A DNA stretch of 55,173 nt from a virus (lineage: Duplodnaviria; Caudoviricetes). The stretch's first letter is position 1. Every line of letters starts with the position of its first letter. The position numbers and the translations under genes were made by a program. A model generated the notes under the pieces. The model was not told where the DNA came from. It saw only the letters and a program-made list of their open reading frames with translations, and did no database searches. Below are positions 1 through 55,173 of this stretch, one piece after another. The DNA lies in the IMG/VR virus record IMGVR_UViG_3300048837_000354, positions 1 through 55,173 of that record. One strand, written 5' to 3'.

Positions 1-127
1 CCTTTGAGCGACAAAAGCCACGCCGCCTCACTGCCGACGAAGCCGTTGTTGACCGCGATCTGGTAGGCGCTGAGCCCATCCACGCCGTCCTCGCCGTCCG
101 CGCCTGCGTCGCCTTGATCGCCTTTGA
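1..127. repeat. Terminal direct repeat identical to 55047-55173 (probable assembly overlap of a circular contig)
   Basis: Exact 127-nt identity between the two ends. An ORF reads through the junction. Confidence 0.9.
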
Positions 128-239
128 TCGCCGGAGAGAGCAGTACACGAAATTGCGGCGACGGGTCCTTGTTGAGTATCACGACGCCGGCAGAGGTCGT
201 CAGCCGGACAGTGAACAACTTGGCGGAGAGAGTGATCAT
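1..239 (-). CDS. 5' part of collagen-repeat structural protein (continues across the junction into 55046-54947)
   Basis: ATG at 239 gives MITLSAKLFTV...KGDQGDAGADGEDGVDGLSAYQIAVNNGFVGSEAAWLLSLKG, in frame with the 54947..55129 ORF. Confidence 0.8.
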   Translation of the reverse strand, partial: MITLSAKLFTVRLTTSAGVVILNKDPSPQFRVLLSPAIKGDQGDAGADGEDGVDGLSAYQIAVNNGFVGSEAAWLLSLK

Positions 240-240
240 C

Positions 241-585
241 TCAGTCCTCCGTGACGCCGGGCACCGTGCGGAAGCCGAAGGTCTCCGTGCGGAACAGTTC
301 GCCCGTCGGAGTCTCGATGCGGATGTCCATCGCCAAGCCTTCGTTCACAGGCCAGTTGGCAGTGGTGGCCGCGTCGAATTTCAGGGAGAACGCGCCCTCG
401 GTTGCGTCCGTCCAGAGGATGTCTGCTTCGCCCAGGGACGGGCCGTACTCCTTGGTCGCCTCGTTGTAGAGACGAACCTGCGCGGTCAGGACGTAGTCGG
501 TGAAGTCGGTGATCCCGGTGCCGCTGATCACACCCAGCCAGGGGATGTCGTCTCCGGGTTTTACTCTCAATGCGGTTGCGCTCAC
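241..585 (-). CDS. Hypothetical virion-associated beta-rich protein
   Basis: 114 aa, phage-like codon usage, tightly packed in the late operon. Confidence 0.7.
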   Translation of the reverse strand: MSATALRVKPGDDIPWLGVISGTGITDFTDYVLTAQVRLYNEATKEYGPSLGEADILWTDATEGAFSLKFDAATTANWPVNEGLAMDIRIETPTGELFRTETFGFRTVPGVTED

Positions 586-606
586 GATGCGTGTCCTCGT
601 ATGTGG

Positions 607-966
607 TTACTGTTGGATCAGCCCTTTCTTCTCGGCGTCGTCCAAGCACGTGTGCTCGACCTCTCGCCAGCCGCGCAGCTTGTCCACGACGACCGCCGCC
701 GCCTCCACCCAGAGCGTGTTCTTCTCGCTCGGAACGCAGGCTTCCTTTTTGTCGATCGCGCCCGGAAGGGGCGGGTAACAGGTCACCCACTCGTCGGCGC
801 GCGGCAACGGCGGAAGCTTGGCGTCGTGCGGCTGCTTGCACCGCACTTCGCTAATCGTTCGCTCGATTGACGGCTTCGTCGAGTTGCTGCTGCACGCGCT
901 GGTCGAGAGGGTGAGCACAAGAACCAAAAGAAACGGGAGCACTCGTCGGGCGGTCACGGTAAACAT
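607..966 (-). CDS. o-spanin (outer-membrane lipoprotein)
   Basis: Signal peptide with lipobox TSAC, Pro/Cys-rich, overlaps the i-spanin 3' end. Confidence 0.8.
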   Translation of the reverse strand: MFTVTARRVLPFLLVLVLTLSTSACSSNSTKPSIERTISEVRCKQPHDAKLPPLPRADEWVTCYPPLPGAIDKKEACVPSEKNTLWVEAAAVVVDKLRGWREVEHTCLDDAEKKGLIQQ

Positions 967-1258
967 AGCGAATTACCTCGGTAGTTTTTTCGGATTCGGC
1001 ATCCGATTCGTCGTTGATTCGAGTAGCGGCGTCGGCTGCTGCTTTGGCGATGTCCGATGCTGCTTTGTTGAGTTCTTCGTTCTCTTTGGATTGCTCCACG
1101 TTCGCCTCGGCGACCGCGTCTCGGTGCTCCTGCTGGCAGAGATCGTAGCCGACGCCCGTGTAGTGGGACGAGAACGCCCACCAGCACGCGGCGATGATGA
1201 TCAGCGCGACAAGCGCCTGACCGAGTTTCGTGTTGAACAACCATGCAAGCACAGCCAT
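851..1258 (-). CDS. i-spanin
   Basis: N-terminal TM helix, Ala-rich coiled coil, directly after the endolysin. Confidence 0.8.
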   Translation of the reverse strand: MAVLAWLFNTKLGQALVALIIIAACWWAFSSHYTGVGYDLCQQEHRDAVAEANVEQSKENEELNKAASDIAKAAADAATRINDESDAESEKTTEVIRYVYRDRPTSAPVSFGSCAHPLDQRVQQQLDEAVNRAND

Positions 1259-1266
1259 GTCGCCTC

Positions 1267-2172
1267 CTATTGCATTTCGGCCGTGAGAGCTTCCGCTTCA
1301 CGACGTGCGGCCAATCCGCGTTCATTCACCGTGCCGCGCCAGAGGCGCACCATCGCGCGAAGCTTAGCCGCGACACACGGGCCAGGGTTATACAGGTTGA
1401 TGCACTCGTCCTTGATCTCCTTCATCTCTCGCCGAGAGTCACCGACCATCGACGCGCCCCGATTGTAGACCAGGGACACGAGCGCCGCTCTGACGTACTT
1501 ATTGAGAAGCAGATAGCCGGGGCCGAAGGCGCGGGCGGCCAAGCGGTCGTAGTAGAGCAGCGTCCGGGTCTCGAAGACCACGAGGCAGTCGTCGTAGGGC
1601 GTTGTCACGTCCTGCAGGCCGGGGATCAGCTTGCCAGCCGCCGCGCCGCGGACTCCGGCGGTGCCCGCCAGGCGGTCCACGTGAGGGTGGCTGGCCCAGT
1701 CGTCCACGATCACAGCCCGCGTCTGGTGCCCGCCGTCATACCCGACGCACCAGGTCACCCCGGACGCGCCCTTGGGCCAGATGGGGGCCTTGAGCCGCTT
1801 CTCGTAGTAGGCCGGGCTGCTGATCTCCCACCGGACGATCAGGGCCGCCGCAATGGGCATCCACGGCTCTATCGACGGCGGGGGCGCGGCCACCGGAGCT
1901 ATCGACGGCGGGGGCGCGGCCACCGGAGCTATCACCGCCGATACGGCCGCCTGCGCAGCCGCAAGCGGTTCTGCCACGATTACGGCCGCCTGCTCGACCG
2001 CCTGAGGGAGGGGCTGGGCCGCCGTGACCGCTTCCTCGACCGAGACCGGGGCCAGGGCCGGGAGATCGGCGGGGGCCCCGACCGCCGGCTGATCGACCGG
2101 CGGGATGGCCGCCGGCCGCTCGCAGCCCGTGAGGGCCAGCGCGATCCCGAGGAACCACGCCAGGCGCTTCAT
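1267..2172 (-). CDS. Endolysin (lysozyme-like) with N-terminal lipoprotein signal and Pro/Ala linker
   Basis: ATG at 2172 overlaps the upstream stop (ATGA). Starts MKRLAWFLGIALALTGC. C-terminal domain has WE...GVTWCVGYD, ALVSLVYNRG and GLAARREAEA, typical of phage lysozymes. Confidence 0.8.
   Translation of the reverse strand: MKRLAWFLGIALALTGCERPAAIPPVDQPAVGAPADLPALAPVSVEEAVTAAQPLPQAVEQAAVIVAEPLAAAQAAVSAVIAPVAAPPPSIAPVAAPPPSIEPWMPIAAALIVRWEISSPAYYEKRLKAPIWPKGASGVTWCVGYDGGHQTRAVIVDDWASHPHVDRLAGTAGVRGAAAGKLIPGLQDVTTPYDDCLVVFETRTLLYYDRLAARAFGPGYLLLNKYVRAALVSLVYNRGASMVGDSRREMKEIKDECINLYNPGPCVAAKLRAMVRLWRGTVNERGLAARREAEALTAEMQ
1869..1933. repeat. 30-bp tandem repeat (2 copies plus partial) in the endolysin linker
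   Basis: CTATCGACGGCGGGGGCGCGGCCACCGGAG twice, encoding APVAAPPPSI. Confidence 0.95.
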
Positions 2173-2567
2173 CGGGTCAGCCAGTAGGTGACGAAGGCCA
2201 GGATCACGGCCCACTCGATCCTGTCGAAGGCCCGGAGCCAGAAGGCGTGACGGTCTCCCCCCTTGGCCGCGATGAAGAGGTCCAGTTCGGTCCGCGAGTG
2301 GATGTCGAACAGCGCCCGCTTCTTGAACCACCACGAGAACGCGACGATCAGGAACGCGCGTACGAGGTTGAGCATGTAGCCGAAGAGGTCACCGAAGCCT
2401 TCCACGCCGATGCGAGAGTCCAGCGCCTTGAGCGTGACGTAGACGACGAACATCGCCATCACGATCAGCGGCAGTTGCAGCAGCCACACCTGGTTGCTGC
2501 GCCAGAACTCCCACGCGCGAACGCGAAGCGGAAGATCAGTTTGGGGATTCGCTTTTTCCGTCGACAT
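2169..2567 (-). CDS. Putative holin or lysis membrane protein
   Basis: 132 aa, about 3 hydrophobic segments, directly upstream of the endolysin. Confidence 0.6.
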   Translation of the reverse strand: MSTEKANPQTDLPLRVRAWEFWRSNQVWLLQLPLIVMAMFVVYVTLKALDSRIGVEGFGDLFGYMLNLVRAFLIVAFSWWFKKRALFDIHSRTELDLFIAAKGGDRHAFWLRAFDRIEWAVILAFVTYWLTR

Positions 2568-3258
2568 CGTCGTTCCTTTTGTCGGAATTGGAAGGAGCCG
2601 GCAGGCGACCGCCGCGTGCCAGGTAGAGCCTGATCTCGGCCAGTTCGCGCGCGTGGCTTGCGGTCTGGACTTCGAGACTCTTGGTGTCTTTCTCGTTGTC
2701 GTTGAAGCGGTAGTTCAGGTGGTACAGGAACCCGGTGCCGATCATCGCCGCGAGCACGCCGACGCCCGCGCCCCATCCGGTCCAGCGGATCAGCTTCTCG
2801 CGCAGACGGCGGACTTCGACATCCTTGATGTTGCTGATGTCCTTGCGGAGGTCACGAGTGGTGTTCTCGTTGTCAGCCTCGTGCTCCCGCCAGCGCGCGT
2901 CACGGTCCGTCGTGAAAACGTCCCACTTGCGGTCCTGGTCTTTCGCGAAGTCCTTGAACAGTTGCTCCATGCGGAGGCTAACCGTGTCTATCTGCCGACG
3001 CATCACGTCCAGGGTCTCTTTGTTCTGTGCATGGTCCGCCTGGAAAGCCGCCAGTCGTTCGACCGCGTTCATCACACGGTGGACTTCGGACTGCGTCCCC
3101 TCGATGGCCGTGCGCATGCCCTGCAGACCGTTGGTGATCTGCAGCGCGAGCACGTCTTGCCGACCGCTCAATTCCGCCATGCGTACTGCCTGTGCGGAAA
3201 GATCGTTCACTGTCTTGTCGGTCACTCGCCTTCCTTTGTTTTCGGAGTCGTTGGGCAT
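2536..3258 (-). CDS. Coiled-coil protein with C-terminal TM helix (lysis-associated, function unknown)
   Basis: 240 aa helical protein, TM segment WTGWGAGVGVLAAMIGTGFLY. Confidence 0.7.
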   Translation of the reverse strand: MPNDSENKGRRVTDKTVNDLSAQAVRMAELSGRQDVLALQITNGLQGMRTAIEGTQSEVHRVMNAVERLAAFQADHAQNKETLDVMRRQIDTVSLRMEQLFKDFAKDQDRKWDVFTTDRDARWREHEADNENTTRDLRKDISNIKDVEVRRLREKLIRWTGWGAGVGVLAAMIGTGFLYHLNYRFNDNEKDTKSLEVQTASHARELAEIRLYLARGGRLPAPSNSDKRNDDVDGKSESPN

Positions 3259-3270
3259 TGAGGGCTCCTG

Positions 3271-4506
3271 TCAGGCCCAGTTAGCAGCGGTGAAACCTGA
3301 CGGCGGCGTACCCGTGGTGCTGCCGGCATCTACGTGCAGCGCAACTTGACGACCAGATGGCCCACTGGTGGAAATCCAACCCACCGGGTATATCGCTCCG
3401 GAGCCGCTGAGAGTGACCGTCGGGCTAGTGCCTGCGGCCGGATCACCGCCACCCGCCCACGCCTGCCCATTCTGGCGAATCCAGACCTTGCGCGTGCTCA
3501 CATCGACCGCGAACTCGATGTTGACCGGGTCGTTGGTGATCGTGCCCGGAAGCGTGCCGACGCTTCCGGCATTGTGGAACATAGAACCGTTGGGGCAACC
3601 AACTTCGACACCCATGTTGTCGTAGCCAGGGTAGTTGTTGCTGTTGCGGAGATCGGAGGTCTCGTCGGCGACGCCCGCGCCCGCGACCGATCCCGAACCA
3701 TTCCAGTCTACGGACATGGAGAAGTAGCACAGCCCGGCACAAGGCTTGAGGGCGCGGGCGTTTGCGTAGTTGCCGATACTGGCGAACGACTCGACCGCGT
3801 TGTCAGCGGGGTAGTAGCACGCCAGCGTGCAGTAGTACGGGTCGAGCACCTGAACGTCCGGGTCTATCTCGGGGAAGCCGGCAGTGAATCCCGATGCCGC
3901 CGAGTAGTCATGCTCCGCCGGGTCCGTCCGCAGGCGGACAGCGCCTCCCGAAGCAGAATTGCCGTAAGGGTTCGCAGCAAGACACATCGGGATGTTTGGC
4001 GAGAAGGTGATCATGGCTCCTGTTCCTGCTGCCGGATCGCCGGAGATCGCCGTGCCGTTCTTAGCGAACCACGCCTTGCCGGCGTCGTAGTCGATGTGCA
4101 TACCAACGACATCGCCGGTCGTGTAGGGAGTCGGCGGGGTCCAAGAGTTAATCGCGGACCCTAGGTGGAACGCGCGCACTTGACTGCTGTAGTTTCCGAA
4201 CAACGAGAAACTATACATACCTGCGCCAAGGTACGGCGCGATGGCCGCGACTCGCGATGCGAATCCGACACCCAGGCTGTTGACGAAATTCTCGATGACG
4301 AACTCGACGTACCACTTGCCTCGTGCGCGCGCCGTGATCGACCGCAGAGGCGCGACCGCGACTCCGGTGCCCGTAGCTACCTTGTCAGAGTCGGACAGCG
4401 TGATGCCTGCCGGCTTGTCGGTCGGGCTCCAATACGCGTACGAGCCTCCGGGCCCCGGACCGGGGGCCACGACACCTACTCCTGCGAACATGCCCAGCGG
4501 GATCAC
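3271..4506 (-). CDS. Putative receptor-binding or tail protein with tandem SPRY/ConA-like domains
   Basis: GTG at 4506 overlaps the upstream stop. SPRY-like motifs GKWYVEF and GDVVGMHIDYDAGKAWFAKNG. GDPAAGT occurs twice. Confidence 0.7.
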   Translation of the reverse strand: MIPLGMFAGVGVVAPGPGPGGSYAYWSPTDKPAGITLSDSDKVATGTGVAVAPLRSITARARGKWYVEFVIENFVNSLGVGFASRVAAIAPYLGAGMYSFSLFGNYSSQVRAFHLGSAINSWTPPTPYTTGDVVGMHIDYDAGKAWFAKNGTAISGDPAAGTGAMITFSPNIPMCLAANPYGNSASGGAVRLRTDPAEHDYSAASGFTAGFPEIDPDVQVLDPYYCTLACYYPADNAVESFASIGNYANARALKPCAGLCYFSMSVDWNGSGSVAGAGVADETSDLRNSNNYPGYDNMGVEVGCPNGSMFHNAGSVGTLPGTITNDPVNIEFAVDVSTRKVWIRQNGQAWAGGGDPAAGTSPTVTLSGSGAIYPVGWISTSGPSGRQVALHVDAGSTTGTPPSGFTAANWA

Positions 4507-4964
4507 GGCGCAGGCTCCATGCGGCCAACGAGCAGCCATTCGTCCGCCGCGACCTGCAGCAGGGAACACGCGGCGTACTGCTCCGCCAGCCCGAGGGTGT
4601 CGGTCGCCGGGTAACGGATCGAGACCGCGCCGTCTTCCGGCGCGATGCTCGTCTGCCCTGCGCCGAACTGCGCCAGGTCGACACGGTAGCCGACGGGAAG
4701 CGCCGTGGTGGCGTTCTTCGGGATGGTGACCATGTTGGCGCTGCCGTTGTTCATGGCCACCATCTTGAACGCGTCTGACAGCGAGAGCGTGTAACTCGTG
4801 CCAGTCTGCACGTTGATTCGGTACAGCAGCGCGAAGAACCGCAGCAGCAACAGCGTGATCTTGCCACTCGTGTTGGTCGGCGTCGTACCCTGCTCGACCT
4901 CCATCAAGTCTGTGTCGTCGAGCGCCGCTGCGTCGGTGAGGTCGGAAATCAGATCGTCAGCCAT
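4503..4964 (-). CDS. Tail fibre-associated or adaptor protein
   Basis: 153 aa; INVQTGTSYTLSLSD...VTIP motif seen in phage tail fibre proteins; position after the tail tip gene. Confidence 0.65.
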   Translation of the reverse strand: MADDLISDLTDAAALDDTDLMEVEQGTTPTNTSGKITLLLLRFFALLYRINVQTGTSYTLSLSDAFKMVAMNNGSANMVTIPKNATTALPVGYRVDLAQFGAGQTSIAPEDGAVSIRYPATDTLGLAEQYAACSLLQVAADEWLLVGRMEPAP

Positions 4965-4969
4965 GACTT

Positions 4970-7681
4970 TTAATCCTTGGTAGCGCGAGTGTTACCGCCA
5001 ACGACGATGCGGCGATTGCCGCCAACGACGATGCGGGTGTCGTGAGGTTCTACCACGTAGTTGAATTCCGCCACGGCCGCTTGCCAGCTAAGCAGGCCGT
5101 CGCGTTCGCTTTCTACTTCGACTCTTGCGACGCCATCGCCGCCCAACGTGAATGGTGTCCCCGACGTGCCGACGATGCCGAGTTCTTCGGCCTCGAAAAC
5201 GTCGTCGAGGTAGTATCGCAGGTTGTAGACGGTCCCATCTTCCGGGCCAACGTCGCTGTCACCTTCGGGGACCAACTGGTCTGCCTGCAGCAAGCGGTCG
5301 CGGTGCGCCCAGGTCACGGTAAGTTCGCCCTGCGCGCTGGCCGGATAAGCGGCGTCGGTGTCGACGGCGTCGGTGATGCGCAGCTTGCCCGGCGGGTACG
5401 GCCGCGCTTGCCGCGAGTCCATCTCCACCAGTACGGTCGGGGCCGAAGCCTCGGCAAGCTGATCCGCGCCTGTGCGAGTGAGCGCCTTGGCTTGGATTTC
5501 TTCGCCGGTCGCATACTCTTTGTTGTCGGTGCCGTACCAGTCGCCGATGAACCAAATGCGCTCACCGTCCGCATGGTCTTTCGGCGTGGTGTCGCCGCAG
5601 CCGCGAGCCAGCGTCATCGTATCCGCGTCGGTGTCGATGGCATCGACGCGAACGATCTCGTCGCCCCAGAGCGCCCAGGTGCCCAAGACCACGTTCTCAA
5701 GCTGGACACCATTGGTGTACGCGATCACGGTCTCCGGCACGTCGAACAGGGGCGACGCCGCCAGTAGAGCAGAAGGCGTCCAGTCGGCGTTGCCTGAGAC
5801 CTCGAAGGGGTTGCCCGAGATAGCCGTTGCCAAGCCGTAGTTGATGCTGCCGGCAGGGCGCACGGCACCGACTTGCAGGTACGCCGAATCTTCGGTAAGC
5901 GCATCACGGTCCGCAGACGAAAGCGCCGACGCCAACTCCACGTACGGGGACTCGATGGCGATGGTCTCCGGCGACGCGATAGCCCCGCCGTTCGGCGGAT
6001 CATCCAGGCTGTCTTGCGGCGTGACGAAGACGGCGTCGGCAAGCGAGATCACGTCCTGCATCGCGCTGATCTGGATCGCGCCATTGGCGAAGTTGCCGAA
6101 GTTGATCTCGCTGACGATGCACACCATGTCCGCGAATCCGCGCTTGGGTGCCATCAACCGGAAGTAGCGACCGGGGCGACGCAGCGACAGCGCGCGTCGA
6201 TTGGCGAGAATTTGGAACCGCCAGTAAGGGGACGCCCCCGCACGCAAGTCGCGGTCGGCCACGCGCAGGGCCAACGGCTCGTACGGAATCTCGTAGTATT
6301 CGCGCACTTCGGGGATGACGCCGCCCGCGCTCTCGATAGCCCCGAGGGACTGTACAGGCGTGGTGACGCGAGACTCAACCTTCTCCGGGTCGTACCAGGC
6401 CACCGACAGGTGATTGATCGCGCCGGTAAGGTCGTTAGCCTCGGCCCTGAACTCGTAGATGTCATCATCGGTGATGATCGGGAGGTCGTCGAGTATGTAG
6501 TCGCCGCGCAGCATGTCGATGTAATACTCGCCATCGAGCACGTCCTGCGACACGTTCCAACCGACGACGTTGCAGATGCGTTGCTGGAACTGCTCTGCAC
6601 TCTCTCCGCCGCGCCAGGTGGTGCAGAGTCCGAAGCCTTCGCTGTACGCCTGGTCCGCCGCTGCCTCGAAGCTGGCCTCGTTGATCCGACCGACGGGTTC
6701 GCCCATGCCGCCGTTCTCTTTGCGCGACGTGATCGAGTCGTAAAGGATGTGCGCCGGATTGATGCCGATCAGTTCGTTCGACAGCGTACCCGCCGTACGG
6801 AGTTCAGCCGTGCAGGTAAACGTGTTAGGCCGTGCATCGTCGATCATGGCGACGTAGCACTTCGTGGTGACCGCCGGCTCGCTGGTGCCTCGATCATACG
6901 TCTGCGACGGAAGCCCATCGAAGATGGGGCCGATCAGGTCGGACCGCCCCAGTGCGAAGAGCAGCGCATCTAGCGCCGACTGGTCGGCCGGAAGACCGTA
7001 CCAGCCGGAGTCCCACACGGGGGCTCCGTCGACCGAGAAGATGTGGCGGCGCGGATAGGTGGAGTCTTCGTACGTCTCGGGCAGCGGCAGAGTGACGAAC
7101 AGCAAGAACGGGTGGCCGTCGAAGTCTCCCCAGTCGAAGACGAAGAACGAGTTGTCGTATTCCTGCAACGACGGGACAGACGCACCACCGTTTGCGCCAC
7201 CGTTCTGGCCGATGTAAAGGCTGTCGTCACCAGGCGTTCCGCTCAGCGTGATCGCCGCCTTCTCGGGATACCAACACACGTCATCGTCCCAACCTTTCAG
7301 GATGCGACGGAACTTCCACGACATCGCTTTCGGGTACGGGTTTCCCGCGCCGATCTTCGCGCCGCGCAGGATGCCAGTGAGCTTGCCGCGATTGGCCGAC
7401 TGCAGCGCGCCGAAGATGCCGGCGAGATAGCTGCTCGGCATCTGGGTCTGCTCGCCCATCAAAAGCTCGAAGTCACCGACGACGCCGCCTTCCGCGCTTT
7501 CGCCGCCATAGAGATCGGGCTTGTTGACGGAGATGATCCCGCTAGTCTCCTGCACGCCTTTCCAGATTACGCGGTCTCCGCCTCGCCATTCGAGCATCGC
7601 GTCGACCGGGCCCTTCGCGAATCCGAAGTGCGCGACAAGCTTGTACCAGTAGCTTACGGTTACTTTCTTAGAGCTTCCCAT
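4970..7681 (-). CDS. Tail tip / central tail hub protein
   Basis: About 903 aa from MGSSKKVTV; NPAHILYD and ARGCGDT motifs; synteny after the DUF2163-like gene. Confidence 0.8.
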   Translation of the reverse strand: MGSSKKVTVSYWYKLVAHFGFAKGPVDAMLEWRGGDRVIWKGVQETSGIISVNKPDLYGGESAEGGVVGDFELLMGEQTQMPSSYLAGIFGALQSANRGKLTGILRGAKIGAGNPYPKAMSWKFRRILKGWDDDVCWYPEKAAITLSGTPGDDSLYIGQNGGANGGASVPSLQEYDNSFFVFDWGDFDGHPFLLFVTLPLPETYEDSTYPRRHIFSVDGAPVWDSGWYGLPADQSALDALLFALGRSDLIGPIFDGLPSQTYDRGTSEPAVTTKCYVAMIDDARPNTFTCTAELRTAGTLSNELIGINPAHILYDSITSRKENGGMGEPVGRINEASFEAAADQAYSEGFGLCTTWRGGESAEQFQQRICNVVGWNVSQDVLDGEYYIDMLRGDYILDDLPIITDDDIYEFRAEANDLTGAINHLSVAWYDPEKVESRVTTPVQSLGAIESAGGVIPEVREYYEIPYEPLALRVADRDLRAGASPYWRFQILANRRALSLRRPGRYFRLMAPKRGFADMVCIVSEINFGNFANGAIQISAMQDVISLADAVFVTPQDSLDDPPNGGAIASPETIAIESPYVELASALSSADRDALTEDSAYLQVGAVRPAGSINYGLATAISGNPFEVSGNADWTPSALLAASPLFDVPETVIAYTNGVQLENVVLGTWALWGDEIVRVDAIDTDADTMTLARGCGDTTPKDHADGERIWFIGDWYGTDNKEYATGEEIQAKALTRTGADQLAEASAPTVLVEMDSRQARPYPPGKLRITDAVDTDAAYPASAQGELTVTWAHRDRLLQADQLVPEGDSDVGPEDGTVYNLRYYLDDVFEAEELGIVGTSGTPFTLGGDGVARVEVESERDGLLSWQAAVAEFNYVVEPHDTRIVVGGNRRIVVGGNTRATKD

Positions 7682-7874
7682 GCGCTTGCTCCACGACTGC
7701 AACGGCAAACGCATCCCCGGTCGACAGCAGCACTTCTTCGTCGATGCCGTTCTTGAGGAAGTCGGAGTAGTCCAGGTTGTACTTCTTGAACCAGGCGCGC
7801 GTACCGCGAGCGCACAGGCCGACGCGGCGCGAGAAGCCGGTAGTCTTGCGCACGTGTTGCATGGTGATGATCAC
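7668..7874 (-). CDS. Small tail assembly protein
   Basis: GTG overlapping the upstream stop; GLCARGTRAWFKKYNLDYSDFLKNGI motif of small tail proteins in such clusters. Confidence 0.7.
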   Translation of the reverse strand: MIITMQHVRKTTGFSRRVGLCARGTRAWFKKYNLDYSDFLKNGIDEEVLLSTGDAFAVAVVEQAHGKL

Positions 7875-8110
7875 TTCTTGCCCCCCTTCCGGATCGGCAC
7901 AGGGGGCAACGGCTTCCACGCGAGGACCTGCGAATCGGGCACCCAGACCGTCCCGTAAATCTTTCGGATGATCGTGCCGTCGGCCGCCTCGGGCACACGG
8001 CCCTCCTGGGGCTTCGCACCTTCGCCGCCAGGGCGCGGCGCGAGCAGAGACGAGACGACGGAGAGCGCGACCGCCCAGAGTGCTTGCACGAGCCATACGG
8101 GCCAGACCAT
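7871..8110 (-). CDS. Small tail assembly protein
   Basis: 79 aa, hydrophobic N-terminus, IYGTVWV motif. Confidence 0.7.
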   Translation of the reverse strand: MVWPVWLVQALWAVALSVVSSLLAPRPGGEGAKPQEGRVPEAADGTIIRKIYGTVWVPDSQVLAWKPLPPVPIRKGGKK

Positions 8111-8119
8111 GACGTGTCC

Positions 8120-8947
8120 TCAGAAGACCGGGTTGCCGTTGAAGGGGGACCGCTCCGGCGAGTAGAGATCACCGCCGTAGTTCGGGAGATTGTCGTGGAA
8201 CTCGTCACAGTCTGTCGCGTCGTGACGGCAACCGGGGTACGCGGTGACCACCACGCCCGGTGGGAACGTCGCGCCGTAGAACAGCGTCACGGTCGTTCCG
8301 GACTGCGAGACGATGGTGCGGCGGTCCAGCCAACCTTCGGCGGTCATCCACTCGACGTAGCCGCCTGCAAGCTTGCTGCCGGTTGCGTAGACGCTGAACT
8401 CGGCCACGGTGATGTTGCGACCGGACTGCGCCGTGATCTCGCCCTCGACCTTCTTGCTGTCCTTGTCCGCGTTGCACAGACCGTCGCCCTGTTTGTAGAG
8501 GACGTGCGGGCAACCGCGCTGCCAGCATTGAGCCAGTCCGGACCTCTCGGCCGTGGTCGTCGTGGGCTCGCCCTGGAACAGGACTTCGGACGCCGTGATC
8601 GGCGCAGCGACGATGCGGCCGATCCAGCAGACGATGGAATCTGTCTCGCCGTCGTGCGACTCGTAGATCGTCAACCCGATGGTCGCGGTCGGCGGGTAAG
8701 GCCGCCAGTTGTCCATCACGGAGATGTCGACCGGGGCCGACACTTCGAGCGTCAGCTTGTTGCGCTCGATGCCGCGCTGCAGATCGCCGTGGGAGATCGG
8801 AGCCGGGAGCCAGTCGAGCCCGTCACCGTCTCGCTCACGAAGTCGGTCGGAAGAGTTGTAGCGCCAGTGCGTCGTGCCGCGAACGAAGTCGTAGTAGAAG
8901 ATCGGATCGCCGTCTTCCCAACTCTGGCTGCGATCAATCGACGACAT
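8120..8947 (-). CDS. DUF2163/BR0599-like tail protein
   Basis: CPHVLY...C and YPGCRH...C...NLPNYGG Cys motifs. Confidence 0.8.
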   Translation of the reverse strand: MSSIDRSQSWEDGDPIFYYDFVRGTTHWRYNSSDRLRERDGDGLDWLPAPISHGDLQRGIERNKLTLEVSAPVDISVMDNWRPYPPTATIGLTIYESHDGETDSIVCWIGRIVAAPITASEVLFQGEPTTTTAERSGLAQCWQRGCPHVLYKQGDGLCNADKDSKKVEGEITAQSGRNITVAEFSVYATGSKLAGGYVEWMTAEGWLDRRTIVSQSGTTVTLFYGATFPPGVVVTAYPGCRHDATDCDEFHDNLPNYGGDLYSPERSPFNGNPVF

Positions 8948-8959
8948 GCGGAGACTCCG

Positions 8960-10168
8960 TCAGGGTGGGGCTACGACACCTTCAAAAGCGAACGAGGCAA
9001 CGGTCACGCCGGCAGCGTCAGTAAGATGGTCGAACATCACCGAGTCGGTAGCCAACTCGGACAAGACCATGAAACTGATCCGCTTTACTTGCGAGGGCAC
9101 GACCTCAACTCCAAGGGAAGCGTTGATCGTCAGTACCTCGTTCGCCCCGGCTTCCGCCTCGGCGGTCACGCGGCGATAGTAGACGCTTCCGTCGTAAAGC
9201 TCAATCCGGAGGTCCCGGCGGCTTTCCTGGTGCTTCCCGAAGACCGTATAGCCGCACCACTGCACGGTCATGGCCGTGCTGCCAGAACCCAGGGTAGAGG
9301 CCAGCTTGAGGTCCTGCAGGTACGACGGCACCCAGATCGAGTGCTGCTTCCCGCGCAGAGCGTAGAAGACCGAACGCTGCAACGCGTGGTCGGTACGGTT
9401 GCGTGCCGTCCACTTGATGCTGGTCATCCGGAACGAGGTATCAGGGAAATCGAAGACCACCGGGATAGACGTGTCGTTGTCGACGATAGTGTTGATGCGG
9501 TCGAAAGATTGCGGGCGCGTCGAAGACCAGTCCGGCTTCACGTCCCACACCGGATAGCCCAGGTACTCGTCGGCGAACGTGTGCGCGGCCCAGTCACACG
9601 GTTCGCTGATCTCGAACGATACGAGCTTCGTACCCACGTCATCCGTGAGCAGCGTGGTGGACGGCGACACCAGCAGTCGACCGCGACGAAGCGGATAGAG
9701 GCGCGTGCCTTTCGGCCACGTGGACACGGTCGCCGCACCGAGGGTGATCTCGTCCGCCGCGATGCTCGTGATCTCGACGACCTCGAAGTTGAACTGGTTG
9801 AGGTCACCGCTTCGCAGCACGGCGTACTGGCCGAAGTCCCGGTTGACGGTGTCGCACGGAATCTCCGTCGACCCGGAAGCGAGCGTCGCCGAGAGGGATT
9901 GGCGGTCATGCCAGATCGGCAGCATGTACTCACGTGCGCCCCGGTCGTTCTCGATGTTGTCCATCAAGCGGCGGCCCGCACCGTGCGGGTGGACGGTGAA
10001 CTCGAACGCGCGGCGAGGCGACGTGCGGCGAGCGCGCTTCTGGCGAACACCCGTCAGCGACGGCCCACCGCCGATCACTTCGGTCTTGCACGTCAGGCTC
10101 TCGCGCACGCCGTTCTTCCAGTTCGGCAACAGAGGCCACACCACGAAACCGTCTTCCACGTAGGACAT
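8960..10168 (-). CDS. Distal tail-like protein
   Basis: 402 aa immediately after the tape measure; PNWKNGVRESL N-terminus. Confidence 0.7.
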   Translation of the reverse strand: MSYVEDGFVVWPLLPNWKNGVRESLTCKTEVIGGGPSLTGVRQKRARRTSPRRAFEFTVHPHGAGRRLMDNIENDRGAREYMLPIWHDRQSLSATLASGSTEIPCDTVNRDFGQYAVLRSGDLNQFNFEVVEITSIAADEITLGAATVSTWPKGTRLYPLRRGRLLVSPSTTLLTDDVGTKLVSFEISEPCDWAAHTFADEYLGYPVWDVKPDWSSTRPQSFDRINTIVDNDTSIPVVFDFPDTSFRMTSIKWTARNRTDHALQRSVFYALRGKQHSIWVPSYLQDLKLASTLGSGSTAMTVQWCGYTVFGKHQESRRDLRIELYDGSVYYRRVTAEAEAGANEVLTINASLGVEVVPSQVKRISFMVLSELATDSVMFDHLTDAAGVTVASFAFEGVVAPP

Positions 10169-10171
10169 CTT

Positions 10172-13100
10172 TTAGCTCCGGAGGCGTTGCTTGACGGCGG
10201 TGGCGTTCTTGCTGATCGCGTTGACCACGGCAGGCCCGAAGGCGGCGCTCTGCAGCACCATGCCCGCGACCTCGTTTTTGTCGAAGGTGTTGACGTTGGT
10301 GAGCTTGATGACCGGCGTACCGCCGCCACCGTTGTTGACGTGGCGCGGATCGTTCTCGGTGAGCACTTCCTCTCCTTTCTCAAGAATCGTCGCGACTTCG
10401 TTGCTCTTGACGCCGGCAACACCGCCGTCGTGGTGGCGCTTCGCGTTCTTCCAGGCGTCGGCCGGATACCAGCCAACGGCACCGTCGCGGCCGACGATAC
10501 CGCCGTCGTGGTTCTTGACACCCAGCGCACCAGCCACCGCAGCGCCGAAGCCACCTTTAGTGCCGTTGATCGCGTTCATTATCGCCTGCAGGATGATCGC
10601 CTGCAGAATCGCCTGCGCGATGCCCGCGAGGAAGTTCGACAGGAACGAGCGGAACGAGTTGAGCGCGTTGGTGAACGCGTCCTCGACACTGCCGACGCCC
10701 AGGATCAGATCGCCGAGGCCCTGCCCCAGAAGCACGATGGCGTCAGCCGCGCCGGACGCGAACTCGCCGCCCAGCTTCTCGCCGATCATCGACAGTTCGG
10801 ACTTGAGGGTCGTCGCTTCGAGCTTGGCGCTTTGCAGATCGAGGATCAGCTTCGGCACACCCAGGCGCGCGGAGATGTCGGGTGGCAGCGCCTCCAACAG
10901 TGCGATCAGCGCGTCGATGTTCTCGGCGATGCGCGCAGAGTATTGCTCCTGCACGGCCATCGCTTCGCGGCGCGCTTCGACTTCCGTCAGCAGGCCGAGT
11001 TGCTGCTTCGTGTTGATCGCGGCGATCTTCGCATCGCGTTCGTCGATCAGGTCATTGACGGACTTTTCGGCGATCTGCATTTCCTGCAGAAGAGAAGTTT
11101 CGTACGCGCGCTGGTTCAGCACCGACCGCAGCAAGTCCAACTTCTGCTGGGCTTCGGCGATGCCTGCGAGATCGGCCGCCGACGCCGTACCGCCGCCCGC
11201 CGTCGCGGAGTTCTGCGCCAAGCGGTCCAGTTCAAGTTGCTTCTCCGCGATCTGCGACTCGATGTTGCGGATCATCAGGTTGTAGTTGCGGTCGACTTCT
11301 TCCGCCGTTCGCGCTTCACCCTGCACGCGTGCGTCGTAAAGCTGCTGATCCAGGTCGAGCAGTTCTTTCTGCACCGCGCGTGCAGCGTTCGCCCGCGCGT
11401 TGGCGCTGGACTCTTCGCGCTTACGCGCGGCTTCCGCGTCACGCGCGGCCTTGCCGGGGTCCTCTTCGTCTTCGGTGCCGCTGCCACTGCCTGCCGCCGC
11501 TTTCGCTGCCGCAGCGTCTTCCTCTGCGCGCTTGCGTTCGGCTTCTGCTTCTTGCTCCGAAAGGCGTACACGCTTGGCCGCAGCAGCGTTGATCGTGTTC
11601 TGCAGCGCCGCTTGCTTGGACTTCTCTTCGGTGATCCGCTCTTCGACCATCTCCATCGTGTAGATGTTGTCCACGAACGCTTCGACGGGCGCGACGAGGT
11701 TCTTGTCGACGAAGCTACCTTTGGTCAGGCGGTCCCGAAGCGCGATCATGTCCTGCAGCGACTTGTTCGTCACTTCGAGTTGCGCCTCGGCTTCGCTGAC
11801 CGCGATGTCGAGATCGAAGGTGTCCGAAGCTTTCTCCACTTTGCTGAGCGTGTCGAGGAAAATCTCAGCCCGCTCGTTGGCCTTGTCCGCCGCGCGAGCA
11901 AGGCCCAGAAGCGCGCCGGCTGCGATACCCAGGGCGACGCCTACCGGGCCCAAGAGAAGGAGCAAGCCTCGCTGCGTGAGCGTGAGGGCTTTACCTGCCG
12001 TGTTGGCGGCTACCGTCGAGACGGTAAACGCTTTCATAAACTTCGTAGACGTGATCAGGCTCTTCGTGACTTGCCCGAACGCAACGGCGATACCGAAGAG
12101 CCCCTTGGCAACTTGCAGGCCGATGAACAACTTGGTCACCAGCACGAATTCGTCGAAGTAGGTGATCACGATCTGCAGCGCCTTGATCACCGTGGCGAAC
12201 GCGTCGCCAAGGTCGCGCGCAAACTTCGCGCCCTGCTCACCCTTGAGCGCGTCGGTCAGTTGCCGCACTGCCGTCTGCAGGGCTTCGGACGATCCGCTCT
12301 CCGCCACGAGCACGAGGAAGTCGTTGTACGCGGTCTTGAGCCGGTTGATGTCCGCGAAGAGCGTCTTCGAGCCTGCCTCGACGGACCCCTTCACGGTGTC
12401 CGCGTACTCCTTGAGGAAGTTCAGGAAGGACTGGACGTTGCCCTGCCCCTTCTTGAGGTACTCGTCGAGGTCGGAAAGCGCGAGGTCGTTGGCCTTGGCG
12501 AACGCCGCCACAGCGCCAGGGAGTCGGTCGCCCAACTGGCCGCGCAGTTCTTCGGCCTGCACTCGGGCCTTCGACATGATCTGCACGAACGCGCGGAACA
12601 CACCGTCTGCGTCTTCCGCCGTCAGCCGCATGCCGACGATGATCTCGGACGCCTGGGTGAAGGCTTCCTTGATGCCGTTGCTGCTGATACCGGCGGCCTT
12701 GCCGGAGATCGCGAAGTTGGCGAACTTCTTGGCGAGATCGTCGTACACCAGACCAAGGCGCTCGGCTTCGGCGCGGAGGAACCGCTGATCCTCGGCCGTG
12801 CGACGGAGGTCACCGCCATTCACCGTGCCGAGTTGCGCGTTGAGCGACGCACGCGTCTGCTGGGCCGTCATCGCCGACCCGAGAAGCCGCACGCCCTCGT
12901 AGAGGCCGACGTAGGCGGCTGCGACCTGCAACACCTGTCCACGGAGGCGCTGGTAGACGGACAGCGACTTACGGCCCGTGTCGGCGAAGAAGCCCTGTTC
13001 CTTGGACGCGCGCTGGACTTCGTTGCCGTAGCGACGGGTGGCGCTTGCCGCCGCGTTCGCCGCCGGCACCGTCTGCTGCAGCGTGCGGGTGTACCGCTCG

Positions 13101-13888
13101 TTGCCCGGACGGCTCAGGACCGCGTCGAGGCGCGCGGCGCGGTTGATCGACTCCTGCATCGCGGCGTTGCGCGCGTTGATCAGGTTGCGTTCTTTCGTGT
13201 AGTTGTCGAGGTTGGCGAAACCGGCGACCGCGTCCGCACGCCGCGCCGTCTGCCGCTGCGCCTGCTCGTTCGCGAACCGCTGCGCTTCGGCCAGTTTGCG
13301 TGCCGAGGCTGCAGCCTGGTCGCTCGCCGCGCCGAGGCGGTTGATCTGACCCACCTGGTCGATGGTCGCGGCCTGCGCCTTATTGAGCGTGGCCGAGACT
13401 TCGGAGAGTGCGGAGTCGAGCTTGTTGGTGTCGACGCCCAATTCGGTGAGCGAGGCCCCCAGCTTCTCGACTTGCGTGTCGGTGCGCTTGAAATCTTTTT
13501 CCGCCGCCGACAGTTCGGTGCGGACGTTCTTGATGGCCTTGTCGATGTCGCCGAGGAACGTGCCTCGGGTTTTCTCCTGCAGCAGGCCCGCAAGCTCCTT
13601 CCGGATCGCGTTGATCCGGTTCTTGGTGGCCGCGAGTTCGTTCTGCTTTCCGATCAGGTTCTCGATCACGTTGCGGCGACGGGTGAGGTCGCTCGTGATC
13701 TTCGCGAGTTCGCGCTGCTCGGCGTTGAGGTCTTTGAGGCTGCGCGTCGCGAGAGCGGAGGCGTCAGCCTGCCGCTCCTGCGTCTTGGTCAGCGCGTCGA
13801 GTTCCGCGTTGATGTCGCGGATGTCTTTGGACGCGCCCTGGTTCTTCGAGCGAATCCGAAGTTCGACATCACTGTTGCGCTTAGCCAT
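10172..13888 (-). CDS. Tape measure protein
   Basis: 1238 aa Ala-rich helical; tape-measure core motif QIMSKARVQAEELRGQLGDRLPGA; C-terminal HDGG motifs. Confidence 0.92.
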   Translation of the reverse strand: MAKRNSDVELRIRSKNQGASKDIRDINAELDALTKTQERQADASALATRSLKDLNAEQRELAKITSDLTRRRNVIENLIGKQNELAATKNRINAIRKELAGLLQEKTRGTFLGDIDKAIKNVRTELSAAEKDFKRTDTQVEKLGASLTELGVDTNKLDSALSEVSATLNKAQAATIDQVGQINRLGAASDQAAASARKLAEAQRFANEQAQRQTARRADAVAGFANLDNYTKERNLINARNAAMQESINRAARLDAVLSRPGNERYTRTLQQTVPAANAAASATRRYGNEVQRASKEQGFFADTGRKSLSVYQRLRGQVLQVAAAYVGLYEGVRLLGSAMTAQQTRASLNAQLGTVNGGDLRRTAEDQRFLRAEAERLGLVYDDLAKKFANFAISGKAAGISSNGIKEAFTQASEIIVGMRLTAEDADGVFRAFVQIMSKARVQAEELRGQLGDRLPGAVAAFAKANDLALSDLDEYLKKGQGNVQSFLNFLKEYADTVKGSVEAGSKTLFADINRLKTAYNDFLVLVAESGSSEALQTAVRQLTDALKGEQGAKFARDLGDAFATVIKALQIVITYFDEFVLVTKLFIGLQVAKGLFGIAVAFGQVTKSLITSTKFMKAFTVSTVAANTAGKALTLTQRGLLLLLGPVGVALGIAAGALLGLARAADKANERAEIFLDTLSKVEKASDTFDLDIAVSEAEAQLEVTNKSLQDMIALRDRLTKGSFVDKNLVAPVEAFVDNIYTMEMVEERITEEKSKQAALQNTINAAAAKRVRLSEQEAEAERKRAEEDAAAAKAAAGSGSGTEDEEDPGKAARDAEAARKREESSANARANAARAVQKELLDLDQQLYDARVQGEARTAEEVDRNYNLMIRNIESQIAEKQLELDRLAQNSATAGGGTASAADLAGIAEAQQKLDLLRSVLNQRAYETSLLQEMQIAEKSVNDLIDERDAKIAAINTKQQLGLLTEVEARREAMAVQEQYSARIAENIDALIALLEALPPDISARLGVPKLILDLQSAKLEATTLKSELSMIGEKLGGEFASGAADAIVLLGQGLGDLILGVGSVEDAFTNALNSFRSFLSNFLAGIAQAILQAIILQAIMNAINGTKGGFGAAVAGALGVKNHDGGIVGRDGAVGWYPADAWKNAKRHHDGGVAGVKSNEVATILEKGEEVLTENDPRHVNNGGGGTPVIKLTNVNTFDKNEVAGMVLQSAAFGPAVVNAISKNATAVKQRLRS

Positions 13889-14210
13889 CGGATAGACCCT
13901 TCAAGAAGTCGGAAAACATCTTGCCGGCTTTTTGGGCGGCCGACTTAGCCTTCTTGCCTTGCTTCGGTGTAGCGGCTATCGCAACGACGAACCGGGAGAT
14001 GGTCTGGCGTGTAAGCTCCCGGTCCATCAACTTCTTTGCTACCGCAGCTTCGCTCCACACGTACCAGACCGGATAGAAGTCTGCGTTGACGTGGCCTCGC
14101 GATTTCAGCAGCGAGACCGTCTCGGGTAGATGCCTCAACCAGCCGAGGCGTTCTTGCCGGGAAGGCGCTGGCCGGTCTTGCTCTGCCCGACCAGCGCCAT
14201 CACGTTTCCC
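13881..14210 (-). CDS. Tail assembly chaperone, -1 frameshift extension (GT-like)
   Basis: Open -1 frame from slippery G GGA AAC at 14204-14210 to the stop at 13881. Confidence 0.7.
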   Translation of the reverse strand, partial: GKRDGAGRAEQDRPAPSRQERLGWLRHLPETVSLLKSRGHVNADFYPVWYVWSEAAVAKKLMDRELTRQTISRFVVAIAATPKQGKKAKSAAQKAGKMFSDFLKGLSDG

Positions 14211-14623
14211 AGGAAGCGCCGGAACGCGGGCGGGTCCACGAACGTCATCCGGGCGATCTCCTGCACGATCTCGAACTGCAGGGGGATGACGAAGTTGTCC
14301 CGCACGTGCTGCCAGCTTTCGGGAGAATCGCACGCCACCGCCACCACTTTCGCGATCAGGTCCGGAACCTTCATCACGATCTGGCCGAACGAAGCCATGT
14401 CGCTCTGCAGAGCATCGGCCACGGCATCCGCCGTGACCGCGCCCGTCTCAGCGACGGCTCCCGCTTTCTCCGCGAGCGACGACAGGACAGTGTCCGCGTC
14501 GACCGGGTTCTCAGCGATGACCTTGATGATGTCATGCGGCGTGAGGCCCCGCACGACACACACCGACTGGTCCTGCCAGGTGATTTCTTTCCGTTCAAGT
14601 ACGAAGCTGGTATTGATGGACAT
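14135..14623 (-). CDS. Tail assembly chaperone (G-like)
   Basis: Lies between the major tail and tape measure genes; contains the slippery heptamer. Confidence 0.8.
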   Translation of the reverse strand: MSINTSFVLERKEITWQDQSVCVVRGLTPHDIIKVIAENPVDADTVLSSLAEKAGAVAETGAVTADAVADALQSDMASFGQIVMKVPDLIAKVVAVACDSPESWQHVRDNFVIPLQFEIVQEIARMTFVDPPAFRRFLGNVMALVGQSKTGQRLPGKNASAG

Positions 14624-14659
14624 GCGATTCTTCCCTAGGTTTCACAGGTGAGCGGAGGC

Positions 14660-15445
14660 TTAGATGCCTTCGCCCGGCCGACCGTTGATGTAGACGGCCG
14701 GGGTGTTGTCGTCGAGCTTGAGAATCTCGAACGAGAACGGCAGTTCCTGCCACTCTTCGCCCTTCATCTCGAAGTCGCCGTCCGGACGAATCTGGACGTA
14801 CGGCATGAAGTAGTCCTGCTTGAGGCCCTTCGCGTTGTTGGACTTGAGGTACAGCGCGCCGTAGATTTCCGCGTTGTCCGAGGACACGACGCGGTTGTAC
14901 GAGGTCGCGACCAGGTCGTACTCGACATCGACATCGTCGCCGTCGGCGATGGTGCCGCCTTCGAGGATGATCAGGCCGCCGTCCGTCAGGTCGACGGTGT
15001 AGTCGACGCCCGCCGTCTTCGCCACGGTGGCGACTTCGACGACGACGTTCGCCAGGCCGCGCACGCCGGCCGGGACCGAGGGGGTCGCGCCGATCTGGTA
15101 ACGGCGACCCTTCTGCGCGTCGGTGATCGCGTAGGTCAGACCGGCGGAGCCGCCCTGCACCACGACGGAGTCCTCGCCCAGGAAGAAGAGGGCCAGGTTC
15201 TCGGGGGAGATGTGATCGGTGGTGAACGAGCCGTTGCGGTTGAGTTCGAGCACGACGGAGTCATCCTTGGTGCGGATGCCGTTGTCGGCGTCGAAGTGGT
15301 CGAGGGTTTCCGACTCCGAGTTCTTGCTCAGCGCCGGCGTGTTGCCGAAGTAACGCTGGCCGGTGCCGACCTTGGTGCCGGCGGCGAACTTGTCGAAGAA
15401 AACCTTGTAGCTGCCGAGGGTGTAGTTCTTTTCGGGGAAAGCCAT
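14660..15445 (-). CDS. Major tail protein
   Basis: 261 aa, strong codon bias, RBS AGGAG, RYFGNTP motif, synteny. Confidence 0.8.
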   Translation of the reverse strand: MAFPEKNYTLGSYKVFFDKFAAGTKVGTGQRYFGNTPALSKNSESETLDHFDADNGIRTKDDSVVLELNRNGSFTTDHISPENLALFFLGEDSVVVQGGSAGLTYAITDAQKGRRYQIGATPSVPAGVRGLANVVVEVATVAKTAGVDYTVDLTDGGLIILEGGTIADGDDVDVEYDLVATSYNRVVSSDNAEIYGALYLKSNNAKGLKQDYFMPYVQIRPDGDFEMKGEEWQELPFSFEILKLDDNTPAVYINGRPGEGI

Positions 15446-15487
15446 GATGGTGCTCCTGTTGTCTGGCCTTGACCTTGTTGCGTTTCG

Positions 15488-16018
15488 TCAGCGACGGTCA
15501 AAGGGGTCGCTGACGTTCTCAGTGAACTTGAGGATGACACGCATCCAAAAGTAAGCAAGCGACGAGTTCTCGTCCGGCGGACGAACCGTACCGGGCTCGA
15601 ACTCGATGCCAGCGATCAGCCCATCCAGCATGTAGTTTGCATGCACGGACTGGTCCGCGTCCATCGGGTGCGGGCCTTGGCCGATTTTAGCCAGGGCCTT
15701 CTTCACGTCGGCCATAAGCTGCTCGGCTGGATCAGTGGGGTTGACCTTGTCGTCCTTGGCCCAGCCATTGATCAGCAGAATCCAGTTCGACTTGGCTTCG
15801 CCGTCGCCCGTGTCTTCGTTGCCGGCGCGAACCGGGAAACGGTCAGAGTTGATGTTGTCGAGGATCGAGACGCACGGGACCGGGTCGTCCTTGTCGAAGA
15901 ACATGCGGCCACGGAACACCGCGCCTGCCAGGTCGTGCTGGTAGTCGTTGGCGACGGCCACTTCGTCGCTCAGGTGTTGCGTCAGGGCTTTCAATGTTGC
16001 GAGGCGCTTACTGTCCAC
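15488..16018 (-). CDS. Tail terminator-like protein
   Basis: 176 aa, directly upstream of the major tail gene. Confidence 0.65.
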   Translation of the reverse strand: MDSKRLATLKALTQHLSDEVAVANDYQHDLAGAVFRGRMFFDKDDPVPCVSILDNINSDRFPVRAGNEDTGDGEAKSNWILLINGWAKDDKVNPTDPAEQLMADVKKALAKIGQGPHPMDADQSVHANYMLDGLIAGIEFEPGTVRPPDENSSLAYFWMRVILKFTENVSDPFDRR

Positions 16019-16640
16019 GGCTCAACCTCTCGAATTGACGGACGAAGTCGGAAGCCAGCTTGTCGCTGACCTCGGCCAACATCTCCACGGCGACATCGTC
16101 GAATACCTGCGCCACCGACGGCCCGTAGAGCAGATACAGGTTGCCGCCGATGTTGCGCATGCGCTTCTTGTTCTCGATCCTCTCGCCTTTGCGAAGACGG
16201 ATCGCGAGGCCGACGTTATAGTTCTCGCCCGTGATGTCGCTGTTGCCACGGCGAAGCTTCATAAAGAACGCACGTGGCATCGCCTTCGTGCTTCCCGGCG
16301 ACACCTTGACGCGCACACCCCCGCGACGCCGGCCGAACGTCGGCTGCGTCGTCGCGAAGCGGGCGAGAGAGGTTGGCATCTCGCGCGCCCGGAGCACGGC
16401 GTCGTCTTCGCCGGTCTTGGCGTACTTCGAGATGGCGAGCGCGCCGTCGTCGCTGTCGTCGCTGCCCAGGTAGCCGGCTTTGAAGTTCACCTGAGACCGG
16501 ACTCGCTTAGAGCCAGTGCGACGGGCAAAGCGGATCGTGTCGTTGATAGAGAGGCGAGCAGCTTCGTCAGCGATCTCGGGCATCTGCTCGAACATCGCGC
16601 GAAGCGCATCCAGTCCTCGGGCTTCGACCGTGAGCGTCAC
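16008..16640 (-). CDS. Neck / tail completion protein (lambda Z-like)
   Basis: Basic 210 aa protein ending LYGPSVAQVF; synteny. Confidence 0.65.
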   Translation of the reverse strand: MTLTVEARGLDALRAMFEQMPEIADEAARLSINDTIRFARRTGSKRVRSQVNFKAGYLGSDDSDDGALAISKYAKTGEDDAVLRAREMPTSLARFATTQPTFGRRRGGVRVKVSPGSTKAMPRAFFMKLRRGNSDITGENYNVGLAIRLRKGERIENKKRMRNIGGNLYLLYGPSVAQVFDDVAVEMLAEVSDKLASDFVRQFERLSRGQ

Positions 16641-16993
16641 TGCTGCGTTACCTCAGTGCGGATGTAGCGATTGCCGTCAGCCGCCGTGACATTGACCACG
16701 TCGTACTTGCGGACTTGACCGACAATCGGCTCGTGCAAATTGTTCACTGCGAAGTCAAGCACGCCACCCTTCTTAGGCACGACTTCCGTGCTGTCAAAGA
16801 TGGCCTGGTTGACTTCCTCGAATCGCTTGGCGTAGCCCTCGCGATCAAGGTCTCCGTAGACTTCGAGCTTGTTGTGCAGGCGAACCCACACGTTCGTCGT
16901 CGTCACTCCGTCAGGAGCGGTGTAGATCGCCGGATAGCGGAACATGTTGTGGACGATGTCTCGCGACCGCGCCCTCGTTGCGTTCCAGTCCAT
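16637..16993 (-). CDS. Head-tail joining protein
   Basis: 118 aa, RBS AAAGGGAG, synteny. Confidence 0.6.
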   Translation of the reverse strand: MDWNATRARSRDIVHNMFRYPAIYTAPDGVTTTNVWVRLHNKLEVYGDLDREGYAKRFEEVNQAIFDSTEVVPKKGGVLDFAVNNLHEPIVGQVRKYDVVNVTAADGNRYIRTEVTQQ

Positions 16994-17025
16994 CCGGCGA
17001 TCTCCCTTTCAGCAGTTGCGGTTGA

Positions 17026-17406
17026 TTACTTCTTGCCGCCGGCCTTGCCGTCGGTCTTGCCGTCGTCTGCCGCACCATCGGTGATGGTCTTGATCGTCTC
17101 GGCCTTCTGGTCGGCATCGGGCGCGTTCGGATCGGAGACGACCGCTCCGGCGCTCGCGACACCCACGGCGTAGCCTGCCGGCGACACCGGCTTGCCATCA
17201 GCATCGACGGCGGGCTTGAACTTCTTGGGCGGGTTCACCGGGCGGATCGCGCCCTGGGCGAGCAGCGACTTGACCAGGTCGGCGTTGTCGCTGTCGAACG
17301 TCTGGCCGGGCTTGACCTCGACCGAAGGACCGGGCTTGCCGTCCTTCTTCGGGCCGTCGACCACAAGCACGTTGACGGCGATGAAGCGGTCTTTCTGCGT
17401 GGACAT
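17026..17406 (-). CDS. Hypothetical protein after the capsid gene (FI-like position)
   Basis: 126 aa, low-complexity C-terminus, strong codon bias. Confidence 0.65.
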   Translation of the reverse strand: MSTQKDRFIAVNVLVVDGPKKDGKPGPSVEVKPGQTFDSDNADLVKSLLAQGAIRPVNPPKKFKPAVDADGKPVSPAGYAVGVASAGAVVSDPNAPDADQKAETIKTITDGAADDGKTDGKAGGKK

Positions 17407-17445
17407 GATGCGTGTACTCCGTGAAAGGTAGGGACTGTTGTCAGA

Positions 17446-17473
17446 GTCCCGCCGCCCATACGAGCGGCGGGAC
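17446..17473. other. GC-rich hairpin after the major capsid gene
   Basis: GTCCCGCCGC-N8-GCGGCGGGAC, without a clear U-tract. Confidence 0.5.
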
Positions 17474-17485
17474 GGCCGAAGCCGA

Positions 17486-18523
17486 TTACGCCAGGTTGTT
17501 GACGGTGGCCTTGAGGGTGGCGTCCGGGCGCATCGGGATCATCAGCGGCGCGGACTGGGTCATCAGGAACAGACCCGACGGGTCTTCCTGCTCCCACATC
17601 TTCGGGAAGATGGGGGTCGGCGACCAGTTGGCCTTGCGGTCCATGATGGCACCGAAGGCGCGCACGCCCTGCACGGCCGGCGAGGTCAGGACCACATCGT
17701 CGGTGGACATGAACGCGACGTTCGCGCCGTTGTTGTCCTCGTAGATGTCGTTGTAGGTCCAGACTTCCAGGCCGTTGCTGGTGAGCGTGCCACGGTACTG
17801 CGCGGCCTGCCCGTTGCCGGGGCCGGTTTCCAGGCGGTTCTCGGAACCACGGCGGGTTTCGAGCATCAACTGGACATCGGCGTGGCGGTAGAACGAACGC
17901 CACGCGGCCAGGCCCATCGTGATGCGCGTCACGATGCTGCCGGTGCGCTGGTGGACTTCCGTCATCCAGTTGTCCAGGTCGACGAGCGGGGTGCCCGTGG
18001 ACTGCGACCAGCGCGCCGTGCCCGTCAGGTTCTTGGTGTGATCGGCGTGACGGCCGAAGCCCACCTGGACGCGCGGGTAGTTCTCGCCCTGGATGATCAC
18101 GGAGCCGTCGATGATCGCGCGGGCGGCCATCCACTCCCAGCGGCGATAGATGCCGTTGCGGTGTTCGAGCAGGATGTCCGCGATGATCGCGTCCTCGCGC
18201 TGCTTCGGCGACATCTCGCCGCCCAGGCGCTCGCCGGCCATGCGCTGCAGCAGACGCGCCGGGTCGATGGGGTCCTTGGGCTTGATGTACGACGGCTTGA
18301 ACTTGCGGATGGACGTGCCGCGCTGGACCATCGGCTGGCCCTGCACGTTGGGCGCGACGAACGGGGCCAGACGGCGGCCCTTGTCGACCAGGTCGAAGTC
18401 GATGAACTCCGACTCCGACAGGTGCTCACGCGGGAAGCAGAGCGACAGCCAGTAGTCGGGGACCGGGTGGAACGTGTTGACCACGCCGATGAGGTCGTGG
18501 GTTTCGACGATCTCGAAAGCCAT
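17486..18523 (-). CDS. Major capsid protein (lambda E family)
   Basis: LAPFVAP, FKPSYIKPK, RRWEWMAA and MTQSAPL motifs; RBS AGGAG. Confidence 0.92.
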   Translation of the reverse strand: MAFEIVETHDLIGVVNTFHPVPDYWLSLCFPREHLSESEFIDFDLVDKGRRLAPFVAPNVQGQPMVQRGTSIRKFKPSYIKPKDPIDPARLLQRMAGERLGGEMSPKQREDAIIADILLEHRNGIYRRWEWMAARAIIDGSVIIQGENYPRVQVGFGRHADHTKNLTGTARWSQSTGTPLVDLDNWMTEVHQRTGSIVTRITMGLAAWRSFYRHADVQLMLETRRGSENRLETGPGNGQAAQYRGTLTSNGLEVWTYNDIYEDNNGANVAFMSTDDVVLTSPAVQGVRAFGAIMDRKANWSPTPIFPKMWEQEDPSGLFLMTQSAPLMIPMRPDATLKATVNNLA

Positions 18524-18583
18524 TTGAATCTCTCCTGTGTTGCGAAGGGTGGGGTGTTCTCGTAGCTAGGCTTCGAGAGCGGA

Positions 18584-19033
18584 TCAGTCCGCGACTTCCG
18601 GCGGGGCTTCCGCACCGACACGAAGGCCGGTCTGCAGCACACGCGAACCGCTGTAGAGCAGCTTGCGGAAGGTGATGTTCGAGTTGGCACCCGCGATGTT
18701 GCAGGCCAGGTCGACCTGTTCCTCGCTGGTGCTGGCCGGCCAGGCGATGGCGTCGATGTTGAAGCAGCCGCCGGTGTAGAGCGCGGCACGCTGCGGCACG
18801 GCGAGGTCGGGGATCGCATACGCGGTGATCGCCGAGATCGGGTCGCCCGGAGCCCACGCCTTGTAGAGGCCGTCGGCTTCGTCGAACGACAGCGGCACGT
18901 ACTGCGCGAACGCGCCCTGCGACGCCGGGAAGTGCTTGTCCAGGGTGGCGACGGCCGGAACGTCACCCGCGAAAAGCTGCGGGACCGTGATGTCTTCCGC
19001 GCCGGGACCCTGCGCGATGTGGATGGTGGACAT
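18584..19033 (-). CDS. Head decoration protein (lambda D-like)
   Basis: YTGGCFNIDAIAWP motif; between the protease and capsid genes. Confidence 0.8.
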   Translation of the reverse strand: MSTIHIAQGPGAEDITVPQLFAGDVPAVATLDKHFPASQGAFAQYVPLSFDEADGLYKAWAPGDPISAITAYAIPDLAVPQRAALYTGGCFNIDAIAWPASTSEEQVDLACNIAGANSNITFRKLLYSGSRVLQTGLRVGAEAPPEVAD

Positions 19034-19091
19034 ATTCTTTTCTCCAAAACGGGTTGAGGGGTTTTACTACTGCGGTAGCCGCCGGCCGAAG

Positions 19092-19556
19092 TCAGCCCTT
19101 GCGCGCCTCCCGCTTGTGCATGTTGTTCGTCGCGGCGTGGTAGTTGCCGGCGATACGTTCGCCGACGGACACGGTGCGCTCGCCTTCACCGCCATCGGTC
19201 GCACCGACGTTCGGATGCTCACCGTTGTTCATGGCGGCGGTGAACGCGTCGGCGGGCTTGGCGGCAGCGGCCTTCGGCGCGACGCCGAGGACCTTCTTCG
19301 CATCGTCCACCGACATCTCGGTGTTGAAGGCGAGATGGTTGGCGAGTTCTTCGCGGCCCTTCGCCTCGTCGCACGTCTGGATGCCGGCGATGCGCGTCTT
19401 CTGGTCCACCGGAGCCGCAGCGGCTTCCGGAGCAGAGGGGGCGGCAGCGACCGGCGCAGCGGCTTCGGGAGCAGCAGGCGCGTTGGCAGCAGGAGCGGCG
19501 ACGGGGGCAGCGGCGTTCTCGCCACCCGCACCGGGGGTTTCGACATTCTTGGACAT
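19092..19556 (-). CDS. Nested in-frame scaffolding protein (Nu3-like)
   Basis: Internal ATG (MSKNVETPG) preceded by GGGAG; Ala/Pro-rich; parallels lambda C/Nu3. Confidence 0.55.
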   Translation of the reverse strand: MSKNVETPGAGGENAAAPVAAPAANAPAAPEAAAPVAAAPSAPEAAAAPVDQKTRIAGIQTCDEAKGREELANHLAFNTEMSVDDAKKVLGVAPKAAAAKPADAFTAAMNNGEHPNVGATDGGEGERTVSVGERIAGNYHAATNNMHKREARKG

Positions 19557-20501
19557 GGATGAAGCTCCCTGTTGGGGACTGGTGGAAGAGCCGGAAAGCT
19601 CTTTGCGGAACGTCGCCAGCGCCTCTTGCGGAGACTGGATGGCGTCGATCAATCCGAGGGACAGCGCCTCGACTGCGTCGTAGCACAACGCTTCGGTGGC
19701 GCGGACGGCCTCGATGGAGAGACCCCGGTTGCGGGCAACCAGGGTGGTGAACTTGTCGTAGGACCGCTCGACGGACGCCTGGTAACGCTTGCGAACGTCG
19801 TCGGGCAACTTCTGGAACATATTGCCGTCGACCTTGTGCGCGCCAGCATGGATGAAGGTGATCTCGATGCCCCACTCCTTCACCATCTTCTCGATGCTGG
19901 CGTGCATCATCACGACGCCGATGCTGCCGACGCCGCCGGACTGCGTCACGACGATGCGGTCTGCCGCCGAGGAAAGCGAGTACCCGCCGGAGTAGCACAT
20001 CGAGTCGACGATGGCGATGGAGGGCTTCTTCTTGCGGCCGTTGTAGATGTCCTCGGCCAACTCGAAGTTGCCGGCGACATGGCCGCCCGGCGAGTCCACG
20101 TCGAACACGATGCCCTGCACATCCGGGTCCATGACGGCGGCCTCGTAGCAGCGCCGGATGTAGTCGTAGCCGGTGGCATAGGAGTCACACCACGAATCGC
20201 GGTGGAGCAGCGAGCCCCACATCGGGATGATCGCGAGACCGTCGGTGAAGATGAAAGGCTTGTTGCGGTCGGTGATCTGCACGCCCAGGGCGGCGCACAC
20301 CGTATCCGCGCTCGACACACCTTCCTCGCGTGCCTGTCGCGCCGACATGCCGAGAGATTCGGTCAGCGTGCGGCCGAGGGAAGCGATCAGCCCTTCGTTC
20401 TGCTGTTCGGCCAGAACGCGAAGGCGACCGACGTGATTCGGCGAAACGAGCGAAGGCTCGTCCGAGAAAGTCTGCAACAGGTGTCGTCCGTACTTGCGCA
20501 T
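19092..20501 (-). CDS. S49 prohead protease with C-terminal scaffold region
   Basis: DSPGG, CYSGGY, GSIGVV and AGAHKVDGN S49 motifs. Confidence 0.9.
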   Translation of the reverse strand: MRKYGRHLLQTFSDEPSLVSPNHVGRLRVLAEQQNEGLIASLGRTLTESLGMSARQAREEGVSSADTVCAALGVQITDRNKPFIFTDGLAIIPMWGSLLHRDSWCDSYATGYDYIRRCYEAAVMDPDVQGIVFDVDSPGGHVAGNFELAEDIYNGRKKKPSIAIVDSMCYSGGYSLSSAADRIVVTQSGGVGSIGVVMMHASIEKMVKEWGIEITFIHAGAHKVDGNMFQKLPDDVRKRYQASVERSYDKFTTLVARNRGLSIEAVRATEALCYDAVEALSLGLIDAIQSPQEALATFRKELSGSSTSPQQGASSMSKNVETPGAGGENAAAPVAAPAANAPAAPEAAAPVAAAPSAPEAAAAPVDQKTRIAGIQTCDEAKGREELANHLAFNTEMSVDDAKKVLGVAPKAAAAKPADAFTAAMNNGEHPNVGATDGGEGERTVSVGERIAGNYHAATNNMHKREARKG

Positions 20502-20504
20502 GGG

Positions 20505-22172
20505 TCAGTCCTTGGTTTTCGGGGCAGGCTTGTTGTCGTCGGCGGCGTCGCCGTCTTCGTTGCCGGCGTCGTTGGTGACAGAGCCGCCCTTGGCCGGGTC
20601 GAAGTTGAGCGTGACCCCGAGTTCATTGGCCGCTTCCTGCTCGGTCGCAAGCTGTTCAAGAAGCTCGCGCCAGTCGTGGCCCAGCTTCGCCGCTTCGTAC
20701 GCGAGCGTGGACAGGCCCGCCTTGATGCGCATGACGGCCGCCTGGGTCTCCTTGAGTTCGTCGACCTGACCGCGCGACGCGCCAATCCACGAGCAGTTGC
20801 AGATGGCGTCCTTGTTCTGGCCTTCGTACAGGTTGAAGCCTTGGGGCAGCGACTTGATCTCGCCCTTGTTGATCGCCTCTTCGAGCCAGAGGGAGTAGGC
20901 AATCGTGGCGTAGCGGTCGGCGACGATCTTCTTGCGCGACTGCATGAACTTCCACGTCTCGTTCATCGACGCCCGCGCCGACGAGTAGTTCGTCTTCGTG
21001 TAGTCCCGCGAGAACTGCTCGTAGCTCAGGCCCAGGGCCGAGGCGACGTAACGCAGCAGGCTTTGCTCGAACCCCTCGCCCACGCCGCCGATGCTGCCGG
21101 CGGGCTTGAGGTTGAGCTTGGTGCCGGGGTACAGGTGCGGAATCTTCGCGCCGTCCATCGTCAGGTTGCGCGCCTTGGACGAATACTCGGCCATCGCCAT
21201 CATCAGGCTTTGCGCGTACGTGAGTCGGGCGTCGCCCTTGGTGACGCCGACGGACTCGAACGCCATGTCCGGCGGCATGTCCGACTCGATGGTGGCCGCA
21301 TAGCTCGCGTTGACGATGGCGTTCTGCAACGTCACGTCATGGAACTTGCGGGTCATCTGCATCTCTTTGAGGACCGACACCATCGCGGCGACGCCGCGCG
21401 TCTGGTCCGGACGGTCCTGCTCGATCAGGTGGATCACCTGCAGGCGTCCCCACGGCTTGCGCACCGGCACGTACTTCCACCGGAACTGATCGACGAACGC
21501 CGTCTGGTCTTTCGGGTGGGCCATGCGGATGTGGTAGCCCTGCGGAGCGCCGTACTGGTTTCGCAGCACGCCGCGCCGCAGGCGATCAGTGTCTTCCAGG
21601 TCGTTCGGATTGCTCAGGCGATCCGGGTCGATCATCTGCAGCGCCGTGTTGAACGGGCGGCCGGAGTCACGCAGCCACTCGACGGTGGCGAGCACTTCGC
21701 CGCCGGAGAAGTAGCCGGCGATGGCGAGGCGGACCTGCATCGTCAGACTGTTCATGCGCGCGGCGTCGAGCCAGTTGTCTTGCGACTCGGCGTAGAGGGT
21801 GAACTTGGCTTCGACTTCGCGGGCGAACTCTTCGGCCCACTTCTTCGTCTGCCCCAGTAGCAGGTACTTCGGCTCTGCGTTGAGGCGGTAGTAGCCGCCG
21901 ACGATGGAGTCCTTGTGGATCGCCGACGCGCCCATCATCAGTCCGGAGTTTCGGACCAGGTCGCGACCGCGTGCGTCGAGAATCATCTTGTCGCGGTTGA
22001 TCTCGGCGTCCGGCGGCTTCATCACCGGGCTCCACGTCGCCAGTTCGCGGCTGACGCGGTCCGCACCTTCGTAGGCTCCGCCCATCGCGTGTTCCAAAGG
22101 ACCAGATGCGTCGACGCCCGGCGATCCTGCCGGGCGTTCGTTGGTGGCGTCAGTGACAGTGCGTTCGGTCAT
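20505..22172 (-). CDS. Portal protein (lambda family)
   Basis: ARGRDLVRN, RPDQTRGV and NYSSARAS motifs. Confidence 0.92.
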   Translation of the reverse strand: MTERTVTDATNERPAGSPGVDASGPLEHAMGGAYEGADRVSRELATWSPVMKPPDAEINRDKMILDARGRDLVRNSGLMMGASAIHKDSIVGGYYRLNAEPKYLLLGQTKKWAEEFAREVEAKFTLYAESQDNWLDAARMNSLTMQVRLAIAGYFSGGEVLATVEWLRDSGRPFNTALQMIDPDRLSNPNDLEDTDRLRRGVLRNQYGAPQGYHIRMAHPKDQTAFVDQFRWKYVPVRKPWGRLQVIHLIEQDRPDQTRGVAAMVSVLKEMQMTRKFHDVTLQNAIVNASYAATIESDMPPDMAFESVGVTKGDARLTYAQSLMMAMAEYSSKARNLTMDGAKIPHLYPGTKLNLKPAGSIGGVGEGFEQSLLRYVASALGLSYEQFSRDYTKTNYSSARASMNETWKFMQSRKKIVADRYATIAYSLWLEEAINKGEIKSLPQGFNLYEGQNKDAICNCSWIGASRGQVDELKETQAAVMRIKAGLSTLAYEAAKLGHDWRELLEQLATEQEAANELGVTLNFDPAKGGSVTNDAGNEDGDAADDNKPAPKTKD

Positions 22173-22390
22173 CAGAAGATCACTCCACCGGGTCGTGCGA
22201 CGCACGTGATCCCGAGTTCGTAACGGAGCCAGAGGATGTACTTGTTGAGCCGGTCGGCGTTGGCGGCGGTGAACTCGACACGCTCACCATTCTGATCGAC
22301 GGTGACGCGGACTGAGCCGCCGATCATCAGGCTGTTGTACGCCTCTTCGGCCGATGCCAACCACGCCTGCATCTGTGCTTCCGTCGCCAT
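22172..22390 (-). CDS. Head-tail joining protein gpW
   Basis: 72 aa, AYNSLMIG...NGERVEFT, between TerL and portal. Confidence 0.85.
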   Translation of the reverse strand: MATEAQMQAWLASAEEAYNSLMIGGSVRVTVDQNGERVEFTAANADRLNKYILWLRYELGITCVARPGGVIF

Positions 22391-22394
22391 GTGG

Positions 22395-24527
22395 TCAGCC
22401 TAGCAGTTCGCCCAATTGAGCCAAACCATAGTTGCTTTCCTCTTTTTCTGCAATCGGGGTGGTTTTGGCCGGCTTTTCCCGCTCTACCATCGGGTTGTCG
22501 TCCCACTCGGCCAGCCAAGACGGCGGCGCAGTCCAATCGACGTTTTCCACGTGGCGGATAACGCAAGCGCCGATGTGGTAGTACAACAAGTCCCACGATT
22601 CGTTGCGGCGCTTGAGTGGGTTCTCCCACCCTTTCTGCGTGCGAACCTCGGCGGTAAGTTCGTCGAAGAACCGCTCCTGATCGCTGCCCTTCTCGCCCAG
22701 CCAGTTCGGAAAGATGATGCGGCAGTCTCCGCTCTCGTTCCGGTCCAACATGCCGTTGAGCGTGTCCTTGAGGATGTTGGAGTTGAGGAAGAGCACAGGC
22801 ACTTCGCCGCGCGCCTGGGCGAAGCGGTCCTTGCGACCGGAATCCGGGTAGTCGATGTGTGCTCGCGGTGCGTTCGGCTTGGGGTCACCCTTGACCAGGA
22901 GGAAGCGGTGCTCGTTGCCGTCCTTCTTGAGTCGGCGGTAGAAGTCGTACGCGTTCGTCGTGGTGCCGGACTTACCGCCGGAGTCGCAGAACGTCATGTT
23001 GATCGCCATCGTGCCCGACAGGTCCGACAGCGGGTAGGTCTTGTCCATGACTTCGGTCTTGATCAAGTCCCAATCCTCGGGGAAGTCCGACGGCTTCACA
23101 TACTTGCGCTCGCCGTCTTCATCGCGACGCTCGGACTTGAGAATCGTGAAGCGGTCGATCACGTAAATCTTGTACGGCTGGCCTTCGGCGATGCCATGTA
23201 CCTGCACGACAAACGCGTTCTTCTGCACGTCGACCTCGGCGAACAGCGCCCGCACTTCCGGTGGGATGTGACGCGGCGGCAGTTCGACCGCCTGGTCTTT
23301 CAGGTCCTCGGGCAGACGCGACGACTCCAACGACTTCGGCAAGTAGGGCTCGCCTTGGTCCGTGGTGATCGTCGCCTTCAACGCTTCCTCGGCTCCGGTG
23401 CGCGTGTACTCTTCGAGCGCGTTCAAGTATTTCATCACGAGCGTCTGCCACGTGATAAACGCAGCGGCCACACCCTTGAGCCAGAACGACGCCATTTCGG
23501 ACACGACGGCCTTGCCGCCGCGCTCACCATTGACGTTGATCGTCTCGCCTTCGCGCAGCCACACGCCCGCACGGTTCATCTCGAACCGCGACTCGGGCTT
23601 GATCACGCAGCCGTTCTTCGGGCAGACCATGATTACGGTCTTGGCACTTTCCAGTGCGTCGCCCTTGTCCTCGTAGATCAGGTCAGAAAAGTTGCCCTCG
23701 AAGAACTCGCGGCAGTGCGGGCACGGCCAATACCAGCGACGGCGGTCGCCACGGTTGTAAAGCGCGAGGATGCCTTCGCACGGCGGAGCCTGGTGCGGCG
23801 TGGACCGCTGCCACTTCGCGTCGGTGATCTCCTTGCCGGGCGAAGACTCCGCCATCGTCATGCCGAAACTCTTGAACGACGTGGTGCGCTTCTGCGCCAG
23901 ATCGAACGGTGAGCCTTCGCCGTCCACGTCCATCGGCATGCGGTCGTAGTCAGTGAGGCCGGTGCGCGGGATCGGCTTGCCGGACATCTCGTTGATCGAC
24001 GGCCACGACATCGAGAAGATCATGCCGCTGCGGTAGTTCTTGTCGTAGGTGTTGTCGTTGTGTCTGCCGGGGATCAATTGCTCGCCGACGGGCTTGGAGT
24101 GACGGTGCATACGGTCGACGCGGCGCTTGGAGAAGTCGCGTGACGACGCCTGCGACGGCGAATAGAGGATCGTGTCGGCCGGGTCGCAGATCACGGTGTA
24201 GCAGAGGGTGTTGAGCACCAGCGACTCGGTCTTGGCGCTCTGCGCAGGACCGACGAACACCAGGCCGTTGTGGTAGCGACTGGTGAACATGTCCTGCGGC
24301 TCCACCATGTACGGGGTGGTCTCGTTCTTCCACGGGCCGATGTAAGCAGGCGGGTTGTTGAGCCAGCGGTACTTCGCCGCCGCTTCCGACACCGACAGTC
24401 GCTCCGGTGGCAGGAAGATCGCTGCGCCGTCTACCAGGATGTCGCCCAGCGTGCGGAAGCCAGCCGACGGTTTTTCACTCCCACTCTGCATCTTCATCCT
24501 CCGCCTTGATGGCCCCGGCGTCGACAC
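22395..24527 (-). CDS. terL: Terminase large subunit (lambda GpA family)
   Basis: AQSAKTE Walker-like motif, SSPG, GDRRRWYWPCPHC, DVQK, DSGG, RNESWD; start position uncertain. Confidence 0.92.
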   Translation of the reverse strand: MSTPGPSRRRMKMQSGSEKPSAGFRTLGDILVDGAAIFLPPERLSVSEAAAKYRWLNNPPAYIGPWKNETTPYMVEPQDMFTSRYHNGLVFVGPAQSAKTESLVLNTLCYTVICDPADTILYSPSQASSRDFSKRRVDRMHRHSKPVGEQLIPGRHNDNTYDKNYRSGMIFSMSWPSINEMSGKPIPRTGLTDYDRMPMDVDGEGSPFDLAQKRTTSFKSFGMTMAESSPGKEITDAKWQRSTPHQAPPCEGILALYNRGDRRRWYWPCPHCREFFEGNFSDLIYEDKGDALESAKTVIMVCPKNGCVIKPESRFEMNRAGVWLREGETINVNGERGGKAVVSEMASFWLKGVAAAFITWQTLVMKYLNALEEYTRTGAEEALKATITTDQGEPYLPKSLESSRLPEDLKDQAVELPPRHIPPEVRALFAEVDVQKNAFVVQVHGIAEGQPYKIYVIDRFTILKSERRDEDGERKYVKPSDFPEDWDLIKTEVMDKTYPLSDLSGTMAINMTFCDSGGKSGTTTNAYDFYRRLKKDGNEHRFLLVKGDPKPNAPRAHIDYPDSGRKDRFAQARGEVPVLFLNSNILKDTLNGMLDRNESGDCRIIFPNWLGEKGSDQERFFDELTAEVRTQKGWENPLKRRNESWDLLYYHIGACVIRHVENVDWTAPPSWLAEWDDNPMVEREKPAKTTPIAEKEESNYGLAQLGELLG

Positions 24528-25092
24528 TGACCGGGTCGGAGAGTTCGCCGCTCAGCGACTTGCCGTGCTCGTCGTCGGCCGGCGTGTAGTCCTTGAACGA
24601 CTCGACCAGGGATGTGTTGAGGCTTTCCAGCAGTCCGTCGGTGAGCATCTGCAGAATCTCGCGCTGCTTATCCGACAACTCGGTCTGCTGCGAGATGTTG
24701 TCGCCGAACATCAGGATCGTCAGGCGCACGACCTTGAACGCTCCGGTGATGGCCTCGTAGACGCGTGCCGTGCGCCACAAGTCGCCTTTGTTCTCTTCGT
24801 ACTTCTGCCGAGACAACTGCGCTTTCCAGAACGCGTCCTGCAGCGCCGGGGGCAGCTTCGACGGGCTGAGCGCCTTGAGGTATTCCTCGGGATCGACCTT
24901 CATGTCGACCAGCCACGGGGCGGCGTCCTTGATCTTGTACTTGACGTATTTCCCGCTCGTGTTCGGCGTGACCTTGCCGACGAGGCGCTTGTTGACCTCC
25001 TTGTGGTCCATGCCGAATATCTGCGCCAACGTCGTGACGGTTACGCCGTTGAAGATGAAGCTCAGGTCTTGCTCAGGTGTGGCCTTGCTCAC
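24475..25092 (-). CDS. terS: Terminase small subunit
   Basis: N-terminal HTH-like LAQIFGMD; immediately upstream of TerL. Confidence 0.8.
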   Translation of the reverse strand: MSKATPEQDLSFIFNGVTVTTLAQIFGMDHKEVNKRLVGKVTPNTSGKYVKYKIKDAAPWLVDMKVDPEEYLKALSPSKLPPALQDAFWKAQLSRQKYEENKGDLWRTARVYEAITGAFKVVRLTILMFGDNISQQTELSDKQREILQMLTDGLLESLNTSLVESFKDYTPADDEHGKSLSGELSDPVSVDAGAIKAEDEDAEWE

Positions 25093-26468
25093 GGGTTTAC
25101 CTCTAGCTCGTCACGAATCTGCCGGCGCAGCGCGTTCAGCAGTGAACTTTGGACTTCGTCTTTGCCTTGCAACGACGCCATAACATCTTCGTCGATGGTA
25201 CCTTCGCAAATCAAGTGGTGAATCACAGTGGTCTTGGTCTGGCCCTTTCGGTGCAGACGCTTGTTGAACTGCTGGTAGTCTTCGAGCGACCAGGTCAGAC
25301 CGTACCACACGGCGATGCTGCCGCCGTCCTGCAGGTTGAGACCATGGCCCGCGCTCTTGGGGTGTGCGATCAACATCTGGATCAAGCCAGCGTTCCAATC
25401 CTTGATGACTTGAACGTCGTTCTTGCCGGTCATTACGACTGCGTGCGGGAAGGCTTCCTTGAGCGCGGTGATGTCGGTGATGAAGCTGTAGGCGACGAAC
25501 ACCGAGTGCCCGTTGGCCTCTTCGACGATCTCCTTCAAAGCCTCGATCTTCGCCTTGTGGAAGAAGTTGGCCTTGCGGTCTTTGTCGTAGACCACGCCGT
25601 TCGCCAACTGCAGCAGCTTGGTCGTGAGCGCCGCGCCGTTGATCGCCTTGATGTTCGCACCGTCTTCAAGCTCCAAAATAAGCGTGCGGCGGAATCGCTT
25701 GTACTGCTTCATCACATCTTCATCAAGTTGAATCTTGACGATGTTGTCGATGCGCGGCGGAAGTTCCGCGTAGTCGGCGTCGCGCAGCGTGAAGCAGATG
25801 TCCTCGATCTGGTCCTTGATCTGCTGCTCGGCCCAGTCCGTAGGCCGATAGCTGGACTCCCCGTAGTTCGTCTCGAACCAGCGGTTGCGGAAGTCCGTGA
25901 TCGTGTGGCCCAGGCGCTTGCCTCGATCAAGCAAGAACATCTGCGCCCAGAGATCGTGCAGGCCGTTGGCGGCCGGCGTGCCGGTCAGCAGGATCACATA
26001 CCTCGCACGCTTGACCATGCGTGCTGCTGCCTTGAACCGCTTAGTCGAGTCGGTCTTGAAGCTTGAAGACTCGTCGATCACGATCACGTCGTAGTCATGG
26101 TCGTCGCCCACCAGGGAGTCGAGCCAGTAGAGGTTGTCTCGGCTGATCAGGTGTATCTCGGTGGCCTCCGTCATTCGCCGCATGCGGCGCTGCGGTGTGC
26201 CGTCGATGTTGGTGAAGGTGAAATTGCGGGTGTGCTCCCACAAACGGATTTCATCGGGCCACGTACTGCGAACGACGCGCGGAGGCCCGACGATCAGGAT
26301 GCGGCCTATCTCGAAGTCGTCAGAGAGTGCGCGCAGGATCGTGAGCACGGACACGGTCTTACCGAGGCCCATGTCGATGAAAAGTGCGCACCGCTTCACT
26401 TCGGCGATGAACTCGCCGGCCGCGTGCTGGAACCGCCGCATCAGTTTCTTGGCTAAGGTCTTCGCCAC
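25089..26468 (-). CDS. SNF2-like helicase
   Basis: DMGLGKT, DESS, LTGTP, GHGLNLQ and RLHRKGQ motifs; GTG start inferred. Confidence 0.9.
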   Translation of the reverse strand: MAKTLAKKLMRRFQHAAGEFIAEVKRCALFIDMGLGKTVSVLTILRALSDDFEIGRILIVGPPRVVRSTWPDEIRLWEHTRNFTFTNIDGTPQRRMRRMTEATEIHLISRDNLYWLDSLVGDDHDYDVIVIDESSSFKTDSTKRFKAAARMVKRARYVILLTGTPAANGLHDLWAQMFLLDRGKRLGHTITDFRNRWFETNYGESSYRPTDWAEQQIKDQIEDICFTLRDADYAELPPRIDNIVKIQLDEDVMKQYKRFRRTLILELEDGANIKAINGAALTTKLLQLANGVVYDKDRKANFFHKAKIEALKEIVEEANGHSVFVAYSFITDITALKEAFPHAVVMTGKNDVQVIKDWNAGLIQMLIAHPKSAGHGLNLQDGGSIAVWYGLTWSLEDYQQFNKRLHRKGQTKTTVIHHLICEGTIDEDVMASLQGKDEVQSSLLNALRRQIRDELEVNP

Positions 26469-26469
26469 G

Positions 26470-26829
26470 TTACGCCCACTCCGCTTCTGCATTGAGTCGG
26501 TCAATTAGCGCCTTGCCGTCTTTCACGTTGTCGATCACGTACACCGCCAGCCCGGCTTCCCGCATCTCTTTGTGTTCGTCTTGCTGAGCCTTGGTCGGCT
26601 TCTCTCCTTTGCGCTTGAACTCGATAAAGAACGCAGGCACGCCCTTCTTCGCCAACACGTCGTCAGGCACGCTTCGGTGAGCCTTGCTTACGAACTTGCG
26701 CACCCAGAAGCCGTTGTCGCGAGCGTATTGCTTCACGGGCTTCTCTATCTCGGACTCCAACGGGTTGCGATTGGCTTCCTTCTCTGCGGCCTTGACGGCG
26801 CGAGCCTTTAATTCTTCGAGCGAAAGCAT
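26470..26829 (-). CDS. VRR-NUC domain nuclease
   Basis: LESEIE...VPD...FIEFKR...Q motifs. Confidence 0.85.
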   Translation of the reverse strand: MLSLEELKARAVKAAEKEANRNPLESEIEKPVKQYARDNGFWVRKFVSKAHRSVPDDVLAKKGVPAFFIEFKRKGEKPTKAQQDEHKEMREAGLAVYVIDNVKDGKALIDRLNAEAEWA

Positions 26830-26831
26830 CG

Positions 26832-28964
26832 TCAATCCTTTTTGTAGAAGTCGCTGCGGAAGCCGTGCGCCGACAGCGGGCAACCTTCGGCCCACGGGGG
26901 TACGACAGACATGCACGCTTCAAGCGCCTGGGTCGACAGAGAGTCGTCGTCGATGTCGTCTAGCGAGATGATTTCGTCGTGGACGTGCCCGATGATGTTG
27001 TAGCCGGCCTCGCGCGCCTTGAGCATGCCGTACACCAGGATATCGCGAGCAATGGCCTGCACCAGGTTCTCGATGATCTTGCCGCCGTGGGTGTCCATGC
27101 GCACCCACTTCTTCGAGGTCTGATGAACGCCCTCGTAGCTGATCTCCCACTTCTCCTGTTCGTCCCAGATCGGCTCGCCGGTCTTGTCGTCGACCGCCTG
27201 GATAAACTGGCCGTACTCGTTCTCGCGCGGGTGGCCGTGCTCGTCTATCTCCCACACCGGCCAAAGCTTCACGATCTTCTTGACCGCCGGACGGCAGTAG
27301 AACAGGTGGCGACCGGACGGAAGACGGATGCGCAGGAACGGCGGCTTGATGTCGAAGAGGAACATACCGACACGACGCGGCTCCTTGTCGCGGATGCAGT
27401 CTCGCATCGCGTTCTCAAGGTCGTACCACATCTGCTTCACTTCGGGAGAAAGGTTGCGGTAGATAGCGACCGCCTTGTGAGAAGCTTCGCGCGACAGCTT
27501 GACGCCCATGCTCTCCGCGTAGGCCCAAAGGCCCGTCTTCTTCTGGTCCGGATACTCGCCGACCAGATCGCCGCCGCCGAGACGATAGCCGCAGCCCAGC
27601 GCGGCGGGCTTGCACTCGTTGCGCTCGTCCTTGGTGATCTCGTCATATGGCTTGACCAGGTAGTGAACGCCGAACGCCTTGTACGGATCGAGCTTCTTCT
27701 CCAACACGTCAAGCCAGAACTTGCACCCGGTGATCCACGCAATCACGCACAGTTCGATAGCCGAGAGGTCGCAGACGTTCAAGACCTTGCCGGCCGGCGC
27801 GATGAACGCGGAGCGGATCGACGACACGAGCACGTCTAGCACGTTGCCGAACAGGAACTCCAACGTCTCGAAGTCCCGGTCGCGGATCAACTGCCGCACG
27901 TAGCCCAGGTGCGGCTCCACGCGCTTCACGGGGCGCGGGAGATTCTGCAACTGCACAACCCGGCCCGCCCAGCGTCCAGTGCGCCCAGCGCCGCAGAACT
28001 GCATCGTGTAGCGCAGGATGCCGTCGTCCGCGACAGCACGCAGCATGGCGTCGAACTTCTTGAGGCTGGTCTTCGTCGACGCGGTGCGCAGCGCGAGGAA
28101 GTCCTTGGCCTCCTTGGTGATCTTGTCGCCGAAGTCAGCGAGCGCCAGCTTCACGCGGTCCTTGCGCAGGCTCTCGAACGGGTAGCCGCGCGCTGCAAGC
28201 CACGGTTGTGCCTGCTGCGTTGAGTTCGGATTCTTGAGACCGGAAACCTTGATCATCTCGGCCTTGAACATCGCGGCCCACTGCTTCGCCATTGCGATAG
28301 CGCCGTGAACCAACTCAAGGTCTACCGGATAGCCTTCGTCGTTGATGTCCTGATCGAACGCCCAAAGCTCGAACACTTCACCGAAGTTCGGAAAGAACTG
28401 CCGCAGCACGCGGAACACCTTGTCTTCGGCGACCACGTCCTGTCGGCCGTAGCCGCAGAACTCGGCCCACTCCGCCGGGTGGCTATCCCAGTCGTTGAAC
28501 TCGCGCGGATTCTTCGCGGTGACGTGGTTCTTCGGTCGAGGCTTGCAGAAGAGATTGATCAGCGCCTTGCCGCGCGGGTCCTTCTGGTAGTCCTTGTGCA
28601 GGCGCAGTGCATCGCGCGTCAACTGGTCCAGGTTGCCAGGCAAAGCCAGCGAGAAGGCCATCGCCATTGTGCAGATGAAACGCGACGCCGGAAGATCAAT
28701 CTTTAGCACGTGCTTGAGAATCAGACGCTCGAACGCCGCGTTGTGCGCGACAATCTTTATGTTGGGGTCGAGCAGCCACGCGCGCAGCTTCGCCGGCATG
28801 TCCGGGCGAAGGTGCGGATACCAGACCAGCGGTTCACCGTCGTCGAGCTTGACCCAGAGCATCAACACGCGCGTCGATGGGTCGCGCGCATACACGTCGA
28901 CGCCACACATTTTCAGGTCGACCTTGGACCGCGTCTCGAAGTCGGTGTGCAGGAGTTGAGTCAC
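26832..28964 (-). CDS. DNA polymerase family A
   Basis: DFET exonuclease motif, AHNAAFER, RTGRW, QLQNLPR, DLSAIE and HVHDE. Confidence 0.93.
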   Translation of the reverse strand: MTQLLHTDFETRSKVDLKMCGVDVYARDPSTRVLMLWVKLDDGEPLVWYPHLRPDMPAKLRAWLLDPNIKIVAHNAAFERLILKHVLKIDLPASRFICTMAMAFSLALPGNLDQLTRDALRLHKDYQKDPRGKALINLFCKPRPKNHVTAKNPREFNDWDSHPAEWAEFCGYGRQDVVAEDKVFRVLRQFFPNFGEVFELWAFDQDINDEGYPVDLELVHGAIAMAKQWAAMFKAEMIKVSGLKNPNSTQQAQPWLAARGYPFESLRKDRVKLALADFGDKITKEAKDFLALRTASTKTSLKKFDAMLRAVADDGILRYTMQFCGAGRTGRWAGRVVQLQNLPRPVKRVEPHLGYVRQLIRDRDFETLEFLFGNVLDVLVSSIRSAFIAPAGKVLNVCDLSAIELCVIAWITGCKFWLDVLEKKLDPYKAFGVHYLVKPYDEITKDERNECKPAALGCGYRLGGGDLVGEYPDQKKTGLWAYAESMGVKLSREASHKAVAIYRNLSPEVKQMWYDLENAMRDCIRDKEPRRVGMFLFDIKPPFLRIRLPSGRHLFYCRPAVKKIVKLWPVWEIDEHGHPRENEYGQFIQAVDDKTGEPIWDEQEKWEISYEGVHQTSKKWVRMDTHGGKIIENLVQAIARDILVYGMLKAREAGYNIIGHVHDEIISLDDIDDDSLSTQALEACMSVVPPWAEGCPLSAHGFRSDFYKKD

Positions 28965-29281
28965 GGGCGTACGTCCATCCAGGCTTTGATCACTTCGGCG
29001 AAGAGCGGCGGGACGATGGCATTACCGTAGGCGCGCAGTCTTCCCACTCGGGAGGGAACCCCATCAGCCAGCAGACGAACTCCGAGGCCAACGCGCCGGG
29101 CTTTTCCGTCGTGGCCGAGAATCCAGCGGGAGTCATCCCACATTCCGCGAGCAATTCCGGAACCGTGACTATCTGCGTCGCCAATGTCCACTGGCCGCGC
29201 GGATGCAGCCTCTCCGCTTCTTTCACTTGTGCCGCTACGCTCGCTGCACTCACCGACGCATTGTGAGTCGGAGTCGCCCAA
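28961..29281 (-). CDS. Methyltransferase C-terminal part (motif X) in another frame
   Basis: DGVPSRVGRLRAYGNAIVP motif; stop overlaps the DNA polymerase start. Confidence 0.7.
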   Translation of the reverse strand: MGDSDSQCVGECSERSGTSERSGEAASARPVDIGDADSHGSGIARGMWDDSRWILGHDGKARRVGLGVRLLADGVPSRVGRLRAYGNAIVPPLFAEVIKAWMDVRP

Positions 29282-29901
29282 AGTGCCGCGTAGACCTGTC
29301 GCGGCAACTGATCCACTCTGGTCCGCCCTGCTTCTCTCTCTCCCGAGACATGCCCGGCGTGTCTTTGTAGTCCCGCGCCGACGCCGTCACCCACAACGCA
29401 CTTTCCAGCGGCGAAGGCGATGCGGTCGCGACGGTGAGGCGCGTTGACGGCACAAGCTGGTAGTACGGCCGACCCGCAGGCGTAGCCGATGCCTTCCAGG
29501 TCAGCAAACACTCGATCGAGCCAATTTTTTCTAATCGCTGCTGCAACCTGCTCTCCCATGCAAACGGCGGGTCGGCAAGCGGCGATAAGGCGGAAGTAGT
29601 GTGGCCATAGGTCCCGTTCGTCGTCGGTGCCGAGTTGCTTGCCAGCGACGCTATACGGCTGGCACGGCGCACTGCCCGTCCAGAGTTCGCGACCATCGGG
29701 CCAGCCGGCGAGACGTGCAGCAAGACTCCACCCAGCAATGCCAGCGAAGAAGTGGCACTGTGTGAAGAACTCAAGGTCTTCTGGTTGAACTTCCGTGATG
29801 CTGCGTTCATCCACTTCTCCGTCAGGAATGTGACCGGCTTTGATCAAGTTGCGAATCCACTGCGCGGCGTACGGCTCAAATTCGTTGTAGTAGTTCGACA
29901 T
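28990..29901 (-). CDS. C5 cytosine DNA methyltransferase: motifs I-VIII fused to the beta-type motif IX region (frameshifted state)
   Basis: FFAGIAG, PCQPYS, EQV and HRRDR, then switches to RVDQLPRQ...WATPT...EFVCWLMGFP. Confidence 0.85.
   Translation of the reverse strand: MSNYYNEFEPYAAQWIRNLIKAGHIPDGEVDERSITEVQPEDLEFFTQCHFFAGIAGWSLAARLAGWPDGRELWTGSAPCQPYSVAGKQLGTDDERDLWPHYFRLIAACRPAVCMGEQVAAAIRKNWLDRVFADLEGIGYACGSAVLPACAVNAPHRRDRIAFAAGKCVVGDGVGAGLQRHAGHVSGEREAGRTRVDQLPRQVYAALWATPTHNASVSAASVAAQVKEAERLHPRGQWTLATQIVTVPELLAECGMTPAGFSATTEKPGALASEFVCWLMGFPPEWEDCAPTVMPSSRRSSPK
29250..29810 (-). CDS. Overlapping alternative-frame (beta-type) methyltransferase subunit, N-terminal part
   Basis: ESRLQQRL...LTWKASATPAGRP...RDYKD, recalled as typical of alternative-frame partners of phage C5 MTases; start uncertain. 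Confidence 0.55.
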   Translation of the reverse strand: MNAASRKFNQKTLSSSHSATSSLALLGGVLLHVSPAGPMVANSGRAVRRASRIASLASNSAPTTNGTYGHTTSALSPLADPPFAWESRLQQRLEKIGSIECLLTWKASATPAGRPYYQLVPSTRLTVATASPSPLESALWVTASARDYKDTPGMSREREKQGGPEWISCRDRSTRHFGRLRLTMRR

Positions 29902-29919
29902 GCGCGTGCCTCAAAAACG

Positions 29920-29951
29920 AAAAACCCCGGCTACCTTGCGATAGCCGGGGT
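29920..29951 (-). terminator. Rho-independent terminator upstream of the MTase
   Basis: ACCCCGGCTA-loop-TAGCCGGGGT followed by T-run on the minus strand. Confidence 0.8.
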
Positions 29952-30009
29952 GGACCCTAGGGAGGGCTGTGCAGAGTCATCGGGGACGAACCCCTCTCCT
30001 GCACGGCTA

Positions 30010-30038
30010 ACCCTACGGAACGGCTCCCGGCCTGTCAA
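30010..30038 (-). promoter_or_regulatory. Sigma70-like promoter
   Basis: TTGACA-N17-TAGGGT. Confidence 0.55.
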
Positions 30039-30044
30039 CCGAGA

Positions 30045-30632
30045 TCAGTTGTCCCAGTCCGAGTCGTCGCCCGCGCCTTCCTTGAACTCGGGCTCGACGG
30101 TCTCGAAGCCTTCGGCCGTGTCCGGACGCTCGGTGCCGAAGCGCGTGCCCTCGCCGACGTACTGCACGGCCAGGAGGTTCGCGTTGACCTTCTTGCCCCA
30201 GGAGTTGTCCTGCTTCCACGGCTTGATCTTGATGTTGACGATGCAGCCGGCGTAGAGGATGCCGTCCTTGGGGTTGATCGGCGACATATCACGGTTGAAA
30301 ACGTCGGGCTTGTTGTCGACGTTCTCGGACGCCGAGATCACCCAGTGGCCTTCCTGCTCGGCCTTGCCGCTGTCGTTGCCGTTGCGCAGGAACAGGTTGG
30401 CCGTGCCGACCTTCGCCTTGAAGTATTCCATCTGCAGTTCGCTCAGACGGCCCTTGAGGTACTTGATCGCCTCGGCGTGCGTGGTCTCGGGCAACAGGCC
30501 CTTGCACGAATACTTCAACTTTTCCTTCTCCGGGTTCTTCGCCCACGGCTCGAAGACGTGCGGGTAGGAGAGGACGACGTTCTTGACGATGATGCTGCCG
30601 TCTTCGCAGACGGTGATGTTCTTGATGGACAT
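30045..30632 (-). CDS. DUF2815 family ssDNA-binding protein
   Basis: LSYPHVFEP, LRNGND, YAGC and LLAVQY motifs; acidic tail. Confidence 0.85.
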   Translation of the reverse strand: MSIKNITVCEDGSIIVKNVVLSYPHVFEPWAKNPEKEKLKYSCKGLLPETTHAEAIKYLKGRLSELQMEYFKAKVGTANLFLRNGNDSGKAEQEGHWVISASENVDNKPDVFNRDMSPINPKDGILYAGCIVNIKIKPWKQDNSWGKKVNANLLAVQYVGEGTRFGTERPDTAEGFETVEPEFKEGAGDDSDWDN

Positions 30633-30655
30633 GTTTGATTACTCGCTTTGTCGGT

Positions 30656-31942
30656 TTACTCGCTGTCCCACTCGGCCTCTTCATCGTCGAGGTTGTCGAA
30701 CCCGTCGATGCCAATGGGGTTTCCCTTGTACGGAGGACGCTTGTCGCTTTCGTCCACAATACACGGACCGCCGGGAGGCTTTATGATCATCCCGGCTAGT
30801 TCTTTCCGCTGATCCTTGGTGATCAACTTCATCGCCTGGTTCGGCGACACCATCTTCTTGACGTACACCTTTTCCACTTCAAGATCGCAGTCCAGACGCA
30901 GGAACAACTCGGCCTGACGTTTGTCGGCGAACTTCCGGTGCTTGTCGATCTCAACCAGTTTGACGCCGGGCAGCGCGTGACCGTGACCCATCATCCGCAG
31001 CATCTCACGCGCGATAGCTGTCGCGCGATTGTTGATCATCGGAATCTTGCGCCAGGCGTCGACCAGTTCTTCGTCGGACAGCAGCACCGGGTCGACGTAC
31101 TGCAACTCGGTCTCGCCGTCGAAGCCTGTCTCGATGACCTCGAAGCCCAACGCGCGGCCCTTCGACAGGTACTCCGCTTGCGCGCGGCAGCGGCCGGACA
31201 CCTTGCAGAACCGACACGCCTTCTCGGTCGGGCCGAAGGGCGGGTTTGGCTGCAGCGCACGCTCGTTCTGGCGCTTGATGTGCGCGCAGAGGTCGAGTAG
31301 TTCTTGCCGCGAGATCGTCCACACGTCGCGGTGGTTGAGGCGCGGCTGGCAAATGCGGATGTGGATCGTATGGACATCGTCGAACGGGTCCACGTGCTTG
31401 AGCGAGCCCGAGGCGTAATTGACGCCCTGTAGGTTGTTCTTCGCGAACACCTGAACGCCTTTGCCATACTTGAGGTCGGTGACCCACATCTCGCCCTGGT
31501 GTACGGCAATGTGGTCAGACGTGCCGCCCTGCGGCTCCAACGGGAAACCGTCTTCGTCTTCATCGGGGCACAGATGTGAGATGTCCACGCGGACCTCGAC
31601 GAAGTGATCGCCGGGCAACTCGTTGCACCAGTCGACGTACTCCTGCACGGCCACGACCATTTCGTCGTCGACCTCGAACGCCCAGCCCTCGCCTTCTGCC
31701 GGCGCAGGACGCTTCTCGTGGACGAAGTACGTGTCGCCCTTGAGCGTCACGCCCAGCGTGCAGCCTTCGTACTTCGATGCACGGGCTTTCTTCTGCAGGC
31801 ACAGTTCGCCCAGGTGGTGCGCTGCGGTTCCGTGCGCTGCGTCGCGCGACGGCTGATCGGGTTCTCGCTCGTTCAGCAGCAGCGACGCCGGGCAATCGGC
31901 GACGCGCTGGGAAGAGGATGGTGCGAAGCGGGAGTGCGCCAT
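30656..31942 (-). CDS. DUF2800 / Cas4-like exonuclease
   Basis: HSRFAPSS...CPAS, GTAAH, GTSD, DLKYGKG, QPR and CRFC motifs. Confidence 0.88.
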   Translation of the reverse strand: MAHSRFAPSSSQRVADCPASLLLNEREPDQPSRDAAHGTAAHHLGELCLQKKARASKYEGCTLGVTLKGDTYFVHEKRPAPAEGEGWAFEVDDEMVVAVQEYVDWCNELPGDHFVEVRVDISHLCPDEDEDGFPLEPQGGTSDHIAVHQGEMWVTDLKYGKGVQVFAKNNLQGVNYASGSLKHVDPFDDVHTIHIRICQPRLNHRDVWTISRQELLDLCAHIKRQNERALQPNPPFGPTEKACRFCKVSGRCRAQAEYLSKGRALGFEVIETGFDGETELQYVDPVLLSDEELVDAWRKIPMINNRATAIAREMLRMMGHGHALPGVKLVEIDKHRKFADKRQAELFLRLDCDLEVEKVYVKKMVSPNQAMKLITKDQRKELAGMIIKPPGGPCIVDESDKRPPYKGNPIGIDGFDNLDDEEAEWDSE

Positions 31943-31945
31943 AGG

Positions 31946-32179
31946 TCAGACCAACATCAGCGCGCTTTGCACGAAGTTCAACTTCATGTTCGGCGTGAAC
32001 TCGACAGTGACGTGGACGCCTTTCCTCGACAGCGTCATCGCAACCACTTCGCCGGGCTTGACCTTCTGCACGAGTCGCATGTCTGACGCCCACTTCGGCG
32101 CGCGTTCGTCCTGCGTCGCAATGTATTCCTCGGTGACGCGCACTTTGTCGCCGAGTTCAAAGCGGAAATCTGCGTACAT
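31946..32179 (-). CDS. Hypothetical protein
   Basis: 77 aa, RBS GGAG. Confidence 0.7.
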   Translation of the reverse strand: MYADFRFELGDKVRVTEEYIATQDERAPKWASDMRLVQKVKPGEVVAMTLSRKGVHVTVEFTPNMKLNFVQSALMLV

Positions 32180-32236
32180 GGGTTGCTCCGATCAGTTCGG
32201 TCTGGCGTCTCGCAAAACGGCACACCGAAGCCTCTG

Positions 32237-32263
32237 GAAAAGATGGCGGCCCGGAGGCCGCCA
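32237..32263 (-). terminator. Rho-independent terminator
   Basis: TGGCGGCC-TCCG-GGCCGCCA then TCTTTT. Confidence 0.65.
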
Positions 32264-32287
32264 CCCTAGTTCAACGCACCAGGCCGA

Positions 32288-32758
32288 TTAGGCCAGCGCC
32301 GCGTCGCAGAGCTTGACGGCCTTCTCGTACTGCTCGGGCTTGATCTCGCTCGGCGTCTTGACGCCCAGCTTCGCCATGATCGACTTGGCCTCGTCGACGT
32401 TCTTCTTCTCGCCGCCCTTGTCGCGGACCTTGAGGATCGCGTCGCGCACGTCCTCGGCCGTCAGCGCCTTGGCCGGGGTCGCCGGGCTGTCGCCCCAGTC
32501 GTCGCCGTCGTCACCGCCGGCTTCGGCTTCGGCCGCAGCCTTCGCCGCCGCCGCCGCCGCTTCTGCCGCCGCCTTGATCTCGGCCTTGGTGGGCTTCTTG
32601 CCTTCGGTGGCGGCCGGCGTCGCGGCCCCGGCGTCGTTGCGCGTGATCTGCACGCCGTTCGCGTTGATGTCCTTGAGCACCTGGGTCTGCACGTTGATGG
32701 CATCGGTGTAGCCGACCAGGGCTTTTGCGAGGTTGTCGAGGGTCTGTTCGATGGACAT
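32288..32758 (-). CDS. Hypothetical protein, first gene of the replication operon
   Basis: 156 aa, Ala-rich linker, strong codon bias. Confidence 0.8.
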   Translation of the reverse strand: MSIEQTLDNLAKALVGYTDAINVQTQVLKDINANGVQITRNDAGAATPAATEGKKPTKAEIKAAAEAAAAAAKAAAEAEAGGDDGDDWGDSPATPAKALTAEDVRDAILKVRDKGGEKKNVDEAKSIMAKLGVKTPSEIKPEQYEKAVKLCDAALA

Positions 32759-32845
32759 GTTGATTGCCTTCTTTGGTAGGTAGGGTTAACGGACGCCGCC
32801 GATGGTGGTGCCTTTCGTTCTCACGGAGCGAGACGGTCAGGGCAG

Positions 32846-32899
32846 TTGCGTTTGGCGGTTCCGTGGGACTACTATGGGGCCTAGTAATTGCTATGTCAA
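32846..32899. promoter_or_regulatory. Overlapping divergent promoters
   Basis: Minus strand TTGACA(32899)-N17-CATAGT; plus strand TTGCGT(32846)-N18-TACTAT. Confidence 0.55.
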
Positions 32900-32912
32900 C
32901 TAGGGGTCACCG

Positions 32913-33176
32913 ATGGAACCAATCAAGCCGCGTAGCCAGATGACTCGCCAAGAGATCGTCTCCGTGATCCTCCGTTCGTGCGCGTTGCTCGTCGATCCTC
33001 GCAACGGCCACCTTCGTTCACTGGCTACCGCGTTGGAGCTTCACGAAGTCACGCTGAGCAACTGGATCGCACAAGGCTTCGTGCCGGAGTTCCAGGTGCA
33101 GAAGTTGCAACGCAAGTTCGGTAGCCAAGCCGCCCCGCTCGATGACCTGTGCCCGGTCGAGAACCGCCGCGCGTAA
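32913..33176 (+). CDS. HTH DNA-binding protein (Cro-like)
   Basis: LRSLATALELHEVTLSNWIAQGFVP HTH pattern. Confidence 0.75.
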   Translation: MEPIKPRSQMTRQEIVSVILRSCALLVDPRNGHLRSLATALELHEVTLSNWIAQGFVPEFQVQKLQRKFGSQAAPLDDLCPVENRRA

Positions 33177-33203
33177 TCAACGTCTCGACTCGGGGAAATA
33201 AAA

Positions 33204-35762
33204 ATGTCGCAAGAAGATTTCACCCCACGGGCGCTTGCCCTCGTAGCCAACGGCTACCGCATCATTCCGCTCAACGGGAAAGTCCCCAACGCCGGCAAAG
33301 ACTGGCAAGACATCGTCGCTACTGACGCGACGGTGCATGCGTGGGGTCGCGCCATGCCGCACGCCAACATCGGCATCCTCACCGAACTCACGCCCGCCGT
33401 CGACATCGACATCTACGACGCCGCCGTAGCGGAGCGCATGGAGGCGTGGATCGTCGCCAACGTCGAAGGCGCGGCTCTCGCACCACGACGTGTCGGCCAA
33501 GCGCCCAAGCGCCTGCTGCTCTTCCGCGCAGACGAGAATTTCCGCAAGGTGGACGCAGGCGTGTTCGTCGACCCCCAGGGTGTGAAGCACAAGGTCGAAA
33601 TCCTGTCCAAGGGGCAGCAGTTCGCCGCGTTCGGCATCCACCCGGATACGAAGCAGCCGTTCCGCTGGACCTCGATGGAAGACCCGCTCGATCTCCCGTT
33701 CGACGAACTGCCGGTCCTGACCGTCGAAGACGCGCAGCGCATCGCCGAACAGTTCCGCGCGATCTGCGAAGAACTCGGATGGAAGCGCAAGGGCAAGTCG
33801 ACCAGTGTTGCGTTGTCGCGCCCCGCGCAAGGCGAGGTCAACGGTCTTGAAGGTCACAAGCGCAAGCTCAAGACCACGACCGAGGAAATCCGCGACGCGC
33901 TGAACGTGCTCGATCCCGACACCGGCTACGACTTCTGGCGCGAAGTCGGCATGGCGCTGCATCACCAGTTCGACGGCAGCGACGAGGGCCTTGAGTTGTG
34001 GGACGAGTGGAGCCAGTCGTCGATCAGCTACAGCAACGACGAGATCGTTGAGAAGTGGCCCTCGTTCTCGATCACGCCGGACGGCCGCGCGCCGGTCACG
34101 CTGGCGACGGTCTTCAAGTACGCCAACGACGCGAAGCACCAAGAAGCCGAGGAAGACTTCGAGCGTGTGCTCAATGTCGTGCGCACGTGTACGGACCAGA
34201 GCCAGTTGTTCAAGGACGTGGCGAAGCAGGTAGCCAAGGCGATCACGCAAGAATTCCAGTTCGACGTGGCTGCGAAGAAAATGCAGGACCGCGCGAAAGA
34301 ACTGACCGGCGTGTCGCCGCGCATCGACACCGTGCGCAAGGCCATCTTCAACTACCGCACGCGCGCCGAAGAGACTGGCAACCGCACCCCCGATTGGTGC
34401 GTGGACTGGGTCTACATCGAGAACGGCGACCGCTTTTTCAGCCTGGAGTCGAAGCAGGAACTCACTGAAAAGGGTTTCAACGCCAAGTTCGACCGCTTCG
34501 TGATCTCCGACGAAGACCGCGCCCTCGGCGTGGCATCGCCCGACGCGCACGCGGCGCAGAAGGCCCTCAACGTCTACACCATCCCCACCGTCTACTCGAC
34601 CGTCTACCTGCCGGGCCATCCGCGCATCGTGGAGGTTCTGGGCCGCACGCGGGCGAACACCTACGACGAGACCTCGATTCCCGAGAGCAAGCCCGTGGAG
34701 ACTGACGAAGAGCACGAGGCCGTCCGCCTGGTGCAGCAGCACTTCGAGATCACGTTCCCCGACAAGCGGGAGCGGACTATCGTGATGGACTACCTCGCCT
34801 ACAACATCCAGTTCCCCACCGAGAAGATCGCGTGGGCGCTGTTGATCCAGGGCGCGGAAGGCACCGGCAAGACGTGGATTCTCAAGTTCATGCAGATGAT
34901 GCTCGGCCCGCAGAACGTGTCGCCGCTGTCAGCCGCCGCGCTGCAGGAGCCCACCAACAACGCGTGGGCCGAAGGCGCGAAGATGCTCTTCATCGAGGAA
35001 ATCCGCCTGCACGGCTCGAATCGCTACGAAGTGCTCGACAAGCTCAAAGAGCCGGTGTCGAACGAAGACATCACCATCCGCCGCATGAACCGTGACCGCT
35101 ACACGATCCCCAACGTGACCAACTACGGCGCGTTCACGAACTACTGGGACGCACTGCCGGTCTCGAAGAACAACCGGCGCTACTTCGTCGTTGCAACCCA
35201 ACTGCAGAGCGAGGAAGACGTGATTGCGTTCAACGAACGCTACCCGGACTACTTCACCGACCTGTTCAACGCGATCTACGCACACCCGGCCGCGCTGCGT
35301 GGCTGGATGATGGCGCGCAAGCTGTCGCACTGGTTTGAGCCGAAGAAGCCGGCCCCGGACACCGTCGCCCGCGCGAAGATGGCCGACATGTCGGAAGTGT
35401 CCGAAGAGAACGACGTGCTCACGACGCTGTTGGAGGATTCCACGTCCCCCCTGGTGTGCGACCAGTTGCTCTCGCTCGACGCGCTGGAAGACGCGGCCAA
35501 CAGTGCCGGCGAGATGCTGCCGAAGGGACGCCCGCTGCTGGTGATGCTTGCCAAGGCCGGCTTCCACATGATCGGCCGGATGTCGCTGCAGGAAGGCGGA
35601 CGGAAGACGCGCGTGTTCACGCGCAAGCCCGGCCTATTCGACATGGGCGACACCGACAAGCGGGTTGTCCAGGTGCGACAACTGGTCGCCGGGCACGCGC
35701 TCACGAAGAAGCCGCTGCACCTGGGCTTCGACAAGATCGAGGATGAAGACGAATGGAACTGA
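33204..35762 (+). CDS. Primase-polymerase / primase-helicase
   Basis: Prim-Pol N-terminus (NIGI, VDID, GIHPDT), PriCT-2-like WREVGMALH, P-loop GAEGTGKT. Confidence 0.9.
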   Translation: MSQEDFTPRALALVANGYRIIPLNGKVPNAGKDWQDIVATDATVHAWGRAMPHANIGILTELTPAVDIDIYDAAVAERMEAWIVANVEGAALAPRRVGQAPKRLLLFRADENFRKVDAGVFVDPQGVKHKVEILSKGQQFAAFGIHPDTKQPFRWTSMEDPLDLPFDELPVLTVEDAQRIAEQFRAICEELGWKRKGKSTSVALSRPAQGEVNGLEGHKRKLKTTTEEIRDALNVLDPDTGYDFWREVGMALHHQFDGSDEGLELWDEWSQSSISYSNDEIVEKWPSFSITPDGRAPVTLATVFKYANDAKHQEAEEDFERVLNVVRTCTDQSQLFKDVAKQVAKAITQEFQFDVAAKKMQDRAKELTGVSPRIDTVRKAIFNYRTRAEETGNRTPDWCVDWVYIENGDRFFSLESKQELTEKGFNAKFDRFVISDEDRALGVASPDAHAAQKALNVYTIPTVYSTVYLPGHPRIVEVLGRTRANTYDETSIPESKPVETDEEHEAVRLVQQHFEITFPDKRERTIVMDYLAYNIQFPTEKIAWALLIQGAEGTGKTWILKFMQMMLGPQNVSPLSAAALQEPTNNAWAEGAKMLFIEEIRLHGSNRYEVLDKLKEPVSNEDITIRRMNRDRYTIPNVTNYGAFTNYWDALPVSKNNRRYFVVATQLQSEEDVIAFNERYPDYFTDLFNAIYAHPAALRGWMMARKLSHWFEPKKPAPDTVARAKMADMSEVSEENDVLTTLLEDSTSPLVCDQLLSLDALEDAANSAGEMLPKGRPLLVMLAKAGFHMIGRMSLQEGGRKTRVFTRKPGLFDMGDTDKRVVQVRQLVAGHALTKKPLHLGFDKIEDEDEWN

Positions 35763-36301
35763 CCAAGGTAGGTCCCGGCCACTTCTACGCGGGTGTTGGT
35801 TCGCGCGAGACGCCGGAAGACGTGCGGCGGCTGATGACGAAGATCGCGCGCTCGCTGGCGGAAGCCGGATGGCTCCTGCGCTCCGGCGGTCAGCCGAAGG
35901 GTGCAGACTCCGCGTTCGAGGAAGGGGCTTACACGCTCAGCGGACCGTTCAAGCTCACTAGCACCACGAAAGAAATCTGGTTGCCGTGGCTGGGCGCTTT
36001 CGGTCACACGTCGCAACTGACGCCGACGAAAGAGCACTACGAAGCCGCAGCGCACTACCACCCGAACTGGAACGCGTGCGACAAGTACGCGCGTGATCTG
36101 CACGCCCGCAACGCGCCCGTCGTTCTCGGCGCTGATCTACGCACGCCGGTCAAGTTCGTCGTGTGCTGGACGAAGGACGGTCTAGGCGGTGGTGGCACCG
36201 GCCAGGCGATCCGCATCGCCCGCGCCAACAAGATTCCCGTCTACGATCTCGCGATCCCCGGCACCGGGAAGCTGCTCAAGGCTTTCGTGTCGTCGTCGTG
36301 A
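35753..36301 (+). CDS. SLOG / DprA-Smf-like protein
   Basis: YAGVGSRETP, LRSGG..GADSAFE, HARN and GGTGQAIRIA motifs. Confidence 0.75.
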   Translation: MELTKVGPGHFYAGVGSRETPEDVRRLMTKIARSLAEAGWLLRSGGQPKGADSAFEEGAYTLSGPFKLTSTTKEIWLPWLGAFGHTSQLTPTKEHYEAAAHYHPNWNACDKYARDLHARNAPVVLGADLRTPVKFVVCWTKDGLGGGGTGQAIRIARANKIPVYDLAIPGTGKLLKAFVSSS

Positions 36302-36612
36302 AACGGCGCAGGCGCATCGGAGAGGTCGTATGTCGGTGTGGGCGCTACAAGTTCCCACATCGCATGCTCGGAGGCGCGTGTAACGGTGGCGCGTTCGTCG
36401 ACGCCTACTTCGAGACCAACATCTACGGCGACTGCCGCGACTGTCCGCTGATCGAGACCGATGACGAGGGCGTCGTGCGCTGCCAGGTGTTGAACGGGCA
36501 AGAGCCCGCGCTGCAGTGCCCCGCGTTGATCGAGTACGTGCGCTTCGAGGGCATCAAGCTCTACGGCGAGAACAAACCGCCAGAGCGCGGACCGTTGCGG
36601 TTCCGCCGATAA
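36298..36612 (+). CDS. Cys-rich hypothetical protein
   Basis: GTG overlapping the upstream stop; CRC...PHR...C and CRDC motifs. Confidence 0.7.
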   Translation: MKRRRRIGEVVCRCGRYKFPHRMLGGACNGGAFVDAYFETNIYGDCRDCPLIETDDEGVVRCQVLNGQEPALQCPALIEYVRFEGIKLYGENKPPERGPLRFRR

Positions 36613-36649
36613 AAGAAGGGCCGCCGAGGATTGCCCTGGGCGGCCCTTC
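36611..36649 (-). terminator. Rho-independent terminator of the RNA cluster
   Basis: 11-bp stem GAAGGGCCGCC/GGCGGCCCTTC followed by TTTT on the minus strand. Confidence 0.75.
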
Positions 36650-36686
36650 AAGCTCCCTGACCGGAGTGTGCCCCGTGAAGGCCACG
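36611..36686 (-). ncRNA. Candidate small RNA antisense to the shared RBS motif
   Basis: TTGACA at 36720-36715 with weak -10 (TGAGAT), 5' hairpin, CTCCGGTCAGGGA segment, terminator. Confidence 0.4.
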
Positions 36687-36726
36687 GTGCTATCTCACAT
36701 GCTTTCGCCGGAGATGTCAAACAGGC

Positions 36727-36807
36727 CGCAGCAACGCGCCTCTCCATGTCCGTCAGCCACGTAGGCCCCAGGCTTGGGGTAACGATCCCCGCTGACGCGT
36801 TGCTGCG
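36727..36807 (-). ncRNA. Candidate structured RNA
   Basis: 12-bp perfect closing stem plus inner stems; directly downstream of the tRNA-like element. Confidence 0.4.
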
Positions 36808-36813
36808 ATTTCG

Positions 36814-36883
36814 TGGGCGGCGGCGGGGTTTGAACCCGCATCTACGACTTTGGGTCGACGGCCTTAGCTTAGACGACACCACC
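36814..36883 (-). tRNA. tRNA-like element with aberrant anticodon arm
   Basis: Acceptor GGTGGTG/CGCCGCC, D stem GTCT/AGGC, T arm GCGGG-TTCAAAC-CCCGC; anticodon arm irregular. Confidence 0.55.
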
Positions 36884-36889
36884 CGCATT

Positions 36890-36966
36890 TGGCGACCAGG
36901 GTAGGAGTTGAACCTACAACCGGCGGCTTTGGAGGCCGCTGCTCTGCCGGATTGAGCTACCTAGCC
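36890..36966 (-). tRNA. trnW: tRNA-Trp (CCA)
   Basis: Full cloverleaf: anticodon arm GCGGC-CTCCAAA-GCCGC, T arm GTAGG-TTCAACT-CCTAC, encoded 3' GCCA. Confidence 0.92.
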
Positions 36967-37151
36967 GAATAAGTCGGAGCGGGTATCCTCCGCTCCTGCG
37001 CCCGCGCTTTTCACGAGGCTCTGGGTTGGTCTCTAAGGCGGCCTGCCAGCGCGCCCTTATCCGTCCCTGCGCTGCGCCGCGGCCTTGCCGTTCGCTTGCG
37101 CCCTTTCAGCACCTACCAAGGCGTACATCCCTGGGCCCGCCGTTCGAGTGC

Positions 37152-37181
37152 AGATTACGACGGCTCCGCAACCCGTGTCAA
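37152..37181 (-). promoter_or_regulatory. Sigma70-like promoter for the RNA cluster
   Basis: TTGACA-N18-TAATCT. Confidence 0.6.
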
Positions 37182-37801
37182 CTCCACTCGCTTTCCGGGT
37201 CTACGGCCTTGTTCAACGCGTCGATCACCGCCTTCGGCCTGGTAGGCGAGAAGGAGAAGCCGTCGGGCATCGGCCATGCTTCGCTCTCAGGGCGCGGTGG
37301 TTCCTTCGGCTTGTTCTTGCTGCCAGCCGGGCGACCGGGGCCACGCTTCACGCCTGCCTCGAAAGCCGCACGCTTGCGATCCGGAGAGCGGTGCGAACAG
37401 TAAACCGCTTCGGGTTCATCGTTGAACATCTGGCGGATCAACGCCTCGACGCGTTTGTCGTTGAGGTCCCGCACGAGTTCGGCCTCGACCTGGTCGATGA
37501 CCGCGCCGTACTTGGCGAAGTTCTCGCGGATGATCTGGACCGGGAGTAGCGCAGCGTCGAGCGCGTATTCCGCGTAGAGGTCCTGCACCTTCTGAGATCG
37601 CTGGTAGACCATGCCCCGCGCGCGATTGGAAAGGCCGTAGACCGCTGACCCCGCCCGGCCCCACTTGAAGGCGAGGAACGACGTGCGGACGCCGTTGAGG
37701 ACTTGCTTGAGCGTCAGCAAGCCCAGGAGCCGGTCGGCGGCCTGCTGTTGGCGCTGCGTGCCTAGAAGCTGGTTTGCGTAGTACAGACGGGGCTTGGTCA
37801 C
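37178..37801 (-). CDS. Hypothetical protein with AT-hook-like motif
   Basis: RBS GGAGG before GTG; KRGPGRPAGSKNKPK. Confidence 0.75.
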   Translation of the reverse strand: MTKPRLYYANQLLGTQRQQQAADRLLGLLTLKQVLNGVRTSFLAFKWGRAGSAVYGLSNRARGMVYQRSQKVQDLYAEYALDAALLPVQIIRENFAKYGAVIDQVEAELVRDLNDKRVEALIRQMFNDEPEAVYCSHRSPDRKRAAFEAGVKRGPGRPAGSKNKPKEPPRPESEAWPMPDGFSFSPTRPKAVIDALNKAVDPESEWS

Positions 37802-37852
37802 GGGGTGTTCCTCCAAAAAGTCGTCAGCGAGAAAAGCGCTCGGCGGAGCCAG

Positions 37853-37880
37853 AATATAGGGGGTCGAGGCAAATTGTCAA
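37853..37880 (-). promoter_or_regulatory. Sigma70-like promoter
   Basis: TTGACA-N16-TATATT. Confidence 0.6.
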
Positions 37881-38248
37881 ATCTAGTTTGCCTCGATGTT
37901 GCCTAAGCCTTGCCTTGACTGTTGCCTTGACTCTCTAAGTGTTTGATTTATATGTGTAAATTATAACTAATATATCTAGAACAACGAAACATTACTTGAT
38001 ACGCACATACGGGAGGAAGGTATATAACCTATCTGCATGACTTTATGTATATGTATTCACTTTCGGAACATAAGATCGCACGGGCATATTCTTCCAGAGC
38101 CGCCGCCAGGATATTGCCATTTGCTTTGACTGAATTATTATTTTGAAAATTCTTCAACCCGCTCAGTGGGTTGGCGACTCAATGCAAGAGTCGAGGCAAT
38201 GCTTAGGCAATAGTGAGGCAACAATATTTTTCAAACTTGCCTTGAGTC
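37864..38248. repeat. AT-rich core flanked by TTGCCT/AGGCAA repeats, with an IHF consensus (origin or cosB-like)
   Basis: Four TTGCCT copies at 37888-37931, three AGGCAA copies at 38191-38221; AATCAAACACTTA (minus, 37936-37948) fits WATCAANNNNTTR. Confidence 0.7.
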
Positions 38249-38316
38249 GGTATTTCTGCCCCCCGCTGCAGGAGGGCCCGTCGACCTCGCGCGGCCGGAG
38301 AGCCTTTGCCGGCGCG

Positions 38317-38328
38317 GCTCTGAGCCTA
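38317..38328 (-). other. Candidate cos (cohesive end) site
   Basis: TAGGCTCAGAGC matches 8/12 of the Chi overhang as recalled (GGTGCGCAGAGC); lambda-type terminase; compositional boundary here. Confidence 0.4.
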
Positions 38329-38825
38329 GGTCGGATTATCCGGGGATCGGGGTGGGTCAGGTGTAGATACGCGGGCATACGAGCTAGGGGCGGCCCAGAA
38401 GCCAGGAAAATTGCGGGAAACCGGGCTCAGCGCCACCCCCGGACACCACCCCCCAGGCCAGAGGGACCCATTCTCACTCACGCATGACACAAAGACAGGC
38501 ACCCCGCGCACCCCTTCCCCGCTCACCAGGTGACCGCATGACATAGGCACAGGCACACGCATGCACGCCCATGCACGCCCACGCATAGGGGCAGGCAAGG
38601 CACACGGGCACACGCTAGGGCAGGCACACAGGCACACGCAGCCAACCCGCCATACAGGCAGGAAGGGGCGCGGGCTGGGGTAGGGGAGGCTTACGGATTC
38701 AAGGCCAATGCGCGCACGCAATGCGCACGCGTAACGCGCCCGCGCGTATCACAGGACGTTGCCCCCATTCAAGGGCCTAGGCATAGCCACTAGGCGGCCC
38801 ACGTAGGGCAGGGGAGCGGACAAAC

Positions 38826-38851
38826 AAAAACCCCGCCACGTGGGCGGGGTT
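38826..38851 (-). terminator. Terminator of the leftward early operon
   Basis: AACCCCGCC-CACGT-GGCGGGGTT followed by TTTGTTT. Confidence 0.8.
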
Positions 38852-38898
38852 GAAGGGTAGCGCATGGCCTAGGCGTCTAGGCGGGCTCGATCCACGGG

Positions 38899-39060
38899 CT
38901 AGGCCGTCTCGCTTGAGCCTGCCGCCACGATCACCACAAGTAGGAAGATCACCAGCAAGGCCGCGCCCGGCATGTCCCCCTTGGACAAGGTCACCACGAT
39001 AGGCGGGCCTAGCAGGATCACGGCAGACACACGGAACAGGAAGACCATAAAGGCGTTCAT
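38899..39060 (-). CDS. Small membrane protein
   Basis: 53 aa, two hydrophobic segments, RBS GGAGG, ATGA overlap. Confidence 0.65.
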   Translation of the reverse strand: MNAFMVFLFRVSAVILLGPPIVVTLSKGDMPGAALLVIFLLVVIVAAGSSETA

Positions 39061-39278
39061 CGCTTGGCCTCCAAGCGGCTCAGTATCCAATTCTTCATCG
39101 CGCGTTGTGTGTTGAAGTCGCCCCCATCCACGAGGCCAGACCACTGCATGCGTTGGATGTAGTTATTGAACGCCTTGATCCCGATAGGGCCAACGCCTTC
39201 AACGTCAAAGGTGCCGTTAAGCCATGTGCCGCGCGATTGCTTGACTACGTGGGTAGCGAATTCGTCGGGAGTCATCAC
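39057..39278 (-). CDS. Hypothetical early protein
   Basis: Tightly packed ORF in operon. Confidence 0.7.
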   Translation of the reverse strand: MMTPDEFATHVVKQSRGTWLNGTFDVEGVGPIGIKAFNNYIQRMQWSGLVDGGDFNTQRAMKNWILSRLEAKR

Positions 39279-39505
39279 TTACCCCCGACCAGGGCCGCGC
39301 GCACACCGTTGACCACGTTTTGCGCGGCCCTGAACTTGTCAAAGGTCAGGTCTGACAGCGGCCAATAATCGGCAAGGGCCGCGCACGGCAGAAAAACGAT
39401 TCGGTAATTCTGCCCCATGACGCCGCGATTGCAGGCGACATAGACAACGCGCGCGGCTTCGCGCTTGCCGATTTTCTTAGGTGTCTTCTTAGTGGCCATG
39501 TTCAC
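39275..39505 (-). CDS. Hypothetical early protein
   Basis: RBS CCCTGACCGGAGG; overlapping start/stop. Confidence 0.7.
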   Translation of the reverse strand: MNMATKKTPKKIGKREAARVVYVACNRGVMGQNYRIVFLPCAALADYWPLSDLTFDKFRAAQNVVNGVRAALVGGK

Positions 39506-39711
39506 TTGCCTCCGGTCAGGGGGATAGTCGTGATAGGGACGTTCGATTGCGCGAACTTCTCACGCTCGATTGAACGCGCGCCTGCATGCAGTGCGCGTGC
39601 CAGGCTGCGCGCTTCCTTGGCGGTCAGGTATTGCGTATCACCATCGCAGCCAAGGAAAGCAACGGCCACTGAGTCACAGAAACGGTAGGTGTAAACGCTT
39701 GTGGCTTTCAT
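39502..39711 (-). CDS. Hypothetical early protein
   Basis: RBS GGAG; overlapping start/stop. Confidence 0.7.
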   Translation of the reverse strand: MKATSVYTYRFCDSVAVAFLGCDGDTQYLTAKEARSLARALHAGARSIEREKFAQSNVPITTIPLTGGK

Positions 39712-40097
39712 GCTTCATTCTCCAGGTTAACGAACATCACCACGCAATCACCACGCGGCCGGAATTCCAACGCGTCCCCGAAGTCATCCGAGCGACCCTT
39801 GACTCCGGTATAGCCTGCCAACGCTTTCGCGCGGCGCATGATTTCCCGATCACTGGCCTTCTTAGGCGCGCGGAACGCGTAACGCCTCACCCACGCGTAG
39901 TTAGCCTCCCCGCCGTAGGTGTCGGTAACTTCAACCCGCCAGAGGAAAGAATCCTCCAGGGCGCGTTGCATGCGTGCGGCCATCCGCTGCGCGTTGGTAC
40001 GCGTGGAACAGGTCGCGACACGCTCCTTTATGTCTCCCGTGTGAATCGAGCGAGTGACAACGTCGGGACCAAAAGCGGAATAACGATAATCAGCCAT
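39708..40097 (-). CDS. Hypothetical early protein
   Basis: RBS GAGGA; VEVTDTYGGEANYAWVRR. Confidence 0.75.
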   Translation of the reverse strand: MADYRYSAFGPDVVTRSIHTGDIKERVATCSTRTNAQRMAARMQRALEDSFLWRVEVTDTYGGEANYAWVRRYAFRAPKKASDREIMRRAKALAGYTGVKGRSDDFGDALEFRPRGDCVVMFVNLENEA

Positions 40098-40111
40098 TGC
40101 TTGATCCTCGA

Positions 40112-40846
40112 TTAGTCGCGGACGCGGATGCGGGCCGCGCCTTGCGTGATGAACTTTCGATTGTTGGCGCGCGAAGGCTTGCCATTGCGCCATGCCGTGA
40201 CCAGGCCGAAGCGTGAGGCAAGTTCGTGTGCCATGTCTTCGCCATATTCGGCCGCGATGCTTTCGGGCGTGTCGTTATCCGAGTAGCAAACCCCGCCAAG
40301 GTATTCCGCTTCCCCGTCTACCGTCTCCCCGTCCACGTCGCACAATTCAACCTTGAGGCAGTGATAGGCCCATTCATCGCGAACCCAGCCGCGCACGTGC
40401 TCGAAGTCCAGGCGGGCCGCTTCGGCCGCAATCTCGCCTTTCGTGGGCTCCCGCATGAATTCGGAAACCGGGCGCGGAATGAACTTGCCTCCGGCATTGT
40501 TGCGCGTGCGCGCGTCCAAGAACATCGCCTTTTCTGCGATACGCTCCCGCAGTGCGGCTAGTTTGTCATCCGACAAACCCCATTCCGCGCGCGCGGTCTT
40601 CGTCGCGGCCTGAACGTCATACGCGTAGATCGTCGCGTAGCGTTCACCGCTTGAAAAGGCAATCTCCCCCGGACCTTTGCCCATGTTGCGATAGTGCCCG
40701 TTGCTTGAGTAGCCCGCGCGGCAAAGTTCACGAACGGGCCCGTGCCCGTCTTCCTCTTCCCAGGGTGCCCCGTGGTCCGTGTCCTGTTCCGAAGTCAGGA
40801 GGAAGGTCAAGCCAAGATAGGTAAACGTATGGTCTTGCATGGTCAT
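40112..40846 (-). CDS. Hypothetical early protein
   Basis: 244 aa from MTMQDH, RBS GGAG. Confidence 0.75.
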   Translation of the reverse strand: MTMQDHTFTYLGLTFLLTSEQDTDHGAPWEEEDGHGPVRELCRAGYSSNGHYRNMGKGPGEIAFSSGERYATIYAYDVQAATKTARAEWGLSDDKLAALRERIAEKAMFLDARTRNNAGGKFIPRPVSEFMREPTKGEIAAEAARLDFEHVRGWVRDEWAYHCLKVELCDVDGETVDGEAEYLGGVCYSDNDTPESIAAEYGEDMAHELASRFGLVTAWRNGKPSRANNRKFITQGAARIRVRD

Positions 40847-41004
40847 TCTCCGTCTTCGTCTTTGCACGCGTCGCACGCGTTGCAGGACCAGCAATACCGA
40901 CATCCACAATCGTGGCCTCCACAATCGCAGCAGTTAAACATCCGCTCACACGTATGGGCGTTGTGTTCGATTTCCAGGCGTTCGCATTTTTCGTTAGCAG
41001 CCAT
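40843..41004 (-). CDS. Cys-rich small protein (not in the ORF track)
   Basis: 53 aa with 11 Cys, RBS AAGGAGG, fills the operon gap exactly. Confidence 0.7.
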   Translation of the reverse strand: MAANEKCERLEIEHNAHTCERMFNCCDCGGHDCGCRYCWSCNACDACKDEDGE

Positions 41005-41006
41005 GA

Positions 41007-41969
41007 TCACGCCTCCTTGTATTCAGGCAGGCCGAACGTGGGCGCGATGCGCGCAAGCTCGGAGAATTCCAGCACGTGACAGCCCACGACCAAACCGCCG
41101 TCCGCGCGAATCTCCCGCAAGGTGAAGTCACCCACGGAAGCGAAGCCGGAGCCGCGTTCCGTGCTCACGGACTGCAACGCTTCACCCTTGCGCCTGCAAT
41201 TGCACGCGGCCTGCCACAAACCAGGCGCAACGGAAACAGGCACGGACGCGCCGCGCGATGTCTCGATCATGCCGCCTTTCACGCGTAGCAGCGTGACCGC
41301 GCCCGCGCGATACGGAAGCGTAACGGCCGCGCCACTGAGCCATGCGGCCTCCTTGGCGGCATAGTCCAAGGATTCCAGGCGCGTACGTTCCGCGCGTTCG
41401 GCCTTGCGCGCGGCCGATTCTTTCGCTCGCTCCTTGCTTGCCTTGTCGGCCTTGGCTTTCGCTTCGGCGAGTAGCGCGGGGGTTACCGGCTCGATCACGG
41501 GCGCGGGAAGATTGAAAGTCTGCGCGTAAACGCGCGCACCGTGGGCGAGTGTTTCCGCTACATCCAGCAGCCACGCGGCATTACTGCGCGCGCGGGAGGC
41601 TTTCACGATTGCAGCATCGCGACGCGTGAGCATGTCGGCGACGTTGCGCGCGTGGGCGTCCGCCTCCTCCGCCAGCACGTCGGGCACGTTGAAAATGTAA
41701 ACGTTGTCCGGAATGGCATGCCTTGCGTAGTTCAAATGTTTGGCGGTCGCGTTGGAATAGGTGTCCGTAGTGAACAGGCACACATGCATGGTCCGGAACG
41801 GGCCGGGAGCGGCTCCCACGTTGGCATAAACGCCTTCCGGCATCATGTGTGCGATTGGGAAATGCGGCCCGTAGGAATAGATTACAGGGCCTTCAAAGTA
41901 GAAGTTAGAACCGCGTGCCGCGTTGCGGGATTGTGCGGCCCAAAGGTGGGCGACGTTGGTATTGTTCAT
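41007..41969 (-). CDS. Hypothetical early protein
   Basis: 320 aa, RBS CCTGACCGGAG. Confidence 0.85.
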   Translation of the reverse strand: MNNTNVAHLWAAQSRNAARGSNFYFEGPVIYSYGPHFPIAHMMPEGVYANVGAAPGPFRTMHVCLFTTDTYSNATAKHLNYARHAIPDNVYIFNVPDVLAEEADAHARNVADMLTRRDAAIVKASRARSNAAWLLDVAETLAHGARVYAQTFNLPAPVIEPVTPALLAEAKAKADKASKERAKESAARKAERAERTRLESLDYAAKEAAWLSGAAVTLPYRAGAVTLLRVKGGMIETSRGASVPVSVAPGLWQAACNCRRKGEALQSVSTERGSGFASVGDFTLREIRADGGLVVGCHVLEFSELARIAPTFGLPEYKEA

Positions 41970-41993
41970 TTGTTATTCTCCGGTCAGGAAGGG

Positions 41994-42164
41994 TTAGCGA
42001 TGACGGAAATAGAAAGCGGACAGCGTAGCGACCGCGTAGAAAACGCCAGCCGCAATCAAACCGGCCGGGCCTATGAACTTGTAAATGCCGCTCACTGCCG
42101 CGACCGCCACAAGAAACGCGGCACCAGTGAGGATGAAACAGGCGTCAAGGTCTCGCTGGGTCAC
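41994..42164 (-). CDS. Small two-TM membrane protein (not in the ORF track)
   Basis: MTQRDLDACFILTGAAFLVAV...FYFRHR; GTGA overlap. Confidence 0.6.
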   Translation of the reverse strand: MTQRDLDACFILTGAAFLVAVAAVSGIYKFIGPAGLIAAGVFYAVATLSAFYFRHR

Positions 42165-42481
42165 TTCACGGTCTCCAATTGCCGAGCGGAAAAGAAAGCG
42201 GACGCGCTAGCCTCTTCGGCGACCGCGATAGCTGAAATGTAGCGCGCGGCAGGCGGCAGGCCGTCGGCCGCAATCATCGCGCGTTCGCAAATTTCCGCGT
42301 CGCGGATGATCAACGCGCGCAGATGTTCGCGCTTCGCTTCTTGCTGCGCGTTGAAGTCTGCCAACGCTTCACGGGCCGCGATGATAGACACGGCACGAAC
42401 ACTGCGAATTGTGCCGCCCGGCTTGTCTACGTCGCCGACAATGGCGCGCAACGCGTTTGCGAGCTTGGTTTCAGTATTCAC
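42161..42481 (-). CDS. Hypothetical early protein
   Basis: GTGA overlap, RBS GGGAG. Confidence 0.7.
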   Translation of the reverse strand: MNTETKLANALRAIVGDVDKPGGTIRSVRAVSIIAAREALADFNAQQEAKREHLRALIIRDAEICERAMIAADGLPPAARYISAIAVAEEASASAFFSARQLETVK

Positions 42482-43221
42482 GCCGTACGCTCCCGCATCG
42501 CGTCCCAACGCGTGATGAACTCGCCGAGCCATACACCGTGTACGGCCCGCTGTTCGCCCGTGAGGATCACAGACAATTCATCTGCGGACATGGCCGGCAG
42601 TCCGTGCCCGTCACAATAGGCGACGTATTCCGCGACAAGGTCCGGCTCCGATTCTGCGACCGGGCCGCCAAGGAGCGGGTTAGCCATGTCCCACGCCTTA
42701 TTCCAAAGTTCCACGGCCGCATCCGTCATGCCGGCTTCAAGGTCGGGCAACGCCTCCTTGCCTTCATGCTTAAACGCGGCGGCCATCGCCATGTTCGCGT
42801 CGCAGTACTCGTGTTCCGCATTGCGGCCCGGTTCGGCCGCGTTCAATGCGCGCATTTCCTGCCATTCGGAAGGCGTGAGCCATTCTTGCAGCACGCGCGC
42901 GAACGTGACCGCGATTTGTGCCGCGTCCGCGTCTTCCGGCTTGGCATCGTGGTAGAACTCGCACGACGCCCATGCGTACAGGTGGAGTTCCAATTCTGCA
43001 AGGCGGGCGCGCGGCATGATCCAATCTTCACGGCCCAGCAGCAGATAAACCGTCTCGCCGTTGTCTTCAATGTAGAGACTCCCGTCATCGTACACAAAAC
43101 CGGCTTGTGGCTCCGTGCGGTCTTCAAGGCCCGCGCAGTAATCGAAGCCCGACACCTTGGAGAATTCCAGCAGGTCGGGAACGTGGCGACGCGTGGCTTG
43201 GAAAGCGGCAAAGTTTTTCAT
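42478..43221 (-). CDS. Hypothetical acidic early protein
   Basis: 247 aa, RBS GGAG. Confidence 0.8.
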   Translation of the reverse strand: MKNFAAFQATRRHVPDLLEFSKVSGFDYCAGLEDRTEPQAGFVYDDGSLYIEDNGETVYLLLGREDWIMPRARLAELELHLYAWASCEFYHDAKPEDADAAQIAVTFARVLQEWLTPSEWQEMRALNAAEPGRNAEHEYCDANMAMAAAFKHEGKEALPDLEAGMTDAAVELWNKAWDMANPLLGGPVAESEPDLVAEYVAYCDGHGLPAMSADELSVILTGEQRAVHGVWLGEFITRWDAMRERTA

Positions 43222-43222
43222 G

Positions 43223-43309
43223 TCAAAACGCTCCATTGGTGAGATACAGGAAGGCGACCGCGACGAACGCGATAAGAATTTCGATTAGATCAAACCGGAT
43301 GCGGCGCAT
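43223..43309 (-). CDS. 28-aa membrane peptide
   Basis: MRRIRFDLIEILIAFVAVAFLYLTNGAF; TAATG overlap with the upstream gene. Confidence 0.5.
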   Translation of the reverse strand: MRRIRFDLIEILIAFVAVAFLYLTNGAF

Positions 43310-43566
43310 TAGAAAATCGCCTTACCCGTGATGCCGCTATTGTCGGCGAAGACTTCGCAACGGATGCGACGCGCGGACAATTCACGCTTGGCCGCAATCG
43401 CGGGCGATTCAAACGTGACGCGGGACGGGGAAGCGAAGACCGCGCGGTTAAGACGCTCGCGCCACGTGCCGCCCTTGGCACGCGTGCCAACGTCGCAACG
43501 CGCCACAACGAGCGCGGCTTGCTGCGGGAAGTGTTCGGCGAGAAAAGCGGCGATGAAGTGAAACAT
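43309..43566 (-). CDS. Hypothetical protein, first gene of the leftward early operon
   Basis: RBS AAGGAG. Confidence 0.75.
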   Translation of the reverse strand: MFHFIAAFLAEHFPQQAALVVARCDVGTRAKGGTWRERLNRAVFASPSRVTFESPAIAAKRELSARRIRCEVFADNSGITGKAIF

Positions 43567-43627
43567 GGCGCGGTCTCCTTGAGTGATTGGGGCCGCCGTG
43601 CTGGCCGGTCCCCTTTGGTGGGGAAAC

Positions 43628-43655
43628 ATTCTCACGGCAGGCCCTAGGGTGTCAA
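43628..43655 (-). promoter_or_regulatory. Leftward early promoter
   Basis: TTGACA-N16-GAGAAT. Confidence 0.6.
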
Positions 43656-43719
43656 GCATTGCGTTAGGCGCTATTTAACCCCCGTTTAGGAAGACCGGAA
43701 ACCCCTTGTTTTCTAGTGC

Positions 43720-44340
43720 CTAGCGATAGGTCAGGCAGGCCCGCCCAGGCGGCACACCCCTAGCCCGACACCCCGCCACGGGCAAACCGCGCAAGGCGGG
43801 ATTGCCTGCCAATAGGTCAGGCACACGATTACCAGGAGCGAAGGAAGGCACCCCGCGCGGCCCACGGCAGGCCGATAGCCCGACACGCGCGGACGCCCAC
43901 GGGCAACGCTTGGCCGCGACCACGGGCCGCGCCTTGAGCCTAGACGGGCACACCCCGGACGGCAGGCGCGCGCGCGTTGCGACGTGGCCGGAAACCGGAC
44001 ACATATAGGCGTGTCGCGGTGATCGTGAAACATTCACCTGTGGAACCGTGGAACAACTACAGGTGTAGTTCGTGAAACATCCCGGTTTCGGTTGCGCCCT
44101 GGATGCAACCCCGCCTGGCCTGGGGCCTCAGTAGCCCGCGCCCTGGCGCTCAGTAGGCGGGACTTCGGGGACTTCGCAAGACCCCCAAGACCCCTGGCAC
44201 CGGGCGGACTTCGGCGACCTCGCGAGACCCCTCCCTGGGGGCTTGCGACGCGGACGCAAAACGTCGCTCGCCCTGGGCGCACGGGACTTCGGGGGTGCCG
44301 CGAGACCTCTGGACTTCGGGACCCTGGCGAGACCCCGCCT
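43720..44340. repeat. Non-coding repeat-rich segment between the divergent early operons
   Basis: ATAGGTCAGGCA x2, TAGCCCGACAC x2, CCACGGGCAA x2, CGTGAAACAT x2, GGACTTCG x5, nested inverted repeats. Confidence 0.8.
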
Positions 44341-44360
44341 GGCGCGAGCGAAGAAAGTTG

Positions 44361-44388
44361 TTGACAACGTCGCAAACTGGCGTACATT
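44361..44388 (+). promoter_or_regulatory. Rightward early promoter
   Basis: TTGACA-N16-TACATT. Confidence 0.65.
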
Positions 44389-44430
44389 ACGTCAGGCACA
44401 ACCTCTCAACCCACACACCAAGGACTTCGG

Positions 44431-44769
44431 ATGCACAGCAAGACCCCCGGCAAGAAGACGGTCAAGACCGCAAACCAGCCCCGCCGAGGCCGCGTCACCG
44501 GCTCGACCACGGAACAGATCGACCGGCTGCAGCCCGGCGAGTCGATCAGCGTCACGCAACGGTTCGAGGTCGGCAACCCCGCCCACGGTGGCGACGACAT
44601 CAAGGCCGCCGCCGTCACGATGCGCTCGACGCTGGGCTCCTACGTCCAGCGGGTGATGGCCGACGGCGACGGCCTGGACATGCGTGAGTACCGCACCGAG
44701 AGCGGGACGTTCGTGACCGACGACAAGACCGGCATCATGTTGGTCGTGGTGCTCACCCGGATTTCGTAA
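44431..44769 (+). CDS. Hypothetical protein
   Basis: 112 aa, RBS AAGGA. Confidence 0.75.
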   Translation: MHSKTPGKKTVKTANQPRRGRVTGSTTEQIDRLQPGESISVTQRFEVGNPAHGGDDIKAAAVTMRSTLGSYVQRVMADGDGLDMREYRTESGTFVTDDKTGIMLVVVLTRIS

Positions 44770-44869
44770 GGCACTTGCGCTCAGGCCGCAAACGTGAAAA
44801 TGTTTGACCCTGACGTTTAGGCGATTTTGAAAAGGCCGTACCACCCTAATTCCCTGACCGGAGATTTCC

Positions 44870-45106
44870 ATGTTCGAGCCCGTACGCCGCCCGATCTACC
44901 AGGCGATCACCAGTTTTGAAGAACTGCGCGCTGCGCGAGACGCCCACAAGGCCATCGAGTGTCGGTTGCGCACACCGCTGATGGGTGCATCCGGAGACTG
45001 GAACCGGAGCGGGCACTCCGGAGACCGCTTGTCGCGAATCCCCGTGTGCGACGAACTTCTGCGTTCGGACTTCCGGGCGTTGGAGTACCGCGTGGTGGTT
45101 GAGTGA
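44870..45106 (+). CDS. Hypothetical protein
   Basis: RBS TCCCTGACCGGAG. Confidence 0.7.
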   Translation: MFEPVRRPIYQAITSFEELRAARDAHKAIECRLRTPLMGASGDWNRSGHSGDRLSRIPVCDELLRSDFRALEYRVVVE

Positions 45107-45151
45107 TGGCGAAGCACCGCGACCAGAAGAGCCCGTTCCCCCCGCCGCACG

Positions 45152-45520
45152 TTGCCGGTGCAATACGGTGACGACCTGCAGCCGACGATGCCAGCGGAAG
45201 TGGAGCGGATTCTCAGCAGCAAGTACGAGCCGGACCTGCCTGTCGTGTCCACCTGGGAAGATCGAGCGGGTAGGAAGGTAGACGTTGGAGTGCTCGACTG
45301 GATCAGGGAGGAACTGCTGCAGTTCAAGGCCCCGCCGAGCAAAGGATTGCGGATCGTCTACGGCCCTTCGTTTGTGTACGGGGTAGCGCGCGTCCTCAAG
45401 ATCGAACCGCAGGAAGCGTTCGACCTGTTGCAGATCGTGTACCCGAAAGGCGAATACCTCGGACCCGTTCGCTACGTCGATGCGATTCCGTTTGACCCAA
45501 CCGTTTCGCCCACTGTGTAA
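45152..45520 (+). CDS. Hypothetical protein (true start possibly 45106, frameshift at a C6 run)
   Basis: Open frame without an obvious RBS. Confidence 0.55.
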   Translation: MPVQYGDDLQPTMPAEVERILSSKYEPDLPVVSTWEDRAGRKVDVGVLDWIREELLQFKAPPSKGLRIVYGPSFVYGVARVLKIEPQEAFDLLQIVYPKGEYLGPVRYVDAIPFDPTVSPTV

Positions 45521-45544
45521 GCGCGTACCACCCTGGAGCGCACC

Positions 45545-45823
45545 ATGCCGACGATCCCGCACAACGAAGAGAACAGCGCCAAGATGCGAGCAGTCGCCGA
45601 GTATCTGACCGGCACGTGCCAATCGCTCGACGCCGCGTTGGAGGGAGAGTTCGGCGAAGACGTAAGCCTCACCGACTTCGACACCACGCTGCTGCACGAA
45701 CTCGACGACATGACGATGGTGTGCGAAGACTGCATCTGGTGGTACGAGACTCACGAACTCAACGATGACCAGAAGTGCAGTGATTGCGCGCCTTCCGAAG
45801 ACGACGACGAAAACGAAGACTGA
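45545..45823 (+). CDS. Acidic protein with CxxC pairs
   Basis: CEDC...CSDC; RBS GGAG. Confidence 0.75.
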   Translation: MPTIPHNEENSAKMRAVAEYLTGTCQSLDAALEGEFGEDVSLTDFDTTLLHELDDMTMVCEDCIWWYETHELNDDQKCSDCAPSEDDDENED

Positions 45824-45846
45824 TCAACCCTGACCCGGACACCCGA

Positions 45847-46146
45847 ATGAACAAGACCATTAGCATCGGCGACATCTTCACCGAGCAAGACCTGACCAAG
45901 GCCGCCGAGATCATGGGCGAGGCCGAACTGCACGACGTGGCCCGCCGCATCGACGAGGAAGTCGTGACGCCGGTCCTGCCGCGCATCGACGAAAAGACCG
46001 GCCAGAAGAACCACGCCCGCTACTGGGCGTACGCGCTGATCCACGTGATCACCGAGTACGCCGGGCACATGGAGAAGAGCGACGACCCGAATTACAGCGA
46101 CGGCGTCTTCTCGGTCCACGATCACAGCGACGCCACCCGCCACTGA
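45847..46146 (+). CDS. Hypothetical protein
   Basis: 99 aa, typical codon usage. Confidence 0.7.
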   Translation: MNKTISIGDIFTEQDLTKAAEIMGEAELHDVARRIDEEVVTPVLPRIDEKTGQKNHARYWAYALIHVITEYAGHMEKSDDPNYSDGVFSVHDHSDATRH

Positions 46147-46159
46147 CCCGGAGAACAAC

Positions 46160-47050
46160 ATGAAAGCTGGCATCTACCGCACACCCAACGGCAACCTGAT
46201 CTACGTTGCCAAGGACCGCACCATCAAGGCCAACACGCTGTCCCCGTCGTCGTGGCCCGGCACCAAAGTCAAAACGGAAGCCAACGGCGCACGCGTGGTC
46301 GTAGATGTCGGCGGCAGCGACCACGTGTGTCACCGCGTCGCCGACGTGCCGAACGGCTGCACCGATCCGCAGGCCGCGCTCACCGCCTACCTGGTCGAAG
46401 TGGAGCGGGAGATCGTGGCGATCTTCGGCGAGGGAGAAGACACGCCCGAGACGCTGGCCTTGCGAGACAAGATCGAGAAGATCAAGCGTGCGGAAGACCC
46501 CGACAAGCCGCGCATCTCCGGTTGCGCGGCGCAACTCCTGCTGCAAGAGGGAAAGGCCGAAGAGATGATCGAAGCGATCCACGCCAACCTGATCGCCCGA
46601 GGCGCGGTCCACGTGGCGCACGGCGAATACATGCTGCCGAAGGGTGCCGGCAAGTCGGGCTTCGCGACCGGCGGCCCCGTTGGCATCAAGGACAACGAAG
46701 TGCCGGCGATCCTGTCGCGCGGCCAGTGCATCCCGGCCACCGACCGCACCGAAGAGAAGACGGCCCGCCTCTCGGCCGGCGCGGAGTCGGGCGTCCCCGA
46801 GGCGTGGCGCAACGTCAAGAACGCAGACCAGTACAAGGACCTGCAGTTCGAGATGGAACGCGTCGCGATGCAGGCCAGGGGTTTTCGCCTCTGCCACGCC
46901 AAGAGCGCCCGCAAGCACAAGAAGAACGGCGACGACGTTCGCCCGTCTGGGCACAAGCCGGGTGCGTATTACTGGCGGGCGAAGCCGACGCAGCGCACCG
47001 TGCTCGTCAAACACCGCTTCGGAACGTCCGAACTTCCCGAAGCGATCTGA
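46160..47050 (+). CDS. Hypothetical protein containing a tape-measure-like FATGG motif
   Basis: 296 aa, RBS CTGACCCGGAG. Confidence 0.8.
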   Translation: MKAGIYRTPNGNLIYVAKDRTIKANTLSPSSWPGTKVKTEANGARVVVDVGGSDHVCHRVADVPNGCTDPQAALTAYLVEVEREIVAIFGEGEDTPETLALRDKIEKIKRAEDPDKPRISGCAAQLLLQEGKAEEMIEAIHANLIARGAVHVAHGEYMLPKGAGKSGFATGGPVGIKDNEVPAILSRGQCIPATDRTEEKTARLSAGAESGVPEAWRNVKNADQYKDLQFEMERVAMQARGFRLCHAKSARKHKKNGDDVRPSGHKPGAYYWRAKPTQRTVLVKHRFGTSELPEAI

Positions 47051-47073
47051 TCCACCACCCAAGGAGAATCACC

Positions 47074-47301
47074 ATGCCTCAGCAGTACAGCTTTGAAGTG
47101 TTCCTCGGTAAGCCGAAGAAGGGCCAGCGCACGCAGACCTACTTCCGCATCCGTCACCCCAACGGCCAGGTCGTCGCGCAGAGCGAGGGCTACAACAACA
47201 CGAACGACGCCTGCGACACCATCACCGGGATCGTCAAGAACATCGGCACCGCGAAGATCGTGCTGATGGGCGAACTGGGTAAGCAGAAGGAGGACGCGTA
47301 A
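47074..47301 (+). CDS. YegP/DUF1508-like protein
   Basis: FRIRHPNGQVVAQSEGY motif; RBS AAGGAG. Confidence 0.75.
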   Translation: MPQQYSFEVFLGKPKKGQRTQTYFRIRHPNGQVVAQSEGYNNTNDACDTITGIVKNIGTAKIVLMGELGKQKEDA

Positions 47302-47536
47302 ATGAACTGGGCGCGAGCGGTCCTGCACGCGGTCGGCCGGATGCTGCTGGGCCTACTGGTGCCCCTCGCTACCCTTTCTCTCCTGGGCGCGGCGCTTTGG
47401 TTGGTTGGTCTTCGCCGCGCCTTTACTCGCGATAGTCGCGGTCGCGTTGGGCTTCGTGATCCAAGAAGCCCGCGAGATAAAACAGCGCCTTGACCAGAAA
47501 TCCCAACGAAACCGTTACCCGGAGAAACCACTATGA
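47302..47536 (+). pseudogene. Membrane protein gene apparently frameshifted at (TTGG)3
   Basis: Removing one TTGG gives a continuous hydrophobic ORF ending in an ATGA overlap with the next gene. Confidence 0.55.
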
Positions 47537-47721
47537 ACTGGCCCGTTCTCAACGGCATAGGCATCTCGCCCACGGGCGACGGCCTGGAAGCTGCAGAAGC
47601 CGCCGCCCGCGCCTTCTGGCAAAGCCGCGCTACGATCAACGGCATCGCACCGCCGCTGCCCGACCTCGTCGATGTCCCTGCCTTGGCGCGTGAAGTGCGC
47701 GCCACCTGGAGCGTCGCATGA
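47533..47721 (+). CDS. Hypothetical protein
   Basis: RBS GGAG. Confidence 0.65.
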   Translation: MNWPVLNGIGISPTGDGLEAAEAAARAFWQSRATINGIAPPLPDLVDVPALAREVRATWSVA

Positions 47722-47903
47722 TCACGGCTACGGCTATCATCTGCATCATCGTCGGCCTGCTGATGTCCCTGGTCGCGCTGGTAATCGACGAAGGCAATAA
47801 TGGAGCCTACGCGGCGGCGGCGACTGGCGTGCTGTTGTTCTTCGCCGGTTGGGGCGCGCTGTTCCTACTGTTCCTGCGGTGGATCGTGGGGTGGGCACCA
47901 TGA
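47718..47903 (+). CDS. Small membrane protein
   Basis: Two TM segments; ATGA overlap. Confidence 0.65.
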   Translation: MITATAIICIIVGLLMSLVALVIDEGNNGAYAAAATGVLLFFAGWGALFLLFLRWIVGWAP

Positions 47904-48100
47904 AACCCTGGACGCCCGTGCAACTGGCAGAGTTCGACAAGCTGACGAAAGCGGCTAGCGCGCCAGGGGTGCAGCTTGGCTACGCTCGAAACCTCGCGCG
48001 GATACAACTCAACGCGTTCGAGAAGGAACACGGCACGGAGTTGTGCCAGGCGATGTTTGACTACCTGAAAGAGCGCGACAAGAAGAGAGGCCGCAGATGA
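47900..48100 (+). CDS. Hypothetical protein
   Basis: ATGA overlap. Confidence 0.65.
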   Translation: MKPWTPVQLAEFDKLTKAASAPGVQLGYARNLARIQLNAFEKEHGTELCQAMFDYLKERDKKRGRR

Positions 48101-48420
48101 CCAGCCAATCGCCTTACCGAGCGCCACGCCGCGAGTCACCGGCCAAGCTGCAGCCGGGCGACGTGGTCGATGTGACCCTCTCTCCTAGCGGGCAGACGCA
48201 CCGGCGCAAGTACCGCGTTTTCGCGCACATGACCGTGCTCTCGGTCGACGGCGACACGGTAACAGCGAGCGGCAAGGGTGTCGGCTCTGCACGCTTCACG
48301 TGGGGCCCTAACCCTTGGTCCTGCTCCCTCGTCGACTTCGGCTACCAAGGGCGCAGCCTCGACGGACGGTATATGTTCTGGTTCCATTCTCGGCCTGTCG
48401 ACGCCGCCGCAACTCCGTGA
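48097..48420 (+). CDS. Hypothetical protein
   Basis: ATGA overlap, RBS GAGG. Confidence 0.65.
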   Translation: MTSQSPYRAPRRESPAKLQPGDVVDVTLSPSGQTHRRKYRVFAHMTVLSVDGDTVTASGKGVGSARFTWGPNPWSCSLVDFGYQGRSLDGRYMFWFHSRPVDAAATP

Positions 48421-48459
48421 TATAAGTCTTCTCACCCCACCGCAACCCGAGGTAACCGC

Positions 48460-49065
48460 ATGCGCATCGTTGATCGAAAGGAAGTCGGAGCCGCCCTTGA
48501 GGCGTTCTGCGACAAGTTCGAGACCTACAAGGAGGCCGCGAAGAAGCTGGGCATCACCCTGTCCCAGTTGTCGGCCGCCCGCAACAAGCCAAAGTCGGTG
48601 GTGCCGGCGAAGGCGCTCAAGAAGCTGGGCTTCGAGTTCAAGGCCGTGTACCTCGCCAAGGACCTCCCGCCGGCCAAGAAACACGTACCGAGCGCGATCA
48701 CCCGCGCACTGGTAGCCGCTTCAAAGGCTAAGCCGAGGAAGGCCAAAGGCCCCACGGCGCGTCACGGGCCAAACGCAGACGACGCAGTGCGCGATGCCCT
48801 CAAGGCTGCGAAGCCTCGTGTTCGCAAGCCGAAACCCGCGCCGCCGATGCGCGACATCGCAGGCGGCATGACTCGCGATCCGTACCTCGAAGGCATCGAC
48901 AACCGCAACGCCGTCGACAACTCGGTGATCGAGTCCGTGGTCGACGTGTCGGTCGATTCGCCTGACATGGCCGATCTGCGCGACAACCTGTACGCCGACA
49001 ACGAGCCCGAGAACCCGGACATCTACATCCCCGATGACAACGGCGACAACATCACCATCAACTGA
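48460..49065 (+). CDS. HTH-like protein with basic middle and acidic tail
   Basis: YKEAAKKLGITLSQLSAARN; RBS GAGGT. Confidence 0.75.
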   Translation: MRIVDRKEVGAALEAFCDKFETYKEAAKKLGITLSQLSAARNKPKSVVPAKALKKLGFEFKAVYLAKDLPPAKKHVPSAITRALVAASKAKPRKAKGPTARHGPNADDAVRDALKAAKPRVRKPKPAPPMRDIAGGMTRDPYLEGIDNRNAVDNSVIESVVDVSVDSPDMADLRDNLYADNEPENPDIYIPDDNGDNITIN

Positions 49066-49077
49066 CCGGAGCAACCC

Positions 49078-49296
49078 ATGCACTTGAACAGAGGTCTACT
49101 CGCTGCTGCGCTGACGATGGTTATCGGCGCGACGGCAGGAGTCAACGAGCCCGTCGAAGAGCGTCGGCGCAGTTCGTTCCCCCGCTACACCGGACGCACC
49201 AAGGGCCTGACGCCCGAACAGGTGAAGGCCAAGCGCGCGAACCGCAAGAAGAACAAGGCCGCCGGCAAGTCCCGCGTCAAGAACAAGGGGCGCTGA
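49078..49296 (+). CDS. Small basic protein
   Basis: RBS CTGACCGGAG; Lys/Arg-rich C-terminus. Confidence 0.7.
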   Translation: MHLNRGLLAAALTMVIGATAGVNEPVEERRRSSFPRYTGRTKGLTPEQVKAKRANRKKNKAAGKSRVKNKGR

Positions 49297-49297
49297 C

Positions 49298-49786
49298 ATG
49301 GCCGACAACTACCAGGCCCGCAAGGTGAAGGTCTCGATCCCGTCGAACATCATCCAAGAGATCGAGTATCGCGGCTACCGCATCATCCAGACCGACGACA
49401 AGGACTGGGTTGCCAGCGGCCAGGACGCCTACGGCTTCACCAACACGCGGGTCTTCGTGATCTTCGACGAGTTCGACGAGCCCGCGATGCCGGTCGGCAT
49501 GATGGCGCACTGGACCGTCCACGAGGCCATCGCGGCTATCGAGATGAAAGACACCGTGCTGCCGGTGATCACCGCCGGCAAGTGGGCGACTTCGGCGCTG
49601 TACGAGTTCAACCTGATGCGTGCCCGGCGACGCCACGCTTGGAAGACCCACGCGTCTCTGGCCACGATCAAGAAGCTCTGCACCGACGCCCAGGCTTTCG
49701 ACGACAACCCGACCGCCGACATCCTCGCTGAACTCGACAACCTTTCTTCCTTCTTCAACGTGCAAGCCACCCAAGCACACACCTGA
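49298..49786 (+). CDS. Hypothetical protein
   Basis: 162 aa, typical codon usage. Confidence 0.75.
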   Translation: MADNYQARKVKVSIPSNIIQEIEYRGYRIIQTDDKDWVASGQDAYGFTNTRVFVIFDEFDEPAMPVGMMAHWTVHEAIAAIEMKDTVLPVITAGKWATSALYEFNLMRARRRHAWKTHASLATIKKLCTDAQAFDDNPTADILAELDNLSSFFNVQATQAHT

Positions 49787-49802
49787 CCCTCGGAGAACAC
49801 CA

Positions 49803-50471
49803 ATGATCGCTTTCTTCAAGAACCTCGACTTCGGCCCGCGCATCCTCCTGCTGCTCGCCTCCACCATCGTCATCAACTTCTTCGGCCTGGGATTCGCCAC
49901 GCGCGAACTGCCGTGGGCGAACCAGCACGTCGTGATCTTCCTGCTCCTGCACACCCTGTTCGTCGGCGTCGCCGTGTTCGTCGGCGTCCGCATTACCACG
50001 GAACACGCTCTGTCGATCATCAAGGAAGTGCGCGACGCCTACGCTTTGCCTCCGGTCGGCGGCAACACGCGCCCGGCCTCGTCGCAGGAAGAACTGCTGC
50101 AGCAGGGGAGCGAACTGCTCAAGCAAGACGCCCAGGAGTGGCGCGAAGGCCAGGGGCTTCCGCTGTCGGGCCTGCCGCACCGTCTGCCCGATGCCGACTC
50201 CGAAGAGGCGATGCCGGAGCCCGCGATGTTCGTCGCTGATGATCCGGACCACGAAGGCCCCGGCGAAGAGGATGGCCCGTGGGCCGAAGGTTACGACGAG
50301 CGCCGCGACGGCACGCACGACGGCGAGGACTTCGGTTTGCTTGACACTTACGCCCCCGTCACTGGCATCGTGATCGACGCCGCTGACAAGGCCATCGACC
50401 CGTCGACCGCCGACGGCCCGTTCGCCTCGGGCACCACGGAAGAAGGCCGCTTCGGCACGAGGACCTGGTGA
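49803..50471 (+). CDS. Membrane protein with acidic C-terminal tail
   Basis: Two TM segments; RBS GGAG. Confidence 0.75.
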   Translation: MIAFFKNLDFGPRILLLLASTIVINFFGLGFATRELPWANQHVVIFLLLHTLFVGVAVFVGVRITTEHALSIIKEVRDAYALPPVGGNTRPASSQEELLQQGSELLKQDAQEWREGQGLPLSGLPHRLPDADSEEAMPEPAMFVADDPDHEGPGEEDGPWAEGYDERRDGTHDGEDFGLLDTYAPVTGIVIDAADKAIDPSTADGPFASGTTEEGRFGTRTW

Positions 50472-51496
50472 TGTCCGCCACGGGTGATACGAAGGAACAG
50501 GGGTTGCCGGAGTTGCCGCAGAACGTGACTGAAGATCAGCGCCGTGCCATCCAGGCGTTTGTTCACAGCGCGATAGTCCCGCTGATCGAGGATGTGATCG
50601 TCAAGAAGCTTGGGCAGGCAGCGATAGTCCTGCGCGATGAGTTGGCTGGCGGGCAAGCTGCGGACAAGCCGCGTGACCGCGAAGCCGACCGGGCGCGATT
50701 CCCTGACGCCGACTTCAACCGCTGGCTGGACGAAGGCATCAGCGATTGCGGGCATATTGTCTGGCACACCGTTGGCGATGTTGCGGACGCATGGGCGGCC
50801 TGGGACTCGCGCCCGCACTACGCCCTCGCCGCCCTCGCCTCCGATACGGGCGGGCGTGGGGTGGTTGGTGGTTGGGCGGAAGCCGGCCGAGAACTTTATG
50901 AAGCGGAGATTGAACACGACGAGGCCGACCGCGAGCGCGATAAGCGTTCCAGCCTACTCGCGCAAAAGTGGACCAATCCGGGCTATGCAAAGACCGAAGC
51001 GGAGCGCGAATCAATCGAGGCGGCCAACAAGGCGCTGCATGAAGCTGCCGGCGTGGCTAGCGGCAGGCACAACAAGGCCGCGTATCGTCGGGCCATTGCT
51101 CGCGAACGTTGCGCCGCCCTCCGCGCCCAGCCTGCGGGCGGTAAGAGTTGCGGGACATGCGGCGCACCCGTTGGTGAGCGTGGTGAGTACGCCGTGCAGA
51201 GCGAAAAAGCATGGGCCGAGGGCTATAGGTCCGGAGTAGACGACGAACGCATGAGTGAAGCGAATATCGGGATCGCTGGATTTGACGCCAAAGTCGAGCC
51301 TGCGCGAGTCAACCCGTACCGTCGCACCCCGCCCGAGTCCGGCGGGCAGGGGGATGCGGTGGCTACGGTGTGCCTGCGTGGCGACACCTACGGCAGCGGA
51401 AACTTCATGGAGTTGCAGGTACAGGTGAAGCCGGGAACCAGCCTGCCCATCGGCACCAAGCTCTACACCCACCCCCGCCCAAGGAGCAGACCGTGA
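50468..51496 (+). CDS. Mosaic hypothetical protein (Ea22-like patchwork type)
   Basis: 342 aa, atypical codon usage, short modules such as ALRAQP and LPIGTKLYTHP. Confidence 0.7.
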   Translation: MMSATGDTKEQGLPELPQNVTEDQRRAIQAFVHSAIVPLIEDVIVKKLGQAAIVLRDELAGGQAADKPRDREADRARFPDADFNRWLDEGISDCGHIVWHTVGDVADAWAAWDSRPHYALAALASDTGGRGVVGGWAEAGRELYEAEIEHDEADRERDKRSSLLAQKWTNPGYAKTEAERESIEAANKALHEAAGVASGRHNKAAYRRAIARERCAALRAQPAGGKSCGTCGAPVGERGEYAVQSEKAWAEGYRSGVDDERMSEANIGIAGFDAKVEPARVNPYRRTPPESGGQGDAVATVCLRGDTYGSGNFMELQVQVKPGTSLPIGTKLYTHPRPRSRP

Positions 51497-51774
51497 CCGA
51501 TAAGCCGCTCAGCGCCGCCAAGGCCCGTAGCCTCACGTGCGGCCGTAAGCCCGTCAGCGACCGCAGCCCGCCTAAGAAGTACACGCTGACGATGGACGGC
51601 GTTATCGTCCTCAAGGACGCTACGCTGGGCCAGATCAAGGTGTTCTTGCCCAACACGGCGGAGCATCTGCTCACGAAGCGTCTGGCCGCAGGGGAACGGG
51701 ACGTGCGACGCCTCGCCCGGAAGCCGGACAAGAAGGGCGGCCAGAACAGGCCCGGACCCCCGTTCAAGAAGTAG
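51493..51774 (+). CDS. Hypothetical basic protein
   Basis: RBS AAGGAG, GTGA overlap. Confidence 0.7.
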   Translation: MTDKPLSAAKARSLTCGRKPVSDRSPPKKYTLTMDGVIVLKDATLGQIKVFLPNTAEHLLTKRLAAGERDVRRLARKPDKKGGQNRPGPPFKK

Positions 51775-51803
51775 TTGCGGCCACGTCGCAAACCGTGTAA
51801 CGT
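51775..51803 (+). promoter_or_regulatory. Candidate promoter
   Basis: TTGCGG-N17-TAACGT; shares ACGTCGCAAAC with the 44361 promoter. Confidence 0.45.
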
Positions 51804-51825
51804 CATTTCCGTCAGGGAGAGAACC

Positions 51826-52014
51826 GTGGAAAAGTGTGGACTCAAGCAGCGCAAAGACGACACCCCCAAGAAGAAGGGGGAAAAAGTCTGGGCCTGCGAC
51901 GTGTGTGGCTCCTTGGTATTCAACCCGACCAAGCCCGTTTGTTCGCGCGTCCGCTGGGAAGAAGCACAAGCCCAGGTGGACGTTGACCTGATCCTTCACC
52001 CGAGGAATCCGTGA
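51826..52014 (+). CDS. Small Cys-containing protein
   Basis: RBS GGGAG; CDVC. Confidence 0.6.
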   Translation: MEKCGLKQRKDDTPKKKGEKVWACDVCGSLVFNPTKPVCSRVRWEEAQAQVDVDLILHPRNP

Positions 52015-52130
52015 TGGAAATCCGCCCCAACCTGCTGACCGCGTCGATCCAAGTTGCACTCCACATGCAGTACGACTACTTCGTCGCCTGCGTCAATGCC
52101 TCTCTCGCCAAGAAGGAAGCCAAGCCGTGA
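52014..52130 (+). CDS. 38-aa hypothetical protein
   Basis: RBS GAGGA, overlaps both neighbours. Confidence 0.5.
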   Translation: MEIRPNLLTASIQVALHMQYDYFVACVNASLAKKEAKP

Positions 52131-52780
52131 ACCCGAACAGCCCCGTGAAGGCCGTCTCCTACAACCAACTGCTGCGCAAGGCCGGCGAAGCCGTCGAGCG
52201 TTTCGGACATGCGCACGTCGCGGCTGACGCACGCGCTTTCCCGTCGGCGTGCCGCGCCCATTCGTCTTCGGCGTTGTCGAGCCTTCTCTACATGCTGAGC
52301 GCCGAAGAACGCCTGGACCTGTACCACAAGTGGCAGCTTGATCTCGATCACGCCCGCGAGAAGGCGCGCGCCGTTGCCGGCAAGCCGCCCTCGAACAATC
52401 CGAAGATCGCGGCCGTCCGTGCAGCGCCCCGCTACTACAAGAAGTGCCCGATTAACCTGTCGCCGCCCTCTGCCCCGCGTCCGATGAAGAACCGCATCTT
52501 CCGCTTCACCGACATCGCCGGCCAGTTGCAGACGGCCGGCTATCGGTCTCGCGTGCGTCTCGACGATGGCACGGTCGCCGTGGTCGCTTCGTTCGAGAAG
52601 GATGACAACGGCCTCACGCGCATGGTGCTGGTGTGCGAGGACGGCACCACGCTGATCCTGACGCCGCACACCGGGTTCCCCTTCACCGATCTGCTCGACA
52701 TCTACGTCGACCGCGTGGAGCCGAAGCCGCGCCACGCGTCCCCGCAGACGTGGACCGCCCCCCTCAACTACGGGAACTGA
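52127..52780 (+). CDS. Hypothetical protein
   Basis: 217 aa, RBS AAGGA. Confidence 0.75.
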   Translation: MNPNSPVKAVSYNQLLRKAGEAVERFGHAHVAADARAFPSACRAHSSSALSSLLYMLSAEERLDLYHKWQLDLDHAREKARAVAGKPPSNNPKIAAVRAAPRYYKKCPINLSPPSAPRPMKNRIFRFTDIAGQLQTAGYRSRVRLDDGTVAVVASFEKDDNGLTRMVLVCEDGTTLILTPHTGFPFTDLLDIYVDRVEPKPRHASPQTWTAPLNYGN

Positions 52781-52781
52781 C

Positions 52782-52943
52782 ATGTTCCTATACCTTGCTT
52801 CTTTCCTCGGCGTGCTGATCGGTATTCTGTTCGGCACGTTCCTCGACTGGCTGATGGGGCCGTGGTCGGTCCCGTTCCTGATCCTGCTCACCCTTTACCT
52901 CGTCGACCTCCGTCGACGCCAAAACAACCCGAAGAGAGACTGA
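52782..52943 (+). CDS. Small two-TM membrane protein (not in the ORF track)
   Basis: MFLYLASFLGVLIGILFG...; fills the gap exactly. Confidence 0.6.
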   Translation: MFLYLASFLGVLIGILFGTFLDWLMGPWSVPFLILLTLYLVDLRRRQNNPKRD

Positions 52944-52944
52944 C

Positions 52945-53511
52945 ATGCTCACCCAACTCTACAACGAATACTCCGACTTCACCGACACCGTCGCCCGCTA
53001 CCCGACGCAGTACGAACTCCCCTACGTCGCGCTGGGCCTGGTCGACGAAGCCGCTGACGAACTGCAGCGCGCGTTCGACGCGATGGACAACGAGGCGTTG
53101 TTCCTCGAACTGGGTGACGCGCAGTGGTACGCCTGCCGCCTGTGCAAAGTCTACGGCTTCAAGTTCAACGACATCGTGTGCGAAGCCAAGGTCGCCTACT
53201 GCCCGTCGCAGAACCGCAGCCTGGGTATCGAAGTCCGGGCCGTCGGCATTACCGCCGCCGGCATCGCGGGCCGCGTCAAGAAAGACCTCCGTGACTCGCA
53301 CGCCTGGGCCATCGAGCAGCGGTTGGCCTTCAACAAGAACATGCGCGAGCGCCTGGTGACCTTCGTCGTCCAGAGCTACCACGTGCTCGACTCCATCTGG
53401 CACGGCAACGTGCTGATCGGCAACTACGACTCGTGCCTGCGCAAGAACGTCGAGAAGCTGGGCGGCCGGCTGGCGCGCGGTACGCTGCACGGCGATGGGG
53501 ACGAGCGATGA
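52945..53511 (+). CDS. MazG-like nucleotide pyrophosphohydrolase
   Basis: LGLVDEAADE...ELGDAQWY and NVEKL..R..RGTLHGDGDER motifs. Confidence 0.8.
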   Translation: MLTQLYNEYSDFTDTVARYPTQYELPYVALGLVDEAADELQRAFDAMDNEALFLELGDAQWYACRLCKVYGFKFNDIVCEAKVAYCPSQNRSLGIEVRAVGITAAGIAGRVKKDLRDSHAWAIEQRLAFNKNMRERLVTFVVQSYHVLDSIWHGNVLIGNYDSCLRKNVEKLGGRLARGTLHGDGDER

Positions 53512-53753
53512 AAACCTACACCCGCAACATCTTCCGCGACCCCGACATCGGCGACACGATCCTCACGCACGACGGCGTCCTGCGGGTGGTCCGCGTGCAG
53601 CACATACCGGGCACCGAGTCGCGCGTCCACGTACGCGTAGGCGACGACACGACGCACGTTCGTACGATGTTCTTGCACACATGGCGCGAGTACGACGGCG
53701 CGTGCGAGGTCATCGTTGACGGCGGCAAGCGAGAAGGGTTCACCGCCGGCTGA
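53508..53753 (+). CDS. Hypothetical protein
   Basis: ATGA overlap. Confidence 0.65.
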   Translation: MKTYTRNIFRDPDIGDTILTHDGVLRVVRVQHIPGTESRVHVRVGDDTTHVRTMFLHTWREYDGACEVIVDGGKREGFTAG

Positions 53754-53770
53754 TTTACGGTCAAGAGCGC

Positions 53771-53804
53771 AAAAGAAAACCCCCGGATCGCTCCGGGGGT
53801 TTTT
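53771..53804. terminator. Bidirectional terminator between convergent operons
   Basis: AAAACCCCCGGA-TCGC-TCCGGGGGTTTT with A/T runs on both sides. Confidence 0.85.
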
Positions 53805-53876
53805 GCGTAACGGCTCGTCGTCTGGGGAGAAGGTTGGTCCGTCGCGAGATCAGACTAACGCAAGGCTACGCCAACG

Positions 53877-54116
53877 TCAACTCGCCTCCCAGGCCGACCC
53901 TGTCCAGTGTTTCAAGGGCTTCGCCAGCCACGCGGAGCCATTCCACCACTTCAAGAACTTGGCGACCCAATTACTGCCGTCCCAGAACTTGAGTCTGCCA
54001 GCGGGATTTTCCGAACCGAAGAACTCGGCCGTAAGCAACACGCCGCCCGCTTCCGAGTCCCACGCGTCTGAGCCGCCTCGCGGGTTACGTTCCAGATCAG
54101 ACAGGCGATCAGCCAT
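53877..54116 (-). CDS. Small protein with three Trp-rich KxWxGSxW repeats
   Basis: LKFWDGSNW / LKWWNGSAW / LKHWTGSAW. Confidence 0.75.
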   Translation of the reverse strand: MADRLSDLERNPRGGSDAWDSEAGGVLLTAEFFGSENPAGRLKFWDGSNWVAKFLKWWNGSAWLAKPLKHWTGSAWEAS

Positions 54117-54945
54117 GTGCGATCTTCCCTTGGCCGCGCACCGTGCCCGTGCTCGTACCGATGCACAGCACGACCGGCACTAGGCAGGAGTCGTTGGCGA
54201 CCTCCGGCAGTCCGAGGAAGGCCCAATCCCCTACCTCGCTCTTGTTGGCCAGATAGCTCGGCAGCGCCGCGCGCGTGCGCGTGCAAGTGAATCCGAAGTT
54301 GCCGGCCGTGCCAGTGGACGCCGACAGCGTAACGGAGTTGATACCCTTGATGTTCAAGCCCTGCTGCGCGGAGGTTCGCAGGATGTCCAGAGGAATCATG
54401 CGGCCCACTGCGAGCGTGCCGCCGACGGCCACGACGCCCAGGTTGCCGGTGCTGTTGTCGTCGAAGGTCACGTTGACGGTGGCGTTGGACGCCGTTGCGC
54501 CGCCGTTTCCGTAGACCTCTAGCCACCACTGCACGTCGCCGAAGTTGGCCTCGCCGTAACGAGCCGCCGGCACGCCGAGAGTATCCAACTGGAGCGGCAG
54601 ATTCGTGGTCTGAGGACTGGTGCTGTTGAACACCAGCCCGCCCATGTGTGCGAGGCGGTCGTGGATTTCGAGCGTGGCACCCGCGATGCTGCCGGCGAAC
54701 GTCAGGTAGGCCAGGTAACTACTGGCGGGAGGCGTCTGGTTCGCAAACCCGATGCTGCCCAGCGTGGTGCTGTCCGGACTGGCAGCGGTCGTCGGGATCG
54801 CACCTTGCCCCGGCTGCCCCGTGGCACGCCACATGGACGAGTACCCACCCGCTGCCTGAGAGGCGACGGTCGCCTTGTCGAGGATGAATCGGCTGGCGTT
54901 GTTGGCCAGGGCGTTGATCAGTTGGTCGCGCGATGTGATGGCCAT
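54109..54945 (-). CDS. Putative virion structural protein
   Basis: 278 aa, Gly/Thr/Ala-rich, in the late operon after the collagen protein. Confidence 0.75.
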   Translation of the reverse strand: MAITSRDQLINALANNASRFILDKATVASQAAGGYSSMWRATGQPGQGAIPTTAASPDSTTLGSIGFANQTPPASSYLAYLTFAGSIAGATLEIHDRLAHMGGLVFNSTSPQTTNLPLQLDTLGVPAARYGEANFGDVQWWLEVYGNGGATASNATVNVTFDDNSTGNLGVVAVGGTLAVGRMIPLDILRTSAQQGLNIKGINSVTLSASTGTAGNFGFTCTRTRAALPSYLANKSEVGDWAFLGLPEVANDSCLVPVVLCIGTSTGTVRGQGKIAHG

Positions 54946-54946
54946 A

Positions 54947-55173
54947 TCAGTTGGTGTCCAGCCAGAGGTCGCCGACGGCGGGACTGCCGGGCGGCGTTGT
55001 TCCTACGTGAATCATCGTACCGTCCGCGCCTGCGTCGCCTTGATCGCCTTTGAGCGACAAAAGCCACGCCGCCTCACTGCCGACGAAGCCGTTGTTGACC
55101 GCGATCTGGTAGGCGCTGAGCCCATCCACGCCGTCCTCGCCGTCCGCGCCTGCGTCGCCTTGATCGCCTTTGA
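54947..55173 (-). CDS. 3' part of collagen-repeat structural protein
   Basis: KGDQGDAGADG twice; ends PAVGDLWLDTN. Confidence 0.8.
   Translation of the reverse strand, partial: KGDQGDAGADGEDGVDGLSAYQIAVNNGFVGSEAAWLLSLKGDQGDAGADGTMIHVGTTPPGSPAVGDLWLDTN

Follow-up and report, generated by a model that had tools for sequence, protein, structure and literature searches.

Does a short GA repeat inside a phage DNA methyltransferase locus act as a switch between reading frames, or has it broken the gene? The locus lies on the minus strand of a 55,173-nucleotide stretch of viral DNA (IMG/VR record IMGVR_UViG_3300048837_000354), hereafter the window, in whose list of translated open reading frames three overlapping ORFs appear. 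The original prediction, made from the sequence alone, had read them as parts of one methyltransferase encoded in two frames and had offered three explanations: slipped-strand phase variation, a re-partitioned enzyme, or an assembly or inactivating indel. The three ORFs and the (GA)5 repeat at 29333-29342 are present as it described.

Reading frames of the locus

In the following list, alpha is the frame of the methyltransferase motifs and beta the ORF nested in it in the +1 frame.

28990-29901, minus strand: ORF of 303 aa with an ATG start
29250-29810, minus strand: ORF of 186 aa with an ATG start
28961-29281, minus strand: ORF of 106 aa with a TTG start
29343-29901, minus strand: alpha N-part, in the frame of the ATG at 29901
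29808-29820, minus strand: likely beta start, judged from the sequence and the relatives (GGAG at 29820-29817, a 6-nt spacer and ATG at 29810-29808)
29333-29810, minus strand: beta N-part, in the +1 frame relative to alpha
29333-29342, minus strand: (GA)5 tract GAGAGAGAGA, read from 29342 to 29333, with a 2-nt surplus over the relatives; swap point of both frames
29250-29332, minus strand: out-of-frame tail of the beta N-part ORF, about 27 codons with the stop at 29252-29250, matched by neither profile
28990-29332, minus strand: beta C-part, read in the frame of the alpha ATG, with the stop at 28992-28990
28961-29335, minus strand: alpha C-part, in the third frame, with the stop TGA at 28963-28961
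26832-28964, minus strand: downstream gene of 710 aa, with a GTG start at 28964-28962

The alpha N-part contains motifs I (FFAGIAG), IV (PCQPYS), VI (GEQV) and VIII (HRRDR), behind which the variable linker begins, and matches phrog_363 (2.4e-62). The 303-aa ORF also gave a significant match to PF00145 (4.8e-17 over residues 73-164; 61.4 bits, with a cut-off of 22 bits) and holds the run from motif IV (PCQ) through motif VIII that marks members of this family. The likely beta start is embedded in the alpha codons for P-D-G-E-V-D-E. The beta N-part, which matches phrog_1008 (6.6e-13), presents in this order a poorly conserved N-terminus, an SRLQQRL helix, an LTWK..TPAGR hairpin core and the first WxT module (LWVTASARDYKDTPGMSRERE). 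As the beta C-part shares the frame of the alpha ATG, it is fused to the alpha N-part; it contains a second WxTP module (LWATPT) and then the tail EFVCWLMGFPPEWEDCAPTVMPSS, and it matches phrog_31772 (5.8e-12). The conserved block W..GHDGKARRVG..ADGVPSRVGRLRAYGNAIVP with motif X is found in the alpha C-part (phrog_363, 1.5e-10), the first possible start of which is the TTG at 29281-29279. Because of the 2-nt surplus, motif X (GNAIVP) is cut off from the chain of motifs I-VIII and lies in a different frame, at 28961-29281.

The swap was located with alpha and beta profiles built from 76 intact relatives. Positions 1-175 of the alpha profile map to nt 29901 to 29377, in the frame of the ATG at 29901, and positions 198-310 to nt 29335 to 28967, in the frame of the TTG ORF. 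Positions 17-178 of the beta profile map to nt 29837 to 29328, in the 29810 frame, and positions 206-302 to nt 29331 to 28996, in the 29901 frame. The breaks of both profiles coincide with the (GA)5 tract, and two conserved anchors are spaced 32 nt apart in the window versus 30 nt in Cyanophage Cy-LDV1. The surplus is thus 2 nt and, therefore, one GA unit less would restore both frames, as had been proposed. The earlier description of the present state, with the alpha N-part fused to the beta C-part and motif X orphaned on the TTG ORF, agrees with this mapping. The tract is a simple repeat within a reading frame whose number of units sets that frame.

Apart from these 2 nt, both frames are undamaged downstream of the tract. 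Such intactness fits a very recent lesion or error, and equally a reversible switch. The start of the downstream gene overlaps the alpha-frame stop as GTGA; judging from its sequence and from synteny with annotated relatives, this gene is a family-A DNA polymerase. The large ORFs of the window are uninterrupted (e.g., those of 1238, 914 and 710 aa), so the assembly is not generally error-ridden.

Double coding in the relatives

Two genes of almost the same extent are found in relatives of the locus, which are very widespread in phages and prophages. One of them, alpha, contains C5-methyltransferase motifs I-VIII and X. The other, beta, is read in the +1 frame over about 85-90% of alpha; its 230-350 codons include WxTP modules (0-6 per beta by pattern count) and a WLMGxPxEW tail. 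Both ORFs were found in all 10 loci spanning the gene, the remaining three of the 13 examined loci being cut by contig ends. Of 80 viral and 80 genome loci, 77 and 78, respectively, had a +1 frame that was open over 70% of alpha or more. Motif X is in frame in 75 of the 80 viral loci by pattern, and in two more by eye (L024 and L097). The beta frame therefore lies inside alpha, in another frame, throughout the family; in the window both frames are present and swapped. Cultured relatives with an intact gene include Escherichia phage K1H, Salmonella phage epsilon15 and Paenibacillus phage Tadhana. In Tadhana both ORFs are annotated, as two 'DNA-cytosine methyltransferase' genes, and in phage K1H the label is 'Mte8-like protein', for which no explanatory literature was found beyond the label itself.

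We considered that beta might not be a separate protein, the +1 frame being either a by-product of composition or joined to alpha by frameshifting. GC-rich genes are often open in this frame, and synonymous-codon shuffles average 139 open codons. The median observed +1 open length was 283.5 codons versus 138.8 in the shuffles, and the observed length was reached by 450 of 14,800 shuffles. None of the 200 shuffles reached it in 37 of 74 loci, and more than 10 of 200 did so in 11 of 74. In addition, beta is unconstrained towards its N-terminus, where about 74 codons show no constraint at protein level (entropy of 1.46 at codon position 2), and beta has no relative in Pfam, NCBIfam or PDB, where no match was found, nor any PF00145 match at E up to 1. 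However, double coding also occurs in AT-richer phages of 45 and 42% GC (Paenibacillus phage Tadhana and a T4-like Krischvirus, respectively), and a +2 frame open over at least 70% of alpha was found in none of the 160 viral and genome loci (80 of each). The beta WPTP and NPAF..WLMG blocks are conserved at places where alpha is not, and the alpha motif LAxGxPxRVGRL and the beta motif WLMGxPxEWDxC are both conserved although they are read from the same nucleotides, offset by one base. The entropy of alpha third codon positions falls from 1.41-1.53 (codons 1-90) to 0.96 (codons 241-280), so these positions are constrained at the 3' end. Many relatives also have an SD-like GGAG or AGGAG with the beta ATG 79-115 nt inside alpha. 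Finally, the predicted interface described below uses both readings of the same DNA, which is impossible for a single frameshifted chain. We consequently regard the absence of a separate beta as improbable. With beta taken as a protein of its own, the locus would code for an orphan C5-cytosine DNA methyltransferase of a phage, with two proteins written in a single stretch of DNA. Beta would be translated from its own ribosome-binding site, 79-115 nt inside alpha, and would end about 30-40 nt before the alpha stop.

Predicted roles of alpha and beta

Alpha would represent the catalytic large domain, with motifs I-VIII, a probably disordered linker and a C-terminal block with motif X. The linker that joins motif VIII to motif X is not conserved (0.08-0.33 per column), and in the model of alpha alone (pLDDT 77) residues 171-240 scored low and had no secondary structure. 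For fold comparison, alpha of an intact relative (L008) was used and not the broken gene of the window. This model has the methyltransferase fold, aligning with M.HhaI at Z 16.2 and an rmsd of 2.3 Å over 171 residues, and the alpha profile matched the M.HhaI sequence with an E of 4.7e-18 over motifs IV-VIII. Alpha shares the catalytic fold and motifs with M.HhaI and other monomeric PF00145 enzymes, but only 171 of the 327 M.HhaI residues were matched, and a conserved variable or target-recognition region is lacking in alpha itself. The spacing of motifs I and IV in alpha is short, at about 25 residues, and the chain begins with a conserved extension of 45 residues before motif I.

Beta would consist of a helix-hairpin core, one to six WxTP..D.K..L..QV modules and an NPxFxxWLMGxPxEW tail, which may resemble motif IX. 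The model of beta alone was poor (pLDDT 59.9), and a wide search for its structural neighbours gave none above Z 3.1. In the Atlas, beta falls into unnamed clusters only, mostly viral, and its match to phrog_116 was weak (E 0.21). In a search for single-chain forms, PF00145 was present in none of the best 120 beta-like proteins of 125-399 aa, PF05869 was present in one, and no Pfam domains were found in 18 beta-like proteins of 458-680 aa.

A complex between alpha and beta was predicted with an ipSAE of 0.90 in all three runs, while the best of three controls gave 0.00. Among solved complexes 58 of 80 attain the mark used, and among mismatched pairs 2 of 110; these counts hold only roughly, because our own alignments were used for the complex prediction. 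The partner pLDDT was 54-64 and the runs shared at least 54% of contacts. The predicted interface includes beta 84-125 and alpha 141-158, which are encoded by overlapping DNA in two frames, and alpha 244-296 forms much of it. This score expresses how confident the model itself is, and may draw on knowledge of monomeric C5 methyltransferases. Beta would act as the target-recognition (small-domain) subunit of a heterodimer with alpha.

The comparison with M.EcoHK31I made in the original prediction holds, and its architecture proved to be family-wide. The beta chain of M.EcoHK31I lies wholly inside alpha in another frame and both chains are required for activity (PMC2836561, PMC3404938). The two systems have in common this nesting and an alpha with motifs I-VIII and X; the likeness drawn here is one of architecture. 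They differ in several respects. The beta of M.EcoHK31I is small, reportedly 61 aa, with motif IX only, and the target-recognition domain belongs to alpha, whereas the present beta has 230-350 aa, a helix-hairpin core and repeated WxTP modules. Here the alpha variable region is unconserved, the conserved modules are in the beta frame, and the family is phage- or prophage-borne. A second natural alpha/beta C5 methyltransferase is M.AquI, described as a heterodimer split within the variable region (PMC3404938); the heterodimer of the present family is a predicted one. M.AquI has separate, non-overlapping genes and its beta contains motifs IX and X, in contrast with the almost complete overlap and the alpha-borne motif X found here.

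The extra GA of the window

The extra unit, (GA)5 instead of (GA)4, adds 2 nt and shifts both frames at one point. As a consequence, the alpha N-part reads on into the beta C-part, the beta N-part stops after a nonsense tail of 27 codons, and the alpha C-part with motif X is left without a usable start. Dinucleotide repeats are slippage-prone by nature.

Methyltransferase genes switched by repeats are known in bacteria, and the tract could likewise toggle between four and five units in the phage population, turning methylation on and off or alternating two enzyme forms. The tract stands exactly where one unit changes both frames, and no secondary damage has accumulated downstream. As in phasevarions, a simple repeat lies in a methyltransferase frame and its unit number sets the frame. 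Phasevarion repeats, however, are long, conserved and polymorphic among strains, whereas that of the window has five units, short for a contingency locus, and is absent from all relatives examined. Moreover, GAGAGAGAGA occurs once in the window with 0.19 occurrences expected by chance, and at least one was present in 17 of 100 shuffles; the tract alone is therefore unremarkable, being no rarer than chance.

The count of GA units in related genomes, to which the original prediction had looked for a test of the switch, spoke against it. A (GA)5 repeat at the site of the tract was found in none of 74 distinct viral loci, and a dinucleotide repeat of at least five units was present in one of the 74, at another site. 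No repeat at the site was seen in the aligned relatives L001 and L005-L009 either. Three read runs sharing 0.05-0.08 of the words of the window were searched, two of which (X1 and X3) had no coverage of the tract. The third (X2) gave a contig of 1465 nt (depth 12.9, about 90% identical) that spans window positions 28955-29876 and is the nearest relative spanning the site. This contig omits single bases at 29325 and 29332 and has substitutions at 29333 and 29339, which break the repeat, so it lacks the repeat and is a net 2 nt shorter at the site. Another relative with 84.5% DNA identity (L010) stops at window position 29552, before the tract. No other IMG/VR record contained the flanks of the tract (flank pattern with a variable gap), and no closer relatives were found in genome contigs by a single-protein scan. 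Likewise, a frame swap, with the alpha or the beta profile divided between two frames of a single gene, was detected in none of 165 other loci, three loci flagged in the scan being explained by a second gene copy. The arrangement of the window is unique among 166 loci. All these results make phase variation unlikely.

In a re-partitioned enzyme, the fused alpha N-part and beta C-part, the truncated beta N-part and a TTG-started alpha C-part would form an active methyltransferase of three pieces. All four conserved segments are still encoded, with no further damage, and both natural two-piece enzymes (M.AquI and M.EcoHK31I) and fragment complementation are on record (PMC3404938, PMC2836561). 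If the alpha C-part were translated, the three pieces could in principle assemble, as C5 methyltransferases tolerate splitting (PMC3404938). Against this, inspection of the sequence revealed neither an ATG nor a Shine-Dalgarno motif near the first start of the alpha C-part (TTG at 29281), and this start is well inside the other ORFs. The arrangement has no counterpart in the other loci, and alpha 244-296 makes much of the predicted interface. We consider such a three-piece enzyme quite unlikely.

Programmed recoding is a further candidate. 'Saviour' frameshifting is a known concept, and a ribosome or RNA polymerase slipping on GGGAGAGAGAGAAG would correct the frame at the tract and yield normal alpha and beta from the (GA)5 template. 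The site, however, is conserved in no relative, the tract has, to our knowledge, no features of a slippery heptamer or a long homopolymer, and one shift per ribosome would rescue one of the two proteins at a time. Such rescue seems highly improbable.

Of the three original explanations, then, the assembly or inactivating indel is favoured, and phase variation was left without support by the absence of the repeat in the 74 viral loci and of the swapped state in the 165 others. The 2-nt surplus over the relatives, the lack of swapped loci and the nearest relative without the repeat together point to an inactivating slippage insertion or an assembly error. Most likely, then, the extra GA arose by slippage during replication, or from a mistake in assembly or sequencing, and has left a double-coded methyltransferase inactive rather than serving as a regulated switch. 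Other broken alleles exist in which beta is intact: in L079 (identical to L081) a TAG replaces the Trp of motif I, and in L082 there is a TGA in frame.

With the gene in this state, the phage probably has no DNA methylation through this enzyme, and the 303-aa 'methyltransferase' to be expected from a gene caller is a chimera of two different proteins. At the family level, we lean towards the view that PHROG 363 and PHROG 1008 together are very widespread phage and prophage C5 methyltransferases, obligate heterodimers encoded in two frames of the same 0.8-1.2 kb, with a catalytic alpha and a modular target-recognition beta translated from an internal start. A full-text literature search found no earlier description of such a two-frame heterodimeric class, annotators having so far merely called both ORFs. 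Multispecific enzymes of Bacillus phages carry tandem recognition domains and, by analogy, the number of WxTP modules may determine specificity or multiply it. If both chains are made and bind each other, many annotated phage 'DNA methyltransferases' would be half an enzyme, the sequence-reading half being hidden in the +1 frame, which bears on the prediction of methylation specificity and on escape from host restriction. Few same-strand gene overlaps known in DNA viruses would then be as long or as widely distributed as this one, which bears both on annotation practice that penalises overlapping genes and on the evolution of long overlaps. Double-coded genes would also be unusually vulnerable, as a single indel harms the two subunits together and can, as in the window, swap the halves of two proteins.

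Frame disruption at the window locus

The window is a complete virus record of 55,173 bp with terminal repeats and a G+C content of 62.7%. A 9-nt tandem unit, TCCACGCCG, is present in 2.9 copies at both record ends (79-104 and 55125-55150), within the direct terminal repeats. The features of the methyltransferase locus are as follows.

Features of the methyltransferase locus
29951->29924, minus strand: terminator-like hairpin of 12 bp, GC-rich, then TTTTCGTTTT, upstream of the methyltransferase ATG
29901, minus strand: ATG of a 303-aa ORF, whose first ~165 residues match C5 cytosine methyltransferases
29820-29817, minus strand: GGAG, followed after 6 nt by the ATG at 29810, putative beta start read from the sequence
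29250..29810 and 28961..29281, minus strand: overlapping ORFs in the other two frames
29342->29333, minus strand: GA tract, GAGAGAGAGA

The 303-aa ORF matched PF00145 (4.8e-17) and phrog_363 (2.4e-62). [quoted passage not shown] Moreover, conserved anchors enclose 2 nt more in the window than in Cyanophage Cy-LDV1. The overlapping minus-strand ORFs, the GA tract and the frame break of the original prediction were confirmed. As a consequence of the 2-nt surplus, the part of alpha before the tract continues into the part of beta after it, making the 303-aa ORF. The beginning of beta terminates after ~27 unrelated codons, and the end of alpha, including motif X, is now preceded by a TTG lacking a ribosome-binding motif. 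Neither frame carries further damage.

The hairpin at 29924-29951 separates an upstream single-strand-binding-like gene (30045..30632) from the methyltransferase start, and suggests a new transcription unit starting with the methyltransferase and polymerase genes. The DNA polymerase gene (710 aa) starts with a GTG that overlaps the normal alpha stop, TGA, as GTGA (28961-28964). The chimeric frame from the ATG at 29901 now stops 27 nt upstream of the normal alpha stop, which could weaken any translational coupling to the polymerase gene.

A gene family with two reading frames

Thirteen loci were examined by reading, including phage K1H, phiEc3, Cy-LDV1, the relative locus L005 and metagenome loci. 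Three were cut by contig ends, and long alpha and beta ORFs were both present in the 10 loci spanning the gene. Alpha extends from motif I through GNAIVP (motif X), and beta, in the +1 frame, shows ..SRLRQRL..GS..LTWK..TPxGR.., at least one WPTPxAxDxK module and the tail NPxFxxWLMGxPxEWDxCA. In many loci a putative beta ATG lies 79, 91, 100 or 109 nt past the alpha start and 6-9 nt behind GGAG or AGGAG (GGAG, 6 nt, ATG in K1H; AAGGAG, 8 nt, ATG in epsilon15), this signal being embedded in the conserved G-E-V-D-E-R-S-I-x-D-V codons of alpha.

Both ORFs are annotated in K1H ('C-specific methylase' and 'Mte8-like protein') and in Paenibacillus phage Tadhana, where each is labelled 'DNA-cytosine methyltransferase'; the PHROGs entries are phrog_363 for alpha and phrog_1008 for beta. 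A tblastn search with beta matched 276 phage records. Among the 40 matches listed, 33 fall within features labelled as a methylase or a methyltransferase, and the other seven correspond to two 'hypothetical protein', two 'putative metabolic enzyme' and three unannotated records. The beta match was in the +1 frame of the annotated gene in all four records checked (epsilon15, Tadhana, RcIroh and a Krischvirus), two of which have a G+C content of only 45% and 42%. One beta-like protein of 381 aa (P0089) carries a precomputed PF05869 domain (Dam-type N6-adenine methyltransferase), and may be a fusion or an ORF running on into the neighbouring gene.

Scanning of viral contigs with the alpha alignment identified 594 relatives in 600 candidate stretches. 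In 77 of the best 80 loci, at least 70% of alpha was open in the +1 frame, an extent that the +2 frame attained in none; the median open fractions were 0.89 and 0.21, respectively. The three exceptions (loci L079, L081 and L082) have an in-frame stop early in alpha and an intact beta. A scan of genome contigs gave 561 relatives in 600 stretches; in the best 80, from many phyla, the corresponding counts were 78 and 0, and the two exceptions (open fractions of 0.65 and 0.58) have long alpha ORFs. The dual-frame reading of the original prediction is correct, and it applies more generally than was predicted. Two copies of the double-coded gene lie close together in loci L046 (1504-2503 and 3602-3989) and L174 (1201-1977 and 2679-3135), and both profiles match the second copy of L046.

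Synonymous codons were shuffled within each of the 74 distinct viral loci (80 less three interrupted and three duplicates), 200 times per locus. The median open +1 length was 283.5 codons versus 138.8 in the shuffles, and the observed length was reached in 450 of 14,800 shuffles, which are not independent trials since the loci are mutually related. No shuffle out of 200 attained it in 37 of the 74 loci, and at most 10 did in 63.

Conservation of alpha is high in codons 1-160 and 241-280, with an unconserved stretch between them (codons 161-240, 0.08-0.33). Beta is most conserved at NPAF..WLMG (0.82) and at the WPTP modules, the latter being better conserved in beta than in alpha. The third-codon-position entropy of alpha shows an ordinary single-gene pattern in codons 1-90 (1.41-1.53 bits) and falls to 1.24 in codons 91-160 and 0.96 in codons 241-280, the last value pointing to a second constraint there. 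At this 3' end, LAxGxPxRVGRLRxYGNAIVP of alpha and WLMGxPxEWDxCAxTAMPSS of beta are the same bases read one position apart. In the middle region, aligned by beta, the third position of beta is the most variable (1.56 vs 1.34 and 1.30), a weak signal from a noisy alignment. Codon-position entropy revealed no protein-level constraint on the first ~74 codons of beta.

Origin of the extra GA unit

Among other readings, the GA repeat had been proposed to act as a slipped-strand switch. Phase variation at the tract is an unlikely explanation. A profile split over frames within one gene was found in none of 165 other loci; the three flagged in this search (L046, L101 and L174) contain a second gene copy, not a frame swap. 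Also against phase variation, no repeat lies at the tract site in any of the 74 distinct viral loci; a (GA)5 is present in a single one, L090, close to the 3' end of its gene. A contig from sequencing run X2, ~90% identical to the window, spans the site with one base missing at 29325, another at 29332, and substitutions at 29333 and 29339 that disrupt the repeat. Around 29273-29280 this contig contains ~73-81 additional letters; by our arithmetic the figure is 81, a multiple of three, if the 8-nt overlap of the two pieces is counted. The nearest known relative thus retains the normal frame and lacks the repeat.

The occurrence of the tract is not beyond chance expectation. The large genes of the window are uninterrupted, which makes a generally error-prone assembly unlikely, a single assembly error at the tract being possible. 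In addition, broken copies of the gene do occur, as indicated by two independent alpha nonsense alleles in other contigs. In L079, TAG replaces the motif-I Trp (1672-1674) with beta open over 334 codons, the sequence being identical in L081, a second IMG/VR record; in L082, a TGA lies in frame early in alpha (1630-1632) with beta open over 304 codons. Most likely, then, the proposed switch is a lesion, the extra GA unit having arisen once by slippage or by an error.

Predicted alpha-beta complex and comparison with known enzymes

Complex prediction was run on the alpha and beta chains of L008 (297 and 261 aa, respectively), the nearest intact relative, with an alignment of 76 rows for each chain. 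All three runs scored 0.90, and the best of three controls scored 0.00. Of 80 solved complexes, 58 attained this mark, as did 2 of 110 mismatched pairs, a rough calibration since our own alignments were used. The partners had pLDDT values of 54-64, and the runs shared at least 54% of their contacts. In the predicted interface, beta 84-125 (helix and hairpin) and beta 225-251 (tail) contact alpha 141-158 and alpha 244-296, the latter including the motif X helices. This model supports, but does not show, alpha-beta binding, and its score may also reflect knowledge of monomeric enzymes. A single alpha/beta chain made by frameshifting is unlikely, since overlapping stretches of the same DNA contribute to the predicted interface in both of their readings.

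Modelled alone, alpha was good except for residues 171-240 and superposed on M.HhaI over 171 residues (Z 16.2, rmsd 2.3 A), approximately the size of the large domain; beta gave a mostly low-confidence model. On the basis of these models, alpha would be the catalytic domain and beta the DNA-reading subunit. A conserved 45-residue N-terminal extension of alpha (YYNEIDxxAAxWLRxLI..G.IP.G.VDERSI; L008 residues 1-45, window 29767-29901) precedes motif I, and only ~25 residues separate motifs I and IV. Since the structural alignment begins at M.HhaI residue 34, it may be speculated that this extension replaces the usual motif II-III elements.

Nearly all characterised C5 methyltransferases are reported to be monomers, with M.AquI and M.EcoHK31I as exceptions; M.EcoHK31I alpha contains motifs I-VIII, X and the recognition domain, and its beta, which bears motif IX, is nested entirely within the alpha gene in a different frame (PMC3404938, PMC2836561). 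In the excerpts of a systematic review of viral gene overlaps (PMC8227390), the tymovirus replicase example, together with its figure and table, is the sole context in which methyltransferases are mentioned. No description of the nested large-beta arrangement was found in the full-text literature searched. The nested layout is common to M.EcoHK31I and the present family, whereas beta of the present family is several times larger and bears the conserved modules of the variable region. Also in contrast to M.EcoHK31I, the present family occurs widely, in phages and prophages from many phyla.

Follow-up and report, generated by a model that had tools for sequence, protein, structure and literature searches.

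The c4 antisense RNA is excised from a longer transcript, the phage RNAs sar and OOP each overlap their single target gene, and the E. coli tRNA 3' external transcribed spacer is an sRNA derived from the 3' end of a transcription unit. RegA and RegB of T4 are proteins that shut off a set of phage mRNAs by recognising SD regions. According to the parts of PMC12197685 available to us, c4 of phages P1 and P7 is a short RNA with loops complementary to the sequence round an RBS and blocks translation; sar of P22 and OOP of lambda are antisense RNAs of 68-77 nt ending at an intrinsic terminator; by pairing with the ant mRNA, sar blocks its synthesis; and the dicB operon of the Qin prophage yields DicF through termination and processing. 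The known RBS-blocking phage RNAs (c4 and sar) are directed at one gene or operon each.

Start-associated sequences (SAS) have been described from cluster K mycobacteriophages and cluster EF Microbacterium phages. In the available parts of these reports, the SAS is an asymmetric 13-nt sequence with an SD core, found 3-9 nt ahead of some genes, which mostly start with ATG, and conserved past the stretch that pairs with the rRNA (Pope et al. 2011, PMC3203893; Jacobs-Sera et al. 2020, PMC7302621). In four K1 phages, one SAS copy was reported in 2011 to be reversed and away from a gene start (PMC3203893, available part). Passages of papers from 2011, 2020, 2024 and 2025 still call the role of the SAS undefined, and an antisense partner is not proposed in the available parts of these four papers (PMC3203893, PMC7302621, PMC11373665, PMC12699233). 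The word "antisense" has no occurrence in the available text of PMC12699233 and one, unrelated, in that of PMC11373665. The phage literature that we found on SAS concerns actinophages only, and in this sense its occurrence in similar form in a Salvo/Nazgul-like phage is new.

The window analysed here, 55,173 bp with a GC content of 62.7%, comprises an entire virus record. Assembled as a complete circle of 55 kb, the virus is a Salvo/Nazgul-like (Casjensviridae-like) siphovirus, and its gene order agrees with that of Xylella phage Salvo (Table 1). Circular assembly accounts for the direct terminal repeat as an overlap, and the ends of the record are therefore not the physical genome ends. In Salvo, the gap equivalent to the noncoding convergent gap beyond the primase operon contains the cos site, and by synteny the physical genome end may be located in this gap. 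Based on likeness to the ends of Salvo and AH2, a single 12-mer in the gap was considered as a cos site and rejected; this sequence, GCCAGCGCGCCC at 37045-37056, has 2 of 12 mismatches to the annotated Salvo cos overhang, which is not significant. An AT-rich island at 37850-38150, with GC of ~0.35-0.45 at every codon position, contains divergent near-consensus promoters at 37880 (minus) and 38114 (plus), and may function as an origin, in packaging or in early control.

Table 1. Coordinates of genes, motif copies and RNA-level features in the 55,173-bp window.
Feature	Position	Strand	Description
Direct terminal repeat, 127 bp	1-127 and 55047-55173		Overlap left by circular assembly
Structural and replication genes	241-32758	minus	Gene map
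Motif, one-mismatch variant GGCCTGACAGGAG	3265-3277	minus	6 nt before ATG 3258 (240 aa); TGA is the stop of the upstream gene
Motif, one-mismatch variant GAACTGATCGGAG	32186-32198	minus	6 nt before ATG 32179 (77 aa)
Short operon: small gene, primase, DprA-like gene, phrog_5016 gene	ends 36612	plus	PHROG/Pfam scans
Primase-polymerase, 852 aa	33204-35762	plus	
DprA-like gene	35753-36301	plus	
phrog_5016 gene	ends 36612	plus	Stop TAA 36610-36612
Noncoding convergent gap	36613-37177		Beyond primase operon
Intrinsic terminator	36609-36649	minus	11-bp GC-rich stem and 3 inner pairs, then TTTTAT
Fifth motif copy TCCCTGACCGGAG	36654-36666	plus	13/13 match to family consensus
Anti-motif CTCCGGTCAGGGA	36666-36654	minus	Read from sequence
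5-bp hairpin CCGUG/CACGG	36673-36687	minus	Its plus strand holds GTG 36675
29-codon ORF	36675-36764	plus	GTG start, 8 nt after GGAG
Candidate promoter	36691-36720	minus	TTGACA 36720-36715 (perfect -35), weak -10
14-bp inverted repeat round branched 53-nt insert	36727-36807	minus	Between tRNA-like gene and TTGACA 36720
Aberrant tRNA-like gene	36813-36884	minus	Rfam tRNA, 34.2 bits
tRNA-Trp (CCA)	36890-36966	minus	Rfam, ARAGORN
207-aa ORF	37178-37801	minus	No family match; would head a unit running into the tRNAs
Sigma70-like promoter TTGACA-16-TATATT	37853-37880	minus	11/12 positions
Leftward genes	~44400 down to 37178	minus	
Motif CCCCTGACCGGAG	39510-39522	minus	4 nt before GTG 39505, 10 nt before ATG 39499 (74-76 aa)
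Motif TTCCTGACCGGAG	41978-41990	minus	8 nt before ATG 41969 (320 aa, phrog_7247)
Rightward genes	from 44431	plus	
Motif TCCCTGACCGGAG	44851-44863	plus	6 nt before ATG 44870 (78 aa); 13/13 complement of candidate RNA
Motif CAACTGACCGGAG	49059-49071	plus	6 nt before ATG 49078 (72 aa); TGA is the stop of the upstream gene

In total, the exact 10-mer CTGACCGGAG was found in five copies against 0.21 expected, and none of 100 shuffles reached five. As four of the five copies sit 4-10 nt ahead of the starts of real-looking genes, the sequence was taken as a start-associated motif. Its family is real and phage-specific, with the consensus YYCCTGACCGGAG in which GGAG is the SD core. In addition to the one-mismatch variants, where CTGATCGGAG stands ahead of ATG 32179, forms with a 1-base insertion or deletion were seen by eye ahead of 46160, 45847 and 8947, giving by eye a total of ~9 copies including variants, with 3258 and 8947 in the structural arm. 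The conserved CCTGACC located 5' of GGAG has no pairing with the usual 16S 3' end, as reasoned from the standard anti-SD. Use of the TGA in the motif as the stop codon of the upstream gene was considered as a cause of the motif and rejected, being true in 2 of 7 copies examined. At the starts of genes 49078 and 32179, the stretches 49062-49080 (plus) and 32177-32195 (minus) have 19 nt in common, CTGA[C/T]CGGAGCAACCCATG, with one difference, which exceeds the length of the motif.

The SAS of clusters K and EF of the actinophages is the nearest parallel to this motif, which is likewise asymmetric, ~13 nt long and built on an SD core, with spacings of 4-10 nt and ATG starts at 41969, 44870, 49078, 32179 and 3258. 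The sequences themselves are unrelated, the consensus given in the available parts of the SAS reports being GGGATAGGAGCCC in cluster K and GGGAAAGGACCCC in cluster EF (PMC3203893, PMC7302621). The two may also differ in number and location, the SAS being restricted to non-structural genes, with 10-19 copies, and five exact copies, or ~9 with variants, occurring here, two of them in the structural arm. Moreover, the present phage is Salvo-like, with relatives that infect Proteobacteria, and its motif genes are found on both strands.

No close relative was found in collections of phages, viral contigs, metagenome contigs or genome contigs. Among 481 phage records, all below 60% identity, the best match to the primase was 38%, and its kin at this level or below are siphoviruses of Xanthomonas, Xylella, Stenotrophomonas, Burkholderia, Achromobacter, Erythrobacter and Sphingomonas. 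The same query gave 27 loci in viral contigs and 28 in metagenome contigs, with a best identity of 38% in both, and a single locus in genome contigs (38% over 72 residues). Neither the 320-aa motif gene (41969) nor a 24-mer spanning the motif had a match in viral contigs, and the gap DNA had no match among phages by megablast and blastn. CTGAYCGGAG was absent from the whole records of five distant relatives (Salvo, AhaSv, R22L, Carli and AH2), and a crude k-mer test of start association, permissive in GC-rich DNA, showed no clear counterpart in four of these five.

The fifth exact copy of the motif is located in the convergent gap. The exact 10-mer is expected ~0.03 times in noncoding DNA (0.21 scaled to the 7,304 nt counted as noncoding), and the fifth copy was thus taken as a real member of the family. 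Beyond the motif, local alignment showed no similarity between the gap and the target loci. Direct reading of the minus strand recovered every sequence element that the earlier note had listed at its position, namely TTGACA at 36720-36715, the hairpin CCGTG/CACGG at 36687-36673, CTCCGGTCAGGGA at 36666-36654 and the 11-bp terminator. In a minus-strand RNA, the anti-motif, read as CUCCGGUCAGGGA, would stand 3 nt 5' of the terminator stem, which is formed by GAAGGGCCGCC (36649-36639) and GGCGGCCCTTC (36625-36615) and followed by TTTTAT at 36614-36609. On the plus strand, the stem is followed by AAGCTCCC without a T-run. Since the T-run follows the stem on the minus strand only, the site is a canonical intrinsic terminator only for leftward transcription.

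The tRNA-Trp gene and the tRNA-like gene lie 150-300 nt upstream of the anti-motif on the same strand. The latter was called by ARAGORN only at the relaxed setting -ps80, as Leu(CAA), has two anticodon-stem mismatches and no long variable arm, and may be a decayed or unconventional tRNA. In the inverted repeat that follows it, one pair is G-U in the minus-strand RNA and A-C in the plus-strand RNA; the repeat may serve as a processing site, a weak terminator or a DNA site. In searches against Rfam, the two tRNA matches alone reached the gathering threshold in the window, and no family, including C4 antisense RNA, ctRNA_p42d, BjrC68 and RcsR1, did so in the region of the anti-motif. The sub-threshold scores were 22.4 (ctRNA_p42d) against a threshold of 50, 17.2 against 39 and 15.8 against 60 bits, mostly from the terminator hairpin. 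An unstranded 184-nt contig covers 36543-36726 across the hairpin with 0 differences, in one run labelled "RNA? (probably DNA)". In that run contig cover outside 36543-36726 was sparse and the pile-ups at tRNA-Trp came from other organisms, and the contig was counted neither for nor against a minus-strand RNA.

TTGACA occurs in 12 copies genome-wide, of which six wholly and two partly fall in noncoding DNA (13% of the genome), against 2.1 expected. All eight noncoding copies face the direction of the downstream genes and four have a good -10, which is lacking at 36720, 37181 and 30038. The earlier note had placed a promoter for a short minus-strand RNA at TTGACA 36720. The perfect -35 was retained in our analysis, but its -10 fails the promoter scan and this promoter remains a candidate; with a 17-nt spacer the hexamer is TGAGAT, which matches at 3 of 6 positions and lacks A2, and with an 18-nt spacer ending in TG-T it is GAGATA (36696-36691), which lacks T6. 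No promoter was called by the scan at this TTGACA, the -10 being below the standard of the scan. The copy at 37176-37181 (minus) has a weak -10, CGTAAT, at 16-nt spacing, overlaps the stop of the 207-aa ORF ~210 nt before tRNA-Trp, and may be a separate tRNA promoter.

Between the strong promoter at 37880 and position 36649, no terminator-like site was listed by the scan. Since the terminator, the tRNAs and the strong promoter are all leftward, an RNA with CUCCGGUCAGGGA located 5' of the terminator is likely whether or not TTGACA 36720 fires. The claim that the minus strand is transcribed across the anti-motif thus gains from the unit as a whole, and a minus-strand RNA 3' end bearing the anti-motif likely exists. 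The plus strand is probably transcribed across the gap too, and no terminator-like site was listed by the scan on this strand at 36000-40700. As the plus-strand operon is without a terminator of its own, such transcripts may be made here and soak up the antisense RNA as full duplex.

Folding of the 78-nt RNA 36685-36608 predicted three hairpins (-43.1 kcal/mol, z = -5.0), with most of the stability coming from the terminator. The predicted structure includes the CUCC-GGUCAG-GGAG hairpin that had been proposed earlier, and the seed is partly tied up in a 4-bp hairpin within the RNA. The candidate RNA is complementary over 12-13 nt to the start regions of three genes, and the duplex covers the SD in each. 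The 13-mer had been described as the exact complement of the RBS of 44870, and TCCCTGACCGGAG is indeed found in identical form 6 nt before ATG 44870; the partial matches that had been noted at other RBSs were likewise reproduced, the 13-mers before 39505/39499 and before 41969 each differing from TCCCTGACCGGAG at 1 of 13 positions and the 10-mer core standing also before ATG 49078. The C-to-T variants at the 32179 and 41969 targets would, as had been suggested, yield G-U pairs.

In order to compare pairing among genes, a set of 63 start regions was used, consisting of 65 greedy ORF calls less six judged spurious (antisense or low-signal) and with four added by hand (44870, 39711, 40193 and 36298). 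Ranking by RNA.duplexfold was uninformative, with a median of -24 kcal/mol for start regions and controls alike, and cofold ddG was used instead. For the 78-nt RNA, ddG was -23.7 kcal/mol at 39499 and -19.5 kcal/mol at both 41969 and 44870, all beyond the minimum (-14.0) of 264 control windows inside genes. The start region of 49078, with a ddG of -12.5, is within the control range and ranked under two start regions without the motif. The "many early genes" that the earlier note had proposed as targets thereby shrink to three start regions beyond all controls (44870, 41969 and 39499/39505). Among random 78-nt windows, 6 of 120 had a best ddG of -23.7 or lower and 5 of 120 a third-best of -19.5 or lower. 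Complementarity to at least four start regions over at least 9 nt was observed at two places in the genome (start-region antisense strands aside), one of which is this gap. The other, 6381-6394 on the plus strand, is inside a gene and looks like chance complementarity.

A unit of similar appearance is present at 30038-29924 on the minus strand, between a gene at 30045-30632 and a C-5 cytosine DNA methylase gene (28990-29901, PF00145, 4.8e-17). TTGACA-17-TAGGGT is followed there by a predicted RNA of ~89 nt, in which three hairpins and a CCCUCCCU stretch occur, and by a terminator of 12 bp and its T-run. We rejected this unit as another anti-SD RNA, its best start-region ddG being -11.6, weaker than the random-window mean of -17.1.

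Repression of the motif genes by an RNA carrying the anti-motif is plausible and is the single most likely reading of the locus, with a probability that we put at about 0.35. From what is seen in the sequence (the anatomy of the gap, the orientation of terminator and tRNAs, the complementarity) we infer that such an RNA exists, is stable and represses. The 13-mer would then be an extra member of the family, inverted relative to the sole transcription unit clearly ending there. This unit would run from promoter 37880 through the 207-aa ORF, tRNA-Trp, the tRNA-like gene, the structured spacer and the anti-motif to the terminator at 36649-36609, and the RNA might be transcribed directly from TTGACA 36720, with a length of ~75 nt, or be released as a trailer on tRNA processing. 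The anti-motif would form 12-13 bp with the SD regions of 44870, 41969 and 39499/39505, and more weakly with those of 49078, 32179 and the looser variants. Pairing would hide the SD and thus lower translation.

Compared with the described systems, the candidate resembles the 3'-end-derived sRNAs in its layout, with tRNA-Trp, the tRNA-like gene, the anti-motif and the terminator following in this order on the minus strand, and with the pairing region just 5' of the parent terminator, as in DicF and the tRNA spacer. Those sRNAs are released by processing or from an internal promoter, which for the present candidate is a prediction, and they act on host mRNAs or sRNAs, whereas the targets predicted here are start regions of the phage itself. 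In contrast to c4, which acts on one operon (ant), several unlinked start regions share the target sequence, and unlike the targets of sar and OOP these are located 3-12 kb away. If true, the candidate would be a trans-acting phage antisense RNA against RBSs, with several targets and derived from the tail of a tRNA unit. It would define a small post-transcriptional regulon within a virus, made up of unlinked genes that share an SD extension, and would provide a concrete candidate for the partner of start-associated sequences.

The plus-strand copy could instead serve as RBS for a 29-codon gene (36675-36764) on primase-operon transcripts that continue beyond the hairpin, a reading that we consider somewhat unlikely when taken by itself. 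All four of the other exact copies, as well as the looser variants, are sense-oriented and located 4-10 nt before start codons, and the fifth copy is itself followed, 8 nt downstream, by a GTG that opens 29 codons. The hairpin has no T-run on the plus strand, where no later terminator-like site is found either. However, a start codon at 4-10 nt that opens at least 29 codons is found at 17% of random positions, and among the motif genes a GTG start would be exceptional, the others having ATG. In the plus-strand RNA, folding places the SD and the GTG both inside small hairpins. The 29-codon peptide has no Pfam or PHROG match, and the ORF runs antisense into the trailer of the tRNA unit. No frame-specific GC3 signal was observed at 36600-36800, where the ORF is very short.

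The fifth copy is unlikely to be a remnant without function, stemming from a gene start that was duplicated or displaced and stayed behind in a rearrangement of the tRNA cassette or its neighbours. Mosaicism, which is frequent in phage gaps close to the packaging site, counts for such an origin, as do letters shared past the motif by the plus-strand copy and the start region of 39499 (GTGAA and GGCCAC, 36675-36686), as in a partial duplicate. These extra letters were, however, not recovered by local alignment and may be due to chance, and the copy agrees with the consensus throughout (13/13), which several working copies do not. Taken jointly, the two plus-strand readings, a small gene and a relic, outweigh the anti-motif RNA.

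The motif might also be the site of a protein or another factor, such as a translational repressor or nuclease acting in the manner of T4 RegA/RegB, with the gap copy serving as a decoy or autoregulatory site on either strand. We regard this as decidedly unlikely. Conservation does reach 6-9 nt 5' of GGAG, by our reasoning beyond the pairing with the 16S rRNA 3' end, and the TGA coincides with an upstream stop in only two of the seven copies examined. The available part of the SAS literature allows either RNA or protein as the binder (PMC3203893). Against it, no candidate protein was found: the motif genes and their neighbours had no family matches, and Pfam and PHROG scans of the neighbouring genes gave no RegA or RegB homologue. 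The T4 regulators are proteins, in contrast to the RNA proposed here.

A single 13-mer match taken alone is unremarkable. The window contains 86 other 10-mers with at least five copies and ~207 exact repeat blocks of at least 13 nt (terminal overlap left out), random 220-nt windows aligned locally to the gap scored up to 28 against 26 for the 13-mer, and the 13-mer with at most two mismatches gave 4 matches against 2.04 expected, with 14 of 100 shuffles reaching 4. A purely chance origin of the 10-13-mer, in a genome rich in GC, is nevertheless very improbable even with the repeat blocks, the abundant 10-mers and the alignment null on its side, given how rarely the 10-mer is expected in the whole window and in its noncoding DNA.

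The antisense reading of the gap may be extended to the SAS. In our count, the K1 phages Anaya and Adephagia each have 16 forward copies and 1 reverse copy of the SAS. The reverse copy is located at 59870-59882 in Anaya, in the long gap between gp96 and gp97, and at 58682-58694 in Adephagia, in the likewise long gap between gp92 and gp93. Late transcription of Adephagia appears to start between genes 92 and 93, according to the available part of a 2024 report (PMC11373665); a scan found no SigA-like promoter in this gap. Judging from orientation, rightward transcripts crossing the reverse SAS in Anaya and Adephagia would carry an anti-SAS. SAS could then be operators for a phage-made "anti-SAS" RNA, in which one inverted copy, within a transcript belonging to another expression class, pairs with the SD regions of all motif mRNAs and shuts them off together, a generalisation that we consider quite unlikely. 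In the present phage the tail of the tRNA unit may be the carrier, and in the K1 phages the gap with the reverse copy. If true, an anti-SAS RNA would be one explanation, across unrelated phages, for a puzzle that has been standing since 2011. The gp92/gp93 gap of Adephagia also contains a plus-strand terminator and four tandem GCCCGCCGAC-like repeats.
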